Below the pieces are notes generated by a model. That model was given only the letters and a program-made list of their open reading frames with translations, ran no database searches and had not been told where the DNA came from. Shown piece after piece: positions 1 through 32,064 of a DNA stretch of 32,064 nt; positions within the stretch are counted from its first letter, which is position 1; each line of letters opens with the position of its first letter. The stretch is from the NCBI GenBank assembly GCA_005776735.1, contig SXOM01000167.1:1-32064 (forward strand). The letters are read 5' to 3'. Position numbers and translations under genes: made by a program. Source of the DNA: Pseudomonadota bacterium. Its GTDB lineage: Bacteria > Myxococcota_A > UBA796 > SXON01.

Positions 1-4
1 CGGC

Positions 5-49
5 GGCGCCGGGCGGGGTCGGCCGCCTTCGGGACGGTCGCGCGGCGCC
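5..49. repeat. REP-like palindromic intergenic repeat, copy 1
   Basis: ggcgccgggcggggt...gccttcgggacggtcgcgcggcgcc is nearly identical to 30159-30202; GGCGCC at both ends and an internal ccTTCGgg hairpin. Confidence 0.75.
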
Positions 50-67
50 GCCCAGGGTGGGGCTCGG

Positions 68-1639
68 CTACAGCCCGAGCGGCGTGGGCCGGTAGTCGAA
101 CGCGGCCGCGGGGACCGGCACGCCGAAGGTGCGGAGCTGGGCGGCTCGCGTGACCACCGCGGCGCCTTCCAGCAGGTTCAGCGCGATCTGGCCCACCGTG
201 CGGGCCGCGGGTGCCTCGAGGAACGAGCCGCGCGCCCAGTCGTTGAACGCGCCCATCGCCGGGCCGCACCACACCTGGTAGTCGAGGACCCGGTCGGGGT
301 CGCCGTCGATGGCCCACCGGCTCGCTTTGCCCAGGTACCACCGGAACACCAGCGCCATCCGGTGCTTGGGCTCCTTCCGGGCGCGCTCGAGCTGCGCGGG
401 GTCGCGGGCGGCGAAGAACGCCTCGGTCTGCGCCCACACCGCGTCGAGCGGCGCACGGAAGACTTCGCGTTCCAGACGCTGGCGGTCGGCGGGGGGCAAG
501 GACTCGAGGCTGTCGTGGCGCAGGTACAGGTCACGCAACGACTGGCCGCGGGCGGCGAACATCGTGCCGCGGCGGAGCACCTGCACCTGCACGCCCATCT
601 CGAACATGTCGGCGGCCGGCGCCATCGCGACGTCGGCGAGCTGCGCCTTGGCGAGCAGCTCGCGCGCGGCCGGCGCGATGCCCGACTCGACCGCCGCCTG
701 GTTGACGGAGCCGGTCATCACGTACGCGGCGCCCATCCCGAAGGCCGCCGCCACGCTCGCTGGCGTGCCGATGCCGCCGGCGGCGCCGACGCGCGGAACG
801 GTGGTGTACCCCCGCTCGCGCGCGATGTGCTGCGCGAGGTCGCGGATGACCGGGAACGTGGCCACCAGGGGGCGGTTGTCGGTGTGGCCGCCCGAGTCGG
901 CCTCGACGGTGATGTCCTCGGCGACCGCGACCGTGCGGGCCAAGGCCGCTTCGGCGGCGGTGAGCTTGCCGTCGCGGACCAGGCCGTCGAGGAGCGCGGC
1001 GGGCGCGGGCTCGAGGAACTGGCGGGCGACCTCGGCGCGGCTGACCTTGGCCACCACGCGGTGCTTGCGCACCACCCGGCCGTCGGCGCCGCGCGTGAGC
1101 CCCGCGGCCGCATAGCGCACCACCGACGCCGTGATGCGCATGAAGGCGCTGGCTTCGACGGTTCGCACGCCGCGGGCGACGAGCAGATCGGCGACCTCGG
1201 CCTCGACGCGCGGCTCCTGCGGGGAGTGGATGAGGTTGACGCCGAACGGGGCGTCGCCGAGCTCGGCCTGGAGCCGATCCACCGCCTTGGCGACACGCTC
1301 CGGCATCAGGCCGGCCGCGCCGAAGAAGCCGAGGCAACCGGCGCGCGACGCGGCCACGACCACCTCGACCGTGGCGATCCCGTTGGCCATCGCGCCGGTG
1401 CAGTACGCGAAGCGGGTGCCGTGGGCCTCGCAGAACGCGCGGTCGCCGAGCCACTCCGGGTACAGCGGCGGCAGGGCGCCGAGCCAGTCGACCCCCGCGT
1501 CGACGCCGGGCGCGGCGGGTGCGACGCCGATGCGGCCCGCGGCGGGCGGGCGCTCGCGCACGACGTGGAGGGGCTCGCGGACGCGGGCGCACGCGGCCGC
1601 GATCTCGTCGGGGGTGAAGGCGCAGGGGAGGGGATTCAC
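68..1639 (-). CDS. pfaD: PfaD-family PUFA/polyketide synthase trans-acting enoyl reductase (FMN-dependent)
   Basis: 523 aa; motifs YPEWLGD..F, GAMANGI, GFFGAAGL, FGVNLIHSP, VEASAFM, AEDITVEADSGGHTDNRP, GAAGGIGTP, APAADMFEMG, DYQVWCGPAMGAFN. Confidence 0.93.
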   Translation of the reverse strand: MNPLPCAFTPDEIAAACARVREPLHVVRERPPAAGRIGVAPAAPGVDAGVDWLGALPPLYPEWLGDRAFCEAHGTRFAYCTGAMANGIATVEVVVAASRAGCLGFFGAAGLMPERVAKAVDRLQAELGDAPFGVNLIHSPQEPRVEAEVADLLVARGVRTVEASAFMRITASVVRYAAAGLTRGADGRVVRKHRVVAKVSRAEVARQFLEPAPAALLDGLVRDGKLTAAEAALARTVAVAEDITVEADSGGHTDNRPLVATFPVIRDLAQHIARERGYTTVPRVGAAGGIGTPASVAAAFGMGAAYVMTGSVNQAAVESGIAPAARELLAKAQLADVAMAPAADMFEMGVQVQVLRRGTMFAARGQSLRDLYLRHDSLESLPPADRQRLEREVFRAPLDAVWAQTEAFFAARDPAQLERARKEPKHRMALVFRWYLGKASRWAIDGDPDRVLDYQVWCGPAMGAFNDWARGSFLEAPAARTVGQIALNLLEGAAVVTRAAQLRTFGVPVPAAAFDYRPTPLGL

Positions 1640-1673
1640 GCGCCGCCGATTAGTGCCCCGGGCCGCTCCGCGC

Positions 1674-1679
1674 TACGAT
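1674..1679 (+). promoter_or_regulatory. -10 element of a probable leaderless transcript
   Basis: TACGAT followed by exactly 6 nt and then the GTG at 1686; no SD sequence. Confidence 0.55.
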
Positions 1680-1685
1680 CCGCCG

Positions 1686-2606
1686 GTGTTGATCGCCCTG
1701 TTCGCGTCCGCCCTCGCCGTGCCGGTGGCCGAGTGCCCCCGGCCGTTCACCTCCGCCGAGCTCTTGGCCGCGGCGGATGCGGCCGAGCGGCGCTTCGAAG
1801 AGCAGGACCCCGAAGGGTTCGACGCCGCGAGTCGCGAAGTGCAGGCACGACTCGGCTGCGTGGCCGATCCGCTCTCGGCACTCGACGTGGTGCGGGTGCA
1901 GCGGGTCATGGCGCTCGGTGCATTTTTTGCGCAGAACGACGCGCGGATGCGCGCCGCGGTCGCGGCGATGGTGCAGGTCGACATCACCGCACGTTTCCCC
2001 GAAAATGTGATTCCCAGTGGGCACAAGCTCGACAAGCTGGTCGACGAGCTGGCCGGCCTGCCCCACTCCGAGGGCACGCCGCTGCGCAGCTTCCCCGACG
2101 GCTGGATCGAGGTCAACGGGGCCTATGCGCCCACCGTCGCGGCCGACGTGTCGGCCACGCTCCAGCGGCTCGACAACCAGGGGAAGGTGGTGGAAACCCG
2201 GTACTGGACCCCGGGCGACGATCTCGGGGATTGGGTGTCTGCAACCGGGCAGACTACCGATGTTCCGCCGCCGCCGCAGGCGCGAAAGCGGCCCCCGGTC
2301 AAGCTCCCCGGCAAGGCGACGCCGGGGGCCACCACGCCCGGAAAGCTCACGACCGGGGCCCAGATCGCGAAGGAGAACGCGACCGCGCGCCACACCGCGC
2401 TCATCGCCTCCAGCGGCACCGCGCTCGTCGCGACCGGCGTCGTGTACGCCCTCGCCGCCGATGCCAAGAGCAGGGCGTTGGACCCCCAGGTTCCCGAGGT
2501 CGAAGCGATGGCGTGGCGCGACCAGGCCAACGGCCTCACCTGGGGGTGGATCGCGGGCTCGGTGGTGAGCGGCGGCTTGATGACCACGCTCGTGGTCACC
2601 TGGTAG
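1686..2606 (+). CDS. Hypothetical exported/membrane protein (short signal peptide, Pro-rich linker, two C-terminal hydrophobic segments)
   Basis: 3' part of ORF 1131..2606; GTG start gives MLIALFASALA-VP; coding-like composition; the upstream part of the ORF is antisense to pfaD. Confidence 0.75.
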   Translation: MLIALFASALAVPVAECPRPFTSAELLAAADAAERRFEEQDPEGFDAASREVQARLGCVADPLSALDVVRVQRVMALGAFFAQNDARMRAAVAAMVQVDITARFPENVIPSGHKLDKLVDELAGLPHSEGTPLRSFPDGWIEVNGAYAPTVAADVSATLQRLDNQGKVVETRYWTPGDDLGDWVSATGQTTDVPPPPQARKRPPVKLPGKATPGATTPGKLTTGAQIAKENATARHTALIASSGTALVATGVVYALAADAKSRALDPQVPEVEAMAWRDQANGLTWGWIAGSVVSGGLMTTLVVTW

Positions 2607-2692
2607 CGGGGGGGCCGGCCCGGCGCGACGGCGGGGCGTCCGCCGGCTATAAAGGAGACACCCGCGCGTCCGACTCCAACGTCGAGGTCTCC

Positions 2693-5600
2693 ATGCTCCG
2701 TACCCGTCTCGTGGCCCCCGGCCTGCTCCTCCTCCTCGCCGCCTGCGCCGAGGCGCCGGTCGGGGACACCTCGCTGGACTCCGCACGCCCGGGTGTCGAC
2801 ACCGCCGGTGCCGCCAAGGTGATCGTCTCCAGCGCCGACGGCGACGGCGACGGCTACGACTCGAGCGTCGACTGCGACGACACCAACGCGAGCATCAACC
2901 CCGGGGCGGCGGAGTCCGACAACCTCACCGACGACGACTGCGACGGGTATGTCGACGAAGACTTCGTCGCGGCGGGCGACGTCCTCATCACCGAGGTCAA
3001 CAAGCGCTCGTTCGTGGGCGGCACGCTGGTGCAGTACAACGCGTCCTGGGTCGAGGTGTACAACAACAGCACGCGCACCGTCGACATGTCGAACTGGACC
3101 ATCGCGCGCGGCCACAGCACCGGGCAGCAGGTCGCGCTCGATCCCGCGTCGGCGCCGATCCTCGCCCCTGGCGACTACGCGGTCTTCTGCGACACCAACG
3201 ACTACGAGGGCAGCGCGGCCGCCTACCCGCTCACCTGCGACTACTACTGGGGCGACGAGTCCCAGGCGGCCACCTACCAGGGCGCGTACCACAACAACGT
3301 CTGGTACATGCGCAAGGACTCCGACGCCTTCGCGCTCTACGTCAATGGCAACCGCAGCACCGGCACGTTGGTCGACAAGGTCGACTACTACTACGACGCC
3401 ACCAGCGGCTACTGGCCGTACCAGGTGCGGTTCTCGATGTCGCTCGACCCGGCGTACTACGACGCCACGCTCAACGACAACGTCGGCGCGTGGTGCACCA
3501 CCAACGAAAACGCCTCCAACCTCGGCGTGCCGAGCACCACCTACCGCTGGTACGACGTCTCCGGCTCGGCCTACGACGAGTACGGCACCCCGGGCGCCGA
3601 AGGCACCGACTGCCAGAACGACCCCGACCTCGACGGCGACAGCTACAGCGGCGCCACCGACTGTGACGACGGCGACGCCGCGATCAACCCCGGCGCCACC
3701 GAGGTGTGCGACGGGGTCGACAACGACTGCGACGGGAACGTCGACAACGCGGGCGGCTACCTCGACGCCGACCTCGACGGCTACGGCGATCCCGCGTCGC
3801 CGGGCGGCTGCTCGGGGTCGGGCACCTACGTCACCAACAGCGACGACTGCGACGACACCAACGCCGCGGTGAGCCCCGCCGAGGTCGAAGCCGACAACCT
3901 GGTCGACGACGACTGTGACGGCTGGGTCGACGAAGACTTCGTCGCCGCCGGCGACCTCGTCATCAACGAGATCAACAAGCGCACGCTCAACGGCGGCACG
4001 GCGCTGGACAACGACGGGAGCTGGGTCGAGGTCTACAACACCTCGGCGCGCTCGGTGAGCCTCGCCAACTGGGTCTTCGCCCGCGGCACGAGCTCCTCGG
4101 GCAACCAGATCTACGTCGACCCGGACACGGCGCCGGTGGTGGCGGCGGGCGGGTACGCGCTGTTGTGCGACTCCAACGACTTCGAAGGGAGCGCGGTCAC
4201 CTACCCGTTGGCCTGCGACTACTACTGGGGCGACGAGAGCCAGGCCGCCACCTACGTGGGCACCTACCACGACAACACGTTCTACATCCGTCGCGACGCC
4301 GACACGCTCGCGCTGTACATCGGTGGCGACCGGACCACGGGCACGCTGATGGACAGCGTGGTGTACGCGTCGGGGTGGCCGAGCAAGGCCCGCTGGTCGA
4401 TCGGGCTCGACCCCGACACGCAGGACACCACGAGCAACGACAGCTCCGCGTCGTGGTGCAACACCAACCTCGGCGTCGAGAGCGACAGCTACCGGTGGTG
4501 GGACAGCTCGGGCACCACGCACGACGAGTACGGCACGCCCGGGGCCGCCAACTACGACTGCGCCACCGACCTCGACGGCGACGGCTACGACACCACCACC
4601 GACTGCGACGACACCGACAACACGATCAACCCCGGCGCGACCGAGGTGTGCGACGGCGTCGACAACGACTGCGACACCCTCATCGACGAGGGCCTGGGCG
4701 GCACGACCTACTACGCCGACGCCGACGCCGACACCTACGGCGATCTGGCCACCACCACCACGAGCTGCTCGGGTAGCCCGCCGGTGGGCTACGTCGCCGA
4801 CAGCACCGACTGCGACGACACCGACGCCAGCGTCAACCCCGCGGCCACCGAGGTGTGCGGCGACGGCATCGACCAGGACTGCGTCGACAACAGCGCAGTG
4901 TGCGAGTTCTCCGGCACGCAGGAGATCAAGGCGGCCTACGACTTCCGGGCCTACGGCACCGCCGCGAACATGGCGGTCGGCACCGCGGTGTGCAACAACG
5001 GCGACTACGACGGCGACGGTTACGACGACGTGGTCGTGGGCCAGGGCTTCTACGACGGCACCGCCACCGACATGGGCCGGGTCAACCTGTGGTACGGCCC
5101 GGTCACCACCGCCGACGACCTCACGACCGCCGACTACACCATCGACGGCGACTCCAGCCGCAACAGCGACCAGTTCGGCTCGACCACCCGCTTCGCCGGC
5201 GACGTCGACAACGACGGCAGCGACGACCTGTTCGCGGCCGCGTGGCGTTCGCACGCCGACGACCGCGGCACCGCCTACCTGTTCTACGGCGGCAACGCGT
5301 CGAGCTCGGTCAGCGGCGCCGACGCGAGCTTCAGCATGACCGGCACCACCACCTACGTCGGCTTCGCGCTCGACGGCGGCGACGCCGACGGCGACCTGCA
5401 GTCCGACGTCATCGTGAGCGCGTACGGCTACTCGTCCGGCGCGGGCCTGGTCGCCTACTACGACGCCACCACGATCAGCGGCGCGGAGGACCTGTCCACG
5501 TCGGCGACGGCGCTCTTCACCAGCGCCACCGCGGGCGAGAACCTCGGGTACTCCATCGCCATGGGCGACGTCGACAACGACGGCCTCGCCGACGCCATCC

Positions 5601-6265
5601 TCGGCGCGCCTTCGGCGTCGAGCGCCACCGCCACGGGCGGGGTGTACGTGTACCTCGGCCTCGGCTCGCTCACGGGCACGCTCGCCACGACCGCGGCCGA
5701 CTTCGTGCTCACCGGGGGCACTGCCGCCGATCGGGCCGGTCTCTCGGTCGCGGCGCTCGGCGACCACGACGGCGACGGCGCGGGCGACTTCGCCCTCGGC
5801 GCCGACAAGTCCGACCTCGCGTCGGCCGACGCAGGCGCGGTCTACATCATCACGACCTTGCCCACCGCGTCCAGCACCGCGGCGGCGGCGGCGGAGTCCA
5901 TCCTCACCGGCGAGGTCGCGTCCGACTTCTTCGGCCGCAGCGTGGCGAACGTCGGCGACGAGAACGGCGACGGCACCACCGAGATCATGGTGGGCGCGAC
6001 GGCGTGGGACTACGGCTCGCTCAGCGGCGCGGGCGCGGCCTACCTGTGGTACGGCCCGGTCGCGAGCGGCACCACGAGCGCGTCGACCTACGACGCCCGG
6101 TGGACGGGCGCGAACACCTCCGACGCGGTCGGCTACCAGCTGAGCGGCGGCGGCGACGTCAACAACGACGGCCTCGCGGACTGGATGTCGAGCGCCACGA
6201 GCTGGGACGGCTTCGGCTACCTCAACTCGGGTGGCTCGTGGTTGTACTACGGCCAAGGCCAGTAG
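2693..6265 (+). CDS. Large surface lipoprotein: MopE-like/putative metal-binding DCDD-NPGA-DNDCDG repeats, two lamin-tail-like domains, C-terminal FG-GAP (integrin-alpha-like) propeller
   Basis: ATG 2693 with GAGG upstream; lipobox LLAAC; repeated DCDDT..SINPGA.E.CDG.DNDCD; two GD(V/L).I.E...WVEVYN modules ending YGTPGA; GDxDxDGxxD...G.VY FG-GAP repeats. Confidence 0.88.
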   Translation: MLRTRLVAPGLLLLLAACAEAPVGDTSLDSARPGVDTAGAAKVIVSSADGDGDGYDSSVDCDDTNASINPGAAESDNLTDDDCDGYVDEDFVAAGDVLITEVNKRSFVGGTLVQYNASWVEVYNNSTRTVDMSNWTIARGHSTGQQVALDPASAPILAPGDYAVFCDTNDYEGSAAAYPLTCDYYWGDESQAATYQGAYHNNVWYMRKDSDAFALYVNGNRSTGTLVDKVDYYYDATSGYWPYQVRFSMSLDPAYYDATLNDNVGAWCTTNENASNLGVPSTTYRWYDVSGSAYDEYGTPGAEGTDCQNDPDLDGDSYSGATDCDDGDAAINPGATEVCDGVDNDCDGNVDNAGGYLDADLDGYGDPASPGGCSGSGTYVTNSDDCDDTNAAVSPAEVEADNLVDDDCDGWVDEDFVAAGDLVINEINKRTLNGGTALDNDGSWVEVYNTSARSVSLANWVFARGTSSSGNQIYVDPDTAPVVAAGGYALLCDSNDFEGSAVTYPLACDYYWGDESQAATYVGTYHDNTFYIRRDADTLALYIGGDRTTGTLMDSVVYASGWPSKARWSIGLDPDTQDTTSNDSSASWCNTNLGVESDSYRWWDSSGTTHDEYGTPGAANYDCATDLDGDGYDTTTDCDDTDNTINPGATEVCDGVDNDCDTLIDEGLGGTTYYADADADTYGDLATTTTSCSGSPPVGYVADSTDCDDTDASVNPAATEVCGDGIDQDCVDNSAVCEFSGTQEIKAAYDFRAYGTAANMAVGTAVCNNGDYDGDGYDDVVVGQGFYDGTATDMGRVNLWYGPVTTADDLTTADYTIDGDSSRNSDQFGSTTRFAGDVDNDGSDDLFAAAWRSHADDRGTAYLFYGGNASSSVSGADASFSMTGTTTYVGFALDGGDADGDLQSDVIVSAYGYSSGAGLVAYYDATTISGAEDLSTSATALFTSATAGENLGYSIAMGDVDNDGLADAILGAPSASSATATGGVYVYLGLGSLTGTLATTAADFVLTGGTAADRAGLSVAALGDHDGDGAGDFALGADKSDLASADAGAVYIITTLPTASSTAAAAAESILTGEVASDFFGRSVANVGDENGDGTTEIMVGATAWDYGSLSGAGAAYLWYGPVASGTTSASTYDARWTGANTSDAVGYQLSGGGDVNNDGLADWMSSATSWDGFGYLNSGGSWLYYGQGQ

Positions 6266-6612
6266 TGCCGGGGGGGCCGGCCGACATCGACGCGGCCCTC
6301 GCGGCGGCGACGCCCGAGGCCGCGGCGGTCCTGGCCGAGATTCGTCGCCGGGTCAAGGCGGCGGTTCCCGACGCGGCGGAGTGCATCGGCTACCAGATGC
6401 CCGCCTTCCGTCTCAAGCGCATTTTCTTCTACTTCGCGGCGTTCAAGAAGCACATCGGCGTATATCCCCCGCTTCGGGGCGACGCGGCGCTGGGGGCGGA
6501 GTGTGCGCCGTACCGGAACGAGAAGGGAAACCTCGCGTTCCCGCTCGACCGGCCGATCCCCTACGACCTGATCCAGCGGGTCGCGGTCGCCCTGGCCGCC
6601 GAAGCCGGGTAG
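6265..6612 (+). CDS. DUF1801 / YdhG-like protein
   Basis: 3' end of ORF 4855..6612; GTG overlaps upstream TAG; IRRRVKAAVPDAAECIGYQMPAF...FAAFKKHIGVYP...KGNLAFPLDRPIPYDLI. Confidence 0.85.
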   Translation: MPGGPADIDAALAAATPEAAAVLAEIRRRVKAAVPDAAECIGYQMPAFRLKRIFFYFAAFKKHIGVYPPLRGDAALGAECAPYRNEKGNLAFPLDRPIPYDLIQRVAVALAAEAG

Positions 6613-6619
6613 CCGCGGT

Positions 6620-7459
6620 TCAGTCCGCTTCGTCGGGGAACCCCGCCGGTACGCGCACGTCCCGGATGTCGGTGGCGCCGGTGAGCGCCATCACGAGGCG
6701 GTCCACCCCGACGGCGATGCCGGCGCTGCGGGGGAATCGGTCCGACGCGTCGATCACCCCCACGTCGGTCGGGTGCGGCGCTCGCCCGCGCGCCGCGCGG
6801 GCCGCGGCGCTCGCGTCGAACCGGCGCGCGAGCTCGGGGCCGTCGCCGAGCTCGGAGAAGCCGTTGGCGAGCTCCAGGCCCCCCAGGTACAGCTCCAGGC
6901 GTTCGGCGACGGACCCACGCACTTCGGCCAGCGCGGCGTGCCGCGCCGGAAAGTCGAGCACCCAGGTCGGCGCGACCAGCGTCGGGTCGATCTGGTCGAC
7001 CCAGCGACGGTAGAAGGTGTCGTCGTCTTCGGGCACGTGCCCGCCGAACAACTCCGCCACGGTGGCCTGGTGGAAGTGTGGCCGCGCGACGCCCAACGCC
7101 TCGGCGGCGGCGTGCACCAGCCGCTCCACCACCGGGATCAGGTCCAGGTAGTTGGCATTGTGCAGGTACAACTCCAACATCGTGAACTCGCGGGCGTGGT
7201 GGCGCCCGCGCTCTTCGGCGCGGAAGACCGGCGTGATCGCGTAGATGCGCGGCAGGCCCGCGGCGAGCACCCGCTTCAGCGCGAACTCCGGCGAGGTGTG
7301 GAGCCACCCCTCCGCGCACGGCACGGCCTCGAGGTTCTCCTCGAGCGCGGGACCGGGCACGAGCACCGGCGGCTCGACCAGGACGAAGCCCTCCGCCCAG
7401 AGCGTCGTGTGCAACGCGCGTAGCACCGCCGCGCGTGCGCGCAGCAGGCCGACGTTCAC
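6620..7459 (-). CDS. epmA: EF-P lysine (beta-lysyl) aminoacylase EpmA/GenX/PoxA
   Basis: Class II aaRS catalytic core with no anticodon domain: LHTSPEFALKRVLAAG, FRAEE.GRHH..EFTMLE.Y, ERLELY..GLELANGFSEL, GIAVGVDRL; directly downstream of efp. Confidence 0.92.
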   Translation of the reverse strand: MNVGLLRARAAVLRALHTTLWAEGFVLVEPPVLVPGPALEENLEAVPCAEGWLHTSPEFALKRVLAAGLPRIYAITPVFRAEERGRHHAREFTMLELYLHNANYLDLIPVVERLVHAAAEALGVARPHFHQATVAELFGGHVPEDDDTFYRRWVDQIDPTLVAPTWVLDFPARHAALAEVRGSVAERLELYLGGLELANGFSELGDGPELARRFDASAAARAARGRAPHPTDVGVIDASDRFPRSAGIAVGVDRLVMALTGATDIRDVRVPAGFPDEAD

Positions 7460-7480
7460 CGGGGTGGCCCGGGCTGCAGG

Positions 7481-8044
7481 CTAGAGGCGCGAGACGTAGG
7501 AGCCACCCTCGCGGGTGTCGACCTTGAGCAGGTCGCCTTCCTTGACGAAGATGGGCACCTGGATCTCGGCGCCGCACTCGAGCTTGCAGAGCTTGGTGAT
7601 GTTGTTGGACGTGTTGCCCTTCACGGCCGGCTCGGTGAACTGCACCTTGCTCTCGATGAAGTTCGGGAGGGTGACGTTGACCGCGCGGCCCTTGTAGAAC
7701 AGCACGTTGACCTCGAGGTTCTCCATCAGGAACTTCGCGTCGTCGCCGAGCACGGTGCCCTGGATCTCGACCTGCTCGTAGGTCTCGGTGTTCATGAAGG
7801 TGTACACACCCTGCTGCTCGTAGAGGAACTGCATCGGCTGCTCCTCCACATCCGCCTCGTCGAGGATCTCGCCGGTGCGGTAGGTGCGCTCGATCACGGC
7901 GCCGGTGAGCAGGTTCTTGAGCTTGGTGCGCGTGAACGCAGTGCCCTTGCCCGGCTTCACGAACTGGAAGTAGACGATGGTATAGGGAGCGCCTTCGGTC
8001 TCGACCTTGAGGCCGTTCCGGAAGTCCGAGGTTTCGTACGCCAT
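7481..8044 (-). CDS. efp: Translation elongation factor P
   Basis: 187 aa; VKPGKG loop carrying the modified Lys, FMNTETYEQ, TEPAVKGNT, VPIFVKEGD..KVDTR.G.YVSR. Confidence 0.98.
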   Translation of the reverse strand: MAYETSDFRNGLKVETEGAPYTIVYFQFVKPGKGTAFTRTKLKNLLTGAVIERTYRTGEILDEADVEEQPMQFLYEQQGVYTFMNTETYEQVEIQGTVLGDDAKFLMENLEVNVLFYKGRAVNVTLPNFIESKVQFTEPAVKGNTSNNITKLCKLECGAEIQVPIFVKEGDLLKVDTREGGSYVSRL

Positions 8045-8084
8045 GAGTGCACCAGGGAGGCCGCGGGGCTATCACGCGGGGGCC

Positions 8085-9017
8085 GTGTTGGGTAGGCCGG
8101 AAGCGGAGGAGCGCTTCGTGTGGCTGCGATCGCAGCCGTGGGAGGCGGTGGCGGCCCGGTTCCCGATCCGCCTCCCGCGCGGGTACCTGGGCGACGCGAC
8201 GGCCCCCGACGATCCACGGCTCCTCACCGCGCTGCCCGACGCCGCCGAGCTCGTCGACGATCCCGGAGACGTCCCCGACCCGGTGGGTGAGCAGGCGCGC
8301 TCGCCGCTGCCGTGGGTGGTCCGCAAACACGAGGACCGGGTGCTCTTGTTGTTGACCAAGCGGTGCCACCTGTACTGTCGCTACTGCTTCCGGCGCGACC
8401 ACACGCCCGGCGAGAAGGAGGACCCGACGCCCGAAGAGTGGGCGGCGGCGCTGGCCTATACGCGGGGCTCCGGCGCGCGCGAGGTGATCTTCTCCGGGGG
8501 CGACCCGCTGGCGGTGCCCGACGCGCGGCTGTGCGAAGCGATCGATGCGGTGCGGCCGGAGGTCCCGGTGGTGCGCATCCACACCCGCGCGCCCATCACC
8601 TTCCCGCAGCGGGTCACGCCGCGGCTGGTGTCGGAGCTGCGGGCGCGCGCTCCGGTGTGGGTGCTCGTCCACGCCAACCACGCGCTCGAGCTCACCCCGC
8701 CGGTGCGCGAGGCGCTCGCGCGCCTGGTCGACGCGGGCGTGCCGGTGCTCAACCAGGCGGTCCTCTTGCGCGGGGTCAACGACGACGTCGAGGCCCAGGT
8801 GCAGCTCTGCGAGGCGCTCGTCGCGCTGCGGGTGTTCCCGTACTACCTGCACCACCCCGATGCGGCCCCCGGCAACGCCGCGTTCCGGCTGAGCCTGGAG
8901 CGCGGGCGGGAGATCCACGAGGGCATGCGTCGCCGCTTGTCGGGGATCGCCCTGCCCACCTACGTGATCGACCCGCCGGACGGGAGCGGGAAACGGTCCA
9001 TCGGCCCCGCGGTCTGA
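8085..9017 (+). CDS. epmB: KamA-family radical SAM lysine 2,3-aminomutase, EF-P beta-lysylation protein EpmB
   Basis: CHLYCRYCFRR cluster motif, EVIFSGGDPL, RIHTR, HANH, NQAVLLRGVNDD, PYYLH, PTYVID..G.GK; divergent from efp. Start uncertain (GTG 8085 chosen; in-frame ATG 8043 overlaps the efp start). Confidence 0.88.
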   Translation: MLGRPEAEERFVWLRSQPWEAVAARFPIRLPRGYLGDATAPDDPRLLTALPDAAELVDDPGDVPDPVGEQARSPLPWVVRKHEDRVLLLLTKRCHLYCRYCFRRDHTPGEKEDPTPEEWAAALAYTRGSGAREVIFSGGDPLAVPDARLCEAIDAVRPEVPVVRIHTRAPITFPQRVTPRLVSELRARAPVWVLVHANHALELTPPVREALARLVDAGVPVLNQAVLLRGVNDDVEAQVQLCEALVALRVFPYYLHHPDAAPGNAAFRLSLERGREIHEGMRRRLSGIALPTYVIDPPDGSGKRSIGPAV

Positions 9018-9023
9018 TAACGT
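9015..9023 (+). promoter_or_regulatory. Extended -10 element (TGnTAACGT) overlapping the epmB stop; probable leaderless promoter
   Basis: TGA-TAACGT-ggcggc-ATG(9030). Confidence 0.55.
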
Positions 9024-9029
9024 GGCGGC

Positions 9030-10736
9030 ATGGCCGTCCGTTCCGCCTCCCGAACCTACCCGACGCTGCGCTCGTTCCTGGAGGACTGGCACGGCACGCT
9101 GCGGCTCGGCGCGGTGGCGCTCCCTCCCGGGAGCCTCGACGGCGAGCCTGCGGCCACCCTCAAGCTCGACCTCGTGGTGCCGCTGGTCGGGCGCGTCGGG
9201 CCCATCGAGGTGCAGCTCCTCCAGGCGATGCCCGGCGGCGGGGCGGTGTTCCGCGTGCCGGAGTGGCCGGCCGGGGTGCTCGACGCGGTGAAGCGGGTCG
9301 AGGACGAGGTGCAGGAGCTCAAGGCGTGGCTGCTCCAGAGCGGGCAGCTCACGCTCCCCCGTGGCGACGTCGACGGCGAGCTCCGGGCACTGCGCGCCCG
9401 GGTGCAGGACCTCGAGAGCCGGCCCGCGCGGGTCGGGGCGGCTCCTGGGGCGGCGGGGCCCGCCGCGGCGCCGGCGGCCGTCGAGGGCGGGGTGGTCGAG
9501 CGGGGTCTGCCGGTGCCCGACGTGTCGGGGCTCGCGCCGGCCCTCGCGGGGACCATGGGCGACCGTTCGTTGCGCGACGCGATGATGGAGCTCGCGCTCG
9601 AGCGGGTCACGGGGCTCTTGACGATCGAGCACCCCGACGGGTCGGTGCGCTGGGGCTACTGGCACAAGGGCGGGCCGGTCGCGTGGCGCACCGAGCCGAT
9701 CGTCGAGGACGAGGTGCTCGGCATCCTCCTGTTCCGCGCCAACCAGATCACGCGCGACAACCTGGAGGCGTCGCTCGACCTCATGGAGCGCAACGGCGTC
9801 CGCCAAGGCGAAGCGCTCATCGAGATCGGGGTCATCACGTTCGCGCAGTTGGTCCTGCTGTTGCAGAAGCAGTGCGAGTTCGTGTTTCAGCGGGTCGTGC
9901 GTGAACGGGAAGGCAAGTGGACGTTCCACGTCTTGTCCGAACTGCCCGAACGCTTCGTCGCGCCGGCGCTGCGGGTGCCCTCGTTGTTGTTCCGGTCGTT
10001 GCGGCAGCACGTCAAGGACATGGCGGCCGAGGAGTTGGCGACCACGCTGCGGCCGTGGCTCGACAAGTACGTCTACATCGCCGAAGGTGCGCCGCGGGTG
10101 CTCGACGAGATGAAGACCAACTCCGAAGAGCAGGGGTTCTTCAAGATCGTCGGGTCCACCAGCTACCGTCTGCGCGAGCTCTTCGCAGTCTCCAACCTGT
10201 CACGTTCGGCGACCGCGGGGATGATCTGGACCCTGGCCGACCTGCACCTCATCGAGTTCCGCGACGAAGAGGCGGGGAGCCGCGGGGTGGAGCGGCTGGC
10301 GCGGGTGCTCGACGACCGTCGCCGCGCCGTCACCAAGGGAACCCTTTTCGAAGCGCTCGACCTCCACTGGATCTGCACCTCTGCCGAGGTGGAGATGGCA
10401 TGGCGGCGGCTCTCCAAGGAGTACGGCCCCGACAGCCACGCACGATGGGGCGCAGAAAACGCCAAATCCATTGCTCAACTGTACGAAAAGTTGGAGGCCG
10501 CCTACAACCGCCTCCGGGTGGACGCCCGCCGGCGCGAGTACCGTGCCGAGATCCTCGAGAAGATGAAGATCGAACAGTCGGCCGAGATGTTGGCGAAGAA
10601 GGGCGAGATGGCGGTGATGAAGGAGAGCGCCCGCGAAGCGCTCGAGTGCTATGTCAAGGCCTGCGAGCTGATGCCGAACGTGGCCGAGTACCAGGCGGGC
10701 CTGCAGCAGGCGCGAAACATGCGTGGCGGGGGCTGA
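9030..10736 (+). CDS. Multidomain protein: degenerate PilZ-like N-terminus, coiled coil, DUF4388-like domain, J-like domain (GPD instead of HPD), C-terminal TPR
   Basis: ERVTGLLTIE...W..GGPV...LGILLFRANQIT...GEALIEIG (DUF4388-like); TLFEALDL...AEVEMAWRRLSKEYGPD...LEAAYNRL...RREY (DnaJ-like); ALECYVKACELMPN (TPR). Confidence 0.7.
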   Translation: MAVRSASRTYPTLRSFLEDWHGTLRLGAVALPPGSLDGEPAATLKLDLVVPLVGRVGPIEVQLLQAMPGGGAVFRVPEWPAGVLDAVKRVEDEVQELKAWLLQSGQLTLPRGDVDGELRALRARVQDLESRPARVGAAPGAAGPAAAPAAVEGGVVERGLPVPDVSGLAPALAGTMGDRSLRDAMMELALERVTGLLTIEHPDGSVRWGYWHKGGPVAWRTEPIVEDEVLGILLFRANQITRDNLEASLDLMERNGVRQGEALIEIGVITFAQLVLLLQKQCEFVFQRVVREREGKWTFHVLSELPERFVAPALRVPSLLFRSLRQHVKDMAAEELATTLRPWLDKYVYIAEGAPRVLDEMKTNSEEQGFFKIVGSTSYRLRELFAVSNLSRSATAGMIWTLADLHLIEFRDEEAGSRGVERLARVLDDRRRAVTKGTLFEALDLHWICTSAEVEMAWRRLSKEYGPDSHARWGAENAKSIAQLYEKLEAAYNRLRVDARRREYRAEILEKMKIEQSAEMLAKKGEMAVMKESAREALECYVKACELMPNVAEYQAGLQQARNMRGGG

Positions 10737-10776
10737 TTCCTTCCGCGTCGCCCCGCGCACCGACGCGGACCTCGCG

Positions 10777-12141
10777 TCAGGGCGGCCGCCCGATGATGCC
10801 GAGCCACCGCTCGACCGCCTCGGCGAGCGCGGGGGCCGCTTCGGGACCGACGACCTGGCGAGGGCCGCCGGTCGCGAGGTCGACCTGCTCCCACGCGCCG
10901 TCGTTCCACGTGGTGCGCACGGTACCCTCCCACTGGGCGGCGCTGCGCGCCTGCGCCGTCGGCTCGTGGTGGCCGGGGCGCGCCGGCCCCGGGCGGTTGC
11001 CGAAGCTCATGGGGGCAGCGAGCGCCGTCGGCGCGGCGCCCGTCTCAGCCAGCGCCGGCGCCAGGAGCGCCGAGGGGGCGACGGGCAGCGGCGCCGGGGG
11101 TTCGGAGCCCGCGACCAAGAGCGGCACGCGCACCAGGCGCTCGTCGACCGGGCCGCCGAGGCCGTAGGTGCCGCCCTCCCCGAGCTTGACGCCGCTGGTG
11201 CCGACGACGACCAGGCGCCAGGGTGCGCTGCGCCACCCCCACGCATCCAGCTCGTCGAGCGCGGCGCCCAGGTGGCGGTCGTCGGCGGCGACGCCGTAGT
11301 CGTACAGATCGGTCAGCTCCTCCACGAAGGCGCCCCGCGCCGCTTCGTCCATGCGGCCCGCGTGGAACGCGGCGCAGCGAGGCTGCAGCCGGCCAAAACA
11401 GCCGAGCCCCCGCCGTGGCGGCGCCCACGAAACGCCGTCGGGCACCGGGGTGAGCGGCTCCCGCGTGGCGGACAGCACCAACGTGAGGAAGAGCGGGCGG
11501 CTCGGGTCCAGCTCCGCGCCCAAGAGCGTCTGCACCGACTGCCGAAGGTGGGTGCTCCGCGCCCCGCCGAAGCGCGACGCCACCCGGCTCGACACAAACC
11601 CCGCGTCCAGGCCCGAGGCCGGCTTCAGGAGCGGGTTCTCGCTCACCAGGGCCGTCTGGTAGCCCGCGTCGAGCAGGCGCTCGGCCACCGTCTGGACCGA
11701 CGCCGCCAGGGGCCGCACCCCCGGGCGGAGCTCGCTGCCATCCGGGGCCCAGCGGCGAACCGTGTCGACGCCGTGCTCGGGCACACCGAGGCCGGTCAGC
11801 GCGGTCGCGATGCCGGGGGTGCTCCACGTCGAGGGGGCGATGGCGTCGCACCGAACCGCGGCCCCGGCCGCGACCAGCGACTCGAGCACCGGCGTGTTCG
11901 GTCGCGGGCCGGCGCACACGCCGAAGCGGTCGGGGCGCGCCGCCTCGACCAGGACGTACACCACCGTGGGCGCGGTACGCGCCCTGGCCCGCAGGCGATG
12001 GTTGAACTTCCGCGACGCCTCCGGCGGGAGCCAGACCACCACGGCGACGCCCACGAGCACCACGAGAAGTACGATCCAGCCAAGATGTATCGTGATGGCT
12101 TGTTCGTTTCGGTTTTTTCTGGTGGGGCGACGGGTGGACAT
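10777..12141 (-). CDS. Membrane-anchored sulfatase/alkaline-phosphatase-fold protein with degenerate active-site motifs
   Basis: N-terminal TM; PTVVYVLVEAARPDRFG...TPVLE, APSTWSTPGIATALTG, TVAERLLDAGYQT, RPLFL, LYDYGV...D..LG, LVRVPLLV. Confidence 0.75.
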   Translation of the reverse strand: MSTRRPTRKNRNEQAITIHLGWIVLLVVLVGVAVVVWLPPEASRKFNHRLRARARTAPTVVYVLVEAARPDRFGVCAGPRPNTPVLESLVAAGAAVRCDAIAPSTWSTPGIATALTGLGVPEHGVDTVRRWAPDGSELRPGVRPLAASVQTVAERLLDAGYQTALVSENPLLKPASGLDAGFVSSRVASRFGGARSTHLRQSVQTLLGAELDPSRPLFLTLVLSATREPLTPVPDGVSWAPPRRGLGCFGRLQPRCAAFHAGRMDEAARGAFVEELTDLYDYGVAADDRHLGAALDELDAWGWRSAPWRLVVVGTSGVKLGEGGTYGLGGPVDERLVRVPLLVAGSEPPAPLPVAPSALLAPALAETGAAPTALAAPMSFGNRPGPARPGHHEPTAQARSAAQWEGTVRTTWNDGAWEQVDLATGGPRQVVGPEAAPALAEAVERWLGIIGRPP

Positions 12142-12157
12142 GCGGGGGGCGCCCGGG

Positions 12158-13660
12158 TCAGAGCAAGTTGCCGAGCGGGCTGTCGTACAGCACCCGCAGC
12201 GCCTTCTTCAACAGCGGCAGGCGGCCGTTGTCGTACGGGAACCACCACAGCTCCTTGTCGAGCCACGGCAGCGCGTCGTAGTTGACGTGCCGCGCTTCGC
12301 ACATGTGGCGCAGCCCGTCGTCGCTGTGGGCCACACCGATGCCCGAGGCCTTGAGCCCCGCCCACGGCGTCTCGGGCGCGGCGGCGGTGGCCAGGACGTC
12401 GTTGACCATGACCGTCCCGCAGCGGATCTGCTCGGCCAGGCGCCGGCCGCGGCTGCCGCTCCGGGTGAAGACGTAGGCCAGAAGCCCCAGGTGGCTCCGG
12501 TTGGCCTCGAGGATGGCCTCGGCTTCGCTCCCGACCTTCATCACCGGGACCACCGGCCCGAACGTCTCCTTGTTCACGATGTCCATGTCGGCGGTGACGT
12601 CGGTGAGGACGGTCGGCGCGTAGAAGAAGCCGGGCCCCTCGATGCGCTTGCCGCCGCAGGCCACCTTGGCGCCGCGGGCCACCGCGTCGTCGACCAGCGC
12701 GGTCACGATCTCGAGCTGGCGCTGGTTCACCAGCGGCCCCACGTCGATCTCGCCGGGCTGGCTCGCGTCGCCCACGCGCAGCGACTTGACCCGCGCCACC
12801 AGCTTCGGCACGAAGGTGTCGTACACCGCCTGGTGCACCACCAGCCGCTCGATCGACGCGCACACCTGGCCCGCGTTGGCGAACCCGCCCCACAGCACCG
12901 CCTCGAGCGTCCGGCGCGTGTCGGCGTCCTCCATCACCAGGGCTGGCGCTTTCCCGCCGAGCTCGAGCACGCACGGGATGAGCCGCTCCCCACACGCCGC
13001 CGCCACCTTGCGCCCGGTGGCGACGCTGCCGGTGAACTCCACCATGTCGACGCCCGCGGTCACCAGGGCTGCGCCGATGTCGCCGTAGCCGTTGACCACC
13101 TGCAGGCAGCCTTCGGGCACGCCGGCGTCGAGGTACACCTTGCGGAGGATCTGCGCCGACAACGGGGTGAACTCGCTCGGTTTGAGCACGACCGCGTTGC
13201 CCGCGACCAGCGCCATCGCGACGCCCCCGAAGCCGAGGTGGTTGGGGAAGTTCCACGGGGCGATGATCCCGACCACACCACGTGGGCGGTAGTGCAGGTA
13301 GCTGGCCCGGTGTTTGAGGAGCCGCATCGGGATGGGGGAGGGGGCGAGGATGCGCTCGGCCTCCAGCCCGAAGTACGAGAGCAGCTCGAGCTGCGGCATC
13401 ACCTCGTGCAGGAGCCCCTCGTGGCGAGGTTTGCCCGACTCACGCGCGGCGTTCTCGACGATCGTGTCGGTCGCGTCGAGCATCTTGCGGCGCACGCGCA
13501 GGATCACCTCGGCGCGCTCGGCCACCGGCCGCAGCCCCCACTCGACCTGCGCGTCCCGGGCGCGCTCGACGGCGGCGCGCACGGTTTCGGGGGTGTCGAG
13601 GGGAACCTCGCCCACGAAGCTGCCGTTGGCGGGGGAGTGGACACGGAGGGTGGCGCTCAT
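12158..13660 (-). CDS. NAD(P)-dependent aldehyde dehydrogenase
   Basis: PWNFP, LKPSEFTP, FTGS, LELGGK, GQVC (catalytic Cys), ETFGP, GLLAYVFT. Confidence 0.95.
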   Translation of the reverse strand: MSATLRVHSPANGSFVGEVPLDTPETVRAAVERARDAQVEWGLRPVAERAEVILRVRRKMLDATDTIVENAARESGKPRHEGLLHEVMPQLELLSYFGLEAERILAPSPIPMRLLKHRASYLHYRPRGVVGIIAPWNFPNHLGFGGVAMALVAGNAVVLKPSEFTPLSAQILRKVYLDAGVPEGCLQVVNGYGDIGAALVTAGVDMVEFTGSVATGRKVAAACGERLIPCVLELGGKAPALVMEDADTRRTLEAVLWGGFANAGQVCASIERLVVHQAVYDTFVPKLVARVKSLRVGDASQPGEIDVGPLVNQRQLEIVTALVDDAVARGAKVACGGKRIEGPGFFYAPTVLTDVTADMDIVNKETFGPVVPVMKVGSEAEAILEANRSHLGLLAYVFTRSGSRGRRLAEQIRCGTVMVNDVLATAAAPETPWAGLKASGIGVAHSDDGLRHMCEARHVNYDALPWLDKELWWFPYDNGRLPLLKKALRVLYDSPLGNLL

Positions 13661-13666
13661 GTCGGG

Positions 13667-13672
13667 AACCTA
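13667..13672 (-). promoter_or_regulatory. -10 element of a probable leaderless transcript
   Basis: Minus strand TAGGTT-cccgac-ATG(13660); no SD. Confidence 0.55.
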
Positions 13673-13684
13673 CCCCGAACGCAG

Positions 13685-13730
13685 CGCGACGCGAGCCGGA
13701 CCCGGATTCCTCCAGGCCGGTCGCGTCGCG
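13685..13730. terminator. GC-rich inverted repeat downstream of the 13752-14702 gene (possible terminator or stability hairpin)
   Basis: cgcgacgcga (13685-13694) is the perfect reverse complement of tcgcgtcgcg (13721-13730), extended by ccgg pairs; no U-tract. Confidence 0.35.
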
Positions 13731-13751
13731 TCGCCCACCTGTGGGCTTCGA

Positions 13752-14702
13752 CTAGTCCTCGGTCGAGAAGCTCGCTTCGTCGGCGTAGCTCGCCGGGGTG
13801 AAGGCGCAGGCGCCCTCGTCGCCGACACCGGCGTGGATCCCGGCGTCGTCCACCCAGTAGCTCGTGAGGAAGTCGCTGCCCCAGCACTCGCTCGCGGTCA
13901 CCTCGCCCGCGGCCAGGTCGCCGCCGAGGATCTTCGCGTCGCCGCGGCCCATGCCGTCGGCCTGCCAGCGCGACTTCAGGGTGACGATCTCGTCGGTGCC
14001 GCTGAGGTTGAGGTCGGCACCGTAGGCGAGGTCCATCTCGCCGGCGCCGGAGTAGTCCTCGTCGTAGTCGTACACGGCGTCGTACTTCGGCAGGTTCTCG
14101 TAGCCGTAGTCCTCGGTGACCACCAGCGCGCTCACCCCCTCGGCGTCGTAGCTGTAGGTGGTGGAGAACGTGCCGACGTGGTGGATGGCCGGGTCGAGCG
14201 CGGCGGCGGTGGTGAAGTCGATGACGAAGCTGCCGGAGGCCTCCTCACGGGTGGCGCCGGCTTCGACCTCACCGACGATGATGTTGACCGCGTCAGCTTC
14301 GACCGTACCGCCGTTGGGGACCATGAACACGGTCCAGACGTAGCTTTCGTCCTCGTTCTTCTTCACGTAGACGCCGACGGACACCGGGTCGAGGCCGCTG
14401 TCCTTGTAGGGGCCCCACAGGGCCTCGGTCTTGGCCTCGTCGACCCAGGTGGGCTTCTGGGTGTGGACCACGGCCCAGGTGGTGCCGAGCACGACCTTGA
14501 TGAGGCCGTTGACGTTCTCGGTGACGCTGCGGGTGGTCGTGTAGAACTCGGCGTAGGCCGTGGGGTCCTCGGCGGACTTGGCGGCGTCGGACGCCACCGG
14601 CATGTTGATGGCGAGCTGGTCCTCGGTGGGGATGACGTCCTCGCCGAAGATGCTGTCGTCCTGGTTGAAACCGCAGGCGGAGAGGAGGAGGAAGAGGGAC
14701 AT
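13752..14702 (-). CDS. Hypothetical lipoprotein
   Basis: 316 aa, acidic and beta-rich; GGAG SD 6 nt upstream of ATG; MSLFLLLSAC lipobox; in-frame TAA 10 codons upstream fixes the start. Confidence 0.85.
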   Translation of the reverse strand: MSLFLLLSACGFNQDDSIFGEDVIPTEDQLAINMPVASDAAKSAEDPTAYAEFYTTTRSVTENVNGLIKVVLGTTWAVVHTQKPTWVDEAKTEALWGPYKDSGLDPVSVGVYVKKNEDESYVWTVFMVPNGGTVEADAVNIIVGEVEAGATREEASGSFVIDFTTAAALDPAIHHVGTFSTTYSYDAEGVSALVVTEDYGYENLPKYDAVYDYDEDYSGAGEMDLAYGADLNLSGTDEIVTLKSRWQADGMGRGDAKILGGDLAAGEVTASECWGSDFLTSYWVDDAGIHAGVGDEGACAFTPASYADEASFSTED

Positions 14703-14802
14703 CGTGGGCTCCGTGGTTCGGGGTTGCGCTTATCGGACCCTCGGACCGGGGCGCGTCGAAAAGAAAAGTGTAGGTTAGGCACAGCCGCCCTCGGAGCCTC
14801 GG

Positions 14803-17421
14803 ATGCGCCCCTCCTTCCTGCTTCCCCTCGTGCTGCTCTTGGGGTGCCCGCCTGTCCCCGACTCCGACCCGGGGAAGGACACCGCGCCAAAGGGCCCGGC
14901 CGACGTGGACAACGACGGGTTCGACATCGAGTCGGATTGCGACGACGACGACGCGGCGGTGCACCCGGGGGCCGACGAGCTGTGCAACGAGATCGACGAC
15001 GACTGCGACGGCGTGGTCGACGATGCGCCGGTCGACGAGTCCACCTGGTACGCCGACAGCGACGGCGACGGGTTCGGGGACGCGTCCACGTTCCAGCGGT
15101 CGTGCAGCCAGCCCGCGGGGCTGGTGGCCGACGCCACCGACTGCAACGACGCCAGCGCCGACTACCACCCCGGCGCGCCCGAGACCGGCTGCACCGGTCC
15201 CGACTACAACTGCAACGGCACCTACGACGAGGGCGACGGCGACAGCGACGGGTACATGGCCTGCGACGACTGCGACGACACCCGGGCCGAGGTCAGCCCC
15301 GAGGGGGTCGAAGCGTGCGACGGCCTGGACAACGACTGCAACGGCACGATCGACGACGGCGCCGGCGGTTCGCAGACCTACTACCTCGACGCCGACGGCG
15401 ACCTGTACGGCGACCGGACCGAGCCGGTCGAAGCCTGTGCCCTCCCTCCCGGCTACAGCGAGACGGGCAACGACTGCGACGACGACGACGCCACCATCCA
15501 CCCCGGCGCCGACGAGACGTGCAACGGGATCGACGACGACTGCGACGACGATCGCGACGAGAACCCGATCGACCCCGACACCTTCTACGCCGACGGCGAC
15601 AACGACGGCTACGGGTCGAGCGCGGTCACCGCGGCCGCATGCGACGCGCCCGCCGGCTACGTCGCCGCCTCCGGCGACTGCAACGACCGCAACGCCAGCA
15701 TCAACCCTGCCGCGCTCGAGTATTGCGGGGGTACGGACTGGGATTGCGACGGCGCGGTCAACGAAGCGGACAGCGTCGACATCGCTTCGTACTACGAGGA
15801 CACCGACGGCGACGGGTACTACGGAACGTACGCGGGTGCGGCCTGTACCGCGCCTTCGGGCACGAGCTTCTCGAGCACCGACTGCGACGAGAGCGACGCC
15901 ACCATCAACCCCGCGGCCGATGACGTGTGCAACGACGTCGACGACGATTGCGACGGCGCCACCGACGACGGCAACCGGGTGCCCGAGGACTATGCGTCCA
16001 TCCAGTCGGCGGTGCTCGCGGCGTCGGCCGGCGAGCGGGTGTGTGTCGCGGGCGGCACCTACTACGAGGACGTCGACTTCTCCGGTCACAGCGTGATCCT
16101 CGAGGGCGAGGACGGTTCGGGGTCGACGACCATCAAGGGCACGGCCACGGGGTCGGTCATCACCATCGCTTCGGGCGAAGCGGCGCCCGAGCTGCGCGGC
16201 TTCACCATCACCAACGGCGACGCGGCGTACGGGGCGGGCCTGTACCTGTACGGGTCGCCCGCCGTGCTCGACGACCTCGTCATCACCGGCAACTCGTGCA
16301 CGGACACCTACTGCTACGGCGTGGGCGCGTATGTCTACTACGCCGACGTGCAGGCCACCGACGTGGAGATCTCCGACAACGCCGCGGTGCCGGCGGTCAC
16401 CAGCTCCACCACCTACTACTACACTTCGGGCGTCGGCCTGATGTACGCGGGTTCCTACGGTACGTGGGACGGCCTCACGGTGTCGGGGAACTACGCCTAC
16501 TACAGCGGCCTCTCCAGCAGCTCCCAGTACGGCTACGCCTACGGCGTCGGCATGTACCTGTCGAGCGACCACAGCACGATGGAGAACATCGTCGTGTCGG
16601 ACAACTACGCGTACCGGGGCTCCAGCACCTACGGCTACATCTACAGCTACGGTACCGGGGTCTACGCCAACTCGGGCGACTCGACGTTCGACGGCCTGGA
16701 GATCAGCGGCAACTACGCGTACCTGTACGGCACCTACGACTACATCACCGGGGCCGGCCTCTACTCCTACTACGACACGTGTGATTACAACCACCTCGAC
16801 ATCCGCGGCAACACGGCGGACGCCTACAGTATCAACGGCGTCGGGGCCTACATCGGGTACAACTCCACGCCGACCATCACCAACGCGGTGATCGCCGGCA
16901 ACAAGGGAACGTACTCGGTCAGCGGCTACAACTACATCCAGGGTGTCGGATTCGTCGCCGGCCAGAACGCGATCCCCGTGCTCACCAACGTCGACATCTA
17001 CGGCAACAAGGGCACGGCCGACTATGTGTACGGCGCCGGTATCTACCTCGACTACTACGGCGGGATCGACGCCACCAACATCGCGGTGTGCAGCAACACG
17101 GCGGCCTACAGCTCCTCGGGTGGCGGCGGCGCCGTGTACCTGTACTCGAGCAGCTACTCGTCGGGCTATTCGTTTGCCTACTCCAACTTCTACGGCAACA
17201 GCAGCAGCGAGTTCACCAACCTGTCCACGGTGGTCGGCTCGTCTGGCAACATCGCGGTCACCCCGGGCTACACCAGCGTGGTCTCGAGCGACCCGACGGC
17301 GTGGGACCTCACCCTCACGGCCAGCTCGTCGATGAAGAACGCGGGCGACGCGACGATCACCGACACCGACGGCACGCGCTCCGACATCGGCAGCCAGGGC
17401 GGCCCCGGCGGCGGCTGGTAG
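14803..17421 (+). CDS. Surface lipoprotein with MopE-like Cys/Asp repeats and a C-terminal Tyr/Gly-rich right-handed parallel beta-helix
   Basis: GGAG SD; lipobox LLGC; repeated YADxDGDGYG...DCDD...HPGA.E.CNxxDDDCDG; VPEDYASIQSAV...GTYYE.VDF.G beta-helix cap; C-terminal DGTRSDIG. Confidence 0.88.
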   Translation: MRPSFLLPLVLLLGCPPVPDSDPGKDTAPKGPADVDNDGFDIESDCDDDDAAVHPGADELCNEIDDDCDGVVDDAPVDESTWYADSDGDGFGDASTFQRSCSQPAGLVADATDCNDASADYHPGAPETGCTGPDYNCNGTYDEGDGDSDGYMACDDCDDTRAEVSPEGVEACDGLDNDCNGTIDDGAGGSQTYYLDADGDLYGDRTEPVEACALPPGYSETGNDCDDDDATIHPGADETCNGIDDDCDDDRDENPIDPDTFYADGDNDGYGSSAVTAAACDAPAGYVAASGDCNDRNASINPAALEYCGGTDWDCDGAVNEADSVDIASYYEDTDGDGYYGTYAGAACTAPSGTSFSSTDCDESDATINPAADDVCNDVDDDCDGATDDGNRVPEDYASIQSAVLAASAGERVCVAGGTYYEDVDFSGHSVILEGEDGSGSTTIKGTATGSVITIASGEAAPELRGFTITNGDAAYGAGLYLYGSPAVLDDLVITGNSCTDTYCYGVGAYVYYADVQATDVEISDNAAVPAVTSSTTYYYTSGVGLMYAGSYGTWDGLTVSGNYAYYSGLSSSSQYGYAYGVGMYLSSDHSTMENIVVSDNYAYRGSSTYGYIYSYGTGVYANSGDSTFDGLEISGNYAYLYGTYDYITGAGLYSYYDTCDYNHLDIRGNTADAYSINGVGAYIGYNSTPTITNAVIAGNKGTYSVSGYNYIQGVGFVAGQNAIPVLTNVDIYGNKGTADYVYGAGIYLDYYGGIDATNIAVCSNTAAYSSSGGGGAVYLYSSSYSSGYSFAYSNFYGNSSSEFTNLSTVVGSSGNIAVTPGYTSVVSSDPTAWDLTLTASSSMKNAGDATITDTDGTRSDIGSQGGPGGGW

Positions 17422-17450
17422 GCGGGGGCCGACGCCATCGGGCGCGTTGG

Positions 17451-17499
17451 GGGCCGCCGCGCGACCGTCCCGAGGCGGGCAAAGGCGGCCCGGCGGCCC
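17451..17499. repeat. REP-like repeat, copy 2 (inverted orientation)
   Basis: Reverse complement contains gcctcgggacggtcgcgcggcg, flanked by complementary gggccgcc/ggcggccc; lies between convergent genes. Confidence 0.65.
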
Positions 17500-17543
17500 G
17501 GCGTCGGGGCGACGGGCGCCTCACGTCGGGCGCTTGCCCTCGG

Positions 17544-17843
17544 TCAGTCGCACTCGCGGGAGTCGCCGGCGAAGCTGGCCCAGTGCCAGGTCAGGTCCTT
17601 GTCCTGGACGCAGACGCAGGCGGGGGCGCCGCCGCCGCGGTGGTCGATGTCCATGTACATCCAGCCCGCGCGGGCCGGATCGCAGTAGTCGGGCGGGTGC
17701 TCGGCCATGGGCAACGCGAGGGCGACGCCCGACGGGGGGGCCTTGCGGGCCTTGAGCAGCTCCTTCGGCGTGAGGGCGAAGGCGGTGCCCGCGCCGAGCA
17801 CGAGGGCGGCCAGGCCGGCGGTGATCCAGGGCTTGAACGTCAT
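17544..17843 (-). CDS. Small secreted hypothetical protein with four Cys
   Basis: GGAG SD; signal peptide MTFKPWITAGLAALVLGAGTAFA; PDYCD...GWMYMD...ACVCV...W...ECD. Confidence 0.75.
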   Translation of the reverse strand: MTFKPWITAGLAALVLGAGTAFALTPKELLKARKAPPSGVALALPMAEHPPDYCDPARAGWMYMDIDHRGGGAPACVCVQDKDLTWHWASFAGDSRECD

Positions 17844-18006
17844 GGTCTCTCCAGAGGTGCGCGCGGCTAACCCGGTTGGCGGGCCGCGCCTTCCCGCGAC
17901 GCGAGGAGGGGGGCCCCCCGCGGCGGTGGCTGGCGTGGTGGGTGGGCGGCGACGGCGGCGAGGGCGGCGGGCGACAGTGGGCGCGGTGGGTTACGCGCGC
18001 GACCGC

Positions 18007-18081
18007 TGGGGCGTCGACAAGCGGTAAGTCAAGGGACTTTGACTCCCTCATCCGAAGGTTCGAATCCTTCCGCCCCAACCA
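18007..18081 (+). tRNA. tRNA-Gln (anticodon TTG)
   Basis: Acceptor TGGGGCG/CGCCCCA, D arm GAC-AAGCGGTAA-GTC, anticodon stem AGGGA-CTTTGAC-TCCCT, T arm GAAGG-TTCGAAT-CCTTC, encoded CCA. Confidence 0.97.
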
Positions 18082-18579
18082 CTAGGTAGAACGCCGGGTA
18101 TTTCGATGTGACGGAAGGTGCTCCCAGCGAATCACGGCGTTGATAGAGGAGTTCCTGCGTTCGGGTTCGGCGGCGAGCAACTCGGTGGCGAGGGCGTCGG
18201 GGTGTTCCGCTCGGAGCCCGATTGTGGTGAGGGCCTCGTCGGGGAAGTCCGACAGGTTGTAGGTGACGATCCTTGGGGCCTGGGCCGCAATCGCGGTGCC
18301 GACGACATGCGCATCGTCGGGGTCGGGGAGCGCGATGTCCACGGGCGTTGGCGGGACGGCGCCGCGCGGAAACGCCCGGGTCATGGCCCCCCGCAGCCGG
18401 TGCCGCTGGTCCTCCGTGATGTCGGGCCGAGTCCTCGCGAGCGCCGCGAAGCACTCGTCCAAGATGCGGCCGGACCACACCGGCTCGATGAGGCCGGCCG
18501 ACCCGAGCCGAAGGAGGAGGTCGCGGACCGCCGCGTCGTAGAGAACGCAGGCGTCGATGACGATTCGGGAGGACGCCAC
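18082..18579 (-). CDS. PIN-domain toxin (VapC50-like/PIN_3 type), probably C-terminally truncated
   Basis: VIDACVLY...RDLLLRL...WS.RILDE...LPDPDDAHVV.TAI...IVTYNLSDFP; family-like sequence stops at ...LAAEPE and a non-family tail runs to the tRNA end. Confidence 0.82.
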   Translation of the reverse strand: MASSRIVIDACVLYDAAVRDLLLRLGSAGLIEPVWSGRILDECFAALARTRPDITEDQRHRLRGAMTRAFPRGAVPPTPVDIALPDPDDAHVVGTAIAAQAPRIVTYNLSDFPDEALTTIGLRAEHPDALATELLAAEPERRNSSINAVIRWEHLPSHRNTRRST

Positions 18580-18585
18580 GCCGTG

Positions 18586-19029
18586 TCAGTCGTAGAGGCC
18601 GAGTTCGTCCGACAGCCCGGTCAACTCGTCCAGCGCGGCACGGCGAGCCTCGTCGTCGCGCCTCTTGAAGGCGAGTACGTCGGCGAGGCGAATCCGTCGA
18701 TGGGTGCCGACTCGCCGGTGCGGGAGCTCGCCCGCGTCGAGCATTGCGACGAGGTGGGGACGGGAGACGTGCAGGAGTGCGGCTGCTTCGTTGGTCGTGA
18801 GCTCCTCGTCGTCGGCGACCACACGCACCGCGTGCCCGTTGCCGATGGTCTCAAGGACGTCTCCAAACACTTCGACGGCGGCGGCAGGCACCACGATCTC
18901 GATCACGCGTCCGGCGCGATCCTGGACGCGAAGAACGGCGTCGGCGGGACTCGACACGTCCGCCAAGGCTTCGCCGGCCTGGCGGGCGGTTCGCACCGTG
19001 TCGCGGTCCGGGGTGGTGTGGATGGACAT
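18586..19029 (-). CDS. Excisionase-like HTH_17 DNA-binding protein, antitoxin partner of the PIN toxin
   Basis: ELTTNEAAALLHVSRPHLVAMLDAGELPHRRVGTHRRIRLADVLAFK...ALDEL..LSDELGLY; 6 nt upstream of the PIN gene. Confidence 0.88.
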   Translation of the reverse strand: MSIHTTPDRDTVRTARQAGEALADVSSPADAVLRVQDRAGRVIEIVVPAAAVEVFGDVLETIGNGHAVRVVADDEELTTNEAAALLHVSRPHLVAMLDAGELPHRRVGTHRRIRLADVLAFKRRDDEARRAALDELTGLSDELGLYD

Positions 19030-19035
19030 GGATCA

Positions 19036-19064
19036 AGGATAGCCACCGTACGGCCTAAGTGCAA
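19036..19064 (-). promoter_or_regulatory. sigma70-type promoter of the HTH_17/PIN operon (leaderless)
   Basis: Minus strand TTGCAC-17 nt-TATCCT-6 nt-ATG(19029); CCGTACGG palindrome in the spacer. Confidence 0.72.
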
Positions 19065-19109
19065 TATGTGAAACGCTGTCGCGCTCACGGATTCGGGCAC
19101 GCCGACGGC

Positions 19110-19402
19110 GGCGGGGGGCGAAGGACTCGAGCCACGGTGACCGGCCGAGGTCGAACATGGCAGCGGGGCGATGGGTGGCGAGGAGCGGGCCGAGGGTGGC
19201 GTAGTCGATCACCTCCTCGGGCGTGATCATGGCGACCTGGGCGCGGGCGAACCGCACCCGGCGGACGGGGGTGGTGCTCCCCCAGTCGGGGTTGTGGTAG
19301 TCGGTCCCCCGGAGGCTGGTGCCGCTCGAGTCCCAATGCAACCGGAGTAACTCCGGCCCGCGGCCCTCGTGCCAGAACGATTCGACGTGTATTGGGGATC
19401 AA
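19110..19402 (-). pseudogene. Frameshifted, 3'-truncated hypothetical gene coupled to the ART-like gene
   Basis: TTG(19402) overlaps the upstream TGA; removing one A from TTG ATC CCC AAT A gives MIPIHVESFWHEGRGPELLRLHWD...ITPEEVIDY...AAMFDLGRSPWLESFAPR, after which the sequence degrades; left boundary approximate. Confidence 0.5.
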
Positions 19403-19752
19403 GGTGCCGCCGTGAACGAAGCCACCACCTCGATCTCACCGACGAGCGCGTCGTTGAACGCTTCCAGCTCCTCCGCCGGGATCCAGTACTCCTCGTGCTC
19501 GCGCGCGCCGACGACGTGCCGCTCGTACCGGTCCAGGAACGCCTTCCGCACCGCGAAGCGCGTCACGAACCCGACGCCGCTCTCCTTGACGTTCCAGCGC
19601 TCGGCGATCTCCCGCGCGTAGGCCTCGTTCGTCACCGGGTAGAAGATCGGCTGATCAGGCAGACGGCGCGGCCAGCGCAGCCAGCCCGAAGCCGCTACGA
19701 GCGCGAGCTCCTTCGGGCCGGTGGGGCGAAACAAGGTGACGACGTCTTCCAC
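19399..19752 (-). CDS. Small 'ADP-ribosylation/crystallin J1'-type protein, probable ADP-ribosyltransferase-like fold
   Basis: 117 aa: VEDVVTLFRPTGPKEL...WP.RLPDQPIFYPVTNEAYAREIA..WN...GFVTRF.V...VG...H.EYWIPAEEL..FN; start supported by the paralogous copy with ATG at the same position (21770). Confidence 0.8.
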   Translation of the reverse strand: MEDVVTLFRPTGPKELALVAASGWLRWPRRLPDQPIFYPVTNEAYAREIAERWNVKESGVGFVTRFAVRKAFLDRYERHVVGAREHEEYWIPAEELEAFNDALVGEIEVVASFTAAP

Positions 19753-19809
19753 CCCGCCCTCGTACTCCCGCATCCACGGGCCGGCATCGTCGCCGGGCGC
19801 CTTCGGCGC

Positions 19810-19815
19810 TATGAT
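19810..19815 (+). promoter_or_regulatory. -10 element of the UPF0175/DUF3368 operon (leaderless)
   Basis: TATGAT-tgctgc-ATG(19822). Confidence 0.62.
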
Positions 19816-19821
19816 TGCTGC

Positions 19822-20094
19822 ATGTCCGCACCTGCCCGCACCGTCGATGTCGCCACCGCGCTGCCTTGGGGTCGCGCGGGAGAGCCCGACGTCCGCGCGC
19901 TGGCTCGCGAGCTGCGCCTGCTCTGGATCATCGAGGAGGTTCGCCAGCACCGCCTCGGGGTCGGCAAGGGCGCCGAGCTGGCGGACGTGCCCCGCGCGGC
20001 GTTCATGCGTGTCCTCGGGGAACATGGCGTGCCGGTGATCGACTACTCGGCCGACGATCTCGAGCGTGAACTCGGCACCTTCGGTCCCGGGTGA
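19822..20094 (+). CDS. UPF0175-family predicted antitoxin
   Basis: LARELRLLW..E....LGVGKGAELADVPRAAFMRVLGEHGVPVIDYSADDLEREL; GTGA overlap with the next gene. Confidence 0.85.
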   Translation: MSAPARTVDVATALPWGRAGEPDVRALARELRLLWIIEEVRQHRLGVGKGAELADVPRAAFMRVLGEHGVPVIDYSADDLERELGTFGPG

Positions 20095-20576
20095 TCGTCG
20101 TTCCGGACGCTGGCCCGCTGATCTACTTGGCGGGGGCGGGCCAGATCGAGTTGTTGCGGACCCTCTACACGGAAGTGGTCGTGCCACGGGTCGTCTACGA
20201 TGAGGTCACCGTCGGCGGCGCGGGGCTGACAGGCAGCGCGGAGGTTGCGGCGGCCGCGTGGATCCGGGTCGTCGACCAGGCTCCTGACGCCACGCTCCTC
20301 GGTCGCCTGGACGCAGGTGAGGCGGCGGCGATTCCACTGGCGGCGGCGTTGGGTGCGATCCTCCTTGTCGACGACGGGGAGGCGCGCGCTGTAGCCGGGG
20401 AGCGCGGCATCCCTGTCATCGGGAGCCTGGGCGTGCTGCTCGGTGCGAAGCAGCGGGGGCACGTCGCAGCGGTCCGTCCGGTTCTGGACCGGATGATGGA
20501 GCTGGGGATGTTCGTGTCATCGGCGCTCCGGGCGCGTGTGCTCGTGCTGGCGGGTGAGGGCGACGGCGGAAGTTAG
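20091..20576 (+). CDS. DUF3368-containing PIN-domain toxin
   Basis: IVVPDAGPLIYLA...VVVPRVVYDEV...LDAGEAAAI.LA...LLVDD.EAR..A...G..VIGSLGVLL.AK..G. Confidence 0.88.
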   Translation: MIVVPDAGPLIYLAGAGQIELLRTLYTEVVVPRVVYDEVTVGGAGLTGSAEVAAAAWIRVVDQAPDATLLGRLDAGEAAAIPLAAALGAILLVDDGEARAVAGERGIPVIGSLGVLLGAKQRGHVAAVRPVLDRMMELGMFVSSALRARVLVLAGEGDGGS

Positions 20577-20724
20577 AACTCCGCGAGTGGCTTCGGGGAC
20601 GCATCGAGGTCCGCGCGCGAGGCCGCTTACGGCGCTACTTCGCCGCCATCAAATACTCGAACTCCTCGATGGCGCTCTCCCCTGGATCGACCCAGAAAGT
20701 TCTATAATCATCCAATATGCCCAC

Positions 20725-20904
20725 TCAGCCAGGCCGCCACGGGCCGCCCGACGAGCCCGCGAGCCGTGCGTAGGCCTCGTTCGTCACCGGGTAGAAGCTC
20801 GGCTGCTCGGGCCGCCGAGGGGGCCAGCGCTTCCAGCGCGAAGCCGCCACGAGCGCGAGTTCCTTCGGGCCGGTCGGGCGGTAGAGGATGACGACGTCTT
20901 CCAC
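20725..20904 (-). pseudogene. Truncated second copy of the ART-like (J1) gene
   Basis: VEDVVILYRPTGPKELALVAASRWKRWPPRRPEQPSFYPVTNEAYAR, then unrelated sequence and TGA; DNA homology 20764-20947 to 19612-19795. Confidence 0.85.
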
Positions 20905-20981
20905 GGCTGCCCTGTACTCCCGCTCGCCGCCTCCGGCATCGTCGCCGCGCGCGCCTCGTTCTTCACGACGGCGACCGCGCG

Positions 20982-21000
20982 GTTATAACGTCGTTCATAC
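20982..21000 (+). promoter_or_regulatory. -10/operator region of the AbrB-Doc operon
   Basis: Palindrome GTTATAAC (contains TATAAC), imperfect repeat GTTCATAC 11 nt later, then GAGG SD before ATG 21011. Confidence 0.55.
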
Positions 21001-21010
21001 GAGGTGCCCC

Positions 21011-21232
21011 ATGGTCAAGACGCTCTCCCCGATCGGCAACAGCCTGGGACTCATCATCGACAAGGCGATCCTTGATCTTCTCGGGATCTCCCGCGACACC
21101 CCCCTGGACATCAAGACGGACGGGGAGGCGTTGATCATCCGACCGGTGCGGACCGAGGCCACCACCGTCGCCGACTCGACGCGCCGGATGATGGACGTGC
21201 ACGCGGAGACGCTGCGGAAGCTCGCGAAGTGA
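21011..21232 (+). CDS. AbrB/MazE/SpoVT-family antitoxin
   Basis: MVKTLSPIGNSLGLIIDKAILDLLGI.....LDI...GEALIIRP; C-terminal HAETLRKLAK; GTGA overlap with doc. Confidence 0.88.
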   Translation: MVKTLSPIGNSLGLIIDKAILDLLGISRDTPLDIKTDGEALIIRPVRTEATTVADSTRRMMDVHAETLRKLAK

Positions 21233-21633
21233 GGTTCCTGTCGGCCGCGGAGGTGCTGGAGATCCACGCGGCCCAGCTCGCACGCTTCGGAGGAGGGAGC
21301 GGCGTGCGTTCGCCGGAGCTGCTCGAGTCCGCGGTGGCGCAGGCGGAGGCGACGTTCGCAGGCGAGTACCTTCACGTGGACGTGTTCGAGATGGCGGCGG
21401 CGTACCTCTACCACATCGTCCAGAACCACCCCTTCGTGGACGGGAACAAGCGCGCGGGGCTGCTGAGCGCTCTCGTGTTCCTCGATCTGAATGGCAGGAC
21501 GGTCGGGGTCTCGGACGAGCGGCTGTACGCGATGACGATGGCGGTCGCGAGTGGGGAGGCCGGGAAGGAACAGGTCGCCGCGCTCTTGCGGGAGCTGGCC
21601 GAAGGCGCGTCGCTACCAGGGGATGTTCGTTAG
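21229..21633 (+). CDS. doc: Death-on-curing (Doc/Fic-family) toxin
   Basis: FLS..EVLEIH...FGG.SGVRS.ELLESA...AAAYLYHIVQNHPFVDGNKR (Doc-type motif). Confidence 0.92.
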   Translation: MRFLSAAEVLEIHAAQLARFGGGSGVRSPELLESAVAQAEATFAGEYLHVDVFEMAAAYLYHIVQNHPFVDGNKRAGLLSALVFLDLNGRTVGVSDERLYAMTMAVASGEAGKEQVAALLRELAEGASLPGDVR

Positions 21634-21692
21634 AACCCACCACGTCTCTCGCGGGCCCTTTCCAGGTCCCTCGACGTACGCGTTCAGCGGTC

Positions 21693-21894
21693 CTACTTCC
21701 AGCCGGACGCCGCCACCAAGGCGAGCTCCTTGGGGCCGGTCGGGCGGTAGAGGACGACGACGTCTTCCATGTCTGCCCTGTACTCCCGCTCGCCGCCTCC
21801 GGCATTGTTGCCGCGTGGGACTCCTCCTTCACCATCGCGGCCGTGTGGTCATTACATCGTTCCTACAGGGTGCTGCATGGTCACGACGCTCTCC
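21693..21894. pseudogene. Third copy of the ART-like 5' end (MEDVVVLYRPTGPKELALVAASGWK-stop, minus 21693-21770) plus decayed AbrB promoter and first codons (plus, ATG 21877)
   Basis: 21697-21894 aligns without gaps to 20831-21028 (about 33 mismatches in 198 nt by hand count); ATG GTC ACG ACG CTC TCC vs ATG GTC AAG ACG CTC TCC. Confidence 0.85.
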
Positions 21895-22829
21895 AGGACG
21901 TTCGGCGATACGCGATCCAGGAAGCGGGTGACCGACGAGCGCCACAGCGCGGCGTCTGCGGAGTAGAGGCCGACGTGGCCCGCGCTGGGGAACACGACGA
22001 GCTCAGAGGGTCCCGCCAGCGAGGCACGAATGGACTCGACCTCGGCGAGGTGTGCCCGAGGATCGTCCTCTCCATTGAGGAGCAGGGTCGGCGTATCGAT
22101 GTTCGCCGCGAAGTCGACAGGGTTCATCTCGAAACCGTTGAACCCGAGCTCGACCCCGCCCCAGAAGACCAGCAGCGCCGCTCCGGGTTGCGCGGGGAGG
22201 CCCATCGCCTCGAACCGGTGGCCGACCGTCGTGAGGAGCCGGTCATAGGGGTTCTCGAGGACCAGGGCGTCCGCAGCGGCACCCAGCACCCCGACCGCGC
22301 GCAGCACCGCGGCGCTCCCCATCGACTTGCCGAACAGCACCACACGACCGTCGCCTTGGTGTGCGTTGGCGAGCGCGGCGACGATGTCCGCCTCGGCCCA
22401 GCCGAGCGACGTGGTGTTGCCAGGCGACTCCCCGGATCCCGGGAAGTCCACCATCACCGTTGTCCAGCCCGCGGCGTGGAGCACCGCGGCCTCGTCGAGC
22501 AGGTCCGACTTGGACCCGCCGTATCCGTGGAACAGCAACGCCGTCCCTCGGCCTGACCCCGGAACGGTCCAGGTTGACACCCCAGCCTGTACCGTACTCG
22601 AGGCGACGAGGCCGACATCGACGGGAAGTCGGCTCACGGTCGGTCTCGGCACCACGACGCCGGTGAGGGCCACCGCGATGCGCTCGGTCGCGGAGAGGGC
22701 TTCTGGATTGCCGGTCTTCGCCCCATCCGATGCGAAGTGGGTGAACCGCCAGGCGTGCGCGGCGACGATGACGTTGCCGCATGCGAGGGCGACAGACGCG
22801 GCGAGTACCGCCTGGCGACGACGCGTCAC
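21852..22829 (-). CDS. Alpha/beta hydrolase (exported or membrane-anchored)
   Basis: 3' part of ORF 21852..23576; GTG 22829 then a hydrophobic segment; LFHGYGG, VDFPGSGES, GKSMG nucleophile elbow, LLLNGEDD, AGH. Confidence 0.85.
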   Translation of the reverse strand: MTRRRQAVLAASVALACGNVIVAAHAWRFTHFASDGAKTGNPEALSATERIAVALTGVVVPRPTVSRLPVDVGLVASSTVQAGVSTWTVPGSGRGTALLFHGYGGSKSDLLDEAAVLHAAGWTTVMVDFPGSGESPGNTTSLGWAEADIVAALANAHQGDGRVVLFGKSMGSAAVLRAVGVLGAAADALVLENPYDRLLTTVGHRFEAMGLPAQPGAALLVFWGGVELGFNGFEMNPVDFAANIDTPTLLLNGEDDPRAHLAEVESIRASLAGPSELVVFPSAGHVGLYSADAALWRSSVTRFLDRVSPNVLESVVTMQHPVGTM

Positions 22830-22923
22830 AGCAATCCGCCTGCGCGAGCCAAGAGCCTGGCCGGGTCGAGGTCGGGTCGGTTGATCCTGCTTTCCGCGTG
22901 CGCCACCCGCCCGCGACGCCCGA

Positions 22924-23874
22924 TCACGGGGCCACCCGGGTGTTGGTGGCGTCGATCTCGGCCTGGAACGCCGCGGCGACCCAGGCGTGCCCGCGTTCGT
23001 TGAGGTGCACCGCGTCGTTGGAGTCCCGTCGCAGCGCGACCGGGTCGGCGGGCCGCGGGACCATGGCGACGTCGAGCCCCGCCTCGCGGGCGATCCCGGC
23101 CAGCTCGACGGGGCGCATCCACGCCGCCTCCAGCCGCGGCACCATGCGCGTGATCGGCCGCAGTTCGGCGAGTCGCCGGAGCGCCGGAACGGCCCGGCGA
23201 ACCTCCGTCGGCGCGGCCGGGAGCGTGGCGCTCCGGCCCGTGCGCAGCGCGAGCTGCCAGCTCGTGAAGCGCCAGGCCTCGGAGTGGGAGAAAAGCCACG
23301 GCCAGTGCGCGTCCTTCCAGACCGTGAACTGGGTGGGTGGGGAGGCCAGCGCCCAGCGCCCTTGCACCCGCGTGGCGCGCCGCGGCGTGACGTCGCCGAG
23401 GTCGTTGCCGCAGAGGAGGAGCAGGGTTCGCTCGGGACGCAGCCGGTCGCCGAGCGCCTCGATGAGCGCCACCAGGTCGCTCGGGTGGTACCCCACCTCC
23501 GCCAGCACACACACGGGTGGGCCCCCGGTCCGGATCGCCAGCGGCCAGGCGTTGGCGAAGTCGGTGGTGCGGCCACCGGCGGTGGTCTGCGTGGTGGTGC
23601 TGTCGCCGAGCGCGAGCCAGTGGGGCCGGGTCAGGTCGCAGGTCCCCCACCGGCTCGTGAACCCCGTCGGGGTCAGGGTGAATCCGCGTGGGACGTAGTC
23701 CACAGCGCTGAGATCGACGCCGTGGGCCGAGCGTGGCACCGTGTCGGTACCGGGCATCCCGGTGTTGAGTCCCTGCCACAGATCGAGGTGCTCCCGCCGC
23801 GCCCAGTGCTCGATTGCGCCGAGCGTTCCGACGAGGACCACCGCCGCCGCGCCGAGCAGGCGGCGCCTACGCAA
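22924..23874 (-). CDS. SGNH/GDSL-type hydrolase with N-terminal membrane anchor
   Basis: LALGDS (block I), LCGND (block III), DAVHLNERGH (block V); start uncertain (TTG 23874 chosen; the ORF's ATG 23955 overlaps a TAGGAT -10-like hexamer). Confidence 0.72.
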   Translation of the reverse strand: MRRRRLLGAAAVVLVGTLGAIEHWARREHLDLWQGLNTGMPGTDTVPRSAHGVDLSAVDYVPRGFTLTPTGFTSRWGTCDLTRPHWLALGDSTTTQTTAGGRTTDFANAWPLAIRTGGPPVCVLAEVGYHPSDLVALIEALGDRLRPERTLLLLCGNDLGDVTPRRATRVQGRWALASPPTQFTVWKDAHWPWLFSHSEAWRFTSWQLALRTGRSATLPAAPTEVRRAVPALRRLAELRPITRMVPRLEAAWMRPVELAGIAREAGLDVAMVPRPADPVALRRDSNDAVHLNERGHAWVAAAFQAEIDATNTRVAP

Positions 23875-24016
23875 CGGAGCCCCCGCGCCCGCGTTGGGCG
23901 TCGCGCCGCGGTGGCTCGCAGGGAAGGCGCAGGGGAGCTCCGACGTGCAGGGCATCCTACCTCGCGGACGGCGGCTCCGAACGGCGCCGTGGGCCGGCCG
24001 GCGGACTCGGCGCGTG

Positions 24017-24030
24017 TCGGGACGGTCGCG
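24017..24030. repeat. REP-like repeat core, partial copy 3
   Basis: tcgggacggtcgcg, 14-nt exact core, in a divergent intergenic region. Confidence 0.5.
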
Positions 24031-24055
24031 GGCCGGACCCCGAGAGGTGAATCGG

Positions 24056-24064
24056 TGCTATGAT
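24056..24064 (+). promoter_or_regulatory. Extended -10 promoter (TGcTATGAT)
   Basis: 27 nt upstream of ATG 24092. Confidence 0.5.
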
Positions 24065-24091
24065 CGCGGCCTCTCGTCCCGGGACCGCAGC

Positions 24092-26674
24092 ATGCACCGT
24101 CCGTCGTCCAGCCTCCTCCTCGCCCTCCTCGCTGCGTGCTCCGACTCGGGCGTGACGCAGCACAACGTCGACCCGGTCGCCGAGATCACCTCGCACCAGG
24201 ACGGGGACACGGTTTCCGAGGGGTACGCCGTCACCCTCCGCGGCAGCGTCGGCGACGACGACGACGCGCTCGACTCGCTCTCCGTGGCGTGGTTGGTGGC
24301 GGGGGTGCAGGTGTGCGAGGAGGCCACGCCGGACGCGGCCGGTGTGGTGGTCTGTGATCACACGTTCGTGCCGGCGGGTGGCCAGGTGGTCCTCGAGGTC
24401 GCCGACGCACACGGGGGCCGCGGTTCGGACACGCTCTCGCTCGGGGTCACGCCGACCGACGCGCCGACGGCCACCATCACCAGCCCCGTGGCCGACGGGC
24501 GGTACTACGCAGACCAACTCATCACGTTCTCGGCCCTGATCGGCGACGCGGAGGACGCCCCGTCGGCGCTGGTCCTGAGTTGGGAGACCGAAGCGCTCGG
24601 CGAGCTCGGCCTGGACCTGACGGTGGGCGACGACGGCGCGGTCGAGGGCTTCAGTCGGCTCCCGGCCGGAGACCACTGGTTGCGCCTGCACGTCACCGAC
24701 ACCACCGGCAAGGAGACGATCGACAGCGTCTTGTTCACCGTCGGACCGGACAATTCCGCGCCGACGTGCAGCCTGCTCGCGCCGGTGGACGGCGCGGCGG
24801 GTGCGCTCGGAGACGAGCTGCGGCTGGACGGCATGGTGGGCGACGTGGACGTGCCTGTCGACGTGCTGAGCGTGGTGTTCACCTCGAGCCTGGACGGGGC
24901 CCTCGGGGCGCCCACGGTCGACACCGATGGGCGGGTTCGCTTGAGTTGGGACGCCCTCTCGGCGGGCACCCACCTGTTGTCGCTGGAGGTGGTCGACGAC
25001 GTGGGCGCCACGTGTGTCACGAGCGTCTACTACACGGTCGGGACGCCCCCCTCGGTGGTGATCGACGCGCCGCTGGATGGGGAGGTGGTCAATGAGGGGG
25101 ACGAGCTCGACATCGAGGTCACGGTCTCCGACACCGAGAGTGATCCTACTGAACTCACGTTGTCTTGGGCGAGTGACCTCGACGGCGAGCTGGGCACCGA
25201 GGGGGCCGACTTCTCGGGGTACGCCGCGCTCGCCGCCACGTTGTCGGCGGGCGATCACCGCCTGACGGTCACGGCCACCGACCCCGAAGGGCTGTCGGCG
25301 GTGGACGCGGTCTCGGTGACGGTCAACGCCCTCCCGACCGCGCCCACCGTGACGTTGTCGCCCGATCCGGCCGGCACCGACGACGCGCTGACGGCGTCGG
25401 CGACGGGCTCGGTCGACCCCGACAGCTCCGGCACCCTCTCCTACACCTACGATTGGTACGTCGACGGCGTGCTCAGCGGCGCGTCCACCAGCGCCATCCT
25501 GCCCGCGGCCTACACGACCAAGGGCGAGGTCTGGCGGGTTGTCGTCACCCCCAACGATGGGTGGGGCGACGGCGCCCCCGGCGAAGCGAGCCTCACCATC
25601 GGCAACACCGCGCCGACGGTGAGCGTGAGCCTGACCCCCACCACCGCGCGCACCGACGACACGCTCACTGCCGCGCCGGTCACGAGCGACACCGATGGGG
25701 ACGCCGTGAGTGTCACCTATGACTGGTTCGTCGACGGCGTCCTGGTCCGCTCGGGCGCGTCCAGCACGTTGTCGGGCTCCTACTTCGACAAGGGCGAAGA
25801 GGTGGTCGTCGAGGCCGTCGCCGACGACGGGGTGACCACCACCACCGCCGCCTCGGCCGGCGTCGTCATCGCCAACACTCCGCCCGGGGCCCCGACCCTC
25901 GCCATCGATCCCTCGGGGGCCACCGCCGGAGACGACCTGTGGTGCGAAGTGACGGTCCCGAGCGTGGACGCCGACGGCGACACCGTCACCTACTCCATGG
26001 ACTGGTCGGCTGACGGCGTCGCCTACACCGCGCCCACCACCACCACCTGGACCGACGACACCGTCGACGGAACCGATGTCGGCGCCAGCGAGATGTGGAT
26101 GTGTGTCGCGACGCCCCACGACGGCGAGGACGTCGGCACCACCGCCTCGGCCAGCGTCACCACCACCACTTCGTCGTGGTCGGGCACCATCGAGATGCCT
26201 TCGACCTCGACGGTCGACGGGTTCAACCACGGCGAGTGGTCGGCGCTCAATGGCGGCGGGCGTGTCGCCACCCGCATCGATCTCACCGGCGACTGCGTGA
26301 ACCCGCGATTGGCGTTCTACCAGCACAGCTCGGCCGACACCTCGATCACCGGCTCGTTCTACGTCATGAACAGCTCCGGAACGGTCCTGGACTACTCGAC
26401 CTACGCCACCTACTCCGGCTGCAACGACTGTTGGCTCGGCCCCTCCTCCGACCTCTCCCTCACCATGAGCGCAGGAACGGTCTACTACCTCGGCTTCTCC
26501 AACGACTCCGGCGGCGACATGTCGGGCCCCTCCATCTACCTGGACGCCTCCAGTCGCACCGTCGGCATCGCGACATTCAGCGATCCGCGCGCCGACAAGC
26601 CGGCCTCCCCCACCCGCGGCCTCCCGAGCACCACGGTGAGCTGGCAGAATCGGTGGCGCGTGATCTGCAACTGA
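24092..26674 (+). CDS. Surface lipoprotein with tandem Ig-like (Big/PKD-like) domains and a C-terminal beta-sandwich
   Basis: Lipobox LLAAC; repeats P...ITSP.DG...D.ED....L...W.S.LDG.LG...LSAG.H.L.L.V.D; N.APTV...P...T.D.LT...D.DGD...Y.W.VDG. Confidence 0.85.
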   Translation: MHRPSSSLLLALLAACSDSGVTQHNVDPVAEITSHQDGDTVSEGYAVTLRGSVGDDDDALDSLSVAWLVAGVQVCEEATPDAAGVVVCDHTFVPAGGQVVLEVADAHGGRGSDTLSLGVTPTDAPTATITSPVADGRYYADQLITFSALIGDAEDAPSALVLSWETEALGELGLDLTVGDDGAVEGFSRLPAGDHWLRLHVTDTTGKETIDSVLFTVGPDNSAPTCSLLAPVDGAAGALGDELRLDGMVGDVDVPVDVLSVVFTSSLDGALGAPTVDTDGRVRLSWDALSAGTHLLSLEVVDDVGATCVTSVYYTVGTPPSVVIDAPLDGEVVNEGDELDIEVTVSDTESDPTELTLSWASDLDGELGTEGADFSGYAALAATLSAGDHRLTVTATDPEGLSAVDAVSVTVNALPTAPTVTLSPDPAGTDDALTASATGSVDPDSSGTLSYTYDWYVDGVLSGASTSAILPAAYTTKGEVWRVVVTPNDGWGDGAPGEASLTIGNTAPTVSVSLTPTTARTDDTLTAAPVTSDTDGDAVSVTYDWFVDGVLVRSGASSTLSGSYFDKGEEVVVEAVADDGVTTTTAASAGVVIANTPPGAPTLAIDPSGATAGDDLWCEVTVPSVDADGDTVTYSMDWSADGVAYTAPTTTTWTDDTVDGTDVGASEMWMCVATPHDGEDVGTTASASVTTTTSSWSGTIEMPSTSTVDGFNHGEWSALNGGGRVATRIDLTGDCVNPRLAFYQHSSADTSITGSFYVMNSSGTVLDYSTYATYSGCNDCWLGPSSDLSLTMSAGTVYYLGFSNDSGGDMSGPSIYLDASSRTVGIATFSDPRADKPASPTRGLPSTTVSWQNRWRVICN

Positions 26675-26764
26675 CGGGGAGGCGCGCCGCGACCGACCGC
26701 TTCGAGCCGGTTTGGCGTGCGCGCGCCTCGGCGCGGGGGCGACGCTGCGATAACGCCGGGCCCC

Positions 26765-28798
26765 ATGCTCCTGTCGTGCTGGCTCCTGGCCTGTGACTCC
26801 GACGGCTCCCGCGTGGAAGCCGCGCCGGGCGCCGACACCGCCGCCGACACCGCCGCCGACACCGGTGACGTCGCCGCCGACACCGCCGACACCGCCGACA
26901 CCGCCGACACCGGCGATACAAGTGATACATCCGTCGATTCGGATACGGGATCGTCATGGGAGTTGCCTGAGCGTCCCGATCTCGACGCGCCGGCCGCCGA
27001 TGTGTCGTGGCGCTGGGGGGGAGGGGAGGGCTACCCCGACGCGGTGGACCCGACGTGGCCGGTGGTCACTCGGGTCTCCGACCGGGCGAGCCTCGAGGCG
27101 GCGCTCGGCGCGGCGGTCGCGGGCGACGTGGTGTGGGTCGAGGACGGTGTTTCCATCGACCTGACCGGGGCTTCGCTGTGTGTGCCCGCCGGGGTGTGGT
27201 TGGCCGGAGGCCGAGGCCAAGGTGGGGAGGGCGGGGCGCTCTTGTACAGCACCGCGGGCTCCAGCTCGCCGGTGCTGCGCGCGTGTGGGGACGGGGTTCG
27301 CATCACCGGGCTGCGGCTGCGTGGGCCCGACCCGGACACCTGTCCGGCCGAGTGGCCCGACCGGTGCCCCGAGGACGTGGCCGGCGACCCCAACTGTGCG
27401 TACTGCACCAAGACCGCCTACGCGATCGGCACCGACGGTTTCGACGCGCTCGAGGTGGACAACAACGAGCTGAGCGGGTGGACGTACACCGCCGTGGGTG
27501 TCAAGAACGCCGTGGGGGCCGACGTCCACCACAACCACATCCACCACGGGTGGCGTGAGGGCCTGGGCTACGGCGTGGTGTTGTACGGAACCGGCGCCAC
27601 GACGGCGATCATCCGTTGGAATCGGTTCGACGCCATGCGCCACGCCGTCGCCGGGCAGGGCTACGCGACCGAAGACTACGAAGCGCGCGACAACCTCGTC
27701 GGGACCGAGTCGATCGGCCACGTCTTCGACATGCACGGCCAGGACGAAGCGACCGGCGACGGGAGCAGCGCCGCGGGCGGGGACCTCCGCGTGCATGGAA
27801 ACGTGGTGCTCGTGCCCGACCAATACTCGTTCGTCGTGCGCGGACGCCCCGACACCGGTGCGTGGTTCTACGACAACTGCGTGGCGCCGGCGAAGGCTTC
27901 CGCCTACGACCAGCGCTATTTCACCGGCAACTTCTGGGTGGACCAGGCCCCCGACGGCAGCGCGGCGCCCAACGCCTATGGGCAGGGTGCGTCGGACTGC
28001 GGGACGGTGCGCTGGTGTGTCGCCGATCGGGCCAGCGGCCCCTACGCCTACGGGAGCGCGAGCGGAACCGACGTCTCGGGTCTCCGGGTCGGGGACTTCG
28101 ATGGCGACGGGCAGGACGACGTCTTCTCGACCACCGGGAGCCAGTGGCGGTGGGCCAACCCCCACGGGGGCAGCTGGGCCGCGCTGGCGACCTCCGGCGA
28201 CGCGCTCGACGACCTCGGCCTCGCCGACCTCGACGGCGACGGCGTCACCGACGTGTTCATCGCGACGGGCGCGGCGTGGCGGTGGTCACGCAGCGGGACC
28301 GGCTCCTGGTCGACGTTGCGATCCTCCACCCTCGGACTCGACGACGTACGCTTCGGGGACTTCGACGGCGACGGGGCCACGGACGTCTTCACCAGCGAGG
28401 GTGGCCGGTGGTACGCCTATCCTTCGGGCTCCGGGGCGGCGGTGGCGCTGGCCTCGTCCGGGGTGGACATCGCGGCGCTCCAGCTCGGCGACTTCGACGG
28501 AGACGGCGTCGCCGACGTGTTCTACGCCGACGGGACCGAGTGGCGCTGGTCGCGGTCGGGCACCTCGAGCTGGGCCACGCTTGCGTTGGCCTCCACCACC
28601 TCGGTGCGGCTCGCCGACGTCGACGGCGATGGGCGTACGGATGTCTTGGGGGTGTCGGGACACACGTTGCGTTGGTCGCGCAGCGGCGCGACGAGCTGGG
28701 CCGACCTCCGCCACCAGTCCGAGGGGCTCGACGACGTGCTCCTTGGCGACTTCGACGGGGACGCCGCGGACGACCTGCTCGTCGGTGGGTGCCTGTAG
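26765..28798 (+). CDS. Lipoprotein with Asp/Thr linker, parallel beta-helix domain and C-terminal FG-GAP/VCBS repeats
   Basis: MLLSCWLLAC; VRITGLRLRGP, LEVDNNELSGW, VHHNHIHH, IIRWNRFD..RHAVAG; repeated GDFDGDG..DVF...G..WRWSRSG..SW. Confidence 0.85.
   Translation: MLLSCWLLACDSDGSRVEAAPGADTAADTAADTGDVAADTADTADTADTGDTSDTSVDSDTGSSWELPERPDLDAPAADVSWRWGGGEGYPDAVDPTWPVVTRVSDRASLEAALGAAVAGDVVWVEDGVSIDLTGASLCVPAGVWLAGGRGQGGEGGALLYSTAGSSSPVLRACGDGVRITGLRLRGPDPDTCPAEWPDRCPEDVAGDPNCAYCTKTAYAIGTDGFDALEVDNNELSGWTYTAVGVKNAVGADVHHNHIHHGWREGLGYGVVLYGTGATTAIIRWNRFDAMRHAVAGQGYATEDYEARDNLVGTESIGHVFDMHGQDEATGDGSSAAGGDLRVHGNVVLVPDQYSFVVRGRPDTGAWFYDNCVAPAKASAYDQRYFTGNFWVDQAPDGSAAPNAYGQGASDCGTVRWCVADRASGPYAYGSASGTDVSGLRVGDFDGDGQDDVFSTTGSQWRWANPHGGSWAALATSGDALDDLGLADLDGDGVTDVFIATGAAWRWSRSGTGSWSTLRSSTLGLDDVRFGDFDGDGATDVFTSEGGRWYAYPSGSGAAVALASSGVDIAALQLGDFDGDGVADVFYADGTEWRWSRSGTSSWATLALASTTSVRLADVDGDGRTDVLGVSGHTLRWSRSGATSWADLRHQSEGLDDVLLGDFDGDAADDLLVGGCL
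26831..26915 (+). repeat. Coding tandem repeat (GCCGACACC)n encoding an ADT linker
   Basis: gccgacacc units of 9-12 nt; a similar short tract at ~28860-28898. Confidence 0.8.
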
Positions 28799-28813
28799 GG
28801 TTAGCTCGGCGCC

Positions 28814-29407
28814 ATGATGTTCCTGTTCTTCGCCTGCGCGACGTCTCCCACTGATTCTGCCGACACGGCCGACACGAGCTCCGACACGGCCGACACCGGG
28901 GCCACAAGCGCCGCCGAGGGGGTCTGGCTCACGCCGGGGCCCGAGTTCAGCGCGTCCTGGGTCGGGGCGCAGGCGCTCACGGCGTGCACCGCCGCGTGGC
29001 AGGCCGACGCGCACCTCGCCGCGGTGTGGATCAACTTCATCTACACCGGGTACGCCGTGGCCTTTTCCGAGTCCGCGCCGGACGAGGTGTGCGAGTTCCG
29101 CGTCGACGACGCGGGGACGGGGGTGGCGTCGATCACGCCCGCCGCGCAGTACGCGCCCGGGTGGACGTGGACGGCGAGCGACCACATCGGGGGGTGGCAA
29201 TACGACAGTCCCGAGGCGGCGGCCGATCTGGGACACGACGAAGCGTCGTTCTACTTCTCGGTCAACCCGGCCCAGCACCGCGCCCAGACGGGGTGGCAGT
29301 CCACCCTGGAGGGCTACGCCGACAACGTCCCGGTGGTGCTCGTCGGCGCCGGCGTGAGCAGCCTGGACGGCCTGTTCGACGGACGGACGGGGGCGGGGAT
29401 CGAGTAG
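28814..29407 (+). CDS. Hypothetical lipoprotein
   Basis: MMFLFFAC lipobox, DT-rich linker; in-frame TAG at 28802 prevents N-terminal extension. Confidence 0.75.
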   Translation: MMFLFFACATSPTDSADTADTSSDTADTGATSAAEGVWLTPGPEFSASWVGAQALTACTAAWQADAHLAAVWINFIYTGYAVAFSESAPDEVCEFRVDDAGTGVASITPAAQYAPGWTWTASDHIGGWQYDSPEAAADLGHDEASFYFSVNPAQHRAQTGWQSTLEGYADNVPVVLVGAGVSSLDGLFDGRTGAGIE

Positions 29408-29418
29408 GGGGGGGGGGG
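29407..29418 (+). repeat. G12 homopolymer tract
   Basis: TA-GGGGGGGGGGGG-C-GTG: fills the gap between the upstream stop and the EEP start codon. Confidence 0.85.
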
Positions 29419-29419
29419 C

Positions 29420-30109
29420 GTGCGGATCGGGACGTGGAACCTCGAAGGGCGATGGGACCCCCGGCACCGTGATCTTCTGGAGAGGTCGGACTGCGACGTC
29501 TGGCTGCTCACCGAGGTGCGCGAGGACGTCGCGCTCGTCGGGTACGTCGGGCACTTCAGCGCGGCCTCGGCCCCCGGGAGGGCGGTACGCTACGCGGCGG
29601 TCTTGACCCGGGGGGCGGCCGAGCCTGTGGCGAACCTGCACGGCGCGAGCGCGGCCGTCCGGGTCGGTGGGGTGGTGTACTGCAGCTCGGTCCTTCCGTG
29701 GCGCGCGTGTGGGGCGCAGGCGCCGTGGTGCGGCGCCAACCACGCGGAGCGAACGGCGGCTGCGGTCGATGCGCTGATGGCCGCCCTGCCCGACGACCCG
29801 CTGGTGTGGGGCGGGGACTGGAACCATGCGCTCGGGGGGCGCGAGTACGCCGGGAGTGCCGCAGGTCGGGCCCGAATCCTGGAGGCCGTGGAACGTCGAG
29901 GGTTGTGGGTGCCCACCCGAGCGCTCCCCCACCGCATCGAGGGGCTCGTGAGCATCGACCACATCGCCTTGCCGCAGGGGGTGTCCGCGACGGCCCACGC
30001 GGTGTCGGCGGTGGTCGACGGCGTGGCCTTGTCCGACCACGATCTGTACCTGGTGGAGGGTGTCGAATTGGAGCTCGCGCACCGGTCGCCCGCGGGGGGA
30101 GGGGAGTAG
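29420..30109 (+). CDS. Endonuclease/exonuclease/phosphatase (EEP) family protein
   Basis: MRIGTWNL, DVWLLTEV, WGGDWN, SIDHI, LSDH catalytic motifs. Confidence 0.88.
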   Translation: MRIGTWNLEGRWDPRHRDLLERSDCDVWLLTEVREDVALVGYVGHFSAASAPGRAVRYAAVLTRGAAEPVANLHGASAAVRVGGVVYCSSVLPWRACGAQAPWCGANHAERTAAAVDALMAALPDDPLVWGGDWNHALGGREYAGSAAGRARILEAVERRGLWVPTRALPHRIEGLVSIDHIALPQGVSATAHAVSAVVDGVALSDHDLYLVEGVELELAHRSPAGGGE

Positions 30110-30158
30110 GCGGCCGGCGGAAAACGCGCGCGTCGAGAACGGTTTGGGGCGACCGCGG

Positions 30159-30202
30159 GGCGCCGGGCGGGGTTGCGGCCTTCGGGACGGTCGCGCGGCG
30201 CC
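30159..30202. repeat. REP-like repeat, copy 4
   Basis: ggcgccgggcggggttgcggccttcgggacggtcgcgcggcgcc, nearly identical to 5-49. Confidence 0.75.
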
Positions 30203-30297
30203 CCCCTTCGGCGGGCTGCCCCGGGGGGTGACGTAGGGTCCGTCGTGAGCGCGGCCTCGCGCGCTTCCCCACGCCCTTGCCGAGATACCTGCCGTTC

Positions 30298-30684
30298 GTG
30301 GACCCGCGCTGCCCGTTCTGCGTCCCCGACCCCGGCTGCCTGGTTCGGCGAGGCGCGCTCACGACGTCGCTTCGCGATGCTTACCCGCTCACGGAGGGGC
30401 ACTCGCTCGTGACCCCCGCACGGCACGTCGCGTGCCTGTTCGACCTGTCGTCGGCAGAGCGTGAGGCCGTCTGGGACGAGGTCGGCCGGGTCCGCGCCGA
30501 CCTGATGCGGAACCTCGGCGTCGAGGCGTTCAACATCGGGCTCAACGACGGCGTCGCCGCGGGCCAGACCGTCCTGCACGCCCACGTCCACGTGATTCCG
30601 CGGCGCCCGGGCGACGTTCCGGATCCCCGCGGCGGGGTCCGCTGGGTAGTCCCCACACGCGCTGCGTGGTGGGAGTCCCCGTGA
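30298..30684 (+). CDS. HIT-family nucleotide hydrolase
   Basis: CPFC, DAYPLTEGHSLV.P.RHV, FNIGLNDG.AAGQTVLHAHVHVIPR..GD..DPRGGVRW; start GTG 30298 or TTG 30277. Confidence 0.92.
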   Translation: MDPRCPFCVPDPGCLVRRGALTTSLRDAYPLTEGHSLVTPARHVACLFDLSSAEREAVWDEVGRVRADLMRNLGVEAFNIGLNDGVAAGQTVLHAHVHVIPRRPGDVPDPRGGVRWVVPTRAAWWESP

Positions 30685-31739
30685 GCCCGTGGGCGCCCCC
30701 GGCGCCGCAGGCGCAGGTCGAGTTCCTGCTGACGCTACAGCGGCTCCTCGCCGAGGGGAGCTTCGTCGCGACCTACAAGTTCGCCCTCCTGCACGCGCTC
30801 GCAGACCTCGCCCTCGTGAAAGGGGACGACTCTGGAGCGCCGCTGGCGCTGTCGACGGCGGACATCAGCAGCAGGATGGCCGAGTTGTACTGGCGCCAGG
30901 CCGCGCCGTATTCCGGTGGGACCCATCGCCATGAGGTGCTTCGTCACGCGACAGGCAGCCAGGCAGCCATCGTGAACGAGCTGCTGGCCGCGCGGCAGGA
31001 TGCAGAGGGTTCGCTGTCGCGCTTCCGTCGCGACCCGGCAGCATGGTGGGCGCTCGTGCGGCGCGTTGATCGGGTCGTTCGGCAGATGCCGCTGTGGAAG
31101 CTTCAGACCGTCGGCACCGAGCGTTTGGGCTTCCTATACGACAACGTGGACGGGGGGACGTCCATCGAGCTCAAGCCGGGCGTGGCGTGGTGTCTCCGCG
31201 CCTACTACAGCCTTGTCACCGAGCTCGTCAGGAGTGCGTGGCTGCGGTTCATCCGCCGGCACAACCCCGGATTGGAGTCTGGTGCGGACCTCGGCACGTT
31301 CCTGTTCGGCGGCGAACGCTGCGACCTGTCGCCCTACCTGCCGTTGCTCCGCGAGGTTCAACGCGGCGAGTGTTTCTACTGCGAACGGCGGCTGGTGGGC
31401 GAGGGGGCCGCGGTGGATCACTTCATCCCCTGGTCTCGCTACTCCGTGGATCTCGGACACAACTTCGTGCTGGCGCACGGGACCTGCAACGGGCGGAAGT
31501 CGGATCTCCTCGCGGCGGAGCGCCACCTCGAGCGGTGGGTGGAGCGCAACGAACGGACAGGTCTGTGGCTGGCCGAGGCATTCGGCGAGGCGGGCCTCCC
31601 CGCGGACATGGACGCGTCGGTCGGCGTCGCCCGATGGGCCTACGCACAGACCGCGCGGGCCAACGGGCAGGTGTGGACGCACGGCACCGAGCTGGAGCAC
31701 CTTTCCGGCTCGTGGATGACGTTGCTCGCAGCGTCGTGA
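30681..31739 (+). CDS. HNH endonuclease with N-terminal helical domain (TYKFAL type)
   Basis: GTGA overlap with the HIT stop; F.ATYKFALL.AL; CFYC...VDHFIPWSRY..D.GHNFVLAH..CN..KSD. Confidence 0.88.
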   Translation: MSPWAPPAPQAQVEFLLTLQRLLAEGSFVATYKFALLHALADLALVKGDDSGAPLALSTADISSRMAELYWRQAAPYSGGTHRHEVLRHATGSQAAIVNELLAARQDAEGSLSRFRRDPAAWWALVRRVDRVVRQMPLWKLQTVGTERLGFLYDNVDGGTSIELKPGVAWCLRAYYSLVTELVRSAWLRFIRRHNPGLESGADLGTFLFGGERCDLSPYLPLLREVQRGECFYCERRLVGEGAAVDHFIPWSRYSVDLGHNFVLAHGTCNGRKSDLLAAERHLERWVERNERTGLWLAEAFGEAGLPADMDASVGVARWAYAQTARANGQVWTHGTELEHLSGSWMTLLAAS

Positions 31740-31761
31740 AGCCCGTCCTGGGCGGGACCGG

Positions 31762-32009
31762 TCATCCGCCGCGCGGCGAGAAGGGTCGTGCATGCTCGGC
31801 GAACCAGCGCGGGAAGTCGCCGGGGCCGTCGTGGGCGCGCGTGGCGCGGTCCACGCGCGTGGGATCCGGCCAGATGCCGAAGTCGCCGACGTGCAGGACG
31901 TGTGCGAACCTCTCCCCAGCGCCGCCTCGAAGGCGAGCACATCCGCGTAGAGGCGGTCGAGGGCGCCGTGGATGTCGCCCGCGGCGCAGTAGAGGGGGCG
32001 GCTGCTCAT
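31762..32009 (-). pseudogene. Frameshifted, truncated calcineurin-like metallophosphoesterase
   Basis: MSSRPLYCAAGDIHG...FEAALG, then one G missing in a G-run near 31915; the shifted frame continues RFAHVLHVGDFGIWPDP...DFPRWF and stops at 31762 before any GNH motif. Confidence 0.75.
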
Positions 32010-32064
32010 GGGAAGACTCGGACCGCGGAAGGCGGCGACCGAGGCGCTCTATCGCCGGGGAAGC

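Follow-up and report, generated by a model that had tools for sequence, protein, structure and literature searches.

Three repeated gene starts beside a tRNA-Gln gene, best read as leftovers of small related mobile islets with toxin–antitoxin pairs

Integrons have intI with attI and Pc beside the array, whereas clusters of attC sites without an integrase (CALINs) lack intI by definition; attC sites are imperfect palindromes that form single-strand hairpins with R''/L''/L'/R' boxes. The orphan arrays of Rhs and CdiA loci are built differently: a conserved gene piece, seemingly imported, is repeated before each variable cassette. This piece is an internal or 3' part of a large delivery protein, in frame with the toxin tip, and serves tip replacement, with immunity genes following. 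Orphan toxin–immunity cassette arrays of polymorphic toxin loci are the subject of PMC4927057 and PMC10539506, and variable hotspots flanked by core genes, such as the core defence hotspots of Pseudomonas aeruginosa, that of PMC10250203. CIMEs are att-flanked elements without integrase and transfer genes, whose tandem accretion at a target gene is described in the relevant passages of PMC5704250.

Here we analysed a 32,064-nt stretch of DNA (the window) in which the start of one gene, X, occurs three times between a tRNA-Gln gene and an alpha/beta hydrolase gene (Table 1). On the most likely reading, three small mobile islets related to one another, all with X and a toxin–antitoxin (TA) pair, piled up beside the tRNA gene and were then partly deleted, and the three starts are what remains of them. 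So read, the structure is of a type already known, namely tandem accretion of decayed att-flanked elements, and the claim of a sequence-only reading that no named system has this layout was too strong in view of the CIMEs described in PMC5704250. As in those passages, insertion here is directly at the tRNA 3' end, repeats with a putative tRNA-3'-end-like stretch lie between integrase-free units, content varies among relatives and an empty site exists. Unlike the elements described there, the units are tiny (~1–2.5 kb) and hold almost only TA pairs and X, no integrase-bearing parent element was found among the genomes sampled, the att-like end includes a small ORF that is conserved and a box at a set distance, and tRNAs of three types (Gln, Val and Pro) share this conserved end.

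The other systems are similar in some respects and differ in others. Here too a conserved gene piece, seemingly imported, is repeated before each variable cassette, but in contrast to the Rhs and CdiA arrays the piece comes from the 5' end of a gene of its own, divergent and 117 aa long, that is unfused to the TA genes and has no visible delivery role. The locus shares with integrons and CALINs an array of small cassettes with many TA pairs, a recurrent ~150-nt element between them (the junction element, JE) and the lack of an integrase nearby; it differs in that JE, judged by its folding, is not hairpin-like and looks coding, and in that the cassettes have their own presumed promoters and mixed orientation in an array anchored on a tRNA gene. 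Like the core defence hotspots, the locus has a fixed position between conserved markers and genome-specific cargo, often without mobility genes; unlike them, its borders carry putative tRNA-like repeats, which point to site-specific insertion and not just homologous exchange via the flanks.

Table 1. Coordinates of the features of the locus within the window
Feature	Position	Strand	Description
tRNA-Gln(TTG)	18007..18081	+	Array anchor; ARAGORN; Rfam tRNA 61.3 bits
PIN_3 toxin	18082..18579	-	Pfam PIN_3 1.2e-13; stop codon abuts tRNA 3' end
HTH (excisionase-type) antitoxin	18586..19029	-	Partner of PIN_3; Pfam HTH_17 1.4e-13; NCBIfam excise domain 2.9e-14
orf102	19033..19341	-	Downstream of X; possibly a gene fragment; homologous stretch after X in G022
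X, copy 1	19402..19752	-	Intact 117-aa ORF, GTG 19752; alternative ATG 19773 gives 124 aa; predicted ART-fold protein
UPF0175 antitoxin and DUF3368 PIN toxin	19822..20576	+	19822–20094 and 20091–20576; Pfam; divergent from X copy 1
Box GTTAGAAC	20572..20579	.	Overlaps PIN stop codon
JE	20635..20727	-	29-codon small ORF, GTG 20724 to TAG 20635; core 20692–20714
Filler between JE and X'	20728..20763	.	~36–40 nt
X', copy 2	20764..20904	-	First 47 codons only; breaks off after ...NEAYAR; repeat search and translation
X'–AbrB divergent intergenic region	20905..21010	.	Presumed promoter/operator
AbrB/MazE-type antitoxin and Doc/Fic toxin	21011..21633	+	21011–21232 and 21229–21633; Pfam, NCBIfam
Second box GTTAGAAC	21629..21636	.	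Overlaps Doc stop codon; bases after it resemble JE box flank in G022
Putative second JE remnant	21637..21696	-	TAG + 57-nt spacer, joined to X'' at GGAAG
X'', copy 3	21697..21770	-	First 24–25 codons only; ends ...ASGWK, then TAG
Copy of X–AbrB intergenic region and first 6 codons of AbrB-like gene	21771..21894	+ (stub)	Stub 21877–21894; repeat comparison
Alpha/beta hydrolase	21852..22830	-	Right border; Pfam Abhydrolase_1/6; start approximate; frame of ORF 21852–23576

A repeat search matched 19612–19771 to 20764–20923 (160 nt, 84%) and 20830–21028 to 21696–21894 (199 nt, 83%), so the earlier placing of the three X copies, with a 198-nt match of ~83% between copies 2 and 3, was essentially right. 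Translation upheld the statement that X is intact in copy 1 and cut after NEAYAR and ASGWK in copies 2 and 3, and Pfam, NCBIfam and alignment likewise confirmed that copy 1 faces UPF0175/DUF3368-PIN, copy 2 AbrB/Doc and copy 3 an AbrB stub. The copies had also been said to stand head-to-head with TA promoters; the divergent gene arrangement holds, but a sigma-70 consensus scan found no promoter between the X copies and the TA genes. Between copies 2 and 3, 84 of the 106 nt of 20905–21010 are identical to 21771–21876, as are 17 of 18 nt in the 6-codon AbrB-like stub, and the homology ends abruptly on both sides (8/30 and 10/32 identical just outside), with a longest exact repeat of 33 nt. About 30 nt upstream of AbrB are also found at an orphan AbrB on contig C25 of G003. 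The last ~19 residues of the hydrolase are the antisense of the AbrB stub and adjoining bases, and its conservation with relatives ends at ...FLDR.

The three copies differ mainly at synonymous sites, which fits divergence as working genes before truncation. Nei–Gojobori dN/dS values among them are 0.31, 0.16 and 0.19 (dS 0.34–0.76), and Fisher tests of synonymous against non-synonymous changes gave p values of 0.014, 0.002 and 0.017 with only 10–20 changes each; the claim that the copies diverged as functional genes, against which a ratio of about 1 had been named, is supported. They are 83–84% identical to each other and 79–87% to X of other species. X' carries G23R, L31R and I36S at positions that are invariant or near-invariant in a 30-sequence family alignment. 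All 3 X matches of the 5.07-Mb, 676-contig MAG fall in this locus, and 12 of 151 genomes of the host's order carry X, this one included; none of the 11 others has it repeated. K-mer contigs from two runs (possible source samples) cover 19300–20936, 20910–21802 and 21776 onward at depths of 58/52/54 and 13/14.5/13. They break only at the 33-nt exact repeat, which together with equal depth makes misassembly unlikely; since both runs may be source samples, the depth test is independent of the assembler, not of the sample.

Protein X had 7,979 homologues at E<=1e-3 among 8,000 candidates and no match to Pfam or NCBIfam profiles. The best Foldseek rows for its AlphaFold model (pLDDT 91.8) are all of ART fold (Tpt1/KptA, RhsP2-CT, RCD1 PARP, CC0527 and TreTu), the matches being weak (E 2e-3 to 4e-2, none <=1e-3; TM 0.4–0.6). 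The ART superfamily is marked by an R-S-E or H-Y-E catalytic motif and by NAD binding; in the 30-sequence alignment of X, R9 and E88 are invariant and S58 is near-invariant. A neighbour tally of 133 proteins gave NUDIX 5 times and Macro, NADAR, ADP-ribosylglycohydrolase, NadA and NrtR 3 times each. Among the TA genes, UPF0175 (Pfam E 2.4e-13) and the DUF3368 PIN (2e-13) form a module with 75–87% DNA identity in G006, G004, G022, G015 and G019; Doc matches Pfam Fic (9.5e-20) and NCBIfam DOC_P1 (1.2e-17), and its partner matches Pfam MazE_antitoxin (4.6e-4) and NCBIfam doc_partner (1e-5), both below cut-off. The PIN_3 toxin has a shortened C-terminus with a foreign tail of 15–20 aa, its end is missing relative to the G006 and G022 proteins, and NCBIfam RSP_2648 PIN matches it at profile positions 1–148 of 177, below cut-off. 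The adjacent orf102 matched no Pfam or NCBIfam profile.

From genome to genome, it is JE and not X that is met again at the borders of cassettes. Of the order's 151 genomes, 23 have its 23-nt core (reversed control, 0 matches), and borders carry it in G004, G022 and G013 (two each), G015, G019, metagenome contig L172 and others; JE is single-copy in this genome. Read in the tRNA sense, JE appears to end much as the local tRNA does at its 3' side, and the same conserved end stands at all three tRNA types. The 71-nt direct repeat in G023 comprises the tRNA-Val 3' end and terminator (score 56, against at most 14 in 300 shuffles), and Gln- and Pro-type ends are marginal (14–17, against shuffle maxima of 14–16). 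The window's JE has a degenerate tRNA-3'-end-like stretch at 20710–20727, read on the + strand, whose score of 7 against the local tRNA-Gln is non-significant, and a search with the tRNA 3' 25-mer at <=3 mismatches returned the tRNA itself only. The tRNA-like part in the window and in G004 is of the tRNA-Gln type of G022 and G013, not of the local type, so those JE copies do not come from a displaced local tRNA end. JE lies on the tRNA's strand in all 7 examined loci showing both, and on the 3' side of the tRNA in 6 of the 7, L154 being the seventh. The interior of JE is coding-like, with pN/pS of 0.26 in one frame against 0.76 and 2.3 in the others (7 copies).

A box accompanies JE. The 8-nt GTTAGAAC occurs only twice in 32 kb (expected 0.09 per strand), both times on a toxin stop codon; in 7 of 34 JE copies its GTTCT stands at precisely +136 relative to the core, whose TAGAAC is its pairing partner in the consensus fold. 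From TAG to box, the putative second JE remnant measures 57 nt and the intact JE 55 nt, with unlike spacer sequences, and the end of X'' (...TGGAAG/TAG) matches that of the JE ORF (...GGGAAG/TAG), as expected of a microhomology deletion. The filler between JE and X' matches neither X-to-JE spacer of G004 or L172.

Comparison with relatives places this array at a variable site. The tRNA-Gln is in the same position in G003, G004, G005, G006, G013, G019 and G022, and in the window islet DNA starts at 18082, directly after its 3' end. The site is empty in G013, where a gap of 49 nt without any insert separates tRNA-Gln from the hydrolase: after the tRNA 3' end come ...GTTCGAACGCCGAGAATCGCCGTGAGCGCC and the hydrolase. 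In occupied G022 the same 30-nt flank follows JE, with ~4.5 kb of cassettes between JE and tRNA-Gln; JE sits there where the tRNA-Gln end sits in G013. Locus comparison found the variable TA cargo that the sequence-only reading had proposed to look for in relatives, with cassette order differing among genomes (HTH/PIN_3 before or after the X unit). Five of the 11 other X-bearing genomes pair X with a TA, always UPF0175/DUF3368-PIN; the other 6 have no TA beside X in the stretches examined, 2 of them on short pieces only. Outside this family, none of 78 loci from genomes and none of 79 from metagenomes had these TA families beside X.

We put the chances that integrase-free islets with att borders accreted in tandem, and that their junctions were later hit by deletions, slightly above even. 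What is observed in this reading is that the repeats exist and diverged as coding sequence does, that the locus varies and has an empty form, and that JE is tRNA-like and sits at borders. The 3.8 kb from tRNA-Gln to the hydrolase would be a tandem array of two or three small related integrative islets that have lost their integrase. From the tRNA outward, each would consist of X, a divergent type II TA pair and the conserved end JE, which would finish in a copy of the tRNA 3' end as an attR-like site. Such islets, related but with a history of divergence in other genomes, would have been added successively at the tRNA or att site by a recombinase presumably supplied in trans. The redundant X copies may then have lost their 3' part, and one JE some of its sequence, to deletions across islet junctions. 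The remaining 5' stubs of X would survive because they adjoin the presumed TA promoter region, guarded from deletion by addiction, and would be scars of islet history rather than designed landing pads. What we infer is that integration was site-specific, in which order things happened, that deletions took place and that the TA pairs are protective.

Several observations bear on the islets directly. The unit structure X–TA–box–JE, then X'–TA–box–(TAG + 57 nt), speaks for them, as does decay that rises away from the tRNA (X full, X' 47 codons, X'' 25, last TA 6 codons). The UPF0175/PIN–X module is 85–87% identical to G006 and G022, against 72–75% for the flanking genes, which fits horizontal exchange. 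Counting against them, besides the degenerate tRNA-like end of the window's JE and its non-local tRNA type, no integrase or other recombinase was found in any islet, the X–AbrB/Doc islet is in no other genome searched, G013 has JE copies beyond the hydrolase too, and the case for a second JE remnant consists of 6 nt, spacing and box. L154 is a further exception, with a JE-like copy 5' of tRNA-Val where a displaced 3' end should be 3'. The array had rightly been called integrase-free, as PF00589 has 7 matches in this genome and 0 on the window contig; 5 other genomes gave 31 matches, none near JE, in a search limited by MAG incompleteness. No excised or joined forms appeared among the run contigs, which drop rare variants.

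The sequence-only reading had instead taken the X start as a landing pad for interchangeable TAs. As a mechanism, a circle or fragment bearing a TA pair and a 5' part of X would enter by homologous (Campbell-type) crossover within X, each insertion leaving one truncated and one full X. The stubs do keep the promoter-proximal part, with the full copy at one end of the array as a single crossover predicts; the 30-nt exact identity of copies 1 and 2 ends where X' breaks off, and coding-type divergence fits imported copies. Yet 83–84% identity in which no exact run exceeds ~33 nt makes a poor RecA-type substrate, X is repeated in 0 of 11 X-bearing relatives, where it faces a single TA type, and these TAs stand beside X in 0 of 157 loci elsewhere. 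Nor would it account for JE and the tRNA-like ends, or for a box on each of the two toxin stops. With a tRNA-end-like JE rather than X as the cross-genome border sequence, the landing pad is not supported, and we regard the X anchor as unlikely.

Local tandem duplication of the X–AbrB/Doc unit (and X), with slow divergence and decay and no import, would also yield a tandem layout, and copies 2 and 3 share the entire X–AbrB intergenic region and AbrB start over their 199-nt match. The dS and dN/dS values would then call for long upkeep of two or three functional paralogues followed by recent truncation of two, however, and no relative has two X genes. Copy 1 moreover has a different TA family, with no intergenic homology beyond ~50 nt. 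We find this origin improbable.

An integron-like system or CALIN, with JE and box as attC-like sites and a tyrosine recombinase shuffling TA cassettes, would account for the recurrence of JE between cassettes in direct orientation, the inverted repeat TAGAAC...GTTCTA at fixed 136-nt spacing and the variable order of HTH/PIN_3 and X units. Chromosomal integrons are rich in TA cassettes, and in G062 an N-terminal Phage_int_SAM_4 recombinase fragment, cut by the contig end, lies divergent to a JE-cassette array. Against this stand the coding-like JE interior, a JE DNA fold without hairpin (z -1.48, equalled by 21 of 200 shuffles) and a consensus structure of only an invariant 8-bp long-range helix without covariation. 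The cassettes also carry their own divergent operons, no recombinase is on the window contig, and the tRNA-like ends and native flanks point to att sites of tRNA-targeting elements, all of which leaves this explanation very improbable. Concatenation of strain variants of one locus in the MAG is the least credible: the MAG is fragmented (676 contigs, 81% complete) and the k-mer graph repeats a node common to copies 2 and 3, but the depths of the three contigs are near-equal in two runs, the sole path using each contig once is the tandem one, and one unbranched contig without alternative joints runs from the tRNA to 20936, X'–JE junction included.

A more far-reaching role for JE, taken as tRNA-end-like stretch, 23-nt core, ~29-codon ORF and box at +136 together, can also be proposed. 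We are doubtful, while entertaining the idea, that JE is where recombination takes place in a so far undescribed system, one in which a trans-acting recombinase builds and shuffles arrays of mini-cassettes, mostly TA pairs, at several tRNA genes (Gln, Val and Pro). If so, the small ORF of JE would be the remnant of a recombinase gene spanning attP or a directionality factor, and the JE system would be a tRNA-anchored functional analogue of the integron across a whole order of Myxococcota-like bacteria.

Between tRNA-Gln(TTG), the sole tRNA gene of the window (an Rfam search with permissive filters over 17900-22000 gave nothing else), and an alpha/beta hydrolase gene lie 3.8 kb that carry toxin–antitoxin (TA) pairs, a 117-aa gene, X, and two stubs of it, X' and X''. 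The sequence-only reading had described the 5' end of X as occurring three times, and the repeats lie where it placed them, one of 160 nt with 84% identity and one of 199 nt with 83%; the break points, after NEAYAR in copy 2 and after ASGWK in copy 3, were confirmed. A scan for sigma-70 promoters and terminators returned neither in the X–TA intergenic regions. Large, apparently secreted proteins with Cys/Asp-rich repeats of DxDGDGY type flank the locus (14803-17421 and 23741-26674).

Features of the tRNA-Gln locus; the array units are read on the X strand, from hydrolase to tRNA
Feature	Position	Strand	Remarks
tRNA-Gln(TTG)	18007-18081	+	
PIN_3 toxin, HTH antitoxin	18082-19029	-	
orf102	between HTH antitoxin and X		ORF of no known function
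X (copy 1)	19402-19752	-	complete
UPF0175, DUF3368 PIN toxin	19822-20576	+	
Spacer	between PIN and X'		187 nt; contains junction element (JE)
JE copies	20635-20727 (window); loci L014, L015, L033, L034, L126-L159		
X' (copy 2)	20764-20904		47-codon stub
AbrB/MazE-type antitoxin, Doc	21011-21633	+	
X'' (copy 3)	21697-21770		24-25-codon stub
X–AbrB intergenic copy and 6 codons of AbrB-like gene	ends 21894		
Alpha/beta hydrolase gene	3' end at 21852	-	
Array unit a			(AbrB stub, antisense) X'' (25 codons) / TAG + 57 nt + box
Array unit b			(Doc, AbrB, antisense) X' (47 codons) + ~40 nt + JE + 55 nt + box
Array unit c			(PIN, UPF0175, antisense) X (full), then orf102, HTH, PIN_3, tRNA

X matches no family in Pfam or NCBIfam. 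At least 7979 of 8000 candidates scored are homologues at E ≤ 1e-3, the 120 matches listed share 64-100% identity with it, and homologues occur in Myxococcota, Actinomycetota, Proteobacteria, Cyanobacteria, Acidobacteriota and Verrucomicrobiota; an alignment of 30 sequences has 36 invariant columns. For the AlphaFold model of X, which is confident (pLDDT 91.8, pTM 0.84), the best Foldseek matches all have the ADP-ribosyltransferase fold (Tpt1/KptA, the RhsP2 toxin domain, the RCD1 PARP domain, CC0527 and TreTu), with TM-scores of 0.4-0.6 and none at E 1e-3. These matches, together with the recurring neighbours, make the earlier label 'ART-like' appear fair at the level of the fold. A Pfam tally outside the family found NUDIX and SufBD five times each, NadA, ADP-ribosylglycohydrolase, NADAR, Macro and NrtR three times each and Tpt1 twice, among 133 nearest-neighbour proteins from 78 loci; ORFs were picked heuristically, and 17 proteins >500 aa and one further ORF were outside the tally. 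X and TA genes are not regular partners: among 78 genome and 79 metagenome loci from outside the family, none had the TA families of this locus next to X. In one relative, G004, X continues in frame into a Cys_rich_CPCC domain (L014, G004:C186, 6014-6742; 242-aa ORF, Pfam E 1.2e-24), reflecting either a gene fusion or the loss of a stop between two genes.

The expectation that relatives would differ in cargo at the tRNA-Gln locus was borne out, as TA cassettes vary there in both content and order. X itself is patchy: of the 151 genomes of the order examined, 12 have it, the window's own among them. It is divergent from UPF0175/DUF3368-PIN in G004, G006, G015, G019 and G022, with tRNA-Gln adjoining where the contig permits; it stands alone next to tRNA-Gln in G003, is a pseudogene with two stop codons in G005, has no adjoining TA in G047, G141 and G070, and in G059 yields only two weak, partial matches, both on short pieces. 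In G006 and G022, HTH/PIN_3 sits hydrolase-side of the X unit; in the window, G004 and metagenome contig L172 it sits tRNA-side. MqsR-like/RHH pairs lie beyond the hydrolase in G013 and G022 and DUF433 cassettes occur in G015 and G019. The UPF0175/PIN–X module of the window is 85-87% identical to those of G006 and G022, the flanking genes 72-75%. A search of the 151 genomes for the AbrB/Doc unit turned up no X–AbrB/Doc unit at its two strongest matches, an orphan AbrB on G003 contig C25 (84% identity, with ~30 nt of promoter counted in) and a weaker match in G020; X adjoins neither of them. A putative RHH/PIN pair in locus L038 had no Pfam match at 1e-3 and was therefore not counted as TA. A syntenic locus, L043 (CAMAXZ010000022.1), is titled 'MAG: Klebsiella pneumoniae isolate...'; at 67% G+C and with synteny to a Myxococcota-like locus, its label looks wrong.

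The JE of the spacer is conserved well beyond the window. Copies of its 89-nt part (20635-20723), 80-89% identical, mark cassette borders in G004, G022 and G013 (two copies each), G015, G019, G044, G045 and L172, and its 23-nt AT-rich core (20692-20714, ≤2 mismatches) occurs in 23 of the 151 genomes, where the reversed pattern gave 0 matches. We collected 34 distinct copies, 1-5 per genome. The element, with core TGGATGATTATAGAACTTTCTGG, encodes L-D-(D/A)-(Y/F)-R-T-F-W-(V/I/L)-D..., and the core varies synonymously in one frame (AGA/CGA, ACT/ACC, TTC/TTT, GCC/GCG/GCT, CTG/TTG). The ORF runs 15-67 codons to its stop in all copies, mostly 25-34, and pN/pS across seven gap-free copies is 0.26 in this frame versus 0.76 and 2.3 in the others. 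Gene callers seldom report it: seven such proteins (29-76 aa, unnamed or hypothetical) were found among 5.8 billion. Neither Pfam, protein searches nor Rfam supplied a name for JE, its core is absent from viral contigs and the stretch has no match in phage records.

Often JE lies directly upstream of TA operons (HTH/PIN_3, DUF433, MqsR-like/RHH, GNAT) and, judged by eye, of a UPF0175/PIN-like pair in G062. Upstream of the hydrolase in G013 (L033, G013:C88, 5394-7500) stand two MqsR-like/RHH pairs in tandem, paralogous to each other and each with a JE in front, and IS-like genes come next; given these surroundings, the hydrolase may itself sit within an older islet, a small integrative element. 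In L172 (495-600), a short fragment (...VKILLHDNGADVE...) of a 169-aa gene sits between X and JE, another gene stub at a junction; the gene is the one after DUF433 in G019 (L034 5307-5816). Associated with JE is a short motif, the box. In seven of the 34 copies, in the window's subfamily, GTTCT stands exactly 136 nt after the start of the core and belongs to GAGTTCTAAC, which is able to pair with the core's TAGAAC; this distance is fixed in relatives despite variable spacer sequence. The complement, GTTAGAAC, occurs exactly twice in the 32 kb (0.09 expected per strand), overlapping or supplying the stops of two unrelated toxins, DUF3368 PIN (20572-20579) and Doc (21629-21636).

We read JE as a putative attR-type junction, in which the 3' end of a tRNA, displaced or copied, would meet the conserved end of an integrative-element family. 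In tRNA sense it ends ...GTTCTATAATC-ATCCAG-TAT-GCCCAACCA, and the tRNA-Gln of G013/G022 ends ...GGTTCGAATCCAGC(C/T)GGCCCAACCA. In G013, GTTCGAACGCCGAGAATCGCCGTGAGCGCC follows the tRNA-Gln end, with the hydrolase 49 nt on; the same 30-nt stretch comes after a JE in G022, where ~4.5 kb of cassettes lie between that JE and tRNA-Gln. By this comparison the two are an empty-site versus occupied-site pair. In G023, tRNA-Val and a JE-like copy 3.9 kb away have in common a 71-nt direct repeat that spans the final 18 nt of the tRNA and its terminator (score 56 versus a maximum of 14 in 300 shuffles). Two JE-like copies with Pro-type ends lie 3.6 and 4.6 kb from tRNA-Pro in G016, the outer one with the tRNA's downstream flank (end scores 14-17 versus shuffle maxima of 16), and the Val-type end in G045 is identical at 18/18 nt. 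Downstream (in tRNA sense) of most non-Gln copies come a GC-rich hairpin, variable in sequence, and a T-rich tract, as is the case for tRNA genes. In the seven loci retrieved that show both JE and a tRNA (window, G004, G022, G019, G023, G016, G140), JE is on the tRNA's strand (7/7), and in six of the seven it is on the 3' side, as a displaced 3' end predicts; the JE-like copy 5' of tRNA-Val in G140 (L154) is at odds with the attR reading. There are further reservations: the window's own tRNA-like end is degenerate (score 7, non-significant against the local tRNA-Gln), the window and G004 copies resemble the G022-type tRNA-Gln, not their own, and in G013 JE copies occur beyond the hydrolase too. 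A search for a classical attR (tRNA 3' 25-mer, ≤3 mismatches) matched only the tRNA itself, a null that counted against an island until JE and the tRNA were compared with gaps.

Three other identities for JE were considered and not retained. One, the C-terminal piece of an integrase gene spanning attP, has a precedent in Mx8; a search among longer proteins gave three matches, none of them a recombinase, and so did not support it. Another was an IS91-type end. In G040 (L036, G040:C60, 3243-4960), a JE-like copy neighbours a piece of a Y2_Tnp (IS91-family) transposase (Pfam E 4.3e-18), and in G045 (L131, G045:C132, 6149-7380) such copies stand next to ORFs that are similar by eye and have no Pfam match; the idea was dropped because the L131 pieces gave no match and the orientation differs. 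An opposite-strand promoter (TATAAT) was set aside since several copies read TATAGG, TATACG or TATAGA, which coding constraint fits better than a -10 box.

A unit 'TA (antisense)–X–JE–box' appears up to three times in the array, and it is also present in G004 (JE, PIN/UPF0175, X, CPCC domain, JE). Between X'' and the JE that belonged to it, ~0.4 kb was probably lost by deletion at GGAAG, a 5-nt microhomology: X'' ends TGGAAG/TAG and the JE ORF GGGAAG/TAG, with 57 nt from TAG to box after X'' and 55 nt in intact JE. The further borders (PIN_3/tRNA, hydrolase/AbrB stub and X'/JE) are probably illegitimate joints too. PIN_3 lacks its C-terminus where it meets the tRNA, its ORF ending one base past the CCA end (18082-18130); about the last 30 profile positions are replaced by a foreign tail, so the toxin is probably inactivated. 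Some 24 nt 3' of the window's tRNA resemble the native downstream flank of tRNA-Gln in G013. The hydrolase takes its last ~19 residues (21852-21911) from the strand antisense to the AbrB stub and the promoter copy beside it; this tail is lineage-specific, the relatives' conserved sequence stopping at ...FLDR/FLHR. X' connects to JE through ~40 nt, and a search for the source of the 36-40-nt segment matched nothing.

We give slightly better than even chances to tandem accretion of islets that diverged elsewhere, followed by integrase loss or absence and junction deletions. Related islets would have been added in tandem at the tRNA or an att site, their integrase genes lost or never within them, and deletions would then have trimmed the junctions. 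Stubs may survive because deletions into a TA promoter or antitoxin would be counter-selected. Decay increases with distance from the tRNA, which may mean that the newest unit is the one beside it; the order of arrival is not shown, since incoming elements can use attR as well, according to PMC5704250. The layout is like that of decayed tRNA-targeting islands in tandem, the CIME accretion which the same paper describes for integrative elements (CIMEs being att-flanked elements that lost integrase and transfer genes). We place it there with two reservations, att repeats that are unproven in the window itself and the missing recombinase. No recombinase was detected on the window contig or near JE in five further genomes, the main weakness of the accretion account; the sole candidate is a Phage_int_SAM_4 N-terminal fragment beside JE in G062, cut by the contig end.

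The copies probably diverged as functional genes before truncation, a suggestion already made from the sequence: dN/dS (Nei-Gojobori, shared codons) is 0.31 for copies 1 and 2 (10 synonymous and 10 non-synonymous changes), 0.16 for 1 and 3 and 0.19 for 2 and 3, with dS of 0.34-0.76 and Fisher p values of 0.014, 0.002 and 0.017 on small change counts. The stubs are 83-84% identical to copy 1 and 78-86% to X of other species in the family, about equally far from both, so most divergence is older than truncation. Replacements G23R, L31R and I36S in copy 2 fall at one near-invariant and two invariant positions, as expected once function was lost.

Homologous insertion through X appears unlikely; repeated X pieces were found in no other genome of the 151. 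The X repeats themselves look like ordinary decay products, and the sequence-only proposal that X anchors a new cassette-capture system was not supported. Local duplication of X units is, in our judgement, quite unlikely. An integron-like system is very improbable; by the tests run, the locus is neither an integron nor a CALIN (an attC cluster without integrase), and it is not an Rhs/CdiA-type orphan array.

The least credible explanation is that the three X units are a misassembly. The assembly was checked because the source genome is a MAG (676 contigs, 81% complete). Two freshwater runs, which may be its source samples, contain 98-99% of sampled words of 19300-22000, and their k-mer contigs, independent of the MAG assembler and not of the sample, tile that interval as three segments (up to 20936, 20910-21802 and 21776 onward) that join solely at an exact 33-nt repeat common to copies 2 and 3. 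Depths are near-equal (58/52/54 and 13/14.5/13), neither run offers an alternative joint, and the tRNA-side contig is unbranched from the tRNA interior through X, the PIN pair and the spacer to the X' junction. Two further runs, X3 and X6, gave pieces of 19-33 nt or low depth only and were uninformative.

If the accretion reading holds, the locus would be a compact record of TA-pair persistence, in which islets decay while the addictive pair and a few bases stay, and the serial gene stubs would be leftovers of that decay around addictive TA pairs. The conserved JE is a more interesting lead than the X repeats. Common to TA islets at three tRNA species across those 23 genomes, it could lead to the recombinase that moves the islets and could serve to find such islets in MAGs without mobility genes.
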